Assembly: GCA_964599215.1 (NCBI GenBank)
Contig: CAZRDV010000005.1
Location: 1 to 58,317, forward strand
DNA: 58,317 nt
Reading direction: 5' to 3'
Source of the DNA: an uncultured archaeon
GTDB lineage: Archaea > Aenigmatarchaeota > Aenigmatarchaeia > GW2011-AR5
Made by a program: the position numbers and the translations under genes. The first letter of the stretch is position 1. Every line of letters begins with the position of its first letter. The notes beneath the pieces were generated by a model. The model was not told the origin of the DNA, did no database searches, and saw only the letters and a list, made by a program, of their open reading frames with translations. Below, piece by piece: positions 1 through 58,317 of the stretch.

Positions 1-1
1 G

Positions 2-115
2 CTTGAAGAGGGCGAGCACACAATAAACATCATCTCAGCTGGAAACTCTGTTGAAGAGAAGATTGACATACCTTCAAAATGGGTTGTTGATTTTACTGTA
101 ACAGGGCAAGTGTAG
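2..115 (+). CDS. 3' end of a hypothetical protein running in from the window edge
   Basis: Open frame LEEGEHTINIISAGNSVEEKIDIPSKWVVDFTVTGQV* ending at TAG 113-115, convergent with lig. Confidence 0.5.
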   Translation, partial: LEEGEHTINIISAGNSVEEKIDIPSKWVVDFTVTGQV

Positions 116-124
116 ACAACAGGC

Positions 125-1759
125 TCATTTTCCTCTTCCACGCTGCTGCTTGTATAATTTTTCTATTGTTTTCACAGTGTCGGCATCCTCTGGGTTCTTC
201 TCTTTCTCGCGGAATCTGATTAATCTTGGAAAGCGCAGCGCATAACCAGACGGGTACTTAGGGCTCTTTTGTATCTCCTCGTAAGCAACCTCTACGACGA
301 TCTTCGGCTTCACCTTGACATTCCTTCCATGCTCTTCTGTTATTAGTTTTTTCAGCTTCTTTGTTACTTCTTCCAGCTGCTCTTCTGTTAGCCCTGATCC
401 CATCATGCCTGTTGGCAGAAAATGACTGCCTGAACGTGCTGCCAACAGCAATGAACCGAGCCATCTGGCTCTGTGGCCCTCGCCCCAGGTTGCCCCGATA
501 ATAACAAGGTCAAGCGGTTCCATTATCGGCTTGACTTTAAGCCAGTATCCAACCCGCTTGCCTGGCTGGTAAACTGCATCCAGGTTCTTTACAATAACCC
601 CCTCCTGCCCAAGCTTCAGCGATTTTGTATAGAATTCATTGGCTTTTTCTATGTCCTTTGTTTCTATATGATCTGCTAGTCTGAGATTTTCTGCCTCTTC
701 CAGTACTGACTTTAATTTATTCCACCTCTCTCTCAGGGTCTTCTTCATCAGCGATTTACCGTCAAGATAGATGATATCAAACAGATTGATCTGAACAGGA
801 ATCTCTTTAACCATCTTTTCTATGTCATATTTTCTTTGTATGCGCCGTGAAAGTTGCTGAAAAGGCAGCGGACCATGCCTGCTCAGTGCAAGAACCTCGC
901 CTTCAACTATACATTCGCTGCATTTCAGATTTCTTGCCCAGCGAGCTATCTCAGGAAACTGATTTGTAACATCATCCAGGCGCCTTGAAAATAGTTTTAT
1001 CATGCCTCCTTGTTTGTGGATAGCCATCCTGAAGCCGTCGTACTTTGTTTCCAGTGCAGGAGATTCAAATTCTTTTAGCGCTGCCTCTAGGTTTGGCGAC
1101 CTGTCTGCAAGCATGACCCTTATTGGCCTACCTATTACTATTTCTGTTTTCAGGTTTCCACTCTTGGCCATAACTGCAACTGTTCCATAATTTCCAGTAA
1201 TATCAAAAGCATGCTCCACTTCTTTTGGTTCCTTCTCAAAGGCCTTAGATATCGCGTCTCTTACGATGCCTGCTGCTACGCCAATACGCATTTCTCCAAG
1301 AACTGTTCTAACAATGTAGCGTGCTTCTTTCGGTTCTGCTGAGTGCAGAAGTTCTGCAATCAGGGCTATCTTCTTTTCTTGGCTGCCGCTGCCTTTTACC
1401 TCAGGCAGCTTTACCAGATTCTCAAAGACCTTGGCAACTGTGAGATTCTTTTTTGTCAATGTTCTCTGCCCCTTGTTTTTAACAAAGAATTCAGCTGTTG
1501 AGCCCAGGTCACCGGTCTCACGGAATTTCTTTGTCAGCTCTTTCTCAGAGCAGCCTGTTGACCTCATTATCACCCTTTTCATCATCTCTCTTGCTATGCC
1601 AAGCTCCAGGCTGGTTGAAACAATGCCCATTGACAGTAAAACAACCCGGTTGAGTTCGTCTGAAGACCTGTAGAAATCGCTCAGGATATCCCTCTTCTCT
1701 AGTTTTTTTGTAGTTCCTTCCAGTTTTTCGTACACATCAGCCATTTTCTGGTAGTTCAT
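125..1759 (-). CDS. lig: ATP-dependent DNA ligase
   Basis: Adenylation motif I ETKYDGFR, EGEV, EGVIVK, WLKVK, C-terminal OB domain with LRFPR. Confidence 0.97.
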   Translation of the reverse strand: MNYQKMADVYEKLEGTTKKLEKRDILSDFYRSSDELNRVVLLSMGIVSTSLELGIAREMMKRVIMRSTGCSEKELTKKFRETGDLGSTAEFFVKNKGQRTLTKKNLTVAKVFENLVKLPEVKGSGSQEKKIALIAELLHSAEPKEARYIVRTVLGEMRIGVAAGIVRDAISKAFEKEPKEVEHAFDITGNYGTVAVMAKSGNLKTEIVIGRPIRVMLADRSPNLEAALKEFESPALETKYDGFRMAIHKQGGMIKLFSRRLDDVTNQFPEIARWARNLKCSECIVEGEVLALSRHGPLPFQQLSRRIQRKYDIEKMVKEIPVQINLFDIIYLDGKSLMKKTLRERWNKLKSVLEEAENLRLADHIETKDIEKANEFYTKSLKLGQEGVIVKNLDAVYQPGKRVGYWLKVKPIMEPLDLVIIGATWGEGHRARWLGSLLLAARSGSHFLPTGMMGSGLTEEQLEEVTKKLKKLITEEHGRNVKVKPKIVVEVAYEEIQKSPKYPSGYALRFPRLIRFREKEKNPEDADTVKTIEKLYKQQRGRGK

Positions 1760-1812
1760 GAATTCAAATTATTTGGCAAATATTTAAAATATTTCATTGA
1801 TAAGTATCTTGT

Positions 1813-2394
1813 ATGCTGCTGATTGCTTTTGACGGCCTGGATGGTGCTGGCTTATCAACCCAAGCAGGCATGTTGAGGGATTACTTTCTAAATAAATCAG
1901 TGCCTGTGATACTTACAAAGGAACAGACAGACGGATCCATAGGCGGTCTTATAAAATCCTCCCTTCGGGACGAGTGGAGGACATCGCCCCTGGCTTTGCA
2001 GCTTCTGTTTGCTGCTGACAGGGCCCATCACCTTGCATCTGAAATAGAGCCGGCATTAAAAAAGTCTAATGTTATATGTGACCGTTATATCCTTTCATCA
2101 CTTGCTTTCGGTTCTCTGGAAATAGAGCTGGATTTCATGAAATACATAAACTCTAAATTCATAAAACCTGACCTAAATTTTATAATAGACACCGAACCGC
2201 AGGAATGCATCCGCCGGATAAAAGAATCAAGATTTCACGTAGAGCTATTTGAGGATGAAAAGAAACTTATAGAGATAAGAAAGAAGTTCTTATCCATAAA
2301 GGACACATTTCCCAACACGCATGTTATTGACGGAAACAGGAAAAGAGAAGAGGTGTTCAATGATATAAAGAAAATAGTTGATAACGAATTGTAA
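1813..2394 (+). CDS. tmk: Thymidylate (dTMP) kinase with variant P-loop
   Basis: LLFAADRAHH, VICDRYILSS and TKEQTDG motifs; P-loop reads GLDGAGLST (Leu in place of Lys). Confidence 0.88.
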   Translation: MLLIAFDGLDGAGLSTQAGMLRDYFLNKSVPVILTKEQTDGSIGGLIKSSLRDEWRTSPLALQLLFAADRAHHLASEIEPALKKSNVICDRYILSSLAFGSLEIELDFMKYINSKFIKPDLNFIIDTEPQECIRRIKESRFHVELFEDEKKLIEIRKKFLSIKDTFPNTHVIDGNRKREEVFNDIKKIVDNEL

Positions 2395-2407
2395 TTGCCT
2401 ATTGTGA

Positions 2408-3148
2408 CTATTCCTTTACCCTGGAAAAGAAGAAAGCCAGGGCCTCATTGAACGTATCGAAATATCTTTTCTTGTACCTTCTGTATATATCTAAATCAAA
2501 GGGCACGGCATCTATTAGTTTTCTGCCCTTATAGATTACCTGGGGATGCTTTTCTTTTTTCATCAATGCTCTTATCTCCTTTAGGAGCACGTTTCTTCTA
2601 CTCTCGCCTAACTCTCTGCCTGTTTTTTCACTTATCTCTTTTGGTATCTTCACATACTTTCCAAAATAATCCCTTACCAGAAGTGCAGCAGACAGTTTCT
2701 TTGAAAGGAATTTCCTGAACCTCTCCTTGCTCCTGAAATCAAGGCCTTCTGCTACGTATGCCTCTCCTGGCCTGATACCACTGTAAAACTTCATCGGCAT
2801 TATTATTTCGTTTGAACTATTGCACAATATGCAGTTGAATCTTGGAAATATCTCAAGAATGAGCTTGTTTGAATTGGCCACGAGTTCGACGGAAAGATGC
2901 TTTGAATTAACTTCGCTGACAACCTTATTTCTCAGATACTTTCTCAGTATCAATGCGAATGAAGTTATATTCCTCTTTTTTGAAGCCTTTGCCAGATGGA
3001 TAGAAAACTGAGAAAATAACAATTCCATGCTGCCAATCACAAACCTCATTTCGTCGTCATTGTGATATATATTCTCTATTTTCTTGCCTCTGATTGATTT
3101 TAACTCGTCTACCACATATTTTAATTCAGGAACTGTTATCCTCTTCAT
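2408..3148 (-). CDS. NFACT-N / Rqc2-like protein, N-terminal part only
   Basis: ELKSIRGKKIENIY, FALILRKYLRNK, LILEIFPRFNCILC and terminal YFDTFNEALAFFF resemble the NFACT-N region; only 246 aa. Confidence 0.6.
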   Translation of the reverse strand: MKRITVPELKYVVDELKSIRGKKIENIYHNDDEMRFVIGSMELLFSQFSIHLAKASKKRNITSFALILRKYLRNKVVSEVNSKHLSVELVANSNKLILEIFPRFNCILCNSSNEIIMPMKFYSGIRPGEAYVAEGLDFRSKERFRKFLSKKLSAALLVRDYFGKYVKIPKEISEKTGRELGESRRNVLLKEIRALMKKEKHPQVIYKGRKLIDAVPFDLDIYRRYKKRYFDTFNEALAFFFSRVKE

Positions 3149-3626
3149 TCTTTACACCAGCAAGCTTCTTGATCTCTTCACGCTTTGCACCAAAGTATTC
3201 CTCAAAGTGCGGTGTAGTTTTCAGCAGCTTTGTTCTACTTTTTCGCTCGCTTTTTATAAGCCCCCTCATTTCCAGGGTTTTAATATAATCATAAGTCCTG
3301 TTGCCGATGACCTTTACTATCTCAGACTGCTTCACTGGTTCGTGATACGCTATTATTGACAATACACGTAACAAACCGCGCGACAGGTCAGCATGCGGCG
3401 TCAGATGACCTACGTTATCCATAAACTCTTCTTTCACGATAAGCTTGTAGCCCCCTGTTTCCGAGAGTTTTATCCCTGTACCAGGACTAGAATACCTTTC
3501 CCTGAGCTGGGCTAAAAGGGATTCTATATCTTCTTTTTTTAATTTAAGGTTCTTCTCCAGGTCTTCCATGCTTAACGGCTCGGAAGAGGTGAATAGAACT
3601 GCCTCGAGTAGTGCGAGTTTTTTCAT
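3126..3626 (-). CDS. scpB: SMC-ScpAB complex subunit ScpB
   Basis: LEAVLFTSSEPL, VLSIIAYHEPVKQSEI, TTPHFEEYFG. Confidence 0.95.
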   Translation of the reverse strand: MKKLALLEAVLFTSSEPLSMEDLEKNLKLKKEDIESLLAQLRERYSSPGTGIKLSETGGYKLIVKEEFMDNVGHLTPHADLSRGLLRVLSIIAYHEPVKQSEIVKVIGNRTYDYIKTLEMRGLIKSERKSRTKLLKTTPHFEEYFGAKREEIKKLAGVKNEEDNSS

Positions 3627-3698
3627 GAACCCACTTGATTTTATATATACATTCCTAGAATTAATAGCTTTGCAGAAATCCTAAAGCAGAGATTAAAT

Positions 3699-3842
3699 TT
3701 ATCTTCTTCTCTTCTGGTACCTGGTACTCTTATTTACGGCATCAGCCTTGGATAGCAGGTATATCATGCCGCCCAGGCAGACAAGGAAAATGCCAATGCC
3801 AACAGGCCCTGACCATCCCAACACCAAGAACAGATCTCCCAT
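3699..3842 (-). CDS. 47-aa single-TM microprotein (below ORF-track cutoff)
   Basis: MGDLFLVLGWSGPVGIGIFLVCLGGMIYLLSKADAVNKSTRYQKRRR; strong SD GAGGTGA upstream of ATG; hydrophobic helix plus basic tail. Confidence 0.6.
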   Translation of the reverse strand: MGDLFLVLGWSGPVGIGIFLVCLGGMIYLLSKADAVNKSTRYQKRRR

Positions 3843-3900
3843 TTCACTCACCTCATCTCTATAGATATGGGTGAATTCTTATTTAAAATTATAAATTAAA

Positions 3901-4080
3901 TCATTGAAAGAACACTTTAGTTCCCATAATTTTGTTTCTGATTTCAATTGGATTCAATTCATTACCTTTTATCTTACGAAATATTTCAAATAATTGATGA
4001 GTTGTTAGTACTAATATTTTACTACTGCCTCTTTCAATATATTTTATTACATTATCAGGAAATGGTTCGCTTCCATTATC
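3901..4080 (-). pseudogene. AT-rich start-less gene remnant (59 codons)
   Basis: Open frame DNGSEPFPDNVIKYIERGSSKILVLTTHQLFEIFRKIKGNELNPIEIRNKIMGTKVFFQ*, bounded upstream by a TGA inside the scpA 3' end, with no usable start; visibly AT-richer than its flanks. Confidence 0.4.
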
Positions 4081-4726
4081 TCAGGCTAATGTAAATCTCC
4101 TTGAAGAATTCTTCCTGCTCGCAGGATATCTTGCTCCTGTGCATAAGGTAGAGCAAAGGCAGAAACGTCTTAACAATCTCCTTCCTTCTCCACACAGGAA
4201 CTATGTCAGAAAACTTTCTTTTTCCACGGAGGATCTCGTCAAAGACCTCCTTTATTTTTGCCTCGACGTCTTCAGCTGGCTCTATAAGCTCTTCAGCTGC
4301 TTTTCTTATCCTCAGCTTCTTCGTCTCTTTCTTTTCTTTGAAGGTAAAGGCCTTGTTCAGCGCAGTTACTAATTCATCTAAGCTCACTTTCCTTGTTGTT
4401 TTTCTCATGATAGGCGGCGATAGCAGCGGGACTTCTATGTTCAGTTCCGGAGTCGTGCTTCCTTCTATCTTCTCTTTCTTCATCTCCTCTTCCAGCAGCA
4501 GCTCGCACTTCATCCTCAGAAGAATTGCAGCTATCAAAACAAACCTAGCAGGGACCCTGAAATCAAACTCCTTTATCCTGCTTAGGTATATCATGAACGA
4601 ATCAGATAATTTTACTATATCAACAGACATGGGATCCATTCCCTCCTCTACTACAAGATCTGCAAGCACCTCCTGCCAGTCTGAGCCCAGGACTATGGTC
4701 CTTATCATCTTGTTTTCGTCTATCAT
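4076..4726 (-). CDS. scpA: Kleisin ScpA
   Basis: MDPMSVDIVKL, FVLIAAILLRMKCELLL, C-terminal winged helix FLPLLYL...QEEFFKEIYI; start ATG 4726 overlaps the Nudix TGA (ATGA). Confidence 0.92.
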   Translation of the reverse strand: MIDENKMIRTIVLGSDWQEVLADLVVEEGMDPMSVDIVKLSDSFMIYLSRIKEFDFRVPARFVLIAAILLRMKCELLLEEEMKKEKIEGSTTPELNIEVPLLSPPIMRKTTRKVSLDELVTALNKAFTFKEKKETKKLRIRKAAEELIEPAEDVEAKIKEVFDEILRGKRKFSDIVPVWRRKEIVKTFLPLLYLMHRSKISCEQEEFFKEIYISLR

Positions 4727-5121
4727 AACGCAACACCCAGGGTTTCCAAGTCCTTGTGCATACCTGGAACACAATCATATCTTGCTATATCTTCTACTTT
4801 AGTCCACCTGTAATCTACGTGCTCTGCATCTAATTTTATCTCCCCGCCTAGGATTTCACATAAATAAGGATATACCAACCATTTCATTGAAATTTCATCA
4901 TCTATATCAACAAACGCTTTTCCTTTCCTAATGATATGATAATCGATTATCCCCAGCCTCTCCTTAATGGCTCTTTCTAGACAGGTCTCAGGATTTTCTG
5001 ACAACTGGATTTCTTCAGAAAGAACGTTCCATTTGTTTGAATAGTCCTTTCTGTGTTCGCTTCTTTTCAATAAAAGTATCTCATCTCCTCTTACAAAGAC
5101 CCCGGCAACAATTTTTAACAT
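4723..5121 (-). CDS. Nudix-fold protein with degenerate Nudix box
   Basis: ILLLKRS...KWNVL, ENPETCLERAIKERLG, IKLDAEHVDYRW. Confidence 0.75.
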   Translation of the reverse strand: MLKIVAGVFVRGDEILLLKRSEHRKDYSNKWNVLSEEIQLSENPETCLERAIKERLGIIDYHIIRKGKAFVDIDDEISMKWLVYPYLCEILGGEIKLDAEHVDYRWTKVEDIARYDCVPGMHKDLETLGVAL

Positions 5122-5126
5122 GTTAA

Positions 5127-7499
5127 TCAGCTCTTTGGCATTTCTATGCCGAACACCTTTGATACGCCGTCTTCCATGGATACTCCGAAGACCTTGTCTG
5201 CCTCCTGTATGGTGTTATCATTGTGAGTTATTACTATGAACTGGTTCTCTTTTGAATATTTCTTTATAACATCCACAATCTTCCTTGTATTAGGCTTGTC
5301 CAATGCTGCATCCACCTCATCCAGTATGTAGAACGGAGCCGCATAGTGCTGCATTACAGCAAACAGGAACGCCAGCGATGTCAGGGTCTTTTCCCCGCCT
5401 GACATAGAATCCAGATTCAGGACTCTCTTGCCCTCAGGCGAGGCCTCGATTATAAGGCCTGAGTCTATATTGCCCTCTTCTTCCAGCCGCAGGACACCGT
5501 AGCCGTTGACCAGGTCCTTGTATATAGTTGAGAAGTTATCTGTTATCTCTTTCAGGGTTGACATGAACTTATCAAACCTTTTTTTCTCAACCTCATGGAC
5601 AACCCTCATGACGCTTTCCTTCTCTTCCAGCAGCTTGTCAAGCTTTTCCTTGAGCTGCACGAACTCGACGTTTAATACCTTGTATTCTTCTATTGCCTTC
5701 ATGTTTATTGGGCCAAGCTTGTTTATTTCTATTGTGCAAGTTCTGACTCTCTCCTGAAGCTCTTCCACGCTCTGGTTAAAGAACCTGTCAATATTATATT
5801 CTTTTAGTTCGTTTTTTAGGCTCTCCAGGCTTGCCTCTATCTTGGCTTTCTCTATATTAACCCTGCTCAGCTTGCCCTGAAGCTCGATCTTCTCTTCATA
5901 GAGCTCCTTTCTTTTTTTCCTAAGGCCCTCAATACTGCTCTCAAGCTTGTTTTTAGTCTCCTCTATTTTTCTAACCTCTTCTGACTCCTCTTTTTCCCTG
6001 CTTCTTAATTCACCGAACTCCTTTTCCAGCTTGAGAATCTCTTCCCTCATCCTCTGGTTTTCACTGCTCAACCTGCCTGAATCGAATTTCTTTTCTTTGA
6101 AATAACCACCGAGCATTGCACCGGATTCCTCGATAAGGTCACCGTCTAGAGTTACCGTTCTTATATCAGATACCTTGACAGAATCTATGTTCTCCACGAC
6201 TATGGTTGAACCGAGCACATACTCGATTGCAGAAGAAAACTTCTCATCGAACTTTATAAGGTCTATTGCATAACCGATCATTTCTTTGCACGGTTTTTTC
6301 CCACGACCCTTTATGCTGTTCAGCGGCAGGAATCTTGCCCTGCCTATTTGTTTTTCTTTCAGCAGTTTTATGCACTTCTTTGCTGTCTCGTCTGTAGAAA
6401 CTATTATGTCGCTGTCGTGCCTTCCCATTGCTACGCTAAGTGCTGTAGAATATTTCTTGGGTATTGACACGAGACTAGATACGGTTCCATACACGCCGTC
6501 CATCCCGAGCTTCAGAATCTCCCTGACTGCAATATTATGGAACCTGCTGATCTCCCTTTCATTTAATTCTATCCTGTCCTTTCTTCTTATGATCTCTGTC
6601 TTTATTTCATCCATCCTCTTCATTGTTTCATAGTCCTTGCTCTTCTGTATTATTTCGTCACCCATCCTGCGTATATCCTGTTCCTTTTTTTCAAGAGACT
6701 TTTCTGCCTCATTCAGCTCTGAATCAATCTTGTTAAACCGTTCCTCATCTGCCTTGCTTTTTTCAAGCTCTTTAATCCTGCTTTCATCCTCGGTTATCCT
6801 CTTGTTGAGCAGGGATGCCTTTGCCTTCCTCAGCTCACTGTCCAGCTTCAGGTACTTTTCTGTGCTCTCCTTCTCTCTCTTCAGCCTGTCTACCAGCCTT
6901 TCTTTCTCAGCAACTATTATCATGTTCTCCCTTACACGGTTCTCGACTTTCTCCATCTCCCTCTGGGCCTTCTCTTTCTTGTCGTCAAACTCAGCTATGC
7001 CTGATATGTCATCTATTATGCCCCGTCGCTCCATAGGGCCCATCTCTATAATCTTTGTGACATCGCCCTGCATTATTATATTGTGGCCTTCAGGCGAAAG
7101 ATTTGCATTGGCCAATAAATCTATAACCTTTGCTTTGGGAACTGTCCTTCCGTTAAGCTTGTAGACTGAGATGCCGCTCCTGCTTATTCTTCTCAGTATT
7201 TTTACCTCCTTCTCGTCAACAGGTATCTTTCCATCGCTGTTATCTACGTAGAGTAAAACTTCACAGCTATCAGAAGGTTTTTTGTTTGCGCCTCCGTTGA
7301 AAATAAGGCCCTGTAGTTTCTGGGCCCTTATTGTTCTGGCTGACGTTGTACCTAGCACAAATGTTAGCGCGTCACAAACATTGCTTTTGCCTGAACCGTT
7401 AGGACCACAAACCACTGTAAAGCCCGTGGTGAAGGGTATGGTTACCCTGTTTGCAAAGGACTTGAAGCCCTGCATTGTCATTTTCTCGATCCTTACCAC
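5127..7499 (-). CDS. smc: Chromosome segregation protein SMC, short-armed (790 aa)
   Basis: Walker A GPNGSGKSN, Q-loop IIMQGDV, hinge GVYGTVSSL...GRARFLPL, signature MSGGEK, Walker B/D-loop ILDEVDAALD. Confidence 0.97.
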   Translation of the reverse strand: MVRIEKMTMQGFKSFANRVTIPFTTGFTVVCGPNGSGKSNVCDALTFVLGTTSARTIRAQKLQGLIFNGGANKKPSDSCEVLLYVDNSDGKIPVDEKEVKILRRISRSGISVYKLNGRTVPKAKVIDLLANANLSPEGHNIIMQGDVTKIIEMGPMERRGIIDDISGIAEFDDKKEKAQREMEKVENRVRENMIIVAEKERLVDRLKREKESTEKYLKLDSELRKAKASLLNKRITEDESRIKELEKSKADEERFNKIDSELNEAEKSLEKKEQDIRRMGDEIIQKSKDYETMKRMDEIKTEIIRRKDRIELNEREISRFHNIAVREILKLGMDGVYGTVSSLVSIPKKYSTALSVAMGRHDSDIIVSTDETAKKCIKLLKEKQIGRARFLPLNSIKGRGKKPCKEMIGYAIDLIKFDEKFSSAIEYVLGSTIVVENIDSVKVSDIRTVTLDGDLIEESGAMLGGYFKEKKFDSGRLSSENQRMREEILKLEKEFGELRSREKEESEEVRKIEETKNKLESSIEGLRKKRKELYEEKIELQGKLSRVNIEKAKIEASLESLKNELKEYNIDRFFNQSVEELQERVRTCTIEINKLGPINMKAIEEYKVLNVEFVQLKEKLDKLLEEKESVMRVVHEVEKKRFDKFMSTLKEITDNFSTIYKDLVNGYGVLRLEEEGNIDSGLIIEASPEGKRVLNLDSMSGGEKTLTSLAFLFAVMQHYAAPFYILDEVDAALDKPNTRKIVDVIKKYSKENQFIVITHNDNTIQEADKVFGVSMEDGVSKVFGIEMPKS

Positions 7500-7500
7500 A

Positions 7501-7647
7501 TTATCGCCTCTTCTTGTTATTTAATTTTTCGTATATAGCGTTGTTTACAAATGCCGCTATTGAAGGGTAATGGTATCTGTTTTCCTCCTTATCAATAAAT
7601 GACCTTATCTCCTTCAGAAGCCTGTCAGCAACCCTCACGACAGCCAT
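7501..7647 (-). CDS. 48-aa ribbon-helix-helix (CopG/Arc/MetJ-like) protein, not in ORF track
   Basis: MAVVRVADRLLKEIRSFIDKEENRYHYPSIAAFVNNAIYEKLNNKKRR: alternating beta strand, helix A, S-x-A-x-F-V-x-x-A-I helix B; TAA ends 1 nt before the smc GTG. Confidence 0.7.
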   Translation of the reverse strand: MAVVRVADRLLKEIRSFIDKEENRYHYPSIAAFVNNAIYEKLNNKKRR

Positions 7648-7660
7648 AAAGACACACGTA

Positions 7661-7700
7661 ACATATAATTACAATATGATACATATAGTAACTTAATATA
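7661..7700. repeat. Four degenerate 10-bp-phased repeats upstream of the RHH gene
   Basis: ACATATAATT / ACAATATGAT / ACATATAGTA / ACTTAATATA; ACATATA recurs exactly at 7661 and 7681. Confidence 0.4.
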
Positions 7701-7725
7701 TAAAGTTTCTTATAGCCTGGATAGG

Positions 7726-7733
7726 TTTATATA
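7726..7733 (+). promoter_or_regulatory. TATA box for the ferritin-like/sod unit
   Basis: TTTATATA about 30 nt upstream of ATG 7765; SD AGGTG before the start. Confidence 0.55.
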
Positions 7734-7764
7734 TTTTAAAATTAGCTATAGGATAGGTGTTGAA

Positions 7765-8046
7765 ATGCTATCGAAAATACCAATCGAACTTGGTAAGGTA
7801 AAGAAAGAGGACCTTGACAACGAAATCCTGCGTGTGGGCATAATAGCAGAGCTGGATGCAGTAAATCTCTATGAGCAGCTGGCAGCTATGACTGGAAATG
7901 AAGGCATAAGAAAGATGCTTCTGGACATAGCAAAGGAAGAGAAGACACATGTTGGTGAATTTCAGGCACTTCTGCTGAAAAAAGACAGCGAACAGGTAAA
8001 GGAGCTGGAAGAAGGCAGAAAGGAAGTGGAAGAATTAACAGAGTAA
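7765..8046 (+). CDS. Ferritin-like protein (EncFtn/Flp-like half four-helix bundle)
   Basis: AELDAVNLYEQ and EEKTHVGEF di-iron motifs in 93 aa. Confidence 0.85.
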   Translation: MLSKIPIELGKVKKEDLDNEILRVGIIAELDAVNLYEQLAAMTGNEGIRKMLLDIAKEEKTHVGEFQALLLKKDSEQVKELEEGRKEVEELTE

Positions 8047-8070
8047 CTGACAAATAAAATTAGAAATCTG

Positions 8071-8655
8071 ATGACTATGGCATATCTTCAATTGCCTGAA
8101 CTGCCTTATGGCTACAAGGATCTGGAGCCATATATATCTGAAGAGCAGCTAAAACTGCACCACCAAAAGCATCATCAGGCTTATGTCAATTCTGCCAATG
8201 CACTGCTAGAGAAACTGGAAAAGGCAAGAAGGGATAATACAGAGATTGATATCAAATCCACACTAAAGGAACTCTCTTTTCATGTCGGAGGCCATGTACT
8301 GCACTCATTGTTCTGGAGGAATCTGAAGCCGGGCAAGCAGATTGGCGTAATAAAAAACTCCATAGAAAAGGAGTTTGGGAGTTTTGAACGTTTCAAGAAA
8401 GAGTTCACCCAGGCAGCTACTGGTGTGGAGGGTTCTGGCTGGGCAGCACTTGCTATGGACAATACAGGACGGCTGGTCATAATGCAGATAGAGAAACACA
8501 ATGTCAATATCTATCCAGGATTCAGGCTATTGATGGTCCTGGACGTCTGGGAGCATGCGTACTATCTTGACTACAAGAACAACAGAGCAGGATTTGTTGA
8601 TGCATTCTGGAATATCGTGAACTGGGACGAAGTAGGCAGGCGACTTAACGAGTAG
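8071..8655 (+). CDS. sod: Fe/Mn superoxide dismutase
   Basis: [35 protein letters not shown]. Confidence 0.97.
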
Positions 8656-8656
8656 C

Positions 8657-9094
8657 TTATCTACTGTAAAGCCCTATCAGCTGGCCTTTTGCAATGATGT
8701 GGTTCTTCATTGCCTCTGTTACATCTTTTTTTCTTGCACTGCTGTCAAGGTCCAGTTTTGTATCCAGTGCATACACCTTGAAAAAATATCTGTGGGTGCC
8801 TGATGGCGGGCAGGGGCCGCCGTAAGAAGTCTTGTTAAAGCTGTTCATACCCTCTTTACCAGGAACACTGTTTTCAGCTATTTCTCCTGCAGGAGGGATA
8901 TTCCATACAATCCAGTGGTCCCATGTTCCCATTGGAGCATCAGGGTCGTCGACAATCAGAACAAGGCTTTCTGTTTTCTCAGGGATTGCTTCAATTATCA
9001 ATGGAGGATTTACATCCTCGCTGTCGCATGTGTACTTTTTTGGTATGTTTCTGTTATTCTGGAATGCAGAACTCTTTACAACCAGTTCTTCCAT
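8657..9094 (-). CDS. YbhB/YbcL family PEBP-like protein
   Basis: DDPDAP..WDHWIVWNI, YGGPCPPSGTHRYFFKVYALD. Confidence 0.93.
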   Translation of the reverse strand: MEELVVKSSAFQNNRNIPKKYTCDSEDVNPPLIIEAIPEKTESLVLIVDDPDAPMGTWDHWIVWNIPPAGEIAENSVPGKEGMNSFNKTSYGGPCPPSGTHRYFFKVYALDTKLDLDSSARKKDVTEAMKNHIIAKGQLIGLYSR

Positions 9095-9144
9095 AAAATT
9101 AAACCGCGCTGTATATATTTAAAGAATACCAGCCAACCTTCATT

Positions 9145-10002
9145 ATGAGGCTGAGCAAAGAAACAAAAAACAGAATTATGAAATTCCAGAAAAACGAGAT
9201 AACAGAGTATTTTATATATAAAAACCTGGCAGGCACTGCAAACAGGCATAACAAAAGAGTATTGAACCATATATCCAAGGACGAATTACGCCATTATAAT
9301 TTCTGGAAAAAATATACTGGTAAAGACGTAAGGCCAGACAGGCTTAGCATCTGGAAATATCTTCTTATTGCAAAGTTGTTTGGTCTGACTTTTGGCGTCA
9401 AGCTTATGGAAAAGGGCGAGGAAAGCGCACAGGCAACATACGCAAAGGTGAGGCTACCAGGTGTTAGAAGAATTATAAGCGAGGAAGACAGGCACGAGAA
9501 AAAGCTGATAAATCTTATAAACGAAGAGCGGCTCAGGTATGTTGGTTCTATGGTGCTCGGCCTGAACGATGCATTGGTTGAGCTGACCGGAGCGCTAGCT
9601 GGATTTACGCTTGCACTGCAAAACACGCGCCTGATAGCAATGGCAGGCCTGATTACAGGCGTTGCTGCATCCATGTCAATGGCTGCTTCTGAGTACCTTT
9701 CAACAAAAACAGAATCCAGCAGCAAGAGCCCTGCCAAAGCATCTCTGTACACTGGCTCTGCCTATGTGGTTACGGTGATATTGCTTATAATGCCGTTCCT
9801 TTTATTCAGTAACCTCTATCTTGCGCTTGGAGTTACAATATTTAATGCAATCATGATCATTGCGATATTCAATTTCTACATATCAGTTGCAAAAGACCTG
9901 CCTTTCAGAAAGAGATTCTTTGAGATGGCATCTATAAGCTTGGGCATAGCAGCGCTGACCTTCGTCATAGGGTTCTTCATAAGGATATTCCTAGGAATAT
10001 AG
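9145..10002 (+). CDS. Rubrerythrin-like domain fused to VIT1/CCC1 iron exporter (MbfA-like)
   Basis: N-terminal E-xx-H motifs (DELRH, EEDRH); VLGLNDALVELTG, SMAASEYLS and five TM segments. Confidence 0.9.
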   Translation: MRLSKETKNRIMKFQKNEITEYFIYKNLAGTANRHNKRVLNHISKDELRHYNFWKKYTGKDVRPDRLSIWKYLLIAKLFGLTFGVKLMEKGEESAQATYAKVRLPGVRRIISEEDRHEKKLINLINEERLRYVGSMVLGLNDALVELTGALAGFTLALQNTRLIAMAGLITGVAASMSMAASEYLSTKTESSSKSPAKASLYTGSAYVVTVILLIMPFLLFSNLYLALGVTIFNAIMIIAIFNFYISVAKDLPFRKRFFEMASISLGIAALTFVIGFFIRIFLGI

Positions 10003-10016
10003 AATTGCAGTATTAG

Positions 10017-12242
10017 TTACTGCTGTCTCAGCCATTTATACCATCTTTCATAGATAAGCTTGCTGTCCAGTTCGCCTGCCTCCTGCTTGACCTCGTCGCT
10101 TATCAGATGGAATTGGGAATTTGAGTTTATTACATTCTCAGCCTCCAGGAGATCAGGCCTTTTCTTCTGGTCAGAATAATCCACCAGGGTCTTCATTATA
10201 TTTTCCCTTAGCTTTATGTTATTCCACACAGCATCCCATCTGCCTTTCCACTCCCTGATTCTTGAGGCAATCTCGTTAAGCACAAAGCTCTCTCCCATGA
10301 GCAGGGTTTTGCTTGGCTTTAGCCTGTCCTCTACTGCAGAGTATTCAAAGAGATTGACAAACCCACCTTCTTCCAGCGGGTCAGTTTTCCAGTGCTTCCT
10401 GACTTCTGTCATTTCTACTACACGCCTGAATGAGTGCATGCCGTCCGGGGTTTTCAGCATATTGCATATTGTTATTAGATCCATTGCCTTGAATGAGGTA
10501 GGAGGTACACCTAGATCATTGACAACTCTGTCGAAGACGCCGTACGCACTGTCACCGTGTATGGTACCGGCAACAACATTAGCCATGGCTCCTATTCTCA
10601 TGGCTTCGAACAGGGCAAGTGCTTCAACACTCCTGACCTCACCTACTATAAGGCAGGAGTCTCCTAGACGAAGCGCAGTTCTCAGGGCCTCCTCAGCAGG
10701 CAGTTCTGTTTCTATCCGTGTAATTACAGAACGGCTCTTCAGCCTTTCTATATTATAACCAAGATTTCTAAGTGCCTCGACAGGCAGCTCCAGCGTATCC
10801 TCGACAGTTATGGTTCTTAGCTTCGGCATTATCTGGACCATGCATGCTCCAAGGAATGACGTCTTTCCGCTGCTCCGCGTGCCAGCTATTAGCAGGGTCC
10901 TTGCACCATCCATTATAAACCATAGCATCGCTGCAGAGAACGGGTCTATCATCCTGTTTCTGATGAAAAGTGGGAAGGTCCATGGTTTTTCCCTGTGCCT
11001 TCTGAATGCAAAGCCAAGACCCTCAGGCGACAATGTCCTTGTTATAGCAGCTACTCTCGCTCTCCCGCCAGGCACATTAATCTCTGTGTCCAGAACAGGA
11101 TTTGCCTCGTCCAGGGGCCTGCCTGACATAAGCCTGAACCTGGTTGCCCAGCTGTCTGCATCCTCCCTGCTCGGTACAATGTTGGTTTCGCATTGCTCAT
11201 GATCAGAATGGTAGATAAATACCGGCAGCTTGCCAACAGGCGAATTGACAGATACATCCTGGATCTTTTCATCCTCGAGGAATATCTCAAGAATGCCTAA
11301 ACCAGCTGTATACCTTGTCAGTATGTTAGCCAGGCTCTTCAGCTTACTGACATCTATTTTTACATTGCCCCTTTTCGAGAGGTCTGTCAGCATGTCAAGG
11401 CTTATTCTGTAGATATTCTCTCTTACCCTTGCAGGTTCTGCCAGTTCAGATTCCTTTGGTTCATGTTTTCCTATCAGATTTCTTGCATTATCAAGCAGGG
11501 CATATTCTTCTTCCTCAAGCCTGAATTCCGGGGGGATTATATGGTAAAACTTCCTTACGTTGCCCTGTATCTTGTAGATCTCTACAAGGCTCTCCCCTAC
11601 GTTGTATCTTTCTATGAGCTCTGAATCAGCAGGCGGGGCTGTAACATACCTTGTGTACATGAAGTTAGGCTTTACTGACGGGTTGAATATCTCCCTGTAC
11701 AATGACCTGTTCTTGTGCTCGCTTAACCTGTCCATTGCAAGCCTGATTAGTTCACAGCTTTCCAGTATGTTCTTTATTGGTATCAGTGCCCTGTTCATAT
11801 AGTGCTCGCAGCAGGCCTTCTTTACTCCGGTCTCCCTGTTTATCCTGACACGTGTGTGCCTTATCTCCCGCAGGAGCTCCCTATAGGCATTTATAGGGTC
11901 GTACCTGATTTCGTTGTAAATCCTATGGAGAACAGTATACCTTGGGCCTGCGTCTTCCTCGCAGTCCGGCAGTACTATGTTGCCGAGGGATATTATCCTC
12001 TCCCTGCTTATTTTCTCCAGTGCAATTGCTATTTCTAAAAGCAGTCTAGAATCAGAAAAGCCGTATTCATGCTCCATTCTTTCTGCAAATACGATTCTCA
12101 CAGGCTTTTTCAGCTCTGAGAGCTTGTCTATGGTTTTTGCCATGCATACATCAAAGTCCTCTATGCTCGCCCCGTATACGCAACCAAGACAATTAATCCT
12201 CATTGTCTGGCTTTCTTCATCGTACTCATAATCACAGACCAT
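10017..12242 (-). CDS. Type II/IV secretion (VirB11/FlaI/TadA-like) ATPase with long Cys-containing N-terminal extension
   Basis: Walker A AGTRSSGKTS, Asp box TVEDTLE, Walker B LIVGEVRS, His box GTIHG. Confidence 0.92.
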   Translation of the reverse strand: MVCDYEYDEESQTMRINCLGCVYGASIEDFDVCMAKTIDKLSELKKPVRIVFAERMEHEYGFSDSRLLLEIAIALEKISRERIISLGNIVLPDCEEDAGPRYTVLHRIYNEIRYDPINAYRELLREIRHTRVRINRETGVKKACCEHYMNRALIPIKNILESCELIRLAMDRLSEHKNRSLYREIFNPSVKPNFMYTRYVTAPPADSELIERYNVGESLVEIYKIQGNVRKFYHIIPPEFRLEEEEYALLDNARNLIGKHEPKESELAEPARVRENIYRISLDMLTDLSKRGNVKIDVSKLKSLANILTRYTAGLGILEIFLEDEKIQDVSVNSPVGKLPVFIYHSDHEQCETNIVPSREDADSWATRFRLMSGRPLDEANPVLDTEINVPGGRARVAAITRTLSPEGLGFAFRRHREKPWTFPLFIRNRMIDPFSAAMLWFIMDGARTLLIAGTRSSGKTSFLGACMVQIMPKLRTITVEDTLELPVEALRNLGYNIERLKSRSVITRIETELPAEEALRTALRLGDSCLIVGEVRSVEALALFEAMRIGAMANVVAGTIHGDSAYGVFDRVVNDLGVPPTSFKAMDLITICNMLKTPDGMHSFRRVVEMTEVRKHWKTDPLEEGGFVNLFEYSAVEDRLKPSKTLLMGESFVLNEIASRIREWKGRWDAVWNNIKLRENIMKTLVDYSDQKKRPDLLEAENVINSNSQFHLISDEVKQEAGELDSKLIYERWYKWLRQQ

Positions 12243-12382
12243 AGCATTGCCTATTATCTATTTGTCATAATTGTTTTATATCTTTGGGGATTTTTGCAGG
12301 CAGTCTATGTAAAAGCAGGAAAAATCTTGATAGCAACCTTAAAATACAGAGAAGAACAACTGATATTTATCAGTGGTTTGAT

Positions 12383-12733
12383 ATGCAGAATGATAAGGAT
12401 CAGGTTATTATGAAGGAGCTTGTCCGCAGGAGCAATGACGAGCTAAGAAGGATAAGGGAGCTGGAGAACAAGTTCCGGACAATAGAGAACAAGGCAGCTT
12501 CTATAGAGGGCATTTTACTGGAAAAGATGAAGAAAATGGATTCCCGATTTATAGAAATCGAGGCCAGCATTAAAAATATTACCGACGGGCTTGGGATTGT
12601 AAAGAGCAACCTCGAGATTATAAACAGGCAGATGAACCGCTTTGCCATGAAGAGGGACATAAAAGAAATAGAGAGGATGTTTAACCTGCTAAGTCCTGGC
12701 AAAGAACCTGTAGAAGAGCTTACAACCGATTAA
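12383..12733 (+). CDS. Hypothetical coiled-coil protein
   Basis: Heptad-rich ORF; ATG 12383 preferred because of GTGGT SD-like element; ends KRDIKEIERMFNLLSP. Confidence 0.7.
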   Translation: MQNDKDQVIMKELVRRSNDELRRIRELENKFRTIENKAASIEGILLEKMKKMDSRFIEIEASIKNITDGLGIVKSNLEIINRQMNRFAMKRDIKEIERMFNLLSPGKEPVEELTTD

Positions 12734-12766
12734 AAAGTTTTATTAATCTGGAAAAACATATATGAA

Positions 12767-13429
12767 GTGAGGAAAATGTTTTTTAGGAAAAAGAAAAAAG
12801 GCATACCTGTTCCTATCGAAGAAGTTCAAAGGTTAATGAGAAGCGGCCTTAGCGACAAGGACACAATCAAGGAGCTAAAGAGCCAGGGATACTCATATGA
12901 AGATATAGAAAAGGCAATGCTACAGGCAGTGAAAGCAGGGGTAGGGGAAGAACAGCCCAAGGAGAGGAAACAGATGGAATCGATTATAGGAAGATACGGT
13001 GAAGAACAGCCCTCCATTGATCATGACGATGAACTACCGCTGCTGGGCGAGGTCTATCCTACAGATACTTCTTACAACCAAGAGATAAAATTACCTGAAA
13101 CAGAAGAGCCTGAGCTTATAATAGAAGAGCTTGTTGAGGGCGTTGTTGAAGAGAAATGGCAGAGACTGAGCGAATCCGTAAACAAGATAAACAGCAAGAT
13201 AGAGGAAATCAGGATCGGGTTTGAACAGGTAATCCAGGGGATGAATGAGAAGAAGGGTGCCTCTGGCAAGGATTTCAGTCCGGAAATATCAGACCTTTCA
13301 AGGCGTTTAGAAGATTTAGAGATAAGGATAGGCGGGCTTGAGAAGGCCTTCAAGCAGTTGTTGCCGTCGCTTACAAGGAATATAGAGAATCTTTCAGAAA
13401 TGGTTCATGAGATGAAAAGCAAAGCCTAG
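12767..13429 (+). CDS. Hypothetical protein with N-terminal helical domain, acidic linker and C-terminal coiled coil
   Basis: PIEEVQRLMRSGLSDKDTIKELKSQGYSYEDI...; IEELVEGVVEEKW; LEKAFKQLLPSLTRNIENLS. Confidence 0.8.
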   Translation: MRKMFFRKKKKGIPVPIEEVQRLMRSGLSDKDTIKELKSQGYSYEDIEKAMLQAVKAGVGEEQPKERKQMESIIGRYGEEQPSIDHDDELPLLGEVYPTDTSYNQEIKLPETEEPELIIEELVEGVVEEKWQRLSESVNKINSKIEEIRIGFEQVIQGMNEKKGASGKDFSPEISDLSRRLEDLEIRIGGLEKAFKQLLPSLTRNIENLSEMVHEMKSKA

Positions 13430-13431
13430 TT

Positions 13432-13908
13432 CTACTGTTTTCCAGCTATGAAGACAACAGCAACAGCCATTACTATCACCATGAATATGGCTGCTACCAC
13501 ATCGCTTTCAACAGTAACGCCGAAAGTGCCGAGAACTATCATGAAGACGATTATCCCAACACCAGCCAGGAGAGCCATTATCTCCCTGCTCTCTGCGAAC
13601 TTTGAGATGTCCCCACCTGCCATTGATACGAAGAGGACAGTTACAAGTATGCCGCCAAGGACAACAGCTGCTATTCCAAAGAGGTTGGAGAAGAACGTGC
13701 CCAAGAGCGGTCCTCCATAGCCTACAACGAAGAAAGCAGCAACAAGCGAGACAACGCCTATTATCTTCTGGTCCTCGCCAAGTGCCTTAGACTTAACCAG
13801 AAGCCCGTAGGTAACAGCAAACATGAGTAACCAGGGGAGTAAAAAACCAAAAAACCCCATCTGGTTGAGATTATAAACTAAAAGCTCAAAGGGATTCATG
13901 GGATTCAC
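13432..13908 (-). CDS. Multi-TM membrane protein, paralog 1
   Basis: GFFGFLLPWLLMFAVTYGLL...VVSLVAAFFVVGY. Confidence 0.8.
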   Translation of the reverse strand: MNPMNPFELLVYNLNQMGFFGFLLPWLLMFAVTYGLLVKSKALGEDQKIIGVVSLVAAFFVVGYGGPLLGTFFSNLFGIAAVVLGGILVTVLFVSMAGGDISKFAESREIMALLAGVGIIVFMIVLGTFGVTVESDVVAAIFMVIVMAVAVVFIAGKQ

Positions 13909-13922
13909 TTACTGAGGCAGGC

Positions 13923-14477
13923 TTAGCCTTGTCCTTGCTGTGCTGGTTGTCTTTGGCCTTCTGCAGCAGCTGGTTTCTCTTTTTCACCTATTACGAAAAT
14001 CATTGCTACTATTATTATCACTACTACGAAAATAGCTGCTATTGCACCGTCATCAAGGGCAATTCCGCTTACCACTGTTCCTGTTGCTGTCATGAACAAT
14101 ATTATGCCAATGACGAACAAAACCAGTATCCCTATCCTAATGCCCCATGCTCCGCCTAAGAGCCCTAGTGCATTATGTACTCCTAGACCTGTCATTGCCA
14201 TGAATAGGACAATCACAAGTATACCTGCTAGGAATATGGTTGCACCGCCGAACAGACTGCCGAAGAAAGCTGCCATAGGGGGTCCGTAGTATCCTACTGC
14301 AAAGAACGCAACTACAAGCCCTATTAGTGCTGAAACCCTGCTGTTTGCACCGCCGAACAGCCCTGCTTTTGCCAGCAGCCCGTAGACCACTGCGAAAACA
14401 AAGAGGAACGGCAGCACGAAGTCATAGAATCCCAACTCATTTAGATTCGTTATTAGAGTTGTAAAAACGTCTGCCAT
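13923..14477 (-). CDS. Multi-TM membrane protein, paralog 2
   Basis: GFYDFVLPFLFVFAVVYGLL...LIGLVVAFFAVGY; own TATA (TATATAAA at 14507-14514). Confidence 0.8.
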   Translation of the reverse strand: MADVFTTLITNLNELGFYDFVLPFLFVFAVVYGLLAKAGLFGGANSRVSALIGLVVAFFAVGYYGPPMAAFFGSLFGGATIFLAGILVIVLFMAMTGLGVHNALGLLGGAWGIRIGILVLFVIGIILFMTATGTVVSGIALDDGAIAAIFVVVIIIVAMIFVIGEKEKPAAAEGQRQPAQQGQG

Positions 14478-14566
14478 GTTTATCTTATTCTATTTACTAT
14501 TCCCGGTTTATATAGTTATCGAGCTGATAAATCCAAAGGAATAGAATTACGAATCAATTACGTCAG

Positions 14567-15028
14567 TTAGTTTTGCTGTGGCTTGGATGGCGGGTTGTAG
14601 GAATAAGCAGCAAATAATATTAATAATATTATTAGAATGCCAACCACCCAGAGCATGATTTCTGATGTGAATGGCAGCGGCAGGTAACCAGCAAGGCTGT
14701 CCCAGAACACAGCCAATAGGATGAGCGAGATGGCAAGTACAACTGTTACAGGTACAGTGTCACTTACTCCTCGGCCTCCTATGAAAAGCTTCTTTATGAA
14801 CACGATAAAGAACAGGACCACAAGAAGTATCGAGGCAAGGGGCAGCAGCTCCTGTAAAAAGGAGACCAGCGGAGAGTACATAACAGCAAAAAAGGCAATT
14901 ACTATTGATATGAGCGCAGCTGCTTTTCTGGTTGCTGCGAATATGCCTGTGAATATGAGCAACGCATAAACTATCGCAAAGACAAAGAGAAAGGATGTGA
15001 CCTGCGGAAGGAATTCCATAAAATTCAT
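14567..15028 (-). CDS. Multi-TM membrane protein, paralog 3
   Basis: SFLFVFAIVYALL...LISIVIAFFAVMY. Confidence 0.8.
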   Translation of the reverse strand: MNFMEFLPQVTSFLFVFAIVYALLIFTGIFAATRKAAALISIVIAFFAVMYSPLVSFLQELLPLASILLVVLFFIVFIKKLFIGGRGVSDTVPVTVVLAISLILLAVFWDSLAGYLPLPFTSEIMLWVVGILIILLILFAAYSYNPPSKPQQN

Positions 15029-15035
15029 GGTATCA

Positions 15036-15704
15036 CTAATGCTTCATTTTCAGCAGCTTCATTGCATGGTCAATTATTTCTTTCTCATTTGCACCATGTG
15101 CAGCCAGAAGTGCTGCAAACCTTACCCTTTCGCCAGGGTTGAATTTCATAGCGCTTTGCATTCTCCTGAACTCTGTCAAATATTCCCCGAGTTTACTTAG
15201 CTGCTCTGGAATCAACCTTTTATCAGGGTTGGTTTTAGATTCTTCTACAACACCGCACTGCACTTCAATAGAATTCAACATGTCTGCAGCTGCCTGTGCA
15301 TGGCTCTCTGCAACTGCGCCAGTTGCCATTGATGTCCTTCCAGATCCTCCACCGCCTCCACTGGTTTCGCTGCCTCTCCTCAGGCCGAAATGGCCAAAGA
15401 AGAAGAAAACAAGGCCCATTACTATCAGCAGGAACAGGAAGTACGGCCCTGCAAGCAATGCGAACATCGAATAATACCCGCCGAATACTATGAACAAATA
15501 GAAGGCAATGCTCAGCAGCAGCTTTATTTTTGAACTGTCTGTAAGCCTTCCTACAAGCGTGTAGATGACCACTATTATGAATACAGTAGGGATGAAAAGA
15601 AACATGACAAGGTCGTTTATTATCTGGCCGCTGAATGGCGAGCCTGGATACTGTGTCATACCCAGAATCTCAACAAAAAGCAGAGTGCCTATATCAACTG
15701 CCAT
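15036..15704 (-). CDS. Membrane protein (3 TM plus soluble C-terminal domain), possible distant paralog
   Basis: LFIPTVFIIVVIYTL...LLLSIAFYLFIVFGGYY; Gly-rich linker. Confidence 0.75.
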   Translation of the reverse strand: MAVDIGTLLFVEILGMTQYPGSPFSGQIINDLVMFLFIPTVFIIVVIYTLVGRLTDSSKIKLLLSIAFYLFIVFGGYYSMFALLAGPYFLFLLIVMGLVFFFFGHFGLRRGSETSGGGGGSGRTSMATGAVAESHAQAAADMLNSIEVQCGVVEESKTNPDKRLIPEQLSKLGEYLTEFRRMQSAMKFNPGERVRFAALLAAHGANEKEIIDHAMKLLKMKH

Positions 15705-15778
15705 GCATATAATAACGCCTAGGTAAAATAAAAAGGTTAAACTAACAAAACAGGGTTGAAATAAAAAGAAAAAATCAA

Positions 15779-16885
15779 TTACTGCGATGCCTGCGGACTG
15801 AAGTAGTTGTCTATCCTATTTATCTTGTCGTCAGCGTTCTTTTTCAGTCCTTTTGCAAGTTCCTTGACCCTTGATGCATAGCTTATCCCGTTTTCTATGT
15901 TTTCCAATGTTTTACTGAACAGACTATCAAGCCTCTGGTATTGTGTTTCGAATTCCTGTGCATTGTCTTGCCTTTCTCCTAACCATACATTTAAGTACTG
16001 GCCAAGCTTGTCTTTTTCTGTTCTATTTTTCTCTGATTTGTATGTAGACTTGTCTTCCGTGTACTTTGTTTTACTTTTTCCAAAGTCATCTCTTTCACGG
16101 GTTATGAAATCTTTTCTTTCGTCAAGTTCTTTTAACAGCTTATCCGCTTGGTTTGTTGCAAGCACTGCTTTTTTCATGTTGGTTTCGTACTGCTGTCTAA
16201 AACCGGGTATGTTAAATTTATAACCAGCCTCTGACTGTGCATGGAAAAATCCTGTTTTATTGCCAGTGTCTTTATTCTCCAGATTTTTAAGCTTCGGTAG
16301 GTCGTAGTCTATGTCTGTAAGCGAAGCGGTTATTTCTCTACACACCTTGTTCTGTGCTTCCAGTTCTTTTTGCGTTGTTTTTGTGCTGTTTCTTGCAACC
16401 TTGTTTGTCGTATAACCCCTGTAAAGAACCTCTTCTTCAGGCGTCAGTTTTCTTTGCATCTCTTCCCTTATAGCACCAAGTTCTTGTTCTACTTGCTTTT
16501 TAAGTTCTTCCAATTCACTCATTTTTTCACCTTTTTTTCTCCTGCTAGTAGAAGTCTTTTCTTTTTTCGTCTTAATTTTTGTCTTATCTCTTTCAGGAGT
16601 ATAACTTTTTCCAGGAATAGGCTCTTCGGTAACAGGTTCTCCCTCTCTTGGAGTGTAACCAATGCTCTCTGGAGCTGTAGGCACTCCTGGATATATACTA
16701 GGAGGACCTCCTAATACGTACTTAGTATTATCTTCCTCACTTCTTGCCCTGCTTCTTGTAGCCCATAGTGGCATTCTTCTCCCATCGCTTATAGGAGGTA
16801 CATTCAGGCCTGTAAATACCATCTCATTCGCAAAGCAACTAAGCGGACCACCGTAAAACCAACTTTCTGGAATTTGTTCTGGCAT
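15779..16885 (-). CDS. Hypothetical protein with Pro-rich N-terminus and long coiled coil
   Basis: 368-aa ORF; SD AGGTGA before ATG 16885; Lys/Glu-rich heptads. Confidence 0.7.
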   Translation of the reverse strand: MPEQIPESWFYGGPLSCFANEMVFTGLNVPPISDGRRMPLWATRSRARSEEDNTKYVLGGPPSIYPGVPTAPESIGYTPREGEPVTEEPIPGKSYTPERDKTKIKTKKEKTSTSRRKKGEKMSELEELKKQVEQELGAIREEMQRKLTPEEEVLYRGYTTNKVARNSTKTTQKELEAQNKVCREITASLTDIDYDLPKLKNLENKDTGNKTGFFHAQSEAGYKFNIPGFRQQYETNMKKAVLATNQADKLLKELDERKDFITRERDDFGKSKTKYTEDKSTYKSEKNRTEKDKLGQYLNVWLGERQDNAQEFETQYQRLDSLFSKTLENIENGISYASRVKELAKGLKKNADDKINRIDNYFSPQASQ

Positions 16886-16886
16886 T

Positions 16887-17024
16887 TCAATCACCTTTGT
16901 TTAGTCTGCTTTTGTAAGTAGGTGTATCAGAACCAGCCTTACTGAGATGATATCCTATTGACCTTACTACATCTCCTATAGTTTCATTCTGCATTCTTTC
17001 ATAAACTTTTCCAGGTCTTGACAT
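16887..17024 (-). CDS. 45-aa hypothetical microprotein
   Basis: MSRPGKVYERMQNETIGDVVRSIGYHLSKAGSDTPTYKSRLNKGD; SD GGGGTG; TATA at 17057-17071. Confidence 0.5.
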   Translation of the reverse strand: MSRPGKVYERMQNETIGDVVRSIGYHLSKAGSDTPTYKSRLNKGD

Positions 17025-17103
17025 ACGACCACACCCCATCTTACTACTGCACCCCAGTATATAAAGATTTCGTCACTGGAGAGTAGTTATTACTATCTAT
17101 TTC

Positions 17104-17202
17104 TTATTTCCTCAGCTCCTTGCCGCAGAACCCGCAGAAGGTTATTCCGTGGGATCTTACAACAGGACCTCTGAATCCGTCTCCACAATCGTGCTTTCTC
17201 AT
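17104..17202 (-). CDS. 32-aa putative Zn-finger microprotein
   Basis: MRKHDCGDGFRGPVVRSHGITFCGFCGKELRK (HxC...CxxC); SD GGGGGTG. Confidence 0.5.
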   Translation of the reverse strand: MRKHDCGDGFRGPVVRSHGITFCGFCGKELRK

Positions 17203-17220
17203 AAACCACACCCCCTTGAA

Positions 17221-17730
17221 TCATTTGTTTTTGCTTATTGCACCCTGAAGGATACCGTCTACTATTTCAGGATGCCTGTCTAGGTACTTGCTTTCTGCCC
17301 AGTTAGCAGCCTTGCCCAGGACAACCTCTGACCATATGTACGATGCAGCAGAAGCAAGAGCACCTGTATCAGCTACTTCACGATTACCAAAAGCAAGAAA
17401 CCCAGCAGCCACAAGAGGCATTGCTGTACTTACGAATCTCTGAGCATGCCTTGGTAATTTATATAAAAATGGCATTTCCTTGAACCATTCCGGATCGTTA
17501 TAATAATCATTTACAGTCTTTGTTGCCTGACCAATTGTGAACAGAGCAGCAGGCATTACCAGATAATCACCAGGCATATCAGGTGTACCTGCACCGACTG
17601 CACTACCTATATCAGAGGCTCCTGTTAAAATACCCCCTCCTCTGCCTATTGCATCAACTACCCTATAAGCAGTTTCTACGTTGCCCCTTTCAGGTTTTGC
17701 AAGTTCTCTATAAACCTTAGCTTTATTCAT
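17221..17730 (-). CDS. Hypothetical Gly/Ala-rich, probably membrane-associated protein
   Basis: 169 aa from ATG 17730 with SD AGGTG; hydrophobic stretches. Confidence 0.7.
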   Translation of the reverse strand: MNKAKVYRELAKPERGNVETAYRVVDAIGRGGGILTGASDIGSAVGAGTPDMPGDYLVMPAALFTIGQATKTVNDYYNDPEWFKEMPFLYKLPRHAQRFVSTAMPLVAAGFLAFGNREVADTGALASAASYIWSEVVLGKAANWAESKYLDRHPEIVDGILQGAISKNK

Positions 17731-17878
17731 AACCACACCTTTTACCACTTAACAGTAACATTACTATAATGTGTTTATCACTACTTCTCAGTGGTATTTA
17801 AAGATTTCTGTAGTGCGGGATATACTCAGAAATAGGCATGCAAAGCTTTGGCTAAAACTTATCATGCAGAATGCTCAA

Positions 17879-18004
17879 TTAACCGCCGACGGTGTCGCCG
17901 TTAAAGAATGAGTATAACGCCTCATTATACTTTTCCTCTTTCATCTTCTTGATAAAACGGATTCTATCTTTCTCTATTCTCTCTTCTCTTGTATCTATTT
18001 TCAT
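17879..18004 (-). CDS. 41-aa charged microprotein
   Basis: MKIDTREERIEKDRIRFIKKMKEEKYNEALYSFFNGDTVGG; SD GGTGAG. Confidence 0.5.
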   Translation of the reverse strand: MKIDTREERIEKDRIRFIKKMKEEKYNEALYSFFNGDTVGG

Positions 18005-18255
18005 AATCTCACCACTATTTACGCTGATATTACAATTATACGCTAATGGAAATATAAGCCTTTGATGGGCATATTTGTGGGAAATTTTACAAATAGATTA
18101 TATAAATAACCCTGTTATAGGCTAATAAATGGAAAAATATTCTATGGGCCTAGGCAATGCGGTTTGATACGATCATAATGTATTTAAGCAGGCAGAATCA
18201 TCCATAAGCCAGAAATATAAACAGCCTTTAAAAAAATGCCTTGAAACTATTATTC

Positions 18256-19419
18256 ATGCGGCTTAGCTACGGCCTGATGCTTCTTGTCTTGATATCAACA
18301 GCCTCTGCAGCTGATGTCGCTGTTTTCACAAGCCCTGACAGCAGCTTTTCTGCATTAAGTAACTTTCTGGAAGGAGCCAGCGAACTCAAAATAGCAACTT
18401 ACACCTTTGACTCGACTGACGTGATGAACAAGCTGCTAGATACAAACGCGAATATAACGATAATCGTGGAAAAAAGCCCTGTAGGCGGTTTTGTTGGCGA
18501 AGAGGTGCTTTGTAGGCTTGCTGAGCATGGAGCAGCGGTAATGCTTTATAACGGTCCATACAGGTACATGCATGCAAAGTATATCATCAAAGGAAGCTCG
18601 GTCTTAGTAAGCACTGAAAACTTAGGCAATACCGGCTTTTCCAGTAACCAGCAAGGCAACCGCGGCTGGGGCATTATAGTAGAAGATGAGGAAACAACAG
18701 AGGCATTTTTAGATGTATTTTATGAAGACCTTGCTGATTCTGAGGCATTTGTCTGCTCTTTAGAAAGCTATGAAATCGATTATGAAGAAGAAGGGGATTA
18801 CAAACCGATCTTCGGCACCAGGTATTATTCCAACCAGCTAGTAGAAACTTTAATTGCGCCTGATGCTGTTGATGCTGTTTTGGACATCATTAACTCAGCC
18901 GAGAAAAGCATCTACGTGGAGCAGTTCTACATATACAGGTACTGGGACAGGCAGACCAAGAGCCCTAATCTTTTTCTCGAGGCCCTTATAGAAAAGGCAC
19001 GCCAGGGCATTGATGTCAAAATCCTGCTGGACAGCTACTGGTACAATTTGGATAAAAACGATATAGCAAGCAATTTCTACACCAATCAATATGTAAATGA
19101 AATAGCAGAAAGCGAGAACCTGAACTTAGAATCAAGGCTTGCTGACCTTTCCATGATAGGCGTAGAGAAGTTGCATGTTAAAGGCATGATTGTGGACAAT
19201 ACCGCCTTCATCTCATCCATAAACTGGAACGAGAACTCGCCGCGGAACAATAGAGAGGTAGGAATTATTGTCAGCGGAGAGGCTGCACAGTATTTTGTAG
19301 ACGCCTTCATGTACGACTGGAGCGGAGAAAAGCCGCCTGAAGATTATACAACATTGGCTATTGTCATTATCATTGCAGGCATCGTAATTGTTATTATTGT
19401 CTGGAGAAAGCTGGTTTAA
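18256..19419 (+). CDS. Exported, C-terminally membrane-anchored phospholipase D family protein
   Basis: Signal peptide ...STASA; two HxK motifs (HAKYII..., HVKGMIVD) followed by STEN / SSINWN...NREVG; C-terminal TM plus WRK. Confidence 0.9.
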   Translation: MRLSYGLMLLVLISTASAADVAVFTSPDSSFSALSNFLEGASELKIATYTFDSTDVMNKLLDTNANITIIVEKSPVGGFVGEEVLCRLAEHGAAVMLYNGPYRYMHAKYIIKGSSVLVSTENLGNTGFSSNQQGNRGWGIIVEDEETTEAFLDVFYEDLADSEAFVCSLESYEIDYEEEGDYKPIFGTRYYSNQLVETLIAPDAVDAVLDIINSAEKSIYVEQFYIYRYWDRQTKSPNLFLEALIEKARQGIDVKILLDSYWYNLDKNDIASNFYTNQYVNEIAESENLNLESRLADLSMIGVEKLHVKGMIVDNTAFISSINWNENSPRNNREVGIIVSGEAAQYFVDAFMYDWSGEKPPEDYTTLAIVIIIAGIVIVIIVWRKLV

Positions 19420-19458
19420 AGAAATTTAAGATTATTGGCTACTATTAGGCGTGTTAAT

Positions 19459-20523
19459 ATGAATAAACCTATGAGCAGAAGGGAATTTATTAAAGGAGCA
19501 TCAGCTTTTGTGTTAACGCTTTTTCTATCCCGGTTGTATGGCTGCAGCCTCTTTCAAGATAGTCCAGAAGAGCTTATAGCAAGAGAGTACTTGAATGCCT
19601 GGAATGAAAACCTTGAGATGATAAAGCATGGCAAAATTCACTATACTGAACCAATAATAGCTGTGGGAGAGAGCCACGGATACAGGGGCGGCGACTTCAA
19701 TGGCATGACTGATATAGTAAAGGAATCAGGAACCAGGGCAGTTGGTCTGGAATTCCTGGAATATGGAGACCCTGTTGTAGAATCCTTTAACAACGGTTTA
19801 ACAACACCAGAACAGATGTTTAATCACTATAACTCCGGTAACATGTGGTCAAGGGACAAAAGCCTGCAAGACTTTTTAAGCTATATTCAGGAGAATGGAA
19901 TAAAACTCTACGGTATTGAGCTATTCTCAAAAGAAGAGTCTGGTGATACACAGAAGTTCCAAGAAGACAGATTTGAGTTTATGATAGATCGCATTGAAAA
20001 AATAATGAACAGTGAAGACAAGGGAGTTTTTTTAACAGGTTATAAGCATACAGGACCCAAAATAGTTAGATATACACTGCCTGTTGACGCTGTTACATCC
20101 GGTTTTTGGGAAGAGAATACAAAAGATGTTCTGAAAGAACCTTTAGAAATACAACGTTATCTTGGTAACACAGCAACGGAAATTGAGGGCTTCTATAAAC
20201 CTACAAACTATGCATTTTCCATGGAAGAACCAGTTAGGTATACTATAGAAGGAAGATTCGGTTCTGATGTGGACACCGTGTTCTTAGTTGAGCCGATTGA
20301 GATTGAAATAAAAACAGAGAAAATGCTGAGAAAACTGGAAAGTGCTGTAGGAAAAAATCCTATAGAGCAGGAGCGCGACAGGCTATACCAGAATATTGAA
20401 TTTATAAAAGAATCAAGCCCTATGGAATCCAATATTGATGAATACGGCATTGGGATTAAAGTCATTGGAGACACTCTTTATAATCCAGAACGTCATTTTT
20501 TCTTATATAGCAGTTTACTCTAA
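19459..20523 (+). CDS. Twin-arginine signal putative lipoprotein, possible EreA/ChaN/TIKI-like fold
   Basis: SRREFIK Tat motif, LYGC lipobox-like site; IIAVGESHG, AVGLEF, LYGIE, GYKH. Confidence 0.6.
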   Translation: MNKPMSRREFIKGASAFVLTLFLSRLYGCSLFQDSPEELIAREYLNAWNENLEMIKHGKIHYTEPIIAVGESHGYRGGDFNGMTDIVKESGTRAVGLEFLEYGDPVVESFNNGLTTPEQMFNHYNSGNMWSRDKSLQDFLSYIQENGIKLYGIELFSKEESGDTQKFQEDRFEFMIDRIEKIMNSEDKGVFLTGYKHTGPKIVRYTLPVDAVTSGFWEENTKDVLKEPLEIQRYLGNTATEIEGFYKPTNYAFSMEEPVRYTIEGRFGSDVDTVFLVEPIEIEIKTEKMLRKLESAVGKNPIEQERDRLYQNIEFIKESSPMESNIDEYGIGIKVIGDTLYNPERHFFLYSSLL

Positions 20524-20527
20524 AGAC

Positions 20528-20785
20528 TTACATACATTCCATGTTATTTCTTGTTTCTATGACGTATTCTGAATGTTCGATAAGATATTTCCCAAATTCC
20601 AATCCGATGTTATCGCCTTTGAGAGAATTGAAATAGTTTCTTGCTTTTTCTGGCAGGTCAGAAACAGCAACTTCATTTATTAAACTATTAGTGATTATAC
20701 CAGCTGGCAGACCGCTTATGCCATCTACTCATGTCTTCGCATACTTAAATCCAATTCTCAGATCACTAACATCTGGCATAGGCAT
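20528..20785 (-). pseudogene. 85-codon ORF interrupted by one in-frame TGA (20729-20731)
   Basis: MPMPDVSDLRIGFKYAKT*VDGISGLPAGIITNSLINEVAVSDLPEKARNYFNSLKGDNIGLEFGKYLIEHSEYVIETRNNMECM*. Confidence 0.35.
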
Positions 20786-20837
20786 TTCTATCCAGGAAAA
20801 GTTTAAATTTATATCTTCCGGGAACAAGTTATTTAAT

Positions 20838-22172
20838 ATGTACGAGAACTACTCGAAGAATATACAGCAGCTTCTCAGGAAAAATAGGATAGGAATTGGT
20901 CAGAAAATCGCCATAGAAAAAAACAAGGAGAAATACGAGGGCATTCTCATGCCAAAGAGCTCCGGCGATCCTAACTGCCTTGTAATTAAACTGGACAACG
21001 GCTACAACATCGGCATCAAACTCAAAAAAGCAAAGATAAAGAAGCTGAAAGAGAAAAGATCATTATCAAGGGCAAAAAAAACTTCTACTGTAAAGCATGA
21101 TCCATCAAAAAAGACGATAGCGATACTTCACATCGGAGGCACCGTTGCTTCCCGCGTTGATTACCGCACAGGCGGGACCTTTGCCTCTTTCACGCCAGAG
21201 GATTTGGTAGAGATGTTCCCTGAGCTCAACAGGATAGCCAATATACGAAGCCACCTTCTATTCCAGATGCTTTCAGAGGAGCTGGAGCCTGAACACTGGG
21301 TAAAAATAGCTGAGGAGATAAAAAAAGAGATAGACCATGGCTGTGACGGGATCATACTAACCCATGGAACAGACACCATGCATTATACATCCGCTGCCCT
21401 GTCTTTTATGCTTCAGGGCCTGCAGCTGCCTGTACTGCTTGTCGGCTCGCAGCGAAGCTCTGACCGGGGATCAAGCGATGCTGCAATGAACCTTATCTGC
21501 GCTGCAGATTTCATCGTAAAAAGTGATTTTGCCGGTGTTGCCATATGTATGCACGGCTCAATGAGCGATGAGTTCTGTTATATATTGCCGTCCTGCAAGA
21601 CAAGAAAGATGCACACATCAAGAAGGGACACCTTCAGGCCGATAAACGACATACCCATTGCAAAGGTCGATTACAGAACAGGAAAAATAGAATTCATGCA
21701 GGATTACACGAAAAAAAGCAGCCAGAAGTTGAGGTTAGACACAAAATTCGACAAGAAAGTAGCAATAGTAAGGACATATCCAGGGTTCTCATACAAGGAG
21801 CTGGAACTGTACAGGAATTATCGTGGAATTGTTATAGAGGGAACAGGACTTGGCCATGCATCTGTAACAGAACTGGATGAGATAACAAAAAAGCATCCTG
21901 AGCTGCTAAGGACAATAGAGAAGTTCGTAAAGAAAGGCATGCTGATTGTTATGACATCCCAGTGCCCTTACGGCAGAATCAATATGAATGTGTATTCTTC
22001 TGGAAGGGACCTGCAAAAAGCAGGGGTGATACCTGCTTACATGACAACAGAAACAGCCTTTGTAAAGCTTATCTGGGCTCTTGGCCACGGCAAAAAAGCA
22101 AAGGAATTATTTTCTGAAAACCTTGTCGGCGAGCTATTAGATAGAATAGACACCAGGGCTTTCTTGTTCTAA
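20838..22172 (+). CDS. gatD: Glu-tRNA(Gln) amidotransferase subunit D
   Basis: KLDNGYNIG N-domain, GGTVASRVDYRTG, HGTDTMHYT, GSQRSSDRGSSD, KMHTSRRD. Confidence 0.97.
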   Translation: MYENYSKNIQQLLRKNRIGIGQKIAIEKNKEKYEGILMPKSSGDPNCLVIKLDNGYNIGIKLKKAKIKKLKEKRSLSRAKKTSTVKHDPSKKTIAILHIGGTVASRVDYRTGGTFASFTPEDLVEMFPELNRIANIRSHLLFQMLSEELEPEHWVKIAEEIKKEIDHGCDGIILTHGTDTMHYTSAALSFMLQGLQLPVLLVGSQRSSDRGSSDAAMNLICAADFIVKSDFAGVAICMHGSMSDEFCYILPSCKTRKMHTSRRDTFRPINDIPIAKVDYRTGKIEFMQDYTKKSSQKLRLDTKFDKKVAIVRTYPGFSYKELELYRNYRGIVIEGTGLGHASVTELDEITKKHPELLRTIEKFVKKGMLIVMTSQCPYGRINMNVYSSGRDLQKAGVIPAYMTTETAFVKLIWALGHGKKAKELFSENLVGELLDRIDTRAFLF

Positions 22173-22471
22173 CCACTTCTCTTATGCTTAGAAATCAGTT
22201 CTGCAATACCGTCTGTTACATAAGATGGCAGCCTCATCATATCAATACTCCATGGGTATTCAGAACTAACAGTTTGCGAATGCTCAGTTAGTATTAACTC
22301 TGCTCCTGCTCCAGGTGGTTTAAGATAATGTATTTCATAGACCTTTCCAAAGCCAGCATCTCTGGCTTTCTCGAGAACTTCCTTCCCTCCCCTGACTATC
22401 TGGCCATTAATTTCTGTTAAGAATATGGTTTCCTCTTTTTCAATGACCCTGAAATATGAAGTAGTAACCAT
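22169..22471 (-). CDS. Hypothetical protein
   Basis: 100-aa ORF filling the gap, TATA-like element upstream. Confidence 0.55.
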   Translation of the reverse strand: MVTTSYFRVIEKEETIFLTEINGQIVRGGKEVLEKARDAGFGKVYEIHYLKPPGAGAELILTEHSQTVSSEYPWSIDMMRLPSYVTDGIAELISKHKRSG

Positions 22472-22526
22472 ACTAAGTCTATTACAGTAAATCTATAAAA
22501 ATCAACATGTTGTGTACAAGCCACAA

Positions 22527-23105
22527 TCATCTTCTTCGGTATTGTGGTCTTCGATACTGCTGCCTTTGTTGCGGTCTTTTGTACTGCGGTTTTTGAGGCG
22601 CACGCTCAGCACCTGTGTGGCTCTCCAGCATCCTGTAGATGAAATTCTCTACTTTTTTCGGGTTTGATATGCCTGTCATGTACATCTCCTGGGTGCCTCT
22701 TGCTGTTGATATTTCAAGATCACCCAGGCCACACAGCTTTTCTATGAAGGACTGCGATATCTTGACATTTACTATCATGGAATAAGACAGCGACTCCATC
22801 TTTGTTGCAAGAAAACCTCTCATAAGAACTACGCGGTAGTTGGTTACGTAATACTTTCCTATTCTCTTTCTCCTTGTCTCCCCAATCAGGCAGAGAAAAA
22901 CACCAGGAAAGAAAGCTATGTACGCAATGAACTGGCTGCCTGGAAGCCCAGGGATGATACTAAGAATATCAAATACATTAAAGAACAAGACAGCTGAAAC
23001 AGCGAAGAAAAGAAAACCCCCAAGGAAGAATTTGAGCACTGCAGGGTATTTCCTGCTGGTCCCGAAGCTGGTATATATCTTCTCCCCTTCTGCAAGGAAA
23101 TTCAT
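22527..23105 (-). CDS. Membrane protein with bacterial-type PH (bPH_2) domain
   Basis: Two TM helices then YYVTNYRVV...IVNVKISQSFIEKLCGLGDLEISTA; Gln/Arg-rich tail. Confidence 0.85.
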   Translation of the reverse strand: MNFLAEGEKIYTSFGTSRKYPAVLKFFLGGFLFFAVSAVLFFNVFDILSIIPGLPGSQFIAYIAFFPGVFLCLIGETRRKRIGKYYVTNYRVVLMRGFLATKMESLSYSMIVNVKISQSFIEKLCGLGDLEISTARGTQEMYMTGISNPKKVENFIYRMLESHTGAERAPQKPQYKRPQQRQQYRRPQYRRR

Positions 23106-23143
23106 ATAACTATATTGGGGACCTTAATATAAAGTCTTTTTTA

Positions 23144-23587
23144 TCAGAACTTTGAAAGTATGACCAGTGTCTCTGTTTTAGCGACGCCGTCCATGTTTCT
23201 CAGGTATTTGATGATAAATTCGTTCAACTGTTCGATATCAGCAACTGTTACCCTGAGTATCATATCGTAGGTGCCTGTTATCACGTCAACCCTTTGCACA
23301 GGTTCCCGCAACCTGAGCTTCTTTGCAACATCATGCTGGGTTGTTTTCAACTGCTTCAGCACCTTGTAATCAACAGTAAGCAGAATGTAGGCAGATATGG
23401 TCTTCCCTAGTTTTTTATCGTTTAACCTGACTGTATACTTCCTTATTATGCCTGATTTCTCCATTCTTTTGATTCTGTTATGCACTGTTGTTGCTGGTAT
23501 TCCGGTCTTCTTTGATATCTGTTTTGTTGTCAGCTTTGCATTTTCTTTCAGCATGTCTAGAATCTTTGAATCTTTTTCATCCAGCAT
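23144..23587 (-). CDS. Lrp/AsnC family transcription regulator
   Basis: LDEKDSKILDML...TVHNRIKRMEKSGII; RAM domain ITGTYDMIL. Confidence 0.95.
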   Translation of the reverse strand: MLDEKDSKILDMLKENAKLTTKQISKKTGIPATTVHNRIKRMEKSGIIRKYTVRLNDKKLGKTISAYILLTVDYKVLKQLKTTQHDVAKKLRLREPVQRVDVITGTYDMILRVTVADIEQLNEFIIKYLRNMDGVAKTETLVILSKF

Positions 23588-23624
23588 AACGGAATATTAT
23601 TCCAAAACTATTTAAAAATAACGT

Positions 23625-23652
23625 ATTTTTGGTTAGATATTCAACCAAAAAT
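23625..23652. promoter_or_regulatory. 10-bp inverted repeat, candidate operator
   Basis: ATTTTTGGTT-N8-AACCAAAAAT between the divergent Lrp gene and the 79-aa ORF; a second palindrome GGAATATTATTCC lies at 23591-23603. Confidence 0.5.
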
Positions 23653-23682
23653 CGTTAAATTTATATCTGTGTATATAGTTAT

Positions 23683-23922
23683 ATGCAGCCTCTTACCAAA
23701 GGAGAGAAAATGGTTCTAAGGTTTCTAAGAAACTTTGCATTTAATATCAGTTCAGAAGATTTCAGGTATGGAATAGGGTCAACAAGAAAGCTACTGAAGA
23801 ACTGCAACGGCAGTTACAAGAAGGGCTTGTTCTTCAAGACACTGCTTGCTGAGGTATCCAGGGACATTGACTGGAAACTTGCTTCTGAGATGGAAGACGA
23901 ATTCGCAACCAGGTTAAATTAG
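23683..23922 (+). CDS. Hypothetical protein
   Basis: 79-aa ORF with ATG about 20 nt after TTTATAT. Confidence 0.55.
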   Translation: MQPLTKGEKMVLRFLRNFAFNISSEDFRYGIGSTRKLLKNCNGSYKKGLFFKTLLAEVSRDIDWKLASEMEDEFATRLN

Positions 23923-23970
23923 ACTCCATGAACCAGCTAATTCTTTTAAGTTGTCATATTCAATATTATT

Positions 23971-25767
23971 ATGGATATAATGGATTACAAGAAATTACTG
24001 AAATGCGGTATTGAAATCCACCAGAGGCTGGATACAAAGAAACTGTTCTGTGAATGCTCTTCTACTCAGGAAGAACAAAGCAATGCCTCTATCAACCGCA
24101 GGCTGAGGTCAGTACCTGGGGAGCTTGGTGAGGTTGATCCTGCTGCTCTTTTTGAGTTCCTGAGAAGCAAGGAATTTGTTTACAGGATATCGCCTAGAGA
24201 ATCTTGCCTAGTGGAATGTGATGAAGAGCCGCCGCATCCGATAAACAAAGAGGCATTAGGCATTGCATTGCAGATATGCAAGCTACTGAAATGCACTATA
24301 CCTGAAGAAATCCATGTAATGAGGAAGACTGTGATAGATGGATCTAATACTTGCGGGTTCCAGAGAACAGCAATAATAGGCCTTAATGGCTGTTTAGAAA
24401 CGAACTTGGGCAAGATAGGCATACCTACTGTATGCCTGGAAGAAGAAGCAGCAAGGATAGAAGAAAAGAGCAATGGCAGGGTTTTCTATAAGCTAAGCGG
24501 GCTTGGGATTCCGCTGGTGGAGATAGCAACCTCGCCTGACATTGTTTCGCCAGATCAGGCAAGGGATGTTGCTGAAAGGCTAGGCTTGATTTTACGCTCA
24601 TGCAAGGTCCAGCGAGGCATCGGCTCTATACGACAGGATATAAACATCTCTATAAAGGAGGGAACAAGGATCGAGATAAAGGGCTTTCAGGAGCTTGGTA
24701 GAATAGAAAAATTGATTGAGAACGAGGTAGCAAGGCAGCTCTGTCTTATTGAGATAAAGAATGAGTTAAGAAAAAGGGGCTTTGCTAAAATCAATGAATA
24801 CCATGATGTTACAGCACTGTTCAAAAGCACGAAATGCAACTTCATAAGAAAGGCACTTCAGCATGGAAAGGTACTTGCAGCATTGCTGCCGAAATTCTCA
24901 GGACTCTTGAAAAAAGAATGCGGTGACAGAACCTTTGGCAAAGAGCTTTCTTCATATGCAGAGGCTTATGGCTATGGGATAATGCATTCGGACGAAGATA
25001 TAGAAAAATATTCTCTGTCATGGGAGTTCCAGAAGCTCAGGGATGAAATGAAAGCCGGCAATAAGGATTTGATACTAATAATTGCAGGAGAGAACCCTGA
25101 AAAGGCAATGAGCTCTGTTATTGAAAGAGCACAATACTGCATAATCGGAGTGCCGCCTGAAACAAGGGTTAGCGATGGCATTGGCAGCAAATACACAAGA
25201 CCGCTGCCTGGGGCAGAGAGAATGTATCCTGAGACGGACGTGCCTGCTATAAAAACCGATCTCAAAGGCATAGCAGCACCTAGAACATTACTAGATAAGG
25301 AGAAAGACCTGGAGAAGAAGCTGTCAAAAGAGCTTGCATCTCAGATGATAAGGTCGCGTTACTACCCGCTCTTCGAGGAATTCCAGAGATTTAGAATTGA
25401 ACCAAGCGTGATAGCAGGCACGCTGCTGTCAACAATGAAGGACCTCAGGAGAAAGGGATTTGCTGTTGAGCGTGTAGGTAAACAGGACCTGGAGAAAATT
25501 TTTTTCTCTGTAGAGAAGAATCTAATTTCAAAGGATTCGATACCTGCAGTTATCGAGGCTCTTGCAAAGGGAGAGAGCATAACAGGCACGCTTAACAAAT
25601 ATCAGCAGCTAGATGAAAAAGAGCTGCAGGCAATAATAAACAGTGTTGTTAAAGCTAATCCCGGCAAGAAAGAATCAATGCTCATGGGATTGGTAATGGA
25701 AAAGATCAGAAACAGAACAAGCGGTGAACGTGTTCTAAAACTACTTAGGAAAAAATCCAGGCAATAA
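23971..25767 (+). CDS. gatE: Glu-tRNA(Gln) amidotransferase subunit E
   Basis: GIEIHQRL, RKTVIDGSNTCGFQRT, CLEEEAAR, GIPLVEIAT, RPLPGAERMYPETD. Confidence 0.97.
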   Translation: MDIMDYKKLLKCGIEIHQRLDTKKLFCECSSTQEEQSNASINRRLRSVPGELGEVDPAALFEFLRSKEFVYRISPRESCLVECDEEPPHPINKEALGIALQICKLLKCTIPEEIHVMRKTVIDGSNTCGFQRTAIIGLNGCLETNLGKIGIPTVCLEEEAARIEEKSNGRVFYKLSGLGIPLVEIATSPDIVSPDQARDVAERLGLILRSCKVQRGIGSIRQDINISIKEGTRIEIKGFQELGRIEKLIENEVARQLCLIEIKNELRKRGFAKINEYHDVTALFKSTKCNFIRKALQHGKVLAALLPKFSGLLKKECGDRTFGKELSSYAEAYGYGIMHSDEDIEKYSLSWEFQKLRDEMKAGNKDLILIIAGENPEKAMSSVIERAQYCIIGVPPETRVSDGIGSKYTRPLPGAERMYPETDVPAIKTDLKGIAAPRTLLDKEKDLEKKLSKELASQMIRSRYYPLFEEFQRFRIEPSVIAGTLLSTMKDLRRKGFAVERVGKQDLEKIFFSVEKNLISKDSIPAVIEALAKGESITGTLNKYQQLDEKELQAIINSVVKANPGKKESMLMGLVMEKIRNRTSGERVLKLLRKKSRQ

Positions 25768-25802
25768 CTAAATGATTTTAAGTACATGAAACAAATATAA
25801 TT

Positions 25803-26171
25803 ATGGATATATTCGGGCTTTCCCTGAGTATAAGCAGCGTATTGCTCTACCTGATAGATGCACTGATAGCATGGGTAGCACTTATTATTGCAGACAGTCT
25901 TATTGCGCATAATATAGAAGCCAAGAAAACGCTGATACTTTCGCTGGCCTCGTTCTTTGTTGTACCATTTCTGCTGCCGCTGCTGGGACTTGGTGCTCTC
26001 GGCGCTACGATTGTTGTCTCTGCAGTAGTATGGATAGGGCTTGGGGAACTGCTGCTAGAATCTGACTCAATGATGAAGCTCAAGGTATTGGCAATAGGTT
26101 TTGTTGTGTACTATGTTGTTTCCCTGTTCCTGGCTGGATATATCTTCAGCTTTTTATCAGGCTTCCTATAA
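25803..26171 (+). CDS. Hypothetical 4-TM membrane protein
   Basis: Almost entirely hydrophobic 122 aa. Confidence 0.75.
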   Translation: MDIFGLSLSISSVLLYLIDALIAWVALIIADSLIAHNIEAKKTLILSLASFFVVPFLLPLLGLGALGATIVVSAVVWIGLGELLLESDSMMKLKVLAIGFVVYYVVSLFLAGYIFSFLSGFL

Positions 26172-27411
26172 GGCTTCTTTCTGCCCTGGTTATTTTCACG
26201 TTCACTGCCTCTCCGAAGCCAGTTTTGCCTGAAATCACGATTGGCTTGTATGCATGATTCCTTGCAATCCAGTTTTTCTTCTGCTTGTTGTATTCATCTA
26301 CTAGTGCAGGGCCTGACCAGTTAAGCCATTTCCTGTTCCTCTCCAGAGCTATCTCATCAACGAGCTTAGAAATAACCCTGCTCCTGTCCTTTCTTAGCTG
26401 TACTGGTAGCTGCCGCATAGCTGCTGCTTTTGTTTTTGGCCTTGGCCCGAACCTGGATACATTTACAAAATCAGGCCTTGTTTCTCTTACGAGTTCAAGA
26501 GAAGAAGCAAAATCATCATTACTCTCGCCTGGAAATCCTACTATTACGTCTGTCCATATCGTGATATCTGGAATATTTTTTTTGAATTTTGAGATTATTT
26601 CTTTGAAAGCAGAAGCTGAATAATCTCTGTTCATTCTTTCCAGTACCTCATCACTGCCGGACTGAACAGGCGGGTGAAGGAACTTGAACACGTGCTCGTT
26701 TCTATAGATATCTATCAGCTCATCAAGTATAGGCAACACGCTCGAGGGGTTCATCATGCCCAGGCGAAGAAAATAGTTTCCATCCACCTCAATTATTTTT
26801 TTCAAAAGATGTGGTAATGTTATTCCGTTATAATCATATGCAGCAACATCCTGGCCTGTTAGCCAGAATTCCCTGCACCCATCTTTATAGGCAGATTCTA
26901 TCTCTTTTACAATCTCCTCAGGCGGATAGCAGAACAAGGAGCCTTTTGCAAGCTTTGTTATGCAGTAAGAGCAGCTCTGAGAGCAGCCAGAGCAGATTTC
27001 TACTATATTAACAACAGGGTTCTTTCTTAGCTTGGGAAGGCAGGCTTTGCTTATCTTCTCCTTGCCTATTATTTCTATTCGCTCTGTGTTTTCAACAACG
27101 TTTCCTATCTCGTTTATTTTATTTGTGCTTACAAGACTTGCAGACGGTGCAATCCTTCTCAGCAGCTCAGGCTCTGCTTCTGGCATGCAGCCAGTTATTA
27201 TGAGCTTCTTTTCAGGATATTTTTCCTGAACAGACCTTATCCTGCTTATCAGCTTGTTTTCTGTCCTCTCCTTGACAATACAGGTGTTGATAATTATTAC
27301 ATCAGATTTCTCTATGTTATCTACCAGCTGATAGCTGCTCAACAGGCCTGCCATTATCTCGCTGTCGTTTCTGCTTGAACTACAGCCGTATGTTTCTATG
27401 TAGATTCTCAT
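26146..27411 (-). CDS. mtaB: Radical-SAM tRNA methylthiotransferase (MtaB/e-MtaB type)
   Basis: UPF0004 ETYGC...NTC...ITGC, CxxxCxxC (CSQSCSYC), QSGSD.VL..MNR, IVGFPGE, C-terminal TRAM domain. Confidence 0.93.
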   Translation of the reverse strand: MRIYIETYGCSSSRNDSEIMAGLLSSYQLVDNIEKSDVIIINTCIVKERTENKLISRIRSVQEKYPEKKLIITGCMPEAEPELLRRIAPSASLVSTNKINEIGNVVENTERIEIIGKEKISKACLPKLRKNPVVNIVEICSGCSQSCSYCITKLAKGSLFCYPPEEIVKEIESAYKDGCREFWLTGQDVAAYDYNGITLPHLLKKIIEVDGNYFLRLGMMNPSSVLPILDELIDIYRNEHVFKFLHPPVQSGSDEVLERMNRDYSASAFKEIISKFKKNIPDITIWTDVIVGFPGESNDDFASSLELVRETRPDFVNVSRFGPRPKTKAAAMRQLPVQLRKDRSRVISKLVDEIALERNRKWLNWSGPALVDEYNKQKKNWIARNHAYKPIVISGKTGFGEAVNVKITRAERSLIGSLIKS

Positions 27412-27438
27412 AGAAATCAATTACAAGGAAAGATTTAA

Positions 27439-27816
27439 TTAATACAACCTTATCTTAAGAGAACGAATGTCCTCTCTTTCTACCCTGCCTCCGAGTAGAT
27501 CTATTACAGGTTCTCTGTATTCATTAGGGTTTAGTATATGCTCTTCTTCATGGCTCAGAACAAATCCCCAGCCTTTAATGGAAGCATTACCCACCAGATT
27601 ATATGGTATCTTTTCCCTTGGTAAAATGGCAATCTCAGTATTTACATCTGTATGTGCAAATGCAAACGGATGGTATCTTTCTTCGTCAAATTCCCTCAGT
27701 TTAATATTCTTGTAATCAGGCTCAGGATTTAATCTGAGTTCTACAGAATCTCCTAATGACCCTTTATAGAAATCATCCAGTTTCTTATCAGTATATACAG
27801 GGATACGATGATACAT
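27439..27816 (-). CDS. Hypothetical protein with HExxH motif
   Basis: VLSHEEEHILNPNEY. Confidence 0.6.
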   Translation of the reverse strand: MYHRIPVYTDKKLDDFYKGSLGDSVELRLNPEPDYKNIKLREFDEERYHPFAFAHTDVNTEIAILPREKIPYNLVGNASIKGWGFVLSHEEEHILNPNEYREPVIDLLGGRVEREDIRSLKIRLY

Positions 27817-27854
27817 GCTTCTAATATCAGGAGAAGGTTTTTATTGCTATACAA

Positions 27855-28856
27855 TCATCTCTGCGGCTCGATGATGACCTTCATCGAATCCTTTGCATCA
27901 GCAACCAGCCTGAAGCCAGTGCCTGTTTCAGCCAGGCCTAGCCTGTGGGTTATCATGCCCCTTACATCTATTTTTTTCTCCCTTATCATGCCCAGCGCCT
28001 CTTTCAGGTCCCTTGGTCCAGCAGCATAGGATGTCATGACTGTTATCTCGTTTTTCCAAAAATCGTTTATAGGTACATAGATATCAGACATCGGCACTGC
28101 AAAGAACAGGACAGTCCCGCCTTTATCTACTGAGAGCAGTGCCTGCTTTGCTGCTGATTCAGCACCTGTACAGACTATGACTTTATCAGTTTTGCGGTCT
28201 GCCTCAATAAGTTTTTCATCTAGTTCTTTGGCATTAATTACGTGATCTGCGCCGAATCTCTCGGCCATGTCCAGCCTGTAATCACTTATGTCAGTTGCAA
28301 TTACCCTTGCTCCCTTTAGCTTTGCTAACTGTATGTGAAGAATGCCGACAATACCAGCACCAAGAACCAGCACGTCATCGTTCGACCTTATATTTGCAAG
28401 CCTCTGGCCACGGATAACAGTGCCCAATGGCTCGATGAATGTCCCGTCTTCGTAGGAGACGCTGTGCGGCAGCATCAATATACCGTTATACGTATTTATT
28501 TCTGGTATTCTCACGAATTCTGAAAAGCCGCCTGGGTAGAACTTTGTTCTATGCAAAGTCTCGCATGCAGTATGATGGCCATTGATGCAGTAGTGGCAGG
28601 CATCGCAAGGCACATGATGCGAAACAAAAACACGGTCACCAACCATGTATTTCTCGTTCTTGGATTCCTCAACAATGCCGGTCATCTCATGGCCAAGAAC
28701 AAGCGGAGCCTTTTTTATACGATACCATTCCAGAACATCAGAACCGCAGAGACCGCATGCCATTGCCTTTACCAGCAACTCGTTCTCATCAATAATCGGC
28801 TTTGGCATCTCTTCTAGGCGGACATCACTGTTATTGTAGTACATTGCCACGCGCAT
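27855..28856 (-). CDS. Zn-dependent MDR dehydrogenase (polyol/sorbitol-DH-like, NAD-type)
   Basis: CGLCGSD, GHE, structural Zn CxxCxxC...C, GAGIVG, Asp at DISDYR. Confidence 0.93.
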   Translation of the reverse strand: MRVAMYYNNSDVRLEEMPKPIIDENELLVKAMACGLCGSDVLEWYRIKKAPLVLGHEMTGIVEESKNEKYMVGDRVFVSHHVPCDACHYCINGHHTACETLHRTKFYPGGFSEFVRIPEINTYNGILMLPHSVSYEDGTFIEPLGTVIRGQRLANIRSNDDVLVLGAGIVGILHIQLAKLKGARVIATDISDYRLDMAERFGADHVINAKELDEKLIEADRKTDKVIVCTGAESAAKQALLSVDKGGTVLFFAVPMSDIYVPINDFWKNEITVMTSYAAGPRDLKEALGMIREKKIDVRGMITHRLGLAETGTGFRLVADAKDSMKVIIEPQR

Positions 28857-28929
28857 TGGATAAGCTATTGCATGCAAGAATTTAAAACAAAGCAAGAGTT
28901 TTCCAACACAATATTTTTAAAAACTTTTC

Positions 28930-29142
28930 TTGCATCCACTTCTTATGGAAGATGCTCAGGATTCTTCTAAACGCCCTTTCTGGAAACGTGAAATTGTGCA
29001 CGGTTCAATGGATGAAATTCTCTCATGCGAAATAAGGAACAGTGGATATTCATTACCTATTCGTTATATAACAGGAGCTATGGAAGAAAATGACCCTGGT
29101 GGAAGAAGATCCCATGAAATTACTAAGAGGTATAGGCAATAG
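28930..29142 (+). CDS. Possible small hypothetical protein
   Basis: Only sizeable ORF in the lsrF-dehydrogenase gap; no recognisable motif. Confidence 0.35.
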   Translation: MHPLLMEDAQDSSKRPFWKREIVHGSMDEILSCEIRNSGYSLPIRYITGAMEENDPGGRRSHEITKRYRQ

Positions 29143-29170
29143 ATTCTGACAATTTTTCTAATGTATTTAG

Positions 29171-29962
29171 CTAACTCTTACTTTTCTCCCTATTAAATAT
29201 CTCCTGTGCTTCTCTTGCTGTTGCATTCAGGTGGATGATTGCTCTGAGCGCTTTGACCATTGCAACAGGATAAGCATGCTGCCATACATTCCTGCCCAGG
29301 TTCACGCCAATAGCGCCTTTCTGTATGCCGTCATAGACAAAATCAAAGACCTCTCGTTCTGTGTCCACCTTCGGCCCGCCTGCCATTACTATCGGTGCTG
29401 TACAGCCGTCTACAACCTTTTCAAAGTTCTCGCACCAGTACGTCTTGACGATGCTGGCACCAAGTTCTGCTGCTATTCTGCATGCCAGTGCAATATAACG
29501 AGCATCTATCTTTTTCATCTCTTTTCCAACAGCAGTAACAGCCATAACAGGCATGCCATACTCTTCAGCCTCGTTAACAAGGTTTCCTAAGTTCAGCAAG
29601 GACTGATGCTCATTGCTGCTGCCGACAAATACAGACATGCCTACTGCATCTGCATTTAGCCGCACTGCTTCTTTCACTGATGTTGTTATCCCCTCATGAG
29701 GCAGCTCATCTGGCAGAGCCATGCTTGTGCCGCCTGATACGCGAAGGATTATTGGTTTCGTCCTAACTGGATCTATGCAATTGCGCAGAACCCCTCTTGT
29801 TACAAAAAGGGCATCACAGTATGGAATCAATGGCTTTACTGTTTCTCCAGGCTTCTCTAACTTTGTTGTAGGTCCCTGGAAGTAGCCATGATCTATAGGC
29901 ATGAATAAGCAATGACCATCAGGTGTTAGCTGCGATAGCCGGTTCTTCTTTCCCCAGTCCAT
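29171..29962 (-). CDS. lsrF: LsrF-type 3-hydroxy-5-phosphonooxypentane-2,4-dione thiolase (class I aldolase fold)
   Basis: MDWG..NRL, DHGYFQGPTT.LE, EHQS, AVTAVGK, RY..LA.RIAAE.GA.I.KTY (catalytic Lys), GRNVWQ all match the LsrF subfamily. Confidence 0.88.
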   Translation of the reverse strand: MDWGKKNRLSQLTPDGHCLFMPIDHGYFQGPTTKLEKPGETVKPLIPYCDALFVTRGVLRNCIDPVRTKPIILRVSGGTSMALPDELPHEGITTSVKEAVRLNADAVGMSVFVGSSNEHQSLLNLGNLVNEAEEYGMPVMAVTAVGKEMKKIDARYIALACRIAAELGASIVKTYWCENFEKVVDGCTAPIVMAGGPKVDTEREVFDFVYDGIQKGAIGVNLGRNVWQHAYPVAMVKALRAIIHLNATAREAQEIFNREKSKS

Positions 29963-30034
29963 ATTACCGATTATCTAGTAACAGAAATTTATTAAAAACA
30001 TGGCTTATCCAAGATTGATAATAGTCAATAGCCC

Positions 30035-31045
30035 TTATTTAGATACTAAGCTTGCTATCTTGTCTGGTTTGATTATGCCTTTTTCTGTGATTATGCCGCT
30101 GATAAGGCCTGCAGGCGTGACATCAAAAGCAGGATTCTTGGCAGGCGACCTTGAGCAGACGAGCACTCTTCTCAAACTTCCGCCCTCGTCAAGGCCTGTT
30201 TGATAGAGCACTTCTTCTTCGCTGCGCTCCTCTATTGGGATATCCCTGCCGGATTTGCAATTAATATCAAATGTAGATAGAGTTGCAGCTACGTAGAAAG
30301 GTACGTTAAAATGCCGTGCAACTATTGCTTTCTCTAGCGTGCCTATTTTATTTGCAGCATCGCCATTTGCTGCTATGCGATCAGCTCCAACAATTACCAT
30401 ATCAATGCCTTTCTGCATGTAGTATGCGCCGGCATTGTCAGGAATTATTGCGTGCGCGATGCCTTCGTTCTTCAATTCCCAGGCAGTAAGCCTTGCGCCT
30501 TGGCTTCGCGGCCTTGTTTCATCAGCATAGACAAAAACCTTTTTGCCAGCTCTTTTTGCCTTGTATATCGGTGATAAAGCAGTTCCCCAGTCAGTAAACG
30601 CAAGCCAGCCGGCATTGCAGTGCGTCTCTATTTTCATGTTGTCCTTTATCAGTGTGTTGCCGTATTCGCCGATCTTCTCGCATGCCTTTACATCCTCATC
30701 AGCAATTTTCTGAGCCTCTTCTGACGGGACCTTGGAATTATAAACACGGTTAACAGCATAGAACAGGTTCTGTGCAGTTGGCCTTGACTCTGTGATTAGC
30801 TTCTTTGCCCTTTCCAGTGCATCTTTATCGCCGCAGTCAAAGAATGCCTGGGCCATTGCAAAACCAGCTGCAGAGCCTATTGCTCCTGCACCGCGAACAG
30901 TCATTTTACTGATAGCGTCAGCTGTTTCTACATGATTTTTGCACTCCTGGATCCTGAAGAAAAAGGGAAGCTTGTTCTGGTCAATCATCTTTACAATCCC
31001 GTTCTCAAACCAGACAGTTCTATATGCTTCGCTGCCGACAAGCAT
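30035..31045 (-). CDS. mtnA: Methylthioribose-1-P / 5-deoxyribose-1-P isomerase
   Basis: MTVRGAGAIG, SRPTAQNLF, THCNAGWLA..DWGTAL, ETRPRSQGARLTAWEL, GADRIAANGD.ANKIGT. Confidence 0.95.
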   Translation of the reverse strand: MLVGSEAYRTVWFENGIVKMIDQNKLPFFFRIQECKNHVETADAISKMTVRGAGAIGSAAGFAMAQAFFDCGDKDALERAKKLITESRPTAQNLFYAVNRVYNSKVPSEEAQKIADEDVKACEKIGEYGNTLIKDNMKIETHCNAGWLAFTDWGTALSPIYKAKRAGKKVFVYADETRPRSQGARLTAWELKNEGIAHAIIPDNAGAYYMQKGIDMVIVGADRIAANGDAANKIGTLEKAIVARHFNVPFYVAATLSTFDINCKSGRDIPIEERSEEEVLYQTGLDEGGSLRRVLVCSRSPAKNPAFDVTPAGLISGIITEKGIIKPDKIASLVSK

Positions 31046-31055
31046 GAATAACCTT

Positions 31056-31081
31056 GGAAAGAAACTTTTATAATTCTTTCC
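31056..31081. promoter_or_regulatory. Divergent promoter with an 8-bp inverted repeat bracketing a TATA box
   Basis: GGAAAGAA-ACTTTTATAA-TTCTTTCC; a second TTTAAAAA at 31082-31089 precedes pfkB. Confidence 0.55.
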
Positions 31082-31111
31082 TTTAAAAAATTTTTCTTTT
31101 ATTAATTAATC

Positions 31112-32002
31112 ATGGTTGATATTGTTATTGTCGGGTCAGTTGCATTTGATACAGTAGAAACACCATTCGGTTCTGTCAAAGAAGCTCTGGGCGGCTCTGC
31201 TACGTATGCTTCCTTGGCTGCAAGCTTTTTTTCAAAACCCGGTATTGTTGCTGTGGTTGGCAACGATTTTAATAATCATAACGTATTCCATACAAACAAT
31301 ATCTGCACAAAGGGCCTGAAGACCGTAGAGGGCAGAACTTTTCGATGGAGCGGCTATTACGAATACGACATGAACCAGGCACATACCATACAGACAGAGG
31401 AGAATGTTTTCAAGGATTTCTTACCTGATATACCTGAAGAATACAAAAATGCCAGATATGTCTTTCTCGGGAATATAGGACCGGAATTGCAGTTGCACGT
31501 ACTAAAGCAGATGAATAACCCGATAGCAATAATGGATGTAATGAATTACTGGATAGAAAGAACAAGAGACCGGTTATTTGACGTTATGAAGAAGTGCAAC
31601 ATACTCTTAATGAACGATTCAGAGGCAAGAGAGCTCTTTAAAACAACAAACCTGATAACAGCAGGACAAAAGGCACTGAAGATCGGGTTACAGGCAGTAG
31701 TCATAAAAAAAGGCGAGCACGGAGTTCTTCTATTCACTAAAGATAGAGTATTTTCACTGCCTGGGTATCCGTGCGAAAACCTTAAGGATCCAACCGGCGC
31801 AGGCGACAGCTTTGCAGGTGCATTTACAGGATATCTATCCAAGAACGGTATTAATGAAGAGAGCCTACGCAAAGCAGTTGTGTACGGATCAGCTGTTGCC
31901 TCTTTCAATGTCGAGGATTTCAGCTTCAATAATCTTAAAAGGATAACAATCAATGATATAGAAAACCGCTATAAGGAATTCAGGAATCTCATGACTTTTT
32001 AA
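31112..32002 (+). CDS. PfkB/ribokinase family kinase (possible nucleoside or sugar kinase)
   Basis: [30 protein letters not shown]. Confidence 0.93.
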
Positions 32003-32021
32003 TGTCATATTTAGTGATAAG

Positions 32022-33266
32022 ATGGATTACGAAGTCAAAGATATAGGGCTTGCAGACCAGGGCAAGCGTCAGATAGAATTAGCTGAGATGCAGATGAAGG
32101 GGCTGATGAAGATAAGAGAGAGATTCGAAAATGAAAAGCCTCTTTCAGGCATCAGGGTCGGCATGGCACTTCACATTACAAAGGAGACTGCAGCACTTGT
32201 CAGGACCTTACACGCAGGCGGAGCAGAGGTTGCAATAACCGGTTGTAATCCACTGAGCACGCAGGATGACGTGGCAGCTGCACTGGCAGAACAGGGGTTT
32301 CATGTCTATGGCTGGAAAGGCGAAACAAAAGAAGAGTACTACAAAAACCTGAACAGGGTCCTTGATTTCAGGCCCCATGTAACAATAGACGACGGCTGCG
32401 ACCTTGTGTCAGAGATACACCTGAAAAGAACAGACCTGTTAAAAGAAATAATTGGCGGTGCAGAAGAAACAACAACCGGCATTATAAGACTGCGTTCCAT
32501 GGAGAAGGATAATGCACTGAAATACCCCATAATAGCTGTCAACGATTCAAAAACAAAGCATCTTTTTGATAACTATATCGGCACTGGTCAGTCCACAATA
32601 GACGGCATACTCCGCGCTACGAACATACTTATAGCAGGAAAGAATTTCGTGGTGTCTGGCTACGGGAACTGCGGCAAGGGTGTTGCAACGCGCGCAAAGG
32701 GAATGGGGGCAAATGTTATTGTAACAGAAGTAGACCCGTTCAAGGCACTGCAGGCAGCTACAGACGGATTCCGTGTCATGCCAATGGCCAAAGCAGCAAA
32801 TATAGGCGATATATTTGTTACAGTTACCGGAGACAAGCATGTACTGTCATTAGACAGCCTGAAAAAAATGAAAAACGGCGCAATAGTTGCAAACAGCGGA
32901 CACTTCAATATAGAGATAGACATAAAAGGACTTGAGGGCATTGCCAAAAAAAGAAAGATAAGGCCTTTCATGGATGAGTATTCCTTTGACGGTAAAAAAC
33001 TATTTGTTCTTGGCGAGGGCAGGCTGATAAATCTGGCAGCAGCTGAAGGCCATCCATCAGAGATAATGAGCATGTCCTTCATGAATCAATGCCTTGCAGT
33101 AGAATACCTTGTAAAGAACAAGGGCCTTGAACCAAAGGTCTATACACTGCCTAAAGAGGTTGATGATATGATAGCAAAAATCCAGTTAGAGGCAATGGGC
33201 GTAGAGATTGATACGCTCACAAAGGAGCAGAGCAGATATCTCAATTCTTGGGACGAAGGCACTTAA
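32022..33266 (+). CDS. ahcY: S-adenosylhomocysteine hydrolase
   Basis: [45 protein letters not shown]. Confidence 0.98.
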
Positions 33267-33314
33267 CAATGCACTTAACTATAAAAATCTTGTTATGCTA
33301 ATTATTTTGGTACA

Positions 33315-34097
33315 ATGATAGGCATCATAGGTGGGTCAGGGTTTTATTCGCTACTAGATAAGGCTGATGAAAAAGAGGTAGAGACTCCTTTCGGAAAACC
33401 AAGTTCAAAGATTACTATAGGAAAGATCGAGGGCAGTGATGTCGCCTTTATCACACGCCATGGCAAGAAGCACGAAATACCTCCGCATAAAATCCCGTAT
33501 AAGGCAAATATCCAGGCATTCAAAGACCTGGGTGTTGAGAGGATTATATCGCCTACAGCTGTTGGCTCCCTGAAGAAGGAGATAAAACCAGGTGATTTCC
33601 TTGTTCCTGACCAGTTTATCAGCTTCACGCACAGAGACGACAGCTTCTACAACGGGCCTGGCACAGTACACATCTCTCCGGCTACTCCGTATTGTCCGGA
33701 CTTGAGCAAAATAATAGTTGATGAATGCAGGAAAATGGGTCTAACTATACATAGTGGCGGAACCCTTGTTGTAATACAGGGACCCAGGTTTGCAAGTGGT
33801 GCAGAGAGTGATTTCTTCCGCAACAATAACTGGGATGTTATAAATATGACGTCCTACCCAGAAATCGTACTAGCAAGAGAACTGGAAATGTGCTACGCAA
33901 ACATCGCCATAGTAACAGATTATGATACAGGCATGAAAGGCAACTCCGATATCAAGGCAGTAAGCATAGAAGAGATTATAAAAGTATTCAAGAAAAACAA
34001 TGAAAAGCTGAAGAAGCTGATATTCAATATTATACCAAAACTGCCTAAAGAGAGGAATTGCATCTGTGCAACTGCGCTGAAGGATGCCAAGGTGTAA
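33315..34097 (+). CDS. mtnP: 5'-methylthioadenosine / 5'-deoxyadenosine phosphorylase
   Basis: IGIIGGSG, RHGKKH..PPH, GPRFAS.AES, NMT..PE..LARE, VTDYD. Confidence 0.95.
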   Translation: MIGIIGGSGFYSLLDKADEKEVETPFGKPSSKITIGKIEGSDVAFITRHGKKHEIPPHKIPYKANIQAFKDLGVERIISPTAVGSLKKEIKPGDFLVPDQFISFTHRDDSFYNGPGTVHISPATPYCPDLSKIIVDECRKMGLTIHSGGTLVVIQGPRFASGAESDFFRNNNWDVINMTSYPEIVLARELEMCYANIAIVTDYDTGMKGNSDIKAVSIEEIIKVFKKNNEKLKKLIFNIIPKLPKERNCICATALKDAKV

Positions 34098-34099
34098 TC

Positions 34100-34630
34100 A
34101 TGAATATGGAAGAGCTTAGGAAATGTGTTACAGAGATACCTGACTTTCCAAAGAAGGGCGTTCTTTTCAGGGATATAACCACACTGTTGAAGAATGGAGA
34201 GGCACTGAAATATGCAACAGAGGAAATGAAGAAGCGATGCAGCAACAGGAAGATAGATGTGATTGTCGGCATAGAATCAAGGGGCTTTATTCTTGGCGGT
34301 ATAATTGCATACGAGCTTGGTGTTGGCTTTGTTCCTGTAAGAAAAAAAGGCAAGTTGCCAAGGGAGGTTGTGCGAGCGGAATACGAACTAGAATACGGCA
34401 AGGACCACATAGAGATGCACAAAGACGGCATTCTTGGCGGCCAAAACGTCATGATTATTGATGATCTTCTTGCAACGGGCGGTACAGCAGAAGCAGCTGT
34501 AAGGCTTGTTGAATCGCTGGGCGGCAGGGTTGTTGGCCTTGGCTTTGTTATGGAGTTGTCATACCTGAAGGGAAGGGAGAAACTAAAGAAGTATGATGTA
34601 TTCTCACTTATAGACTACGATAGTGGATGA
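34100..34630 (+). CDS. apt: Adenine phosphoribosyltransferase
   Basis: PDFPKKGVLFRDIT, GIESRGF, VRKKGKLP, IIDDLLATGGT. Confidence 0.96.
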   Translation: MNMEELRKCVTEIPDFPKKGVLFRDITTLLKNGEALKYATEEMKKRCSNRKIDVIVGIESRGFILGGIIAYELGVGFVPVRKKGKLPREVVRAEYELEYGKDHIEMHKDGILGGQNVMIIDDLLATGGTAEAAVRLVESLGGRVVGLGFVMELSYLKGREKLKKYDVFSLIDYDSG

Positions 34631-35502
34631 TAATGATAGTATTGGGCTCTGATGATTTTGCAGAGAAGCTTGCAAAGAGCCTTGACTCTGGTTTTGTCGC
34701 CCTTGAGAAAGTTGTCTTTCCTGACGGCGAGCTTCGCCCAAGAATACTAGGTGATGTAGATGAGCACGTTGTGCTGGCAGAGAGAATGGCATTGCCAACA
34801 GACCCTAACCAGTATTTAGTGCAAATACTCCTTACAATAAGGAACCTGAGAGCAATGAACGTCAGGCAAATCGACGTGGTAATGCCTTATTTTATTTATT
34901 CAAGGCAGGACAAGGTGTTCAGAAAAGGCGAGCCGTTCTCAGCAAAGCATGTTCTTGAACTGTTAGAAAAAGCCGGCGCTGACAGGTTCTTTACTGTCTC
35001 AAGCCATGCTGAAAGAGACAGTAAGATGCTCTCTATGACAGCAATGCCGGCTTACAATATAGACGGCTTCATTGCCATAGGCGAGTATTTGAAAGAAATT
35101 GAACTAAAAAATCCTATAGTAACAGGAGCTGACATGGGTGTCAGCAGGGCAACAGGCACAGTAGCTGGCATTCTTAATGCAGATGAATTTGCCTTTGAAA
35201 AGAAAAGGGATTTGGATACAGGCAATATCACAATGCATGGTGAGATGAATGCGAAGAACAGAGACGTCGTCATAGTGGATGATATCATAAGCTCTGGCGG
35301 AACCATGATAAAGGCGATAGAGATAAGCAGGCAGTCCGGAGCAGAGAAGATAATAGCTGCTGCTGTCCACCCTGTTCTTGCAAAAGGCGCTTATGAAAAG
35401 ATCTCGCCAATGGTTACCAGATTTTTGGCAACAGATACCATAGACTCTCCTGTATCAGAAATATCTGTTACAGGCAAGATAGCTGAGAAGATAAAGGGTT
35501 AG
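34627..35502 (+). CDS. prs: Ribose-phosphate pyrophosphokinase (archaeal type)
   Basis: FPDGELRPR, PYFIYSRQDKVF..GE, IVDDIISSGGTM, ATDTI. Confidence 0.93.
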   Translation: MIMIVLGSDDFAEKLAKSLDSGFVALEKVVFPDGELRPRILGDVDEHVVLAERMALPTDPNQYLVQILLTIRNLRAMNVRQIDVVMPYFIYSRQDKVFRKGEPFSAKHVLELLEKAGADRFFTVSSHAERDSKMLSMTAMPAYNIDGFIAIGEYLKEIELKNPIVTGADMGVSRATGTVAGILNADEFAFEKKRDLDTGNITMHGEMNAKNRDVVIVDDIISSGGTMIKAIEISRQSGAEKIIAAAVHPVLAKGAYEKISPMVTRFLATDTIDSPVSEISVTGKIAEKIKG

Positions 35503-35542
35503 TTTTATAAACCTTTGCAGCATGAATTTCTAGGTGATTTGA

Positions 35543-35770
35543 TTGACGCTTGACTTTGGTAAAATCAAGAAACTGTATAAAGAATTTAGGAGAGACCCCT
35601 GGAAATATCCAAAGGTTTTTGAGCGTGAAGGAGAAGCAATTAAGCACTACGGGCTGGGATTAGGATTTTTTAATCAAAGGCCTGTCATGGAACGTGTTGC
35701 AGCTGAGTTTATAGATGCCTACCCAGACGATGCTTTAGATATCATGTATGACCTTAAGAAAAACAGATAA
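35543..35770 (+). CDS. Hypothetical protein
   Basis: 75 aa, SD AGGTGA before TTG. Confidence 0.55.
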   Translation: MTLDFGKIKKLYKEFRRDPWKYPKVFEREGEAIKHYGLGLGFFNQRPVMERVAAEFIDAYPDDALDIMYDLKKNR

Positions 35771-35771
35771 A

Positions 35772-35981
35772 TTATTTCCTCTTGGATTCCTTTCTGGCTT
35801 TTTTCTCTAGCTCCTTTACAGGCGTTTCCGGGAACAGTGGGGAGCGAAAACCGCATTTCCTGCACTGGTATATTCTGCCTCCCCAGAAGAACGGGTCCAT
35901 TCTAATGTCCAGAGAATTACATTTCGGGCAGACCTTGATACTCTCCTTCATACTGACTCTCCTTTTTAGGCTTTTTTTCAC
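35772..35981 (-). CDS. Small Zn-ribbon protein
   Basis: CPKC...CRKCG. Confidence 0.7.
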   Translation of the reverse strand: MKKSLKRRVSMKESIKVCPKCNSLDIRMDPFFWGGRIYQCRKCGFRSPLFPETPVKELEKKARKESKRK

Positions 35982-36378
35982 TGATTATTGTAACCACGAC
36001 CTCTCTGGTTCTATTTTCTATATCGAACTCCCAGAGCATGATGCTCTGCCATGTCCCAAGCAGAAGCCTGCTGCCTGACACAGGTATTGTTTTCTCTGTT
36101 GACGCAAGGCTTGCCCTTAGATGGGAAAAGGCATTGCTGGAATGGTTATAGAGCTTGTCGCCTGGCAGAAGCTTGCTAAAAAATCGCCTGAAATCCTCTA
36201 TCAGCAGTTTTTCATTCTCGTTCATGATCAGGCCTGCTGTTGTTGCTGGCAGAAATACATGGCACAGAGCTTCATCTGCCTTGCTCTCCTTGACTATCTT
36301 CTTGATATCCTCTGTTATGTCAACAAATTCATTCTTCATGGTTTCTATCTTTAGGTTTTTCCTGAACAACAAAACCAC
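35917..36378 (-). CDS. yjbQ: YjbQ / UPF0047 family protein
   Basis: FVDIT, TTAGLIMNENE, NAFSHLRA, LGTWQSIMLWEFD. Confidence 0.92.
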   Translation of the reverse strand: MVLLFRKNLKIETMKNEFVDITEDIKKIVKESKADEALCHVFLPATTAGLIMNENEKLLIEDFRRFFSKLLPGDKLYNHSSNAFSHLRASLASTEKTIPVSGSRLLLGTWQSIMLWEFDIENRTREVVVTIISEKKPKKESQYEGEYQGLPEM

Positions 36379-36441
36379 CGACTGATAAACACTTATTTAA
36401 ATGTTTTGCGTTATATTTAAATATTCGATTCTGGTGAGTAC

Positions 36442-36984
36442 ATGGCTGAGAAAATAAAAATAGAAAACGTTGTAGCCTCTACTGACATCAAAAAAATCAT
36501 ATCCCTTGACAAGCTGCTCGGCATTCTGGAGGCCAGTGAATATGAGCCGGAGCAGTTCCCAGGCCTTGTCTATCGCTTGGATGAGCCAAGAGTCGCTACA
36601 CTGATATTCAGGTCAGGAAAGATTATATGCGTCGGTGCAAGGAGCACCTCGGATGCTAAAATTGCCCTGAAAAAAACAGTAAGGAACATAAAAAAGGTAG
36701 GGATAAGGATAAACGAAAACAACATCAAGGTCAAGATAGAGAACATAGTAGTTGCTGTGAACCTCGGGAAGGACCTTAACCTGGATCAATTGGCATTCCA
36801 GCTGGAAAACAGCGAGTACGAGCCTGAGCAGTTCCCAGGCTTGGTTTATAGAATACTTGAGCCGAAGGTTGCATTCCTTCTCTTTTCTTCTGGCAGGGTT
36901 GTCTGCGCAGGTGCCAAGAGCCTGGATTCAGTAAAAACAGCTGTGAAGAAGCTGGAAGCCAAGCTCCGCTCATTAGGCGTGTAG
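36442..36984 (+). CDS. tbp: TATA-box binding protein
   Basis: Two repeats of IENVVAS/YEPEQFPGLVYR/LIF.SGK..C.GA. Confidence 0.99.
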   Translation: MAEKIKIENVVASTDIKKIISLDKLLGILEASEYEPEQFPGLVYRLDEPRVATLIFRSGKIICVGARSTSDAKIALKKTVRNIKKVGIRINENNIKVKIENIVVAVNLGKDLNLDQLAFQLENSEYEPEQFPGLVYRILEPKVAFLLFSSGRVVCAGAKSLDSVKTAVKKLEAKLRSLGV

Positions 36985-37082
36985 CTTGGGCAAACCTTTT
37001 AAATGAAGCTCCAATGGAAATATAGCCGTTATACTAAAAAGGTTTTCTTGTATCTAATTATTCTGTATTTTTGGGTGTGGCC

Positions 37083-39062
37083 ATGGAACTAGCAGACAGG
37101 ATGGATGAGTTTCTCAGGGAGAAGTATTATAACGAATTACTCAAGGCAGCAAAGGAGGACAAGGTACTGGTTATTGATTTTTCAAGGCTTGATATATTCG
37201 ACCCTATCATAGCTGACCAGCTACTTGAGGATCCTGAGTCTGTTATAACTGCATTACAAACTGCCTCAAGCAACATAGTTCTTGGCGAGAAGATAAGGGT
37301 TCGGATAAAGAACCTGCCTGAGAGCAGGAACATAAGGATAAGGAACCTGAGGGCAAAGCACATAGGCAGGTTATGGTGCATTGACGCAATAATAAAATCC
37401 GCCAGCGAGGTGAAGCCTCAGGTATATGAAGCAGTTTTTGAATGCCCTGACTGCTCCACACGGATTACTGTTCCGCAGCTTACAAACCTTTTGCAGGCTC
37501 CTTTTGTCTGTGAGTGCGGAAGAAGAGGGGATTTTACACTTATCGAAAAGAAAATGTTTGATGCCAGATGGCTTAACGGCATGGAGCCGTTTGAGATAAC
37601 CTCAGGCGAGCAGCCAGGAGAGATAGCAATATACCTGAAAGAGGACCTGACAACACCAAGGATGCAGAAGAAAACAGACCCTGGCAACAGGCTGAGGATA
37701 GTAGGCGTGCTGAAAGAGCTGCCAAAGAGGATAAAGGGACGAATAAGTACAAAGCTTGATACCTACATTGAGGCAAACCATGTTGAGCCTGCTGAAATAG
37801 AATTCGAGGAGCTGGACATAACAGAAGAGGATGAAAAGAAAATAAAGGAGCTTGCTTCTGACCCCCTGATATACGACAAACTAAAGGCCTCTGTTGCTTC
37901 TGGCATATACGGGTTTGATGAAATCAAGGAGGCTCTTGTTATGCAGCTTTTCGGCGGCATTCCTCACTACATGCCTGACGGCTCAAGGATAAGAGGAAAT
38001 ATCCATATCCTGCTTACAGGAGACCCTGGTGTTGGCAAGACCATGATACTGAAGCTGGTATCCAGCATTGTTCCACGCGGCAGATACGTTTCTGGTTCTG
38101 GTGTTTCTGGTGCAGGCCTGACAGCAACTGTAAGGAAGGACGAGCTTATTGGCTCGTGGGTTCTGGAAGCAGGAGCACTCATACTCTGCAACAAGGGGCT
38201 TATAGCAATAGACGAATTCGACAAGATAAGCAAGGACGACCAGATAGCAATGCACGAGGCCACAAGCGTGGAAACGGTGAGCATTGCCAAGGCCTCGATT
38301 GTTGCCACACTGCCTGCCCAGACAGCTGTTCTTGCAGGCGCGAACCCTAAGCTTGGAAGATTCGATCCCTTTATGCCGATTTCAGAACAGATTCAAATAC
38401 CGGAAACACTAATGAGCAGGTTTGACCTTAAATTTGCAATCAGGGACAGGCCTGACAAGGCAACTGACGAGAAGCTTGCTGATTTTGTCACAAGCAGCAG
38501 GATAACGCCGGAGAGCACTGAGCCGGCAATTCCATTACACATTCTGAAGAAATATGTGGCTTATGCAAAGCAGATAAATGATATAGAACTGACAAGAGAG
38601 GCAGCTACAGCATTAAAGGATTTTTATGTTGATATGAGGTCCCGCTATGTTGGCGAGGAGATACCAACAGTGGCGATAACACTAAGGCAGTACGAGGCAT
38701 TGCTGAGGCTGGCAGAGGCATCTGCAAAGATAAGACTTGATAGAAAAATCACCATAGAGGATGCGCAAAGGGCAATAAACCTTATGATGTACTCACTTTC
38801 GCAGCTGGGTTATGACTACGAAACAAAAAGAATAGATATAGACAGGATAGAGAGCGGTGTTACTGCAAGCAGGAGAAGGAAGATAGGAATCATCCTAGAG
38901 ATTATCGAGTCCATGCAGAAGGAGGCAAGGGAGGTTGCAATAGAGGACGTGAAAGCAGAGGCAGAGAGCCAGGGAATAGAAAACGCAGATGATATTCTAG
39001 AAAGATTAAAGAGAGAAGGCAGTATATTCGAGCCGCGGCCAGGCTTTTTGCGGAAGGTGTAG
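37083..39062 (+). CDS. mcm: Replicative helicase MCM
   Basis: Zn finger CPDC...CECG, GDPGVGKT, IDEFDK, SRFD arginine finger, RQYEAL.RL.EA.A, C-terminal winged helix. Confidence 0.98.
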   Translation: MELADRMDEFLREKYYNELLKAAKEDKVLVIDFSRLDIFDPIIADQLLEDPESVITALQTASSNIVLGEKIRVRIKNLPESRNIRIRNLRAKHIGRLWCIDAIIKSASEVKPQVYEAVFECPDCSTRITVPQLTNLLQAPFVCECGRRGDFTLIEKKMFDARWLNGMEPFEITSGEQPGEIAIYLKEDLTTPRMQKKTDPGNRLRIVGVLKELPKRIKGRISTKLDTYIEANHVEPAEIEFEELDITEEDEKKIKELASDPLIYDKLKASVASGIYGFDEIKEALVMQLFGGIPHYMPDGSRIRGNIHILLTGDPGVGKTMILKLVSSIVPRGRYVSGSGVSGAGLTATVRKDELIGSWVLEAGALILCNKGLIAIDEFDKISKDDQIAMHEATSVETVSIAKASIVATLPAQTAVLAGANPKLGRFDPFMPISEQIQIPETLMSRFDLKFAIRDRPDKATDEKLADFVTSSRITPESTEPAIPLHILKKYVAYAKQINDIELTREAATALKDFYVDMRSRYVGEEIPTVAITLRQYEALLRLAEASAKIRLDRKITIEDAQRAINLMMYSLSQLGYDYETKRIDIDRIESGVTASRRRKIGIILEIIESMQKEAREVAIEDVKAEAESQGIENADDILERLKREGSIFEPRPGFLRKV

Positions 39063-39071
39063 GCAGATAGT

Positions 39072-39818
39072 ATGGAAGGCAAAAGATTAACAGCGATAAA
39101 GACAAGGATAAAGCCTGTGACATCAGGCATGTTTGTTGTACAGCAGGGGCTTAACCCCAACTATATTCTCACTAAAGACGGCCTTAGGCTGGCACGCGTG
39201 CGCGTACTGGGCACTATTGTTGATAAATTCCTTTCAGAAAACAGAAGTTTTGCCTCTCTGACTATAGATGACGGGACTGACACCATAAGGGCAAAGTCGT
39301 TTAATTCTTCGTCTATCTTCGATAACTTCGAGGTAGGCGACATTGTCGATATTGTTGGAAAGATAAGGGAGTATCAGGAAGAGGTATATCTGGTGCCGGA
39401 GGTCATCATTGCTGCGGAGCCGAATATCGAGCTGCTTAGAGAATTAGAAATAAGAGAGAGCCAGTCATCTTGGAAGGAGAAGAGAGAGATAATCCTGGAA
39501 TACCAGAAACAGGCTGGCGACCTTTCAGAACTCAAGAAGCTTGTTTCTGAGAAATTCGCTATAATGCCTGATGATGTAGAGGCAGTTATACAGTCGCTTG
39601 AGATACCTGTTGAAGGCGACATTGAAGAGAGACGGGACAAGGACAAAGAGGAGACTCTAAAGCTGATAGTAGAATTAGATAGGGGCGAGGGCTGCGATTA
39701 CTCAGAGCTCATAGAAAAAAGCAGCCTGGCTGAGGATGTAATAGACTCTATAGTAAATGACCTGCTGACAGAAGGACTCTGTTTTGAGCCAAGGCCTGGG
39801 AAGATAAAGAAGTTATGA
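39072..39818 (+). CDS. RPA32-like OB-fold ssDNA-binding subunit with C-terminal winged helix
   Basis: RVRVLGTIVDKF, TIDDGTDTIRAK, LLTEGLCFEPRPGKIK. Confidence 0.85.
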   Translation: MEGKRLTAIKTRIKPVTSGMFVVQQGLNPNYILTKDGLRLARVRVLGTIVDKFLSENRSFASLTIDDGTDTIRAKSFNSSSIFDNFEVGDIVDIVGKIREYQEEVYLVPEVIIAAEPNIELLRELEIRESQSSWKEKREIILEYQKQAGDLSELKKLVSEKFAIMPDDVEAVIQSLEIPVEGDIEERRDKDKEETLKLIVELDRGEGCDYSELIEKSSLAEDVIDSIVNDLLTEGLCFEPRPGKIKKL

Positions 39819-39846
39819 ATTTAAGCTTGGTAACTGAAATGATAAT

Positions 39847-40101
39847 ATGAATATCAAAACCATTATAGACGTCAAGAAGTTTGTCGAGAAGCAGAACAAG
39901 TCTATTATAAAGAAGGTGAGTGCAGAGAGCGTACTGGATATTCTGGATGAGCTCATAGAAAAAAAGATAAGGGAGCTTGAAAGAGGCGATATATTTTCTG
40001 AAGAAGTGAAGATAGCAGCAAAGAACAAGAAGCATGTCAAAATACCTGTAATGAAGAACGGCTACCAGATTGCTGTTCTCAAAGAACTAAGAGGCTATTA
40101 A
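39847..40101 (+). CDS. Small basic hypothetical protein, weakly histone-fold-like
   Basis: KVSAES...ILDEL...DIFSEEVKIAAKNKKHVK. Confidence 0.6.
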   Translation: MNIKTIIDVKKFVEKQNKSIIKKVSAESVLDILDELIEKKIRELERGDIFSEEVKIAAKNKKHVKIPVMKNGYQIAVLKELRGY

Positions 40102-40147
40102 ATCTTAGGCTACTGCTCTTATATAATTGTCCTGCTAAGTGATAGAT

Positions 40148-40318
40148 ATGCCAAAGATTCAGGCCATCAAGGGTGTCATGAAAACATTCCTCTGGCTGGT
40201 TAACGAGGAATGGGGGGCAATGGACCATAAGCTTATAAGAATAGTAGCAGGAGCAGTAGGTTTTACCCTGATGGCGCTGTTCTGGTACTTCTTCATCCGG
40301 AACTTCTTACCATTCTAA
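40148..40318 (+). CDS. 56-aa single-TM microprotein
   Basis: MPKIQAIKGVMKTFLWLVNEEWGAMDHKLIRIVAGAVGFTLMALFWYFFIRNFLPF. Confidence 0.5.
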   Translation: MPKIQAIKGVMKTFLWLVNEEWGAMDHKLIRIVAGAVGFTLMALFWYFFIRNFLPF

Positions 40319-40331
40319 GGGGTGGTTTAAT

Positions 40332-40628
40332 ATGAATTCTACTCATCTAGACCATAAACGACATCATAAGACACATGAAGAGCAGAGTAACGACAGACCA
40401 AAAACTGTGGCAGTAGGAAAAAGAATAATGGAAATAGTTGACTATGACCAAGAAGAGTATGAAAGATACTTAAAAACAAAAACATACATTCACCGAGGCA
40501 AGAAATATAAGGCAACAGGCCCTGAGGTATTTGGAAGTACTTATTATATGTCATTAGCAAGCCAAAAAGCTGACTTGATTCTGAAGCAGAGAGATGAACA
40601 CAGGGCAAGAGGGTATATAAAAACCTAA
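40332..40628 (+). CDS. Hypothetical protein
   Basis: 98 aa; SD GGGGTGG. Confidence 0.55.
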   Translation: MNSTHLDHKRHHKTHEEQSNDRPKTVAVGKRIMEIVDYDQEEYERYLKTKTYIHRGKKYKATGPEVFGSTYYMSLASQKADLILKQRDEHRARGYIKT

Positions 40629-40846
40629 CTAATCATTCCAAGCTCTTTTCCTATTTCCAGCCAGGCATAAGCCCAGATAACTGCCTCGAATGCGCGGATT
40701 AGATCGCCGTTAGCAAGAAAGTGTTCACTGTCAGCTATGTAGGCATCAATGTTCTTTAGAAAATCTTCTTTTCCAGAGCTAATCTTTTTTCTTTCGTTCT
40801 TTATTCTTTCTAGCCATTTCTCTGTTTCTTTTCTCAGTTCTTCCAT
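40625..40846 (-). CDS. DUF357 family protein
   Basis: AYIADSEHFL..GDLIRAFEAVIWAYAWLE; adjacent to dph5 as is usual. Confidence 0.88.
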   Translation of the reverse strand: MEELRKETEKWLERIKNERKKISSGKEDFLKNIDAYIADSEHFLANGDLIRAFEAVIWAYAWLEIGKELGMIS

Positions 40847-41535
40847 ATCTCCAGTGCCTCCTGTTCCTTGAAGTTTAGTTTGCCTGGCACGATAATGACA
40901 GCAGGCACAGAAAAATCCTCGCCTGCCAGCTTTTCCGCGCTCTGGTACTGGATTATGCTGTTGCCTAGTTCAGCACAGGCAACTATTTTCTCGCTGCTGA
41001 GTACTGCGCTGTTCTTCAGAAGCATTTTTATCCCGTCTTTCACTGTCATTTTTTCAGTGTCCATGAGAACTAGCGTGTGCAGGCCTGCTTGCTTGTTCTC
41101 CCTGATAACATCGTACGGGCTCTGCAGTTCATAACCAGCAGAAACAAGCGTGGTTGTTCTGCCGAACTTGTAAAGCATAAGTCCGCTTTCAGCTACTGCC
41201 GTGTATATAGAAGAAGCATGGATAACCTGGAATTCTATGCCACGCTTCCTTGCCTCTATCATCAGCTCTATGTGTGTTGTAGCTGTCAAGGGGTCTCCAG
41301 GCACAAGCAGTGCAACGTTTTCCTTGGCCTGGTTTATTAAAAAATCACTTTCAACCTGTTCCCTGTTTAATACCTGAATCTTTTTCTTTATCATACCTTC
41401 TATCTTCTTCAAGTCACCGTGCCATTTGCTTGTGTACTCTTCATAAAACACAGAGCTGCAGCTCTTCAATGCCTCTATTGCTTTCAGAGCAATATCGCCT
41501 TCGTCATGCAGCCCCAGACCAATAAGATACAACAT
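40834..41535 (-). CDS. dph5: Diphthine synthase
   Basis: MLYLIGLGL, EEYTS, LVPGDPLTATTH, GLMLYKFGRTTT, GLHTLVLMD. Confidence 0.95.
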   Translation of the reverse strand: MLYLIGLGLHDEGDIALKAIEALKSCSSVFYEEYTSKWHGDLKKIEGMIKKKIQVLNREQVESDFLINQAKENVALLVPGDPLTATTHIELMIEARKRGIEFQVIHASSIYTAVAESGLMLYKFGRTTTLVSAGYELQSPYDVIRENKQAGLHTLVLMDTEKMTVKDGIKMLLKNSAVLSSEKIVACAELGNSIIQYQSAEKLAGEDFSVPAVIIVPGKLNFKEQEALEIWKN

Positions 41536-41537
41536 AA

Positions 41538-42335
41538 TCAAACCCTCTTTAGGACATTTTTTATAATCCTAGCAGCTAGGAATCCTGTCTTGCTAGGCAG
41601 GCGATCATCTGCTATCTCTACTATATCCAGGGATAAGCAGTTAATTTTTTCTAGCACGGCCATTATCTCTTCTGGCTTTGCCGAGCCTTCAGGAAGGCCT
41701 GTCTCTACGTACGATGGATCAAAAACATCCATGTCTATGGTAAGATGAACAGGCTTTTCCAGTTTTATTTCCCTTTTCAGAAAATCGTCAATACTGAAAC
41801 ATTCGATATTCCTTTCCTTAATTATTTCCGCTTCTTCCTTGTTCCAGCTTTGCACGCCCACCTGGATTATTTTTGATAAACCTGATGCATGATAAGCCCA
41901 TGCCTGATGTGAATACCTGTTTTCAAGATAGTCCTTTCTCAGGTCTGCGTGCGCATCCAGCTGTATTATCGTCCTTGGTCTTAACGTTTCTACTATCGGT
42001 AGGGTTATTGAATGCTCGCCACCCACGAATATGGGAAATGCCCTCTTATTTTCATTCATGATATCCTGAAGGGTTTCCTTTATCCTTTTTGCTGTCAGTT
42101 CATAAGAACCAGGCACTACTTCCAGGTCTCCAAGATCGCAGACCTTCAGCTTCTCGAACAGATTTACATCGTCTATGAAATCTTCTGTCAGCTTTAATGC
42201 TTCTCTAACCATTAAAGGGCCGTATATAGAATTCTTGCTTATGCTGGTAGAAGCAAACGGTATGCCTAGGAAAACGACATCAGCCTCCCCCAGTGGATAA
42301 TTATAGCTAACAAATGTGTTGGATGTGTAGAACAT
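41538..42335 (-). CDS. speB: Agmatinase (arginase family)
   Basis: GGEHSIT, LDAHADL, IDMDVFDP. Confidence 0.9.
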   Translation of the reverse strand: MFYTSNTFVSYNYPLGEADVVFLGIPFASTSISKNSIYGPLMVREALKLTEDFIDDVNLFEKLKVCDLGDLEVVPGSYELTAKRIKETLQDIMNENKRAFPIFVGGEHSITLPIVETLRPRTIIQLDAHADLRKDYLENRYSHQAWAYHASGLSKIIQVGVQSWNKEEAEIIKERNIECFSIDDFLKREIKLEKPVHLTIDMDVFDPSYVETGLPEGSAKPEEIMAVLEKINCLSLDIVEIADDRLPSKTGFLAARIIKNVLKRV

Positions 42336-42339
42336 TTTC

Positions 42340-42582
42340 TCAACTCTTTTTCTTTTTTTCGTCAGACCTTTTTGACAGATAGAACGGAACCAGGATTATT
42401 ATCAGAAATGCCAGGCCGATTATAAACAGATTGCTCATAGTCTCCATGGAGCCGGTTAACCCGGAAAAACCCACATCGGATATGTAAGAGAGTCCTATAA
42501 CCACCAATAATTTTATACCGACTATCAATACAACCAGTGTCAGTATAAAGTCTCTTATTTTCTTTGATTCCATAATCTTCAT
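42340..42582 (-). CDS. Hypothetical 2-TM protein
   Basis: Two hydrophobic helices, basic tail. Confidence 0.65.
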   Translation of the reverse strand: MKIMESKKIRDFILTLVVLIVGIKLLVVIGLSYISDVGFSGLTGSMETMSNLFIIGLAFLIIILVPFYLSKRSDEKKKKS

Positions 42583-42602
42583 TGTTCCATAATTTTAAAA
42601 AC

Positions 42603-43223
42603 TTAGGCGTTTACCATTTTCCAGAATTCATCATGGTCCTTTTCCTTGTGTTTACAGCTTCTCATCGTAAGCAGTCTCAGGAACGTTTCCAGGGCTATCA
42701 CAAAGAAGAGGTAGTAGACAAGGATCCTCCACACAGCAGGAAGCTGCTGAATCATAAGCAATGAACTGTCCGCTGACATATATGCGCCGTCTATAAGGAA
42801 CAGGGCAAGCAGCGCAAAAGGAATCAGCTTTCCCAGGTCCTTTGCCAGATCCTCACTGTAGTATGCAACGATTCTGACTACTGAGACGAATGCAACGGAT
42901 ATGAAAAGTATGGTTTCTATGCTCTGGCTAGTGGATATTATGGTCAGGAGAAGGGACATCACGAGGAACCAGAAGAAAATCACAAAAGGGAATAAGACCA
43001 TGCACTCCACGACATGAAGGAACTTCTTCAACCCTATGTGTATGTCATACTCATGTATCTTTAATTCGAATATCTTCCTCCTTGCCAGGAACCTGTAAAA
43101 CTTGAATATGAATATGGAGTATAACGTAATGCCTAGTACGAATATGATTAACGGCCTCCAGAGGCTCACCATATCTGAAAGCGAGAAGCCGTATATTGCT
43201 GTAGACAGAAGGCTGAGGTCCAC
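42603..43223 (-). CDS. Hypothetical multi-TM membrane protein
   Basis: About 5 TM segments; AYYSEDLAKDLGKLIPFALL. Confidence 0.8.
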   Translation of the reverse strand: MDLSLLSTAIYGFSLSDMVSLWRPLIIFVLGITLYSIFIFKFYRFLARRKIFELKIHEYDIHIGLKKFLHVVECMVLFPFVIFFWFLVMSLLLTIISTSQSIETILFISVAFVSVVRIVAYYSEDLAKDLGKLIPFALLALFLIDGAYMSADSSLLMIQQLPAVWRILVYYLFFVIALETFLRLLTMRSCKHKEKDHDEFWKMVNA

Positions 43224-43267
43224 TATAACACCTTAGAATATTTTGTAACGCCTTATATAAATGCTTC

Positions 43268-43927
43268 TTATTCCTCAAGAATAGATTTCTCGTACTCCTT
43301 TGTAAGTGCCGCACGTATCTGCTTTGCAAGCTCCTTGCCGATGCCGTTAACAGCCCTGAGCTCGCTTTCAGAGGCAGTAAAGAGCTTTTCAGGCGTTTCA
43401 AAATGCCGTAGCAGTTTTTTTGCAGTTGCTGTACTTATCTTTGGCAGGCCTGCAACAAGGAATTCCTGCAACTGGTTCATACTCTTTGCCTTCTTTTTTG
43501 CCCTGATTGCTATGCTCTTCTTCTTTTCTGCTTGCTCTCTTTTTGCTATGGTATAAAGCATTTCAGCTGTTTCCAGCTGGTTCTTGGTCCATACTATCGG
43601 CACTAAGAATTCTGTTGCTATGCTTGCTAGCGCACCGCGGACTGCATTGGGATGAATTCTGTTGAATTCAATATCACCTTCTATTATCAGGATGGGGCAT
43701 TTGTACGACTTCATGCCTTTTAACTGCCTGAATAATCTACCGTCGACAATGCTCTGAAGAAAGTCCTTGCCTGTCTTCCTTTCGCAGGCAACATCACTGC
43801 TGAGAAGGTAGTCTGTGTCAAGTTGTTTTATCCTCAGCTCGCATTTCTTCTTTAGTATCGAAACTACTTTGCTGTTCATCTCCCGGCTGTCAGCAAAGAT
43901 AACAACACCATTCTGATAATTAGGCAT
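43268..43927 (-). CDS. ERCC4/XPF nuclease with HhH motifs (Hef C-terminal half)
   Basis: DYLL...ERKT..DF..SI.DGRLF.Q; HhH LPKIS.ATAKKLL and VNGIG. Confidence 0.93.
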   Translation of the reverse strand: MPNYQNGVVIFADSREMNSKVVSILKKKCELRIKQLDTDYLLSSDVACERKTGKDFLQSIVDGRLFRQLKGMKSYKCPILIIEGDIEFNRIHPNAVRGALASIATEFLVPIVWTKNQLETAEMLYTIAKREQAEKKKSIAIRAKKKAKSMNQLQEFLVAGLPKISTATAKKLLRHFETPEKLFTASESELRAVNGIGKELAKQIRAALTKEYEKSILEE

Positions 43928-43995
43928 GATAATAATTTCTTGAAATATTTTAAAAACTTTTTATTTTATCCTGCTAAATAGATATTTGATAAGAG

Positions 43996-44961
43996 ATGGA
44001 GAAATATGATTTTGGGCTTGCATGGAGGGATAAGAAGCCTGAGCCGTTCATAGAATTCCTGCAGAGGCAGTGTAAGGCAAAAAAGCTCGATTTCATATGG
44101 TGCCATGACGGGAATATAAGAAACATTGTTAAAGACATACAGAACGGAAACCTCAAGATAGGGTTCTTGCTTGATACAGAGGCAACCTATTCAGACCCAA
44201 AGGACCCCTATGCCAAGCTTTGCTACAAGGTAAAGGATACAGGAGGAAAGGTTGTTGATGACCCGGATGACGCCAAGATTTCTATAGACAAGTCGGTTAT
44301 GCATTACAAACTAAGAGAAGCCGGCATACCTGTTCCCTATACTGTTGTAATAAGGAACTGGGAGCCTGACAAATTCGAGCTCAGCCAGAACGAAAAGCAG
44401 AAACTCGGCAAGAGCTTCATCATAAAACCAGCATTGGGATATGCACAGCAAGGCGTTATTAAGGATGCCAGATGGGACATAAATGAGCTTGCAAAAGCCA
44501 GGAAATTTGACAAGGGCGACAACTTCCTTCTCCAAAAAAAGATTGAGCCTGCTAGGCTGGGAAAGAAGAAAGCCTGGTTCAGGGTATTCTACCTGTTCGG
44601 GGAAGTGATACCGTGCTGGTGGGACCCAAAGACCCGCGTTTACGAGCATGTCAACATGAAGGAGCTGACGGATTTTGAATTAATGCCCCTGATAAACACA
44701 ACCATAAGGATAGCGAATATAAGCAACATGGAATGGTTTTCCACTGAGATAGCACTGCGCATTAACAAGAAAGGCAAAAGGATATTTATTGCAATAGATT
44801 ACGTGAATGACCAGTGCGATATGACTGTGAAATCACAGAAACCAGATGGCGTGCCTGACGACATAGTCGAGCATATTGCAAAGCGGTTTGTCAGGATTGC
44901 CAGGATGGTATTGAATAACAAAAAGCTGCCAGATCACTACTCTCTTTTAGTTGCTAGGTGA
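43996..44961 (+). CDS. Uncharacterised ATP-grasp fold protein
   Basis: DKSVMHYKL..AGIPVPYT, FIIKPA.G, LLQKKI, RVFY..G, STEIA, IDYVND. Confidence 0.75.
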   Translation: MEKYDFGLAWRDKKPEPFIEFLQRQCKAKKLDFIWCHDGNIRNIVKDIQNGNLKIGFLLDTEATYSDPKDPYAKLCYKVKDTGGKVVDDPDDAKISIDKSVMHYKLREAGIPVPYTVVIRNWEPDKFELSQNEKQKLGKSFIIKPALGYAQQGVIKDARWDINELAKARKFDKGDNFLLQKKIEPARLGKKKAWFRVFYLFGEVIPCWWDPKTRVYEHVNMKELTDFELMPLINTTIRIANISNMEWFSTEIALRINKKGKRIFIAIDYVNDQCDMTVKSQKPDGVPDDIVEHIAKRFVRIARMVLNNKKLPDHYSLLVAR

Positions 44962-46470
44962 ACTCTCTAAACTCTGCTGCTTCTGCATGCCCTGAAGCAT
45001 CTTCTTCATCTTCCTTTCTTTATGGTAGCCTGACCAGTTGTATGCTTCATCGCGTGTGTTCTTTGTCAATAGCGTAATGACCTTTCCTGGCTGGGTCCTT
45101 GCTGTCCTCCCTGTTCTTTGTATCTTGCGTATTGCAGATGGTATTGGCTCATAGAATATGACAGCTGATGTCTCTTCTATGTCTAATCCCTCCTCGCCTA
45201 TCTGTGTTGCCAGAAGAATGTTATAGAAACCGAGCTTGAATTCGTTAAGTATCTCTATCTGCTCCTTCTGGCTAAGGCCTTTGCCGCGTTTCTTTGACTG
45301 GCCGATAAACTCGACTGGTGCTGCCAGCGGTATCTCTTTCAGGGCCTCCATTATCCTTGATATGGTATCCCTGAACTGCACAAATATTATTATATTAGAG
45401 TACTTGTTCTTCTCAAGCTCAGCAGCAACTATTTCTTTCAATGCCGCTATCTTTGGGTGCTCATTCCCCTGTTTTATCAGCTTTTCTGTCTGCCTTAGAG
45501 CTGAGGCAAACCTATCCTCTGCAAGAATCCTTGCAACAGCCCTGCTCTCCTGCTGTCCCAGGGCTTCAAAATAGTTGTTTAGCGAATAAAGACACTGCGT
45601 CTCCAACAGTGTAAGCGCGTGGTCAAGCTTGAGGACAGCAGCCAGCATTGACATGGCTGCAAAGCCCATTCCTGTTTTCCGCTTTGCCAGTTCCTGCTGC
45701 TTTCTTATTATCATGGATTTTGATATCATCGGAGAGTTAATTATCCTCCATTGCAGTAACTTATTTATCCGCTCTGTCTTCAGTTCCTCTAACAGGCTCT
45801 TTATCTCTTTCATTTCCTGCGTAAGCTCTACCTCTACCCAGCTCTGCTTTAGTTCCTGTACATAAGGTTTTACATCCGAGTCTTCCCTGGTTCTTATCTC
45901 CACATTACTTATGAAAAGCTTCTGCTTCACCTCGTTTATTTTCTGCCTGAACGAGCCAGGCGATGCTGTCAGTGCAAGAATCAGTGGATTCTCTGCCTGA
46001 AGCATGTACATCTTTGCAACGTAGGGATAGGCATAATTTCCTATTGCCCTGTGTGCCTCGTCCACTATCAGAAGCGAGTAATCAGTAAGCTTTATCGTGC
46101 CTCTTTTCAGGTCGTTCCTTATGGTCTGTGGTGTTGAGAATATGATATCAGACTTGTACAAAACTCCTCTTTCCTCGGGCTTGTTATGGCCTGTTACTAT
46201 CACAAGCTCCAGTCCTGTTTTCAGGAATCTTTCAAAGGACTTCTTATGCTGATTAACCAGCGGTCTTGTCGGCGCTAAGAACAATATCTTCTTATCAGGA
46301 TATTTTTCCAGCCTGCTGGCAGCAGCCAGGGCTGCTATATTGGTTTTGCCCAAACCAGTAGGTATAACACAAAGCGTGTTAGCAGTCAGGGCGGATTTTA
46401 CAATACCGTCCTGGTACTTTCTCTTCTCTATAGTGCCTGGAACTATCCAGGGATGGTTAACGAACAGCAT
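44947..46470 (-). CDS. hef: Hef/FANCM-like SF2 helicase (N-terminal half of Hef)
   Basis: PTGLGKT, DEAH, LTASPG, EEGLDI, IQRTGRTAR; no nuclease domain. Confidence 0.93.
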   Translation of the reverse strand: MLFVNHPWIVPGTIEKRKYQDGIVKSALTANTLCVIPTGLGKTNIAALAAASRLEKYPDKKILFLAPTRPLVNQHKKSFERFLKTGLELVIVTGHNKPEERGVLYKSDIIFSTPQTIRNDLKRGTIKLTDYSLLIVDEAHRAIGNYAYPYVAKMYMLQAENPLILALTASPGSFRQKINEVKQKLFISNVEIRTREDSDVKPYVQELKQSWVEVELTQEMKEIKSLLEELKTERINKLLQWRIINSPMISKSMIIRKQQELAKRKTGMGFAAMSMLAAVLKLDHALTLLETQCLYSLNNYFEALGQQESRAVARILAEDRFASALRQTEKLIKQGNEHPKIAALKEIVAAELEKNKYSNIIIFVQFRDTISRIMEALKEIPLAAPVEFIGQSKKRGKGLSQKEQIEILNEFKLGFYNILLATQIGEEGLDIEETSAVIFYEPIPSAIRKIQRTGRTARTQPGKVITLLTKNTRDEAYNWSGYHKERKMKKMLQGMQKQQSLESSPSN

Positions 46471-46595
46471 AGAAATAATTACAAGCAAATTGATTTAAGA
46501 TGTTGTAATAATATTTTTAGCTTTACTTCACCAAAAGAAAATAGTATACGAGTCCTTTGGCATATTTTTATAAGGCTCTCAGATAATTAGAATGT

Positions 46596-47945
46596 ATGGA
46601 GAAGCTTAGGCCGATAGTTCTACGGCAGATACGGCCTTCAAAGGCAGAGAAAAAGAAAGTGGAAGAGTTTGTAAGGGAGATGCTCCGTGTATCTAAGACC
46701 ATAAGCGGGCTTGATTCCATCCTCTGTGGATCTATAGGAAAGTTCACCTGGCTTAAGGGGGATCATGACATAGACATGTTCATGCTCTTCCCAAAAACAG
46801 TTTCAAGGGAGGAGCTGGAGAAAAAGGGGCTCTTGTACGGCAAGAGGATAACAGCTGCGCTGAAAGGCAGGCATGTAATAAAATATGCAGAGCATCCATA
46901 TGTCCATGCCTGTATTAAGGGATTCCACGTTGACATAGTTCCGTGCTACAGAATAAAAAAAGGTGAACAGATAAAATCAGCTGTTGACAGGTCGCCGCTG
47001 CACCTGGAGTATATACTGGAGAAGCTTAATCCGGGCCTACGGGACGATGTCCGCCTGCTAAAACAGTTCTGCAAAGGCATTTCTGTTTACGGCTCTGATG
47101 CAAAGAATCTTGGTTTCTCTGGCTACATATGCGAGCTGCTTGTTATAAAATATGGGACATTTGAGGATGTCCTGGAAAAAGCAAGCAGATGGTCTGCATC
47201 ACATTTAGTACGTACGGAGCTCCTTGGGAAGACGAGAAAATTCCCAGATCATTCATTGATAGTTATAGACCCGATAGACGCGAAGAGGAATGCAGCTGCC
47301 AACCTGAGCAATGAGAATTTTTTTAGATTCGTAAGAGCCTCAAAAAGTTTTCTTGAAAGCCCGTCAAGAAAATATTTCTTCCCAGGCCCTCAAAAGCAGC
47401 TCAGCGAAAGCGAAATAAACAGCCTGCATAAAAGGAGGACGCAGTTCATTGCAATAAAGTTCAGGAAACCGGATATTGTAGATGACATCCTTTACCTGCA
47501 GGTAAGAAGAGCGCTCAGGCGGTTACATAGCCTGCTCAGGTACAATGAGTTCATCGTAATGAGAAGCTATGAGTTCGTCGGCAAAGACGTTTTACTGATA
47601 TTCGAAATGGAGACCTGGTCGCTTCCCGATGTAAAGAAGATGAAAGGCCCGCCTATTTTCTCGCAGAAGCACAGCAAAGAGTTTCTAACAAAATACAAAG
47701 AGCAGTTCTACATAGAAGGGAAAAACTGGGTTGCTGAGGTTGAGCGAAGAAACAAAACAGCAAAGGAGTTGTTAAAGAACTTCATAAGTACTGCAAAACA
47801 GCTGGAGAGCGATGGCATCCCCAAGAATATTGCAAAGGAATTCAGCAAAGCAAGGATGCTTGAGCATGAGATGTTCTGGAGATTCGTCAGAAGAAACAAA
47901 GAGCTATCTGCATTTCTCAGAAAGAAATACTTTGAAGAATTGTGA
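46596..47945 (+). CDS. cca: Archaeal class I CCA-adding enzyme
   Basis: GS..K.TWL.GD.DID.F, YAEHPY, VDRSPLH, GFSGY.CELL..KYG. Confidence 0.96.
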   Translation: MEKLRPIVLRQIRPSKAEKKKVEEFVREMLRVSKTISGLDSILCGSIGKFTWLKGDHDIDMFMLFPKTVSREELEKKGLLYGKRITAALKGRHVIKYAEHPYVHACIKGFHVDIVPCYRIKKGEQIKSAVDRSPLHLEYILEKLNPGLRDDVRLLKQFCKGISVYGSDAKNLGFSGYICELLVIKYGTFEDVLEKASRWSASHLVRTELLGKTRKFPDHSLIVIDPIDAKRNAAANLSNENFFRFVRASKSFLESPSRKYFFPGPQKQLSESEINSLHKRRTQFIAIKFRKPDIVDDILYLQVRRALRRLHSLLRYNEFIVMRSYEFVGKDVLLIFEMETWSLPDVKKMKGPPIFSQKHSKEFLTKYKEQFYIEGKNWVAEVERRNKTAKELLKNFISTAKQLESDGIPKNIAKEFSKARMLEHEMFWRFVRRNKELSAFLRKKYFEEL

Positions 47946-48287
47946 TTATTTCTCCACTTCTCTATGAACGCGTGCCTTTGGCGGGGTCACGATTATCCAG
48001 TCGTCTCCGATACCTGCTATGTCCCCGTTTATAGCAAGGCAGGTCTTCCTTATCCTTGCTATTGCCCTTTTCAGGTCGTTCATATCCTTTTCGCGGAGAC
48101 CCTTTATCTTGACAAGAAGAATAAGCCCGTCCCTGACCTTTTTCTGAATCCTGTCAGAATCCTCGTAATTATTCATCCGTTCGACCTGTATCGAGAGCTT
48201 CTCCGGTACATTCGTACTGCCTTCTATTTCAAGCTCCAGATATTCATGAGGCGAGCCAAACCTCCCCAAAAGATCTTTTAGCGGCAT
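47946..48287 (-). CDS. sepF: Cell division protein SepF
   Basis: LKRAIARIRKTC.AINGDIAGIGDDWIIVTP. Confidence 0.9.
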   Translation of the reverse strand: MPLKDLLGRFGSPHEYLELEIEGSTNVPEKLSIQVERMNNYEDSDRIQKKVRDGLILLVKIKGLREKDMNDLKRAIARIRKTCLAINGDIAGIGDDWIIVTPPKARVHREVEK

Positions 48288-48349
48288 CTTATCGATTATA
48301 CTCTACTAGAAATACTTAAATCCTTAACCGTAAGAAAAAGGCTTTAATA

Positions 48350-48601
48350 CTAACACTCCTTGTTCATGGTCTCCAGCATAGAGACAATGTTCCATATCTG
48401 TGTTCTCGTATAAATGGGTATGTTGGGATCATTGCTGACGTTATCGAGTATAGAAACAGCAGAATTTATCCTGACCTCCATGTCTTTTTGGGCATCATTA
48501 AGGTCGGTTTTTGCTTCCTGTACCAATGATCTTATGTTTCTGGGTACTGTCCTGTCTTCGCTTATCTCATCCAGCAACTTGTTCATGCTTTCGATATCCA
48601 T
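48350..48601 (-). CDS. UPF0147 family protein
   Basis: DRTVPRNIR, DNVSNDPNIP.YTRTQIWNIVSMLE. Confidence 0.92.
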   Translation of the reverse strand: MDIESMNKLLDEISEDRTVPRNIRSLVQEAKTDLNDAQKDMEVRINSAVSILDNVSNDPNIPIYTRTQIWNIVSMLETMNKEC

Positions 48602-48626
48602 ATTTGTCCCCTCTATTAATAAAATC

Positions 48627-48959
48627 TTAACCACCTGCTTTGGTTTTGGTGAACTCCTGGAACTTCTCCTGAATCTCCTTTATCCTTTTCTTGAGAAGTG
48701 TCTCCTGCTTCTCTAGGCTGTTTAGCTTAAGCTCTGTTTCCTCTTTTGCCTCTTCAAGGTCCTTTTTTACCTCCTCTTTTCCTGCTTTTACAAGTATAGG
48801 GCCTACTGTTTTGTATATCTCCTCACTGCCTTTTTCCAACTCTTCCAACGCCCTTTGCGTCTCATTGTTCTGTATCATCAGGGATTGCTTCTGTATAAGG
48901 ACTGTCTGTAGCTGCTGGTTCTGCAACTGCAATTCATTTAACAGCTTTTCTATTTCCAT
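48627..48959 (-). CDS. pfdB: Prefoldin beta subunit
   Basis: ALEELEK..EEIYKTVGPILVK hairpin between coiled coils. Confidence 0.93.
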   Translation of the reverse strand: MEIEKLLNELQLQNQQLQTVLIQKQSLMIQNNETQRALEELEKGSEEIYKTVGPILVKAGKEEVKKDLEEAKEETELKLNSLEKQETLLKKRIKEIQEKFQEFTKTKAGG

Positions 48960-48964
48960 AACAA

Positions 48965-49093
48965 CTACCTTGCTAACACCCTTTTCTTGAAAGGCGGTCT
49001 TATCTTTGTTAGTATCCTAAAGCCACAGTAAGGGCACCTTACCCTGTCTTCTATAGCGAACTCCTTCTTGCATTTCAGACATTTGTAATTCAT
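48965..49093 (-). CDS. rpoP: RNA polymerase subunit P (Rpo12)
   Basis: YKCLKC...RCPYCGFRILTKIRP. Confidence 0.93.
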   Translation of the reverse strand: MNYKCLKCKKEFAIEDRVRCPYCGFRILTKIRPPFKKRVLAR

Positions 49094-49127
49094 AATATCA
49101 TGCCTATTTTTAGCCAACTTTTTAAAT

Positions 49128-49310
49128 TTATCTTGCAAACTCGAATGCATCAGAGGCAAACCTCTTTCCGCATTTTCTGCAAGACCAGACACCTGCTGAA
49201 ATGTATTTGACGCTTAGCCTTGAACAAGACGGGCACCTGTAGGTACTCTTCCTTTTCCTGTTTATGTCATCTACTTTCTCCCTTATTTTCTTGCCATAAC
49301 CAACAACCAT
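49128..49310 (-). CDS. rpl37ae: 50S ribosomal protein L37Ae, N-terminally shortened
   Basis: YGKKIR, CPSC...SAGVWSCRKCG; conserved position upstream of rpoP. Confidence 0.88.
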   Translation of the reverse strand: MVVGYGKKIREKVDDINRKRKSTYRCPSCSRLSVKYISAGVWSCRKCGKRFASDAFEFAR

Positions 49311-49421
49311 AAGAATCACTATACATTTGAATGTAACATTTAAATAGTTAGAATCTTTTGGAATACGATTGCAGTCAATAGAAATTAATCTTTAAAAGGA
49401 TTTCGATGATGATAGAAACGG

Positions 49422-49733
49422 ATGATACAAATGGAAGAAAGAGTAGGAAGATGCTACACCACAGAAGCACCTATGCGACTCAAGAAGAAAATAGAGGCTT
49501 ATGCTGGTCCAGGCGAACTGTTATATATTGATTTTGGTTTTAAGAGCATGTCTCCTAGCGAAGAGACAGGTGCTCCTGTAGAAAGGATACATATGGTATT
49601 CCTAGGTACATATGAAGAGCATGTCACTTTTCATGATTATCTATTACAAATCGGATTAGCCCCTCCTGAAGAAAAAACCCGCTATGAAGGAAAGATTGTT
49701 TATCTTGACATGAATGACCAAGAAACATGGTAG
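49422..49733 (+). CDS. Hypothetical protein
   Basis: 103 aa; TATA-like CTTTAAAA upstream. Confidence 0.55.
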   Translation: MIQMEERVGRCYTTEAPMRLKKKIEAYAGPGELLYIDFGFKSMSPSEETGAPVERIHMVFLGTYEEHVTFHDYLLQIGLAPPEEKTRYEGKIVYLDMNDQETW

Positions 49734-49742
49734 ACTGAATCC

Positions 49743-49970
49743 ATGGACTTGGAATACGAATGTTTAAAATATCTTCTGGTTGCAAGTAATAACATGTCAG
49801 GCTATGCTAGAATCGTTCCAAAGGGCTATGAGCTACGATACGGGCTTGAGGACCCAGGAACCAAAGAAATTGTTTATACAAGCAAAGACTTTGGGGATGT
49901 GGGAGATGAAATAGATAGAAGACCAGGCAAATTCATAATCGGGCATTTTCTAGTTCCTGTCAGGGATTAA
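49743..49970 (+). CDS. Hypothetical protein
   Basis: 75 aa, 9 nt after the previous stop. Confidence 0.55.
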   Translation: MDLEYECLKYLLVASNNMSGYARIVPKGYELRYGLEDPGTKEIVYTSKDFGDVGDEIDRRPGKFIIGHFLVPVRD

Positions 49971-51830
49971 TTATCTCAGCCTGACTGTTTCTAAATTCTT
50001 TGGCGTTGTTGTCTCGCTCTTGATGAGCTTGTGTATGGTCCTTGCAAGCTCAACGCACTTTGAATTCTCACCGTGATTAATTATCACCTTTCTTGGCTTG
50101 TTCTTCAGGTGCTGAAGGAAATCTAGCAGTTGTTTTTGATCGGAATGGCCTGACAGCCCGTCAACAGTTGATATACCCAGCTTTAGCTCTACGCTCTTGC
50201 CATTATCCAGCTGGACCTGCTTCCATCCCTTTTGAATCCTTCGACCCATTGTCCCTTCTGCCTGGTAGCCGACAAAGAGCAGCATGTTCTTTTCATTGCC
50301 TGAAAAGTTCTGCAGGTATTCCATTACAGGACCGCCTACAAGCATGCCTGATGTTGCAAGTACTACAGCAGGCTTTGTGCTTTGCAGAACTTCCTCTCGC
50401 TCTTTCTGGGAACCTATGCCCTTCAGTCTTGGATCCAGGAACGGATTCTTGCCTTTGTGCAGTATCTGGTTCTGGATGTTCTTTGACATGAATTCCGGAT
50501 ATGCGGTATGTATTGCTGTAGCATCCCATAGCATGCCGTCCAGGTAGATAGGCACGTCTATATCGCTGTCAGCCAGGATAGCTATAACATCCTGGCTCCT
50601 GCCAACAGCAAAGCAAGGTATCAATACTTTACCACCCCTTTCCACTGTTTTCTTGACTGCTTCCATCAGCTGCTTTTCACCGTCTTCATGGCTTGGCAGC
50701 GAATCTTCGTTGCTGCCGTATGTTGATTCTATTATTACTGCTTCTATCCTTGCGAAATCCGTGGACGCCTTTTCAAACAGCTTTGTCTTCTCGAATTTCA
50801 TGTCCCCTGTATACAGTACGTTGTAAAGCCCGTCACCTATGTGGATGTGTATTGAAGAAGACCCCATGAGATGCCCTGCGTTCTGAAGGGTCAGCCTCAT
50901 ATCCGGGCTTATGTCAGACACCTCACCGTACTCCAGGCCAATGCAGTGTTTTATTGCTTCTTCTATGCCTTTTGAGGTGTAAGGAGGCTTTTTGTTTTCC
51001 CTCTGGCAGACTTGTATGTAGTCTAACTGGAGAAGTGCCATCAGGTCCCTTGTTGGTTTTGTGCAGTAAAGCGGACCTTTGTAGCCGTATTCGTATAAAT
51101 ATGGTATTAATCCGCAATGATCTAGATGAGCGTGCGAGAGTATAACAGCATCAAGCTCCTGTATATGGAACTCCGGAGCCTCCAGATAAGGAAATGGTTT
51201 GGTTGCAGAGCCTACAGATATCCCGCAGTCCAGCAATACCTTGCTCTGCGGCGTTTGTAACAAAATGCATGATCTGCCGACTTCTCTGAAACCGCCAAGT
51301 GCAGTAAACCTTATCCACTCGACCTCTTTGCTTTCAGAGTATATCTTTTCCCCAAGTTCATGCAGGAATTTTTTCCTGTAGCTTGTCTCCTTGTGCAGCA
51401 TCTTTCTTATGGATTTTATGATCTCTGAATCTATCACAGGCGCTCTCTTGATGTCAGGTGTCCAGAAGGTCTTCTCCTTTATTGTATTGAGTGTCTCTCC
51501 GCTCTTCCCGATTACCAGGCCTGGTTTCTCAGCATGGATAACTACCTTGGCAAACTCAGGCTCGAAATACAAGTCCTTTATGCCTGCATCTGCTGGAACG
51601 ATTTTCTTAATTATCTCTTCTGTTTTTTCTTCTTCCACGACAATGGAAGGGTCTGACCTTACCTCAATCCTTTTCTTTACCTTGTTGACAATCTTCTTTA
51701 TGAGCTGGGTTGAGTTTTTGAAGAACTCCTTGTTCTTTGTATAGAGTATTATCTCGCTTGCCTCGTAGCATACCTCGCTTATCATTGCGTCTTTTGGCAG
51801 TTGTGTTTTTATCTCATCCAAAATCGTCAT
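49971..51830 (-). CDS. fttA: aCPSF1/FttA beta-CASP ribonuclease with KH domains
   Basis: KH region IGKSGE, LGGFREVGRS, SHAHLDH, AGHLMGS, ESTYG, GLSGHSD, HGE. Confidence 0.97.
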   Translation of the reverse strand: MTILDEIKTQLPKDAMISEVCYEASEIILYTKNKEFFKNSTQLIKKIVNKVKKRIEVRSDPSIVVEEEKTEEIIKKIVPADAGIKDLYFEPEFAKVVIHAEKPGLVIGKSGETLNTIKEKTFWTPDIKRAPVIDSEIIKSIRKMLHKETSYRKKFLHELGEKIYSESKEVEWIRFTALGGFREVGRSCILLQTPQSKVLLDCGISVGSATKPFPYLEAPEFHIQELDAVILSHAHLDHCGLIPYLYEYGYKGPLYCTKPTRDLMALLQLDYIQVCQRENKKPPYTSKGIEEAIKHCIGLEYGEVSDISPDMRLTLQNAGHLMGSSSIHIHIGDGLYNVLYTGDMKFEKTKLFEKASTDFARIEAVIIESTYGSNEDSLPSHEDGEKQLMEAVKKTVERGGKVLIPCFAVGRSQDVIAILADSDIDVPIYLDGMLWDATAIHTAYPEFMSKNIQNQILHKGKNPFLDPRLKGIGSQKEREEVLQSTKPAVVLATSGMLVGGPVMEYLQNFSGNEKNMLLFVGYQAEGTMGRRIQKGWKQVQLDNGKSVELKLGISTVDGLSGHSDQKQLLDFLQHLKNKPRKVIINHGENSKCVELARTIHKLIKSETTTPKNLETVRLR

Positions 51831-51886
51831 CTCTAAACACCTCAGTTTATTATAAAAAACATATCCATGCCGGGATCAGAACCGAT

Positions 51887-52510
51887 TTACTTTGCAAATT
51901 CTTTTATTTTCTCCTTATCCACGAAATTTACTCCGCTATTGTCAATGGTTACAACAGTGATATCTTCACCGCCAGAGAAAACGTCCCTTTCCCTGGCTGC
52001 TCTTACTGCTCTCACTGCCAGCCTGGTCCCTTCTTCCTTTGTCAAACCGTCCTTGAAATCATTTTCCAGTACACCATAGGCCATGGGCGAGCCTGAACCA
52101 GTTGAAATATACCTATCTTTTTCAATGCCTCCAACAGGATCTACGCTGAATACGTGCTCACCATACTTGTCAATGCCACCTATTATCGGCATCATCATGT
52201 ACGGATAAAACCTGCTGGATTGGAGAACATTTGCCAGTAGAGTTGTTACTGCCTTAACTGTGAATTCAGCATTTCTGGTCAGTTTGTACAGATTTATCTC
52301 AGCTCTCAACAGCCTGATTATTGCCTGGGCATCGCCAACACCGCCAGCTATTGTCAGCGCTATCTTATCATCTATCTGATGTATTTTTTCTGCTCTTTTG
52401 CTGGATACCATGAAACCCAGGGTACTCTTGCTCTCAGCTGCAAGGATAACACAATCCTTACAAGCAAGCCCTACAGTTGTGGTACCTGTTTTCAGTCTTT
52501 CTTCTTGCAA
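51887..52510 (-). CDS. psmB: Proteasome beta subunit
   Basis: Propeptide junction KTG|TTTVG, GGVGDAQ, TGSGS..AYGVLE, RERD..SG. Confidence 0.97.
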   Translation of the reverse strand: MQEERLKTGTTTVGLACKDCVILAAESKSTLGFMVSSKRAEKIHQIDDKIALTIAGGVGDAQAIIRLLRAEINLYKLTRNAEFTVKAVTTLLANVLQSSRFYPYMMMPIIGGIDKYGEHVFSVDPVGGIEKDRYISTGSGSPMAYGVLENDFKDGLTKEEGTRLAVRAVRAARERDVFSGGEDITVVTIDNSGVNFVDKEKIKEFAK

Positions 52511-52647
52511 CTTTCAACACCTTTAACGTAAGAATTTGGTTTATTTTAATAAGACCGAGAAGTATTTAAAGATTAATCAGCAGGTTTGGCAGCCAAGGGC
52601 CTAAATGCAAAAGAATCTTTTTAATCACAGACAATTATAAAATTAGT

Positions 52648-54063
52648 ATGAGGTACTGTCTTGCACTCTTTTTATGCCTGATAGCTATCAGTGGCTGTAT
52701 TTCACAATTGCAGCTATCCAGAGCAGACACGGCTTGTAAAGCAGATTCTGACTGTAGGCTTGTGCTTTCTGAAGGGTGCCCTGCCTGCCCAAGCTGCAAA
52801 GAATACAGGCTAGGAGACCCTGAAATCATAGCTGTGAATATGACATGGTCTTCCCGGTGTCCACAAACGCAAGGCACTGCCTGTGTCCAGTGTGTAACAA
52901 CGATTCTAATGGATGGATCATACGAGGCACGCTGTATAAATAATACGTGCACTAAGGTAGAAGCTACCCAGGCTGCTAAGGCAGCAGAAAATATTACAGC
53001 AACGAATACTACAGATAATTTCACCATGATAGTTGCTTTAGCAGGTGGCGGAGGCAGCTCTGAGCCAGAGCTGCCTGACTGGATATGGTACAGGAGCTAT
53101 GACAGCGGAGGCAGTGACCGTGCTACTGACGTTGCTACAGACAGCCAGGACAATATAATAGTTACAGGAAGCTACAATATAGTCGAAGACTATGACTACC
53201 TTACTGTAAAGTACGATACCAATGGTACGTTTCTCTGGAACAAGACCTACGACAGCCAGGGAAATGCCTGGGCTTTTGGTGTTGCCATAGACAGCCAGGA
53301 CAATATAATAATCATAGGTGATTACAACCCTTACGATTACGACTATTTCATTATAAAGTACAATTCAAGTGGAAGCATGCTCTGGAGTGAGACATACGAC
53401 ACCGGGCATTTTGAAAGGGCATTTGATGTTGCTCTTGACAGTGATGATAATATAATAGTCACAGGGCAGTCAGATGACAACTTCCTTACTATAAAGTACG
53501 ATTCAGACGGCACGTTCCTCTGGAACAGGACATATGACAGCGGGAATGCTGACAGGTCTTACGGCATAGCCACAGACAGCCAGGACAATGTAATAGTTAC
53601 AGGAAGCACAAATACAGCTGGAAATGATGACTACCTGACTATAAAGTACAATTCAATTGGCGAGGAGCTCTGGAGAAGGACTTATGATATAGGAAATGAC
53701 TATGCTTTTTCTGTAGCCACAGACAGCCAGGACAATGTAATAGTTACAGGAGAGTCTGATTCTAATTATCTGACTATAAAGTACAACTCGTCTGGCAGTG
53801 AGTTATGGCAGGTACTATACGACAGCGGGTATGATGATGCTTCTTTTGCAGTTGACACAGACAGCCAGGACAATATTGTAATCAACGGCGAGGCTAATGA
53901 TAATTATATGATTATAAAATATTCTCCAGACGGCAGCGTATTATGGTACACTGTCTATGACAGCGGAGGAGTTGACGAAGGTTACGGAATCACTATAAAC
54001 AAGGAGGATAATATAATAGCAACAGGCAATTCTCTTGACAATTACTTTACTCTAAAATACTAA
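52648..54063 (+). CDS. Putative lipoprotein with Cys-rich domain and 7-bladed SBBP-like beta-propeller
   Basis: Lipobox-like AISGC; CxxDxDC Cys-rich domain; seven D(S/K)xDNxxxxG repeats with Y.TIKY..G..LW. Confidence 0.85.
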   Translation: MRYCLALFLCLIAISGCISQLQLSRADTACKADSDCRLVLSEGCPACPSCKEYRLGDPEIIAVNMTWSSRCPQTQGTACVQCVTTILMDGSYEARCINNTCTKVEATQAAKAAENITATNTTDNFTMIVALAGGGGSSEPELPDWIWYRSYDSGGSDRATDVATDSQDNIIVTGSYNIVEDYDYLTVKYDTNGTFLWNKTYDSQGNAWAFGVAIDSQDNIIIIGDYNPYDYDYFIIKYNSSGSMLWSETYDTGHFERAFDVALDSDDNIIVTGQSDDNFLTIKYDSDGTFLWNRTYDSGNADRSYGIATDSQDNVIVTGSTNTAGNDDYLTIKYNSIGEELWRRTYDIGNDYAFSVATDSQDNVIVTGESDSNYLTIKYNSSGSELWQVLYDSGYDDASFAVDTDSQDNIVINGEANDNYMIIKYSPDGSVLWYTVYDSGGVDEGYGITINKEDNIIATGNSLDNYFTLKY

Positions 54064-54258
54064 TCAGCTGGAGAAGATTCTTTTTGATTTCAGCAGCTTC
54101 TCCTTGACTTCGCAGTTCTCATGGAACTTAGGATCAAGGCAGTTCAGGTTGCCAAAACCATCAAGCATGCACTCTAGAGTAGGGGATATGTAAGGGCAGT
54201 CGGTTTTCATAAGTCTGTCTAGTCTTGTACTGGGTTTTTTCTTTTTTCGCTTAGGCAT
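54064..54258 (-). CDS. Small basic Cys-containing hypothetical protein
   Basis: 64 aa with 4 Cys (CPY...C...C...C). Confidence 0.55.
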   Translation of the reverse strand: MPKRKKKKPSTRLDRLMKTDCPYISPTLECMLDGFGNLNCLDPKFHENCEVKEKLLKSKRIFSS

Positions 54259-54312
54259 GCAAATATTAACCCATGGCAGAATATAAAATTTTATTTACAG
54301 GAAAATCCTGTT

Positions 54313-55755
54313 TCAGTAGGCCTTTGCTATATACACTACGTGCGAAGCAGGCTTTCCACAAACTATGCATTTGCCAGCTGGCTTTTCTTTCTTATTAAAA
54401 AGCACACCGCGGACCTCTGCACCAAGGCTCTTTTCTATGCGCTCTGCGCAGGCCTCGCCTTTTTCATCAACGGAACAGAAATTGACCTTGACAAAACCGC
54501 CTTTCTCCATCATTTTTTCCAGCTCGTTAAAAGAGCCTGCCTCTTTTATATTCGATTCAGAATACTTTCTGGCAGCTGACCTGAGGCTCTTTGTCATCTC
54601 ATCAAGCTCGCTACGTACCGTTTTCTCCAGCTCTTTTTCATCTATAGTGATCTTCTTGCCATCTCTTCTTACCAGGGTAACCTGGTTCTTTTCTATATCC
54701 TTCGGCCCTATCTCTATTCTTAGCGGCACGCCTTTCATTTCCCATTCATTAAACTTGAACCCAGGCCTGTAGTTTCTTTCATCAAGCAGCGTTCGGAATT
54801 TGTCTAGCCTCTTGTTAACCTCAACTGCTTTTTTCATGACGTTCTTTTCTCTTCCTTTTAGCAGTATAGGCACAATGACTATCTGCAATGGCGCTATGTC
54901 AGGCGGAAGTACAAGGCCCTTATCGTCTCCGTGAAGCGAGATTACAGCCGCTGCTATTCTCGAGATACCAGGGCCAAAGCAGGTTTGATACACTAAATTC
55001 TTCTTGCCTTTCTCATCTGTGAAGCTTATGTCAAACGGCTTTGAGAATCTCTGCCCGAGATTGTGTGTGGTGCCGATTTGCAGTGTATTGCCATCAGGTA
55101 TTATTATTTCATAGGCATAGCTGGATTCTGCACCTGGGAACCTGTCCCAGGACGGCCTCTCGAAGAGTAGGAACGGTATGCCAAGCTCCGACAGGACAGC
55201 CTCAAAGATGCGCATATCTTCTTTTACCTGTTTTACTGCAGCTTCGTTGCTCTTCTGGGCAGTATGCGCCTCTATCCAGAAGAACTCTCTACCGCGCATC
55301 AGCGGCTTGGTCATTTTTGTTTCATATCTGTAAACCTGTACTGTCTGGTAGAGCTTTAGCGGCAGGTCGCTGTACGACCGTATCCACAAAGAATACATAG
55401 GATAAAATGCAGTTTCAGAAGTAGGCCTTAGGAACAAGCGCTCATCAAGCTCGTTCTTTCCTGCATGCGTTATCCAGAATACCTCATTCTCAAAGCCCTT
55501 TACATGCTCCTCTTCTTTCTTCAGGCTGCTTTCTGGTATGATTACAGGAAAGTTTACAGGCCTGTGCCCTGTCTTTTCCAGCTCTTTTTCTAAGGCATTG
55601 GCAATCTGCCTTATGATGAACATGCCCCACGGCATGTAGATTGGGAAGCCTTTTACAGGGTATCTTTTATCCAATATACCGCACTTGTCTATAACCTCAA
55701 GATACCATTTGCCGAAATCGCTCTTACTGGCTTTTATACCAAGTTCCTCTGACAT
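54313..55755 (-). CDS. proS: Prolyl-tRNA synthetase, archaeal/eukaryotic type
   Basis: RPTSET, RYETK..PL.R.REF.W.E.HT, GTTHNLG, C-terminal CIVCG...AKAY. Confidence 0.98.
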   Translation of the reverse strand: MSEELGIKASKSDFGKWYLEVIDKCGILDKRYPVKGFPIYMPWGMFIIRQIANALEKELEKTGHRPVNFPVIIPESSLKKEEEHVKGFENEVFWITHAGKNELDERLFLRPTSETAFYPMYSLWIRSYSDLPLKLYQTVQVYRYETKMTKPLMRGREFFWIEAHTAQKSNEAAVKQVKEDMRIFEAVLSELGIPFLLFERPSWDRFPGAESSYAYEIIIPDGNTLQIGTTHNLGQRFSKPFDISFTDEKGKKNLVYQTCFGPGISRIAAAVISLHGDDKGLVLPPDIAPLQIVIVPILLKGREKNVMKKAVEVNKRLDKFRTLLDERNYRPGFKFNEWEMKGVPLRIEIGPKDIEKNQVTLVRRDGKKITIDEKELEKTVRSELDEMTKSLRSAARKYSESNIKEAGSFNELEKMMEKGGFVKVNFCSVDEKGEACAERIEKSLGAEVRGVLFNKKEKPAGKCIVCGKPASHVVYIAKAY

Positions 55756-55793
55756 AATATCATTTGTCTCTGGCTATTTATAAATTCCAAAAA

Positions 55794-55925
55794 TGGGTTC
55801 GCCCGGATTTGAACCGGGGTCTTAAGCTTTTTAGTTGGAAGGCAGAAGCCTCCTTTTCGCTTAAGCCTTTTACTGAAAAAGGCTTACCCTAAGCTTAGAT
55901 GCTAACCAAGCTACACCACGAACCC
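55794..55925 (-). tRNA. tRNA-Pro(AGG) with a 58-nt intron at 37/38
   Basis: Acceptor GGGTTCG/CGAACCC plus A73, D arm, TAAGC/GCTTA anticodon stem, loop TT-AGG-G|intron|A, T arm CCCGG-TTCAAAT-CCGGG; CCA not encoded. Confidence 0.9.
55829..55886 (-). other. tRNA intron with BHB-like splice motif and two internal hairpins
   Basis: Exon 32-35 TTAG pairs with intron CTAA; 3' bulge AA|A; internal stems TAAGCCTTTT/AAAAGGCTTA and GGAGGC/GCC(T)TCC. Confidence 0.85.
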
Positions 55926-55952
55926 TGATAATATTTCAGAACAAGACTTAAA

Positions 55953-56924
55953 TCACTTCTTTATTCGGATAAAGAAACCATCTGACATCTCCTGCAAGAA
56001 TTTGTTCATGCGCTGCCTAAAGGAATCATCTATTTCTGACAATCTCATGACTTTATCATCCAAGATAATCTTAGGGTCAGTATATCTTATCTTAGTTTTT
56101 ATATGCATGTCATATTTTTCTTTGTTTTCTTCGACCTTGATGTTATATATCAGATCAAGCTTATCTGTTATTTCCTTGTCATTGCTGCCTTTTAATTTCT
56201 TATAAAGTTCGGCATCTGTCAGAAATATATCATTTTCCGAAGCTATACCTTTTGAAATTGCTATAGCTATCGCATCTGACAATAGTTTGAACAGGGCTGA
56301 TTGAAGCGGATTCGCCCAGAAGACCTTGTTCATCTCTATAAAATTTTCTGCAAGATACCTTGCTGCTTCCTTATCTATGAAAACAAGCTCATTTTCATGA
56401 ACAACCAGGCTGTTCAATATATAATTGATTTTAGTTTTATCTATTCTATTGAATATTAAGCTATCCCTCAGAAAGTAATCCAAACTATCTGCACAGATAT
56501 CAGGTATATCTTTTTTCATTATTCTGAAATCACCATCTATTATTTTATTAACACTGATTCCGTGCTTTTCCAGCACAGCAGGTATTTCTGAATTCATTAC
56601 AAATTTTTTGTATGACCTGTCAGCAGTATCCTGTTTCTCGCTTCTGTTGTACATATAATCCAAGACATGGGAAAAGGCAGTATGAGAAACGTCGTGTAAA
56701 AGACCTGCTATCTGCTCCTCTAGGGAAGCACCTAATTTTTTTAGAAGAATACAAACACCGACAGAGTGCTCAAATCTTGTTGTATCAAACTCTGGGTTGG
56801 TTACTACCCATGACCCGTATTGATTGATGCCTTTAAGCCTCTGCATAGATTTCGTATTAATTAGGTCTATTATAACCGATTCGGTGATATCCATACTACC
56901 ATAGACTTTGTCTTCATATATCAT
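55953..56924 (-). CDS. HD-domain phosphohydrolase (YwfO/SAMHD1-like, possible dNTPase)
   Basis: QRLKGINQYG, TRFEHSVGV, GLLHDVSHTAFSH, ADSLDYFLRD. Confidence 0.9.
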   Translation of the reverse strand: MIYEDKVYGSMDITESVIIDLINTKSMQRLKGINQYGSWVVTNPEFDTTRFEHSVGVCILLKKLGASLEEQIAGLLHDVSHTAFSHVLDYMYNRSEKQDTADRSYKKFVMNSEIPAVLEKHGISVNKIIDGDFRIMKKDIPDICADSLDYFLRDSLIFNRIDKTKINYILNSLVVHENELVFIDKEAARYLAENFIEMNKVFWANPLQSALFKLLSDAIAIAISKGIASENDIFLTDAELYKKLKGSNDKEITDKLDLIYNIKVEENKEKYDMHIKTKIRYTDPKIILDDKVMRLSEIDDSFRQRMNKFLQEMSDGFFIRIKK

Positions 56925-56928
56925 AGAA

Positions 56929-57002
56929 TGGGTCTGCCCGGATTTGAACCGGGGTCTTAAGCTCCCAAAGCTTAGATGCTAACCAAGCTACACCACAGAC
57001 CC
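56929..57002 (-). tRNA. tRNA-Pro(TGG), intronless
   Basis: GGGTCTG/CAGACCC acceptor, loop TT-TGG-GA, canonical D and T arms. Confidence 0.96.
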
Positions 57003-57542
57003 TTTTATTTTATCTAATATCTCCCCTACCTGCTTTTGCAGTTCCTTCAGTGATCCTTCATTATCAATTTTATACTCAGCTTTTTCCATTATCTCAGCGG
57101 TGTCAAAGTCCTCTGAATATCTCTTTTCTCTATGTTCAAACGCATCCTTATCAAGTGCTCTATACTCTCTCTTCAATAACCTTTTAAACCTGGTCTCCTT
57201 CGAAACCCCCAGTGCTATTATGTAGAGATCATTAAACTTCTTCCTGAAGTGTTCCAGCTCAGCAAAAGAGTGTAAACCAGCAATGGCTATTATCTCTGCT
57301 TTTGTTTTTTCTATTTCTTCTGCAATGACTATTGCAATAGCTGCAGGGCCGAGTTTTTTCCGAATATCTCTCCTGATTTCATTCTCCTTGTATTCATCTA
57401 TTTGCTTTATGCCTCTTTTTTCAGGCTCTATGCGGGTTACAACATCACCCATGTTGAAAATAGGTACGCCTCTCTTTTCTATTGCCTTCAGAGCCTCACT
57501 CTTGCCTGATCCAGGCATGCCTACTATTGCCAGTACTTTCAT
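56988..57542 (-). CDS. P-loop kinase, dephospho-CoA-kinase-like (UPF0200-type)
   Basis: IVGMPGSGKS, MGDVV, RFKRLLKR, IDNEGSL; stop codon lies inside the tRNA-Pro(TGG) gene. Confidence 0.8.
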   Translation of the reverse strand: MKVLAIVGMPGSGKSEALKAIEKRGVPIFNMGDVVTRIEPEKRGIKQIDEYKENEIRRDIRKKLGPAAIAIVIAEEIEKTKAEIIAIAGLHSFAELEHFRKKFNDLYIIALGVSKETRFKRLLKREYRALDKDAFEHREKRYSEDFDTAEIMEKAEYKIDNEGSLKELQKQVGEILDKIKGSVV

Positions 57543-57665
57543 GCTAATCAATATAATGAAAAAGTCTTTTAAATGTAAATTCCTATAAAATTCCACCCAG
57601 AACTCCTTCTGGTAAAAACCCTAACAAAGGAAAAATTATATATAAACACCTGATAATTAGTTCTT

Positions 57666-58317
57666 ATGTTTTCAGTCTTTGAAAAGGGTTTTATTGTTGT
57701 CGCATTATTAGCCATAGGCTTTGTGTTTGTCTCTTCTTTCTATGAGGTGCCTGAAACATACCAGGTAAAGCAGTTCGCCTCCTGCGAGGAGCTGAACAAT
57801 TTCGTAGCATCAAGCGCTGATTATTATGGTATCTACGGAGAGCTTGGCATGCCTGACAGCCTTGCCCGTACTACTGTTGCAGGTGAGGCAGAACAGGCTG
57901 CACCAAAGGCTTCTGATGATTTTTCAACAACAAACATACAGGTAGAGGGCGTGGACGAAGCTGATATTGTCAAGAACGACGGTAGGTACATATACCTGGT
58001 TTCAGGCAGCAAGATTGTAATAGTAGATGCATACCCTGCTGAAGGTGCAGAAATCCTGGCAGAGCTAGAGTTCAAAGGCACGCCTACGGAAATCTTTGTA
58101 AACGAAGACAAGCTGGTGGTCTTTGGCATTGATTACGGGTCATATTATTCTGGAAACACATTCATCCAGATTTATGATATTACTGACAGGGAGAATCCTG
58201 TAATAGTAAGGGACATAACCACAAACGGCACCTACTTTGACTCCAGGATGATAGGCAACTATGTCTATGCTATAGTAAACCAGCCTATATACTCCGGTAC
58301 ACCGTTGCCGAGGATTG
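57666..58317 (+). CDS. Secreted beta-propeller domain protein (Beta_propel-type), truncated by the window end
   Basis: N-terminal TM; FSTTNIQVEGVDEADIVKNDGRYIY; YFDSRMIGNYVY. Confidence 0.9.
   Translation, partial: MFSVFEKGFIVVALLAIGFVFVSSFYEVPETYQVKQFASCEELNNFVASSADYYGIYGELGMPDSLARTTVAGEAEQAAPKASDDFSTTNIQVEGVDEADIVKNDGRYIYLVSGSKIVIVDAYPAEGAEILAELEFKGTPTEIFVNEDKLVVFGIDYGSYYSGNTFIQIYDITDRENPVIVRDITTNGTYFDSRMIGNYVYAIVNQPIYSGTPLPRI

Follow-up and report, generated by a model that had tools for sequence, protein, structure and literature searches.

The window, the whole 58,317-nt stretch of DNA analysed here, comes from the 784-kb, 86% complete Aenigmatarchaeota genome of a tiny symbiotic archaeon. 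Two gene arms diverge within it from an AT-rich intergenic region of 66 nt (31046..31111, by sequence inspection), in which TATA-like boxes point both ways and which is possibly a control region common to both arms. On the minus strand lie the genes for MtnA, the 5-methylthioribose-1-P/5-deoxyribose-1-P isomerase (30035..31045; TIGR00512, 360.8 bits, cut-off 279), for an LsrF-type class I (Schiff-base) enzyme of an 'N-type' clade (29171..29962; NF006081, 338.9 bits, cut-off 297) and for a NAD-type medium-chain zinc dehydrogenase of the polyol/threonine-dehydrogenase class (27855..28856; Pfam ADH_N and ADH_zinc_N). The plus strand carries a PfkB-family kinase (31112..32002; Pfam PfkB, no equivalog), the S-adenosylhomocysteine hydrolase AhcY (32022..33266; TIGR00936, 627.6 bits, cut-off 497.6), the 5'-methylthioadenosine phosphorylase MtnP (33315..34097; TIGR01694, 292.6, cut-off 274.85; NF005876, 311.4, cut-off 306), the adenine phosphoribosyltransferase Apt (34100..34630; NF002633, 246 bits, cut-off 224) and the ribose-phosphate diphosphokinase Prs (34627..35502; TIGR01251, 207.6 bits, cut-off 113). 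The start of apt is probably an ATG near 34100, since the NF002633 match begins at residue 15-19 of the TTG open reading frame. An initial annotation of this DNA had reported a divergent cluster of mtnP, mtnA, LsrF and a NAD-type zinc dehydrogenase; all four genes are in place, the PfkB kinase and AhcY genes in between having been left out of its title.

Against the ribose-1,5-bisphosphate isomerase model (TIGR00511) the cluster isomerase scores 185.7, below the cut-off of 314. The PfkB-family protein matches the PfkB-family carbohydrate kinase of PDB 3KD6 with 284.6 bits and, judged by sequence, is probably a nucleoside (adenosine) kinase. MtnP presumably also acts on 5'-deoxyadenosine, and the genome encodes at least 11 radical-SAM proteins, which we count in favour of a demand for 5'-deoxyadenosine salvage. 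One of them is next to the cluster, a methylthiotransferase of MiaB/MtaB type (26146..27420, minus strand; Pfam UPF0004, Radical_SAM and TRAM) that would supply 5'-deoxyadenosine and SAH locally.

The LsrF-like protein is 48% identical to Escherichia coli LsrF (PDB 3GKF) and 37% identical to MJ0400. It falls below the cut-offs for ADH synthase (195.8 against 299) and archaeal FBP aldolase (141 against 430), and, like LsrF, it lacks the Tyr that serves archaeal class IA aldolases as proton shuttle. All ligand-binding and catalytic residues of LsrF are kept with the exception of D251, the conserved set including D57, H58, K203, Y205, G226, G227, G253 and R254. At E. coli LsrF positions 251 and 207, Asp is replaced by Asn and Val by Cys, and position 251 is Asn in 79 of 80 related loci and Thr in the remaining one. 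In E. coli LsrF the distance between Asp251 and the Schiff-base lysine is 2.9 A, and a catalytic role has been proposed for this Asp (PMC2728841). It is kept in an E. coli-like ('D-type') clade, which is monophyletic with the characterised E. coli thiolase (support 0.93) and whose members share 60-65% identity with it. Because of the Asn at this position and the missing N-terminal swap arm, absent throughout its clade, we regard the window protein as a variant and not a plain LsrF orthologue, as which the initial annotation had described it. We propose that the protein is a CoA-dependent thiolase, converting a 2,4-dione to DHAP and acetyl-CoA.

A 314-nt spacer (28857..29170, by sequence inspection) separates the LsrF-like gene from the dehydrogenase gene, whereas the two adjoin or overlap in most other loci. 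The spacer holds an AT-rich TATA-like stretch ~55-70 nt before the ATG of the dehydrogenase gene and, on the plus strand, a 70-aa open reading frame (28930-29142) without a Pfam match. The dehydrogenase frame is readable from a TTG at 28895; its orthologues begin with MRVAMYYNN, corresponding to the ATG at 28856, which is likely the true start. The protein reached no NCBIfam equivalog, its top match being Tdh (157 bits, cut-off 380), and the nearest solved structures are ketose reductase/sorbitol dehydrogenase, alcohol dehydrogenase, xylitol dehydrogenase and Tdh. Numbered from the TTG at 28895, the catalytic zinc ligands C50, H69 and E70 with E155 of an 'EPL' motif are invariant in 64 orthologues, as are the structural zinc ligands C97, C100, C103 and C111, the GxGxxG motif and D202. 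Since D202 is an Asp at the end of beta-2, the enzyme is assigned to the NAD type, in agreement with the initial annotation. The Cys-His-Glu plus 'EPL' Glu ligation is that of sorbitol, threonine and butanediol dehydrogenases, which oxidise secondary carbinols. We propose the enzyme as a candidate 5-deoxyribulose-1-P (and MTRu-1-P) 4-dehydrogenase, its substrate being suggested by context only.

The LsrF-like and dehydrogenase genes form a conserved, co-evolving pair. Among 80 loci, drawn from Archaea and some ten bacterial phyla, 52 have the zinc dehydrogenase gene after the LsrF-like gene in the same orientation, within 300 nt in 34 and further off but within 6 kb in 18, and pairwise distances for one protein correlate with those for the other (r = 0.73). 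The co-occurrence check proposed in the initial annotation thus has a positive outcome. In 12 of the 80 N-type loci a fusion of class II aldolase and SDR domains stands in the place of the zinc dehydrogenase, and only 6, counting those with enough flank, have neither. D-type loci have the same dehydrogenase family next to LsrF in 10 of 12 cases and the fusion in two. This two-gene module is kept in many anaerobic bacteria and archaea. In the phylum of the window the pair occurs only in genomes with MtnA and mostly lies beside mtnA; in bacteria mtnA is not adjacent to it. Nitrospirota-type loci have a PfkB kinase and RpiB, not mtn genes, after the pair, the kinase (an orthologue of that in the window, 300+ bits) coming after the dehydrogenase in eight of them.

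Among 201 genomes of the window's phylum, MtnA is present in 27/27 LsrF-positive and 19/174 LsrF-negative genomes (Fisher p = 2e-21, uncorrected for phylogeny), and it lies within 5 kb of LsrF in 18 of the 27. Across phyla, 48 of 51 LsrF-positive genomes have MtnA and 32 wholly lack a class II aldolase-family gene. Genome-wide co-occurrence of MtnA and LsrF is uninformative in the sampled bacterial phylum, because MtnA is near-universal there. The class II aldolases include the DHAP-shunt and MtnB enzymes. That the window has none, as the initial annotation noted, extends to all 784 kb of the genome, in which no Aldolase_II (PF00596) match was found. L122, a locus of a sister genome, has the order MtnA-AldII-MtnP-PfkB-AhcY, with a class II aldolase gene where the window has LsrF and the dehydrogenase and with an orthologue of the PfkB kinase between MtnP and AhcY. 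In the Nitrospirota-type phylum, class II aldolase genes occur in 3/36 LsrF-positive against 84/115 LsrF-negative genomes (p = 2e-12, with shared ancestry uncorrected); the three exceptions are fusions, two of them within ~3 kb of LsrF on the same contig and the third, in genome G324, on a contig other than that of LsrF. Module and aldolase are not strictly alternatives, however, since in the window's phylum a class II aldolase-like gene is present, mostly within the same cluster, in 7 of the 27 genomes with LsrF, so that the module may cooperate with an aldolase or epimerase instead of replacing the aldolase.

On balance we favour, with moderate confidence, a role of the cluster in the salvage of SAM by-products, in which the dehydrogenase and the LsrF-type enzyme take the place of the DHAP-shunt aldolase and give DHAP and acetyl-CoA. 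Judging from curated family models, MtnP would phosphorolyse 5'-deoxyadenosine (and MTA) to adenine and 5-deoxy(-methylthio)ribose-1-P, MtnA would isomerise the latter to 5-deoxyribulose-1-P or MTRu-1-P, and Apt would take adenine back up with PRPP supplied by Prs. The NAD-dependent dehydrogenase would then oxidise the C4 methyl carbinol to the ketone. As the initial annotation had reasoned, and as is correct in terms of constitutional chemistry, C4 oxidation of 5-deoxyribulose-1-P yields 3-hydroxy-5-phosphonooxypentane-2,4-dione (P-HPD), which LsrF is known to use as substrate. In the last step the LsrF-type enzyme would bind the DHAP half as a Schiff base, and attack of CoA on the acetyl carbonyl would release DHAP and acetyl-CoA, or (methylthio)acetyl-CoA with MTA as input. 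As in Tdh/Kbl, thiolytic cleavage would drive the unfavourable methyl-carbinol oxidation forward. The module is probably an old, laterally mobile unit of anaerobes that in this Aenigmatarchaeota lineage was inserted beside mtnA, the class II aldolase-like gene being lost. We found no description of an oxidative LsrF route in the searchable literature; if true, it would turn the waste sugar of SAM-chemistry nucleosides into DHAP and acetyl-CoA and place an LsrF relative outside quorum sensing. The further suggestion that the thioester captures energy for a fermentative symbiont is unsupported here, since no ADP-forming acetyl-CoA synthetase was found in the genome.

That missing synthetase fits as well with a class I aldolase version of the DHAP shunt, in which the LsrF-like enzyme cleaves 5-deoxyribulose-1-P or MTRu-1-P directly, CoA playing no part, and the dehydrogenase reduces or oxidises the toxic acetaldehyde or (methylthio)acetaldehyde formed along with DHAP. 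The MtnA association and the exclusion of class II aldolases suit this scheme equally; the residues that retro-aldol cleavage needs, the Schiff-base Lys and an Asp as general base, are conserved, and Asp251, thought to be LsrF-specific, is replaced in the window's clade. Moreover, fusions of RhaD-ADH type, a recurrent design of aldolase plus aldehyde-acting SDR, substitute for the dehydrogenase beside LsrF. We nevertheless consider this version unlikely. The dehydrogenase travels with LsrF, and it was found in none of 20 regions around MtnA or class II aldolase genes of LsrF-negative genomes, although the class II route yields the same aldehydes. It is of NAD type with polyol/threonine zinc ligation, not a classical Cys-His-Cys alcohol dehydrogenase, and it is also the partner of the D-type clade, so close to a proven thiolase. 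The Tyr that archaeal class IA aldolases require is absent.

Somewhat less probable again is that the same chemistry serves another substrate: ribulose-1-P (giving DHAP and glycolyl-CoA), made from adenosine or other nucleosides by MtnP and MtnA, a DXP-like 1-deoxy-pentulose-5-P, or a 6-deoxyhexulose-1-P. From what is established for archaea, those carrying the module should rely on the mevalonate pathway and lack DXP, which counts against the second of these, although C4 oxidation of DXP would, by chemical reasoning, likewise yield P-HPD. AhcY, the nucleoside-kinase-like PfkB gene, Apt and Prs suggest general adenosine handling. In favour of another substrate are also the PfkB kinase and RpiB after the pair in Nitrospirota-type loci and the binding of ribose-5-P and ribulose-5-P in E. 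coli LsrF crystals (PMC2728841). Against this, the MtnA association in 27/27 genomes, the adjacency and the match to the MtnA model but not to that for R15P isomerase favour 5-deoxy or 5-methylthio pentoses, and a shared substrate best explains the exclusion between LsrF and class II aldolases. A role of the LsrF-like protein as fructose-bisphosphate aldolase of the cell, or as ADH (DKFP-pathway) synthase, beside a dehydrogenase with no functional connection to it is very improbable: the protein is the sole DhnA-family member detected in this and the phylum's other LsrF-positive genomes, and archaeal FBP aldolase and MJ0400 belong to the same family, but its scores are far under both curated cut-offs (141 against 430; 196 against 299), the catalytic Tyr of both enzymes is missing, and the dehydrogenase pairing and MtnA association would go unexplained. 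A role in autoinducer-2 processing like that of the E. coli lsr operon, suggested by database names only ('AI-2 aldolase', 'P-HPD thiolase') and by the interpretation of the homologue Sfum_2464 (PMC10787695), can be practically dismissed, as LsrK exceeded its cut-off in 0/99 LsrF-positive genomes, the window's genome (86% complete) has no LsrK/FGGY kinase match by which lsrK elsewhere might explain lsrF, no lsr transporter or regulator context was seen in 93 loci, and SAH is dealt with by AhcY.

Compared with known systems, the proposed route combines familiar elements. With LsrF of E. coli and Salmonella (PDB 3GKF, 3GLC, 4P2V) the window protein shares its family by curated HMM, the TIM-barrel Schiff-base Lys203 with Asp57, His58, Gly226/227/253 and Arg254, the loss of the class IA Tyr and the proposed reaction of P-HPD with CoA; it differs in sequence and clade, in Asn251 and Cys207 and in having no swap arm. 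The cluster is without lsrK, lsrACDB and lsrR, and P-HPD would arise from dehydrogenase action on 5-deoxyribulose-1-P, whereas in E. coli it comes from AI-2 through LsrK and LsrG. MJ0400 ADH synthase and the Thermoproteus tenax class IA FBP aldolase (PDB 2QJG, 1OJX) are, like the window protein, members of the DhnA/DeoC-LacD superfamily and have the Schiff-base Lys, the general-base Asp and the phosphate site in common with it, but are at most 37% identical, and their catalytic Tyr (Tyr153/Tyr146) is deleted in the window protein. The RhaD-ADH-type class II aldolase/SDR proteins (NF006194, TIGR02632) have unrelated folds and are absent from the window; their position downstream of LsrF suggests that they carry out an equivalent dehydrogenation, of a ketose-1-phosphate, while their presence in many LsrF-negative genomes means that aldolase plus dehydrogenase can operate without LsrF. 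In Tdh-Kbl, too, a Zn-MDR dehydrogenase oxidises a methyl carbinol beside a substituted carbon and its partner frees acetyl-CoA thiolytically, but the present enzyme scores far below the Tdh cut-off, its substrate would be a sugar phosphate and cleavage would fall to a Schiff-base TIM barrel, where Kbl is a PLP enzyme. The DHAP shunt, or 5-deoxyribose salvage, by MtnP or MtnK/DrdK, MtnA/DrdI and the class II aldolase Ald2/DrdA (Beaudoin 2018, PMC6079011; PMC10986504, North and co-workers) has the same inputs, 5'-deoxyadenosine and MTA, the same first two enzymes, the same DHAP product and, in L122, a matching gene neighbourhood. In the cluster described here, two enzymes stand in place of the metal-dependent aldolase, and the two-carbon piece would be released as acetyl-CoA, together with one NADH, not as free acetaldehyde or (methylthio)acetaldehyde.

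The genes at issue form a divergent cluster. On the minus strand lie MtnA (30035-31045; 360.8 bits to TIGR00512 against a cut-off of 279), an LsrF-type protein (29171-29962; 338.9 bits to NF006081 against 297, and 342.4 bits in a six-frame search of the genome) and a medium-chain zinc dehydrogenase (Zn-DH; 27855-28895, the start likely at 28856) that reached no curated family. A 66-nt AT-rich spacer marks the point of divergence from a plus-strand set comprising a PfkB kinase (284.6 bits to PDB 3KD6), AhcY, MtnP (292.6 bits to TIGR01694 against 274.85), Apt and Prs. Model scores ruled out MtnA as the ribose-1,5-bisphosphate isomerase of the pentose bisphosphate pathway. The initial annotation had described mtnP, mtnA, LsrF and Zn-DH as one divergent cluster; these genes are as it stated, with MtnP, MtnA and LsrF passing their family models, although it overlooked the PfkB kinase and AhcY between the two halves. 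Its further statement that the window has neither a class II aldolase nor LsrK holds for the whole genome (784 kb, 86% complete), where we found no PF00596 match at E <= 1e-5, no match to the LsrK model NF008187 and no FGGY kinase.

A radical-SAM methylthiotransferase gene lies just downstream of the minus-strand trio, and the locus is flanked by housekeeping genes: UPF0047 (YjbQ-like; 35917-36378, minus strand) and, assigned from reading their translations, TATA-binding protein (36442-36984), MCM helicase (37071-39062) and GatE (23971-25767), all on the plus strand. The spacer between LsrF and Zn-DH is 314 nt long with a TATA-like stretch; in most other loci the two genes abut. Within this spacer an antisense 70-aa open reading frame (28930-29142, plus strand) has no Pfam match and may be spurious. 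Another, of 125 aa (27439-27816, minus strand), begins 38 nt downstream of Zn-DH and carries an HExxH-like 'HEEEH' motif; it matched nothing in Pfam or NCBIfam.

The window LsrF is 48% identical to E. coli LsrF, for which the primary thiolase paper is reportedly that of Marques et al. 2014 (PNAS), and 37% identical to the ADH synthase MJ0400; like Zn-DH, it was placed by sequence matches to solved structures. The structural study of E. coli LsrF assigned Lys203 as the Schiff base, Asp57 as general base and His58, Gly226, Gly227, Gly253 and Arg254 to the phosphate site (PMC2728841); the window protein and all 80 related loci keep these seven residues. The same study proposed Asp251, 2.9 A from the lysine and replaced by Ser or Ala in aldolases, as an LsrF-specific acid/base acting as proton donor (PMC2728841). 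At this position the window protein and 79 of the 80 related loci have Asn. E. coli LsrF, the window protein and all 80 loci have a gap at the alignment column where archaeal class IA aldolases and ADH synthase carry their Tyr proton shuttle, a position occupied by Tyr in MJ0400. The window protein also differs from E. coli LsrF in missing the N-terminal domain-swapped arm of the decamer (~31 residues), beginning at E. coli residue 32 with its model match starting at positions 24-32, and in having Cys for Val207. This Cys, four residues past the Schiff-base lysine ('KTYWCENF'), is invariant in the clade of the window protein and, judged from the sequences, could be an acyl acceptor or a redox switch.

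A tree of 95 LsrF-family sequences with MJ0400 as outgroup separated two clades. The first (N-type, with Asn at position 251) unites the window protein with 81 others (support 0.81); the second (D-type), the only one to retain Asp251, unites E. coli LsrF with 12 proteins of a Nitrospirota-type phylum (support 0.93) that are 60-65% identical to E. coli LsrF and keep both Asp251 and the arm. The D-type loci (L102-L113, from genomes G255, G341, G362 and others of that phylum) encode full-length LsrF in genomes without LsrK. N-type relatives 68-79% identical to the window protein occur in anammox bacteria, Nitrospirota, Desulfobacterota, Dehalococcoidia, Omnitrophota and Elusimicrobia and, within the archaea, in Bathy-, Had- and Thermoplasmata archaea; close homologues of the family number more than 8,000.

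The best NCBIfam match of Zn-DH is threonine dehydrogenase (Tdh), well below equivalog level (157.5 bits against 380 for NF003808; 143.4 against 458 for TIGR00692). Across 64 orthologues the catalytic zinc ligands C50, H69 and E70 together with E155 of an 'EPL' motif, the structural zinc site C97/C100/C103/C111, the GxGxxG glycines G179, G181 and G184 and the NAD-type D202 are invariant (numbering from the TTG at 28895). R59, H93, H94, H317 and K339 are likewise invariant and are candidates for a phosphate site. Cys-His-Glu plus 'EPL' Glu ligation is that of the sorbitol, threonine and butanediol dehydrogenases, a class that oxidises secondary carbinols.

Zn-DH is an obligate partner of the LsrF-type protein. 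Downstream of LsrF in 80 fetched N-type loci we found a Zn-DH orthologue on the same strand within 300 nt in 34 and within 6 kb in 18, a partial Zn-DH at a contig end in 3, a ~700-aa class II aldolase::SDR fusion (NF006194) replacing Zn-DH in 12, a contig end within 1.5 kb in 8, and neither Zn-DH nor fusion despite sufficient flank in 6; these counts sum to 81, as locus L048 has both Zn-DH and the fusion. D-type loci show the same pattern, with Zn-DH following in 10 of 12 and the fusion in the other 2; pairwise distances of LsrF and Zn-DH correlate (r = 0.73, 64 gene pairs). Other neighbours recur by lineage. In ten Brocadiales loci (L053, L057, L067, L070-L072, L074, L076, L080 and L081), which as one lineage count as one observation, cysK and cysE lie directly upstream of the pair on the same strand; cysE encodes serine acetyltransferase, an acetyl-CoA user. 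Eight Nitrospirota-type loci (L024, L040, L042, L043, L058, L060, L066 and L068) have a gene for a YkgJ-type Cys-cluster protein upstream and an orthologue of the window PfkB kinase downstream, after Zn-DH, and RpiB lies downstream of the pair in seven loci (L024, L029, L043, L058, L060, L066 and L068).

The initial annotation had named co-occurrence of these genes as a check on its pathway. When this was run, Zn-DH accompanied LsrF in 52 of the 80 loci, MtnA was present in every LsrF-positive genome of the window's phylum, and LsrK exceeded its cut-off in 0 of 99 LsrF-positive genomes, in a survey where no control genome passed and the control E. coli fell below cut-off for both LsrF and LsrK. 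Our sample of the phylum comprised 201 genomes, 27 of them with an LsrF-type gene above cut-off; MtnA occurred in 27/27 of these against 19/174 LsrF-negative genomes (Fisher p = 2e-21, shared ancestry ignored), and in 18 of the 27, which belong to several families, it was no more than 5 kb from LsrF. The correlation is uninformative in the Nitrospirota-type phylum because MtnA is nearly universal there (145 of 151 genomes).

In the window's phylum, class II aldolase-family genes (PF00596) were present in 11 of the 19 genomes with MtnA and no LsrF, often adjoining MtnA, in 7 of the 27 with LsrF, where they mostly share its cluster, and in 9 of the 155 genomes without MtnA. In the Nitrospirota-type phylum they were found in 3/36 LsrF-positive against 84/115 LsrF-negative genomes (p = 2e-12, shared ancestry ignored). 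Each of the three exceptions is an aldolase::SDR fusion, and two share a contig with LsrF and lie within ~3 kb of it. Of 51 LsrF-positive genomes drawn from many phyla, 48 carry MtnA, and the aldolase family is wholly missing from 32. Since MtnA is thus present without a class II aldolase in sampled genomes, the salvage pathway is left open-ended. An LsrF-negative relative (locus L122) reproduces the window neighbourhood as MtnA-AldII-MtnP-PfkB-AhcY, the aldolase-like gene (AldII) standing in place of LsrF and Zn-DH, and Zn-DH was found in none of 20 such regions. One related locus (L006) reads MtnA-LsrF-ZnDH-AldII-MtnP; its divergent AldII-like protein could be assigned to none of aldolase, MtnB dehydratase or epimerase, every score being 42 bits or less. 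The AldII-like gene that accompanies the LsrF/Zn-DH module in some relatives, like the aldolase domain of the fusions, may act as an epimerase or serve one of the two substrates through a parallel branch.

Bacterial mtnA neighbourhoods (L082-L101) contained neither an aldolase nor the LsrF/Zn-DH pair; the neighbours were (R)-S-adenosylmethionine hydrolase, an MTA/SAH-nucleosidase-like gene and an aminotransferase. In bacteria that have the pair, mtnA is often followed by a homologue of this hydrolase (DUF62) and the aminotransferase, and in anammox bacteria the nucleosidase-like gene precedes mtnA. These surroundings look like a 'SAM hygiene' neighbourhood.

We consider an oxidative-thiolytic pathway the probable function of the cluster. 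MtnP and MtnA would convert 5'-deoxyadenosine (5'-dA) and MTA to 5-deoxyribulose-1-P and methylthioribulose-1-P, a step backed by curated family membership and established enzymology. Zn-DH would then oxidise the C4 hydroxyl; the predicted product has the constitution of 3-hydroxy-5-phosphonooxypentane-2,4-dione (P-HPD), the substrate of LsrF, and the LsrF-type enzyme would transfer the acetyl or methylthioacetyl group to CoA, leaving DHAP. We favour this reading because a dehydrogenase accompanies a family requiring a 2,4-dione where LsrK is absent, because the pairing extends to proteins closely related to the characterised thiolase, and because the pair tracks MtnA and largely excludes the aldolase that normally uses the MtnA product.

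The chief alternative, which we regard as unlikely, is a DHAP shunt in which the LsrF-type protein is a class I aldolase and Zn-DH an aldehyde reductase. The phyletic data fit it equally well, the change of Asp251 to Asn and the precedent of the aldolase::SDR fusion point the same way, and no ADP-forming acetyl-CoA synthetase was found in the window genome. However, such a shunt accounts neither for the exclusive tie of the dehydrogenase to LsrF nor for its pairing with D-type LsrF: an LsrF acting as a plain aldolase would yield the same aldehyde as AldII, yet Zn-DH follows LsrF and not AldII, which again favours thiolysis. It is rather improbable that the same oxidative-thiolytic chemistry serves another ketose phosphate, such as ribulose-1-P from adenosine, a DXP-like compound or a 6-deoxyhexulose phosphate. 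We give very little credence to an FBP aldolase or ADH synthase, as the protein scores far below both cut-offs (195.8 bits against 299.45 for the ADH synthase model TIGR01949; 141.4 against 430 for NF040816, archaeal class I FBP aldolase) and the catalytic Tyr is missing. AI-2 processing is rejected as next to impossible on the LsrK count. Among the conserved neighbour groups obtained when genes flanking 93 loci were clustered, none could be LsrG, LsrACDB or LsrR.

The initial annotation had also argued that the oxidative-thiolytic route is useful for its energy-rich thioester. This rationale finds no support in the window genome: TIGR02717 detects genes resembling ADP-forming acetyl-CoA synthetase in 24 of the phylum's 27 LsrF-positive genomes and none in the window genome or its two closest LsrF-positive relatives. 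The window genome has only a 141-aa CoA-binding protein (contig C11, 19354-19611) and no alpha domain of that synthetase. It does encode at least 11 radical-SAM proteins, including TYW1, the neighbouring methylthiotransferase and five B12-binding proteins, a high load for ~680 predicted genes. The B12-binding (class B) proteins are 435-504 aa long and are encoded on contigs C1, C2, C3 and C12; two of the genes are adjacent on C12, and that on C2 adjoins a gene for a 510-aa radical-SAM protein with an HMPTM-type zinc ribbon.

Every radical-SAM enzyme produces 5'-dA and is inhibited by it, and every anaerobe therefore needs a disposal route. To our knowledge, the only established ones are the class II aldolase of the DHAP shunt, DKFP in methanogens, and excretion. 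If the proposal is true, a dehydrogenase/thiolase ending closes the gap where MtnA occurs without a class II aldolase, toxic acetaldehyde and (methylthio)acetaldehyde are avoided, and the C2 unit is recovered as a thioester. A physiological function would likewise be found for a very large, highly conserved family labelled in databases as quorum-sensing machinery. This label already misleads interpretation: a transcriptome study of Syntrophobacter fumaroxidans, an organism with the module and no class II aldolase, treated the LsrF homologue Sfum_2464 as an 'AI-2 receptor' (PMC10787695). Tentatively, and with some doubt, we suggest that LsrF and Zn-DH may be an ancient, laterally mobile housekeeping module on which strictly anaerobic bacteria and archaea (anammox bacteria, Nitrospirota, Desulfobacterota, Dehalococcoidia, Bathy-, Had- and Aenigmatarchaeota, and others) chiefly rely for 5'-dA/MTA disposal. 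No free aldehyde would arise along this route, whose products would be DHAP, NADH and either acetyl-CoA or (methylthio)acetyl-CoA. The enterobacterial AI-2 enzyme LsrF would have been recruited late from it, and thousands of 'AI-2 aldolase/thiolase' annotations would be wrong in organisms that lack quorum-sensing genes. The pathway is directly testable with four purified enzymes and with cultured hosts.

A search of the full-text literature returned nothing relevant that links LsrF or P-HPD thiolysis with 5'-dA/MTA salvage or MtnA, and the account of 5-deoxyribose salvage by Beaudoin (2018) mentions no such LsrF branch (PMC6079011). In comparison with the DHAP shunt, the window has MtnP and MtnA in common, whereas the class II aldolase Ald2/DrdA is absent. 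What is new relative to that shunt and to 5-deoxyribose salvage is the oxidative-thiolytic ending, assembled from known enzyme families, and the logic of the proposed pathway is that of Tdh/Kbl.

Follow-up and report, generated by a model that had tools for sequence, protein, structure and literature searches.

A tRNA-Pro gene with an encoded A34 anticodon, split by an intron, and the scattered replacement of tRNA-Pro(GGG) in a class of DPANN archaea

Results

The window, by which we mean the whole 58,317-nt stretch of DNA analyzed here, carries on its minus strand a complete tRNA-Pro gene that is interrupted by an intron and encodes an adenosine at the first position of its anticodon, AGG. 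Along that strand the order of genes is tRNA-Pro(UGG), an open reading frame with an HD domain, tRNA-Pro(AGG) and proS, and the HD-domain gene separates two tRNA-Pro genes that are 1 kb apart. The features are as follows.

55794..55925, minus strand: complete pre-tRNA-Pro(AGG) gene, 132 nt, discriminator A73, CCA not encoded (sequence)
55887..55925, minus strand: 5' exon, 39 nt, tRNA positions 1-37, ending UU-AGG-G (sequence, BHB scan)
55888..55890, minus strand: anticodon A34-G35-G36, with A34 at 55890 (read in the sequence; the loop UUAGGGA is also found in intron-less orthologues)
55829..55886, minus strand: intron, 58 nt, at the canonical site 37/38, with hairpins AAGCCUUUU/AAAAGGCUU and GGAGGC/GCCUUC (BHB scan, fold)
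55889..55892, minus strand: 5' strand of the central BHB helix, U32 U33 A34 G35 (four of four pairs with intron CUAA)
55831..55834, minus strand: 3' strand of the central BHB helix, CUAA, with U opposite A34, followed by the 3' bulge AA/A at 55828-55830 (the slash marks the splice site)
55794..55828, minus strand: 3' exon, 35 nt, tRNA positions 38-73 (sequence, BHB scan)
55789..55793, minus strand: T5 run directly after the discriminator (...ACCCA TTTTT GG; sequence)
55948..55953, minus strand: ATTTAA, 23-28 nt upstream of the tRNA 5' end (sequence)
54313..55755, minus strand: proS, archaeal-type prolyl-tRNA synthetase (ProRS), starting 38 nt downstream of the tRNA (Pfam tRNA-synt_2b, HGTP_anticodon and ProRS-C_1)
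56929..57002, minus strand: tRNA-Pro(UGG), an intron-less close paralogue (ARAGORN; Rfam tRNA, 61.7 bits)

The minus strand of 55794-55925 reads GGGTTCGTGGTGTAGCTTGGTTAGCATCTAAGC-TT-AGG-G, then the 58-nt intron, then A-GCTTA-AGAC-CCCGG-TTCAAAT-CCGGG-CGAACCC-A. The acceptor stem is GGGUUCG/CGAACCC and the anticodon stem is UAAGC/GCUUA, with U8 and a D arm of GUGU-AGCUUGGUUA-GCAU on one side and a T arm of CCCGG-UUCAAAU-CCGGG on the other. The body has what is expected of an archaeal tRNA-Pro, namely, a 7-bp acceptor stem starting from G1-G3, U8, A14, G18G19, the T-loop UUCAAAU, and A73. Within the anticodon loop, U32 U33 A34 G35 G36 G37 A38, the pair G35-G36 and G37 (the m1G37 site) are those of tRNA-Pro. 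The T5 run is probably an archaeal transcription stop, and ATTTAA could be a TATA-box-like element; we regard both as suggestive.

The intron was placed with a purpose-written scan for bulge-helix-bulge (BHB) motifs, in which each spliced product was judged by ARAGORN. The best splice falls after nucleotide 39 of the gene (G37) and before A38 and removes 58 nt; the central helix UUAG/CUAA has all four pairs, the 3' bulge is AA/A, the 5-bp outer helix is the anticodon stem, and the spliced 74-nt product is called tRNA-Pro(agg) by ARAGORN. This is the 37/38 geometry put forward in the preliminary description of this DNA, with TTAG (32-35) paired to intron CTAA and a U opposite A34, and the sequence, the BHB scan and the call on the spliced product together confirm what that description had claimed, that 55794-55925 is a real, intron-split tRNA-Pro gene with an encoded A34.

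Compared with a strict hBHBh' motif, the precursor has the complete central helix, the 3' bulge and the 5-bp outer helix, but the inner helix h' is absent beside the 5' bulge and the intron folds into two hairpins instead, and we therefore class the motif as relaxed (hBH). Archaeal pre-tRNAs with relaxed-BHB introns at 37/38 were reportedly described by Marck and Grosjean in 2003. The present intron resembles such hBH introns in its canonical site, in a 4-bp central helix formed from positions 32-35 and in a 3' bulge of 3 nt that adjoins the anticodon stem; it differs from them in that its 5' splice site faces a three-way junction, formed by the two intron hairpins, where they have a simple bulge and h'. 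In the fold, this site accordingly lies in a multi-branch loop and not in a clean 3-nt bulge. In ViennaRNA, the minimum-energy structure slides U32/U33 onto a run of A and is 6 kcal/mol more stable than the BHB cloverleaf, so that thermodynamics alone does not prove the register.

A close relative of the gene is found next to it. The mature AGG and UGG tRNAs differ at five positions, which are N34 and two acceptor pairs, and are otherwise identical. The acceptor pairs are U5-A68 and C6-G67 in the AGG tRNA versus C5-G68 and U6-A67 in the UGG tRNA; comparison of the sequences thus bears out the compensatory change (TTC/GAA versus TCT/AGA) reported earlier, as both pairs are altered on both strands. 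A third proline gene, tRNA-Pro(CGG), lies on another contig (C8:31873-32004) and has a homologous intron at the same site as the AGG gene. Its precursor helix, UUCG/AGAA, forms three of four pairs, with G opposite C34, and the intron partner of N34 thus covaries with it, U facing A34 and G facing C34.

The intron itself recurs elsewhere. A homologous copy interrupts tRNA-Gly(CCC) (C10:26113-26241), and a common module, AAGCCUUUUU-loop-AAAAGGCUU-AGCGAAAAGGAG-hairpin-CUUCC, is present in the AGG gene (55829-55886), the CGG gene (C8:31911-31969) and tRNA-Gly(CCC) (C10:26149-26206). BLAST searches with the gene found the module in relatives as well, at six places in G007 and also in G001, G039 and G048. 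From its sequence, it looks like a transposing family of tRNA introns. We considered a second anticodon cassette inside the intron and rejected it: the 7-nt loop of the second hairpin occurs in the AGG gene only, and the CGG paralogue has a tetraloop there.

Adjacency to proS, to which the preliminary description had drawn attention, holds in the window, where proS lies directly downstream, but it is not conserved in relatives, even beside a ProRS gene whose product is 86% identical.

To place the gene among its relatives, we surveyed 371 species-level genomes of the class with two pattern scans and a paired-D-stem filter and inspected 18 full-length loci. The stricter pattern matched just 97 of the 371 genomes, and a looser pattern was then used; its false positives were removed by hand (G144 and G146, where tRNA-Lys(CUU) is followed by an intron, and G081, a tRNA-Val(UAC) with an intron). 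Beyond G319, the genomes G324-G327, G354, G355 and G361 come from the stricter scan, and G328, G337, G353 and G358 lie outside the classification. The genome that holds the window (G000), from a tiny DPANN archaeon, is an assembly of 784 kb in 15 contigs, 86% complete, and by ProRS it is closest to MAGs that carry the label Candidatus Aenigmatarchaeota.

A34 is not a miscall, since full-length tRNA-Pro(AGG) genes exist in about 18 other genomes of the class, and the anticodon is unambiguous because several of those genes have no intron. ARAGORN finds an intron-less tRNA-Pro(AGG) with the loop UUAGGGA in G043 (Rfam, 53.3 bits) and makes an intron-less call in G012 too, and the genes of G013, G064 and G048 are intron-less at 74 nt. 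AGG genes of full length, in which the acceptor and T arms are intact, were seen in G003, G011, G013, G064, G065, G042, G048, G049, G052, G113, G319, G354, G355 and G361. Where other AGG genes carry an intron, U again lies opposite A34 (CUAA in G065, CUGA in G042 and G113, AUAA in G049). The adenosine seen first in the window is thus retained among its relatives, in genes with and without introns.

The relatives' genes vary in layout. In L187 (G003) and L016 (G012), tRNA-Pro(AGG) and tRNA-Pro(UGG) stand in tandem, about 45-50 nt apart, and an intron in the 3' strand of the anticodon stem interrupts the AGG genes of both genomes and the UGG gene of G012, the UGG gene of G003 having none. The AGG gene adjoins the UGG gene of the same genome in G000, G003 and G012, and the two are near-identical in G000 and G012; this suggests that duplication of the UGG gene or gene conversion between the copies gave rise to their similarity. 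In L188 (G011), L197 (G319), L198 (G354), L200 (G355) and L202 (G052), the T-loop or T-arm is interrupted by a second, long intron, which either accompanies the one at 37/38 or stands in its place. In a pair of genomes from one genus, L194 (G125) and L195 (G124), the AGG gene equals the GGG gene with G34A, plus a C27-A43 mismatch and a broken T-stem pair, which may reflect decay or a contig of low quality.

AGG genes were found in at least 19 genomes (G000, G003, G011, G012, G013, G064, G065, G042, G048, G052, G043, G049, G113, G125, G215, G319, G354, G355 and G361), which span families f1, f7, f8, f18, f20, f24, f38 and f40 and are scattered among genomes with tRNA-Pro(GGG); the latter gene is present in at least 113 genomes of the class. 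Among the 371 genomes, at least 18 have AGG only, at least 112 have GGG only, and at least 1 (G215) has both, all these counts being minima because most genomes gave no match at all, their proline genes being interrupted elsewhere. Among the matches listed, the odds ratio for co-occurrence is 0.12 (one-sided Fisher test, P = 0.008). The order to which G000 belongs has about 12 AGG to 14 GGG genomes. In G000 itself, tRNA-Pro genes for UGG, CGG and AGG are present and tRNA-Pro(GGG) was not found in the 86%-complete assembly, a point that the preliminary description had proposed to check. Given that G000 has just these three genes and that AGG and GGG are nearly exclusive across the class, AGG acts as a replacement for GGG and not as an additional gene. 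In the one genome with both, locus L186 (G215:C4:2050-2350) holds the GGG gene and a differently built 74-nt tRNA with the loop CUAGGGC (AGG), a candidate whose proline identity is uncertain.

The wobble position was then considered across the other codon boxes. After several ARAGORN calls had been corrected by hand, G000 was seen to keep G34 in Leu(GAG), Val(GAC), Ser(GGA), Thr(GGT), Arg(GCG) and Gly(GCC); this bears on the question raised earlier of further anticodons starting with A, A34 being confined to proline in this genome. The suggested search for a deaminase agrees with the lack of TadA and ADAT2/3 that the preliminary description took as established for archaea: no frame of the six-frame translation of the 86%-complete G000 assembly contains the motif HAE...PCxxC, nor did PF00383 or PF14437 match there, and no TadA-like gene was found. 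In other AGG genomes, genes of the cytidine deaminase (CDA) fold are ComEB/dCMP-deaminase-like and occur in the GGG genomes G090, G009, G026 and G124 too, while six AGG genomes had no CDA-fold gene in searches with PF00383 and PF14437. CDA-fold genes therefore do not track AGG in the relatives. A TadA-like protein is encoded by one AGG genome only, G319, and scores 81 bits against an equivalog cut-off of 150.

Elp3 modifies U34, and the resulting xm5U restricts U34 to codons ending in A or G. Elp3 is present in most relatives, of the AGG and GGG types alike, with scores of 560-700 bits (TIGR01211) in every other genome of family f1 tested, which makes it probable that U34 of tRNA-Pro(UGG) is modified and limited to A- and G-ending codons. 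It was not found in the 86%-complete G000 assembly, where the sole match is weak (C3:31383-31724); in this genome, Elp3 is either in the missing 14% or lost. Because U34 is probably limited in this manner, a separate reader of CCU and CCC would be required, and tRNA-Pro(AGG) is probably needed.

Among the proline codons of G000, CCT makes up 38%, CCC 8%, CCA 29% and CCG 25%, and a count thus agrees with the earlier impression that CCT is common: it is the commonest of the four. The fraction U/(U+C) is 0.82 for proline versus 0.58 for the other boxes of G000. This proline-specific bias does not differ between 9 AGG and 12 GGG genomes (Mann-Whitney test, P = 0.70), and codon usage is therefore not diagnostic of A34. 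CCC is as frequent as CCU in the AGG genomes G043, G052 and G113, which would fit I34 no less well than A34.

Discussion

The presence of a tRNA-Pro gene with an encoded A34 in place of tRNA-Pro(GGG), in this genome and in scattered relatives, raises the question of how CCU and CCC are read. The preliminary reading of the locus is supported in its gene, its A34, the helix partner of that base, the absence of GGG, the occurrence in relatives, the absence of a deaminase and the frequency of CCT. Our preferred explanation is that the gene probably gives rise to a working tRNA that reads CCU and CCC, most likely via an unmodified A34. In the series of events that we infer, the gene would be transcribed into a 132-nt precursor; a splicing endonuclease (EndA types are reviewed in PMC5829648) would cut the relaxed BHB, in which U32-G35 are paired with intron CUAA; and the exons would be ligated, CCA added and the tRNA charged by ProRS. 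The AGG tRNA would then stand in for tRNA-Pro(GGG), reading CCU and CCC beside tRNA-Pro(UGG) and tRNA-Pro(CGG). Left unmodified, A34 would pair with U in Watson-Crick geometry and also accept C, since two G:C pairs in a CCN codon render its third position permissive. That AGG is scattered among GGG relatives would be easiest to explain if the substitution at position 34 took effect immediately and needed no new enzyme.

Laboratory work in bacteria fits this explanation. According to two papers that both cite Chen et al. 2002 (PMC11066159; bioRxiv 10.64898/2026.05.15.725136), bacterial tRNA-Pro(AGG) stays unmodified, reads CCU about as well as CCC and serves all four proline codons, and neither Salmonella nor E. 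coli loses fitness by it. The proL G34A mutant of Salmonella (Chen et al. 2002), E. coli proL G34A and orthogonal tRNAs, as these sources present them, have the same anticodon in place of GGG. They are laboratory constructs whose A34 was shown to be unmodified, whereas the archaeal AGG tRNA is natural and conserved.

An alternative, which we hold to be unlikely, is that A34 is converted to inosine by a still unrecognized archaeal wobble deaminase, so that tRNA-Pro(IGG) reads CCU, CCC and CCA as in eukaryotes. The near-constant absence of the G34 isoacceptor where A34 is present is the pattern that accompanies I34 in both eukaryotes and bacteria (PMC8879553), CCC equals CCU in frequency in several AGG genomes, Fujishima et al. 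remarked in 2011 on the likeness of ARMAN-4 and ARMAN-5 to eukaryotic decoding (PMC3239211), and the AGG genome G319 encodes the low-scoring TadA-like protein. Yet no CDA-fold gene was found in the 86%-complete assembly of G000, and those of its relatives are dCMP-deaminase-like, accompany GGG as well and are missing from six AGG genomes. The restriction of A34 in G000 to the proline box also argues against inosine, as does the dispersal of AGG genomes among those with GGG in at least seven families, a distribution that is easier to reach without a new enzyme; moreover, bacterial TadA leaves tRNA-Pro(AGG) unmodified in the accounts cited above. The known I34 systems, eukaryotic tRNA-Pro (AGG to IGG, via ADAT2/ADAT3) and bacterial tRNA-Arg (ACG to ICG, via TadA), likewise start from an encoded A34 and have lost the G34 isoacceptor, but they need a CDA-fold deaminase, of which none was found in G000, and eukaryotic I34 covers seven or eight boxes as opposed to the single box here. 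That scattered lineages of this DPANN class, G000 included, make I34 in tRNA-Pro with a deaminase unrelated to TadA/ADAT strikes us as a long shot. If true, it would be the first case of decoding by wobble inosine in archaea, with an origin independent of the eukaryotic one.

It is very improbable, in our judgment, that the AGG gene is a duplicate of tRNA-Pro(UGG) that is decaying or not expressed, with CCU and CCC read by superwobbling of the UGG tRNA or by a GGG gene in the unassembled 14% of the genome. The few differences between the mature AGG and UGG tRNAs, at N34 and two acceptor pairs only, are what a recent duplicate would show, the assembly is incomplete, and the AGG gene of G125 has extra mismatches in the anticodon and T stems relative to the GGG gene of its sister G124. 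However, the acceptor-stem changes in G000 are compensatory, the invariant tRNA positions and the BHB pairing are all intact, and AGG has been kept in about 19 genomes from at least seven families, with varied bodies and intron layouts and in near-complete exclusion of GGG, while Elp3 in the relatives speaks against superwobbling by U34. Next to no weight can be given to an error of assembly or sequencing at A34, or to splicing of the intron at other sites that would yield a mature anticodon other than AGG, since the loop UUAGGG recurs in many independent assemblies, intron-less genes included, the intron base opposite A34 is U, the intron hairpins offer no alternative anticodon arm that the paralogues share, and the only other BHB-like site with a Pro-like product (after nucleotide 46; ARAGORN Pro, anticodon ggg) would leave A33 and U37, mismatches in the anticodon stem and a tRNA that lacks a variable loop, and is impossible in the CGG paralogue.

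Archaea are described in recent papers as having neither A34 tRNAs nor TadA/ADAT (PMC11066159; bioRxiv 10.64898/2026.05.15.725136; PMC8879553), and one survey counted 3 anticodons starting with A among 10,517 archaeal tRNAs in GtRNAdb. The preliminary description had taken this absence as its premise, which agrees with the surveys but is too absolute: in the ultrasmall archaea ARMAN-4 and ARMAN-5, tRNA-Pro(AGG) replaces GGG and is accompanied by tRNA-Leu(AAG) (Fujishima et al. 2011, NAR 39:9695, PMC3239211). Replacement of GGG by an A34 tRNA-Pro is therefore already published for another DPANN lineage, although it is little known. Like G000, the two ARMAN lineages are DPANN archaea with an encoded A34 in tRNA-Pro and without the synonymous G34 tRNA, and their genomes abound in BHB introns. 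The present lineage is a different one, its nearest relatives by ProRS being Aenigmatarchaeota; in contrast to ARMAN-4 and ARMAN-5, G000 keeps Leu(GAG) (C8:7898-7981), and proline alone is affected. A further difference is that the distribution has been counted here, with AGG in 19 of about 131 informative genomes and nearly excluding GGG. Our literature search found no paper that describes tRNA-Pro(AGG) for this lineage or quantifies it.

About one in seven informative genomes of the class have thus swapped tRNA-Pro(GGG) for AGG, which offers a natural experiment, run repeatedly, on the usual avoidance of A34. The outcome fits the laboratory results in that the proline box tolerates unmodified A34, and it supplies concrete targets for asking whether any archaeon makes wobble inosine. 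The surveys that report no archaeal A34 are based on genomes that come from cultures or are well annotated, and the tRNA finders behind them overlook DPANN genes rich in introns. In our hands, default ARAGORN and an Rfam search at the gathering threshold missed the pre-tRNA-Pro(AGG) gene in the window, and ARAGORN -i misplaced the intron and called Phe(aaa) for the AGG gene and the CGG paralogue alike; annotation of DPANN tRNAs therefore needs BHB-aware tools.

Other loci of G000 were also reinterpreted by hand. ARAGORN calls C2:15510-15647 Pyl(cta); its sequence fits a tRNA-Lys(CUU) with two introns, one after position 31 and one in the 3' strand of the anticodon stem (CCUGA / CUCUUAAUC / AGG...). 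C8:13248-13374, called Phe(aaa) by ARAGORN, reads as a tRNA-Ala(UGC) with G3:U70 and two introns, in the D-loop and at 37/38, and C9:48319-48413 reads as a tRNA-Val(UAC) with a D-loop intron.
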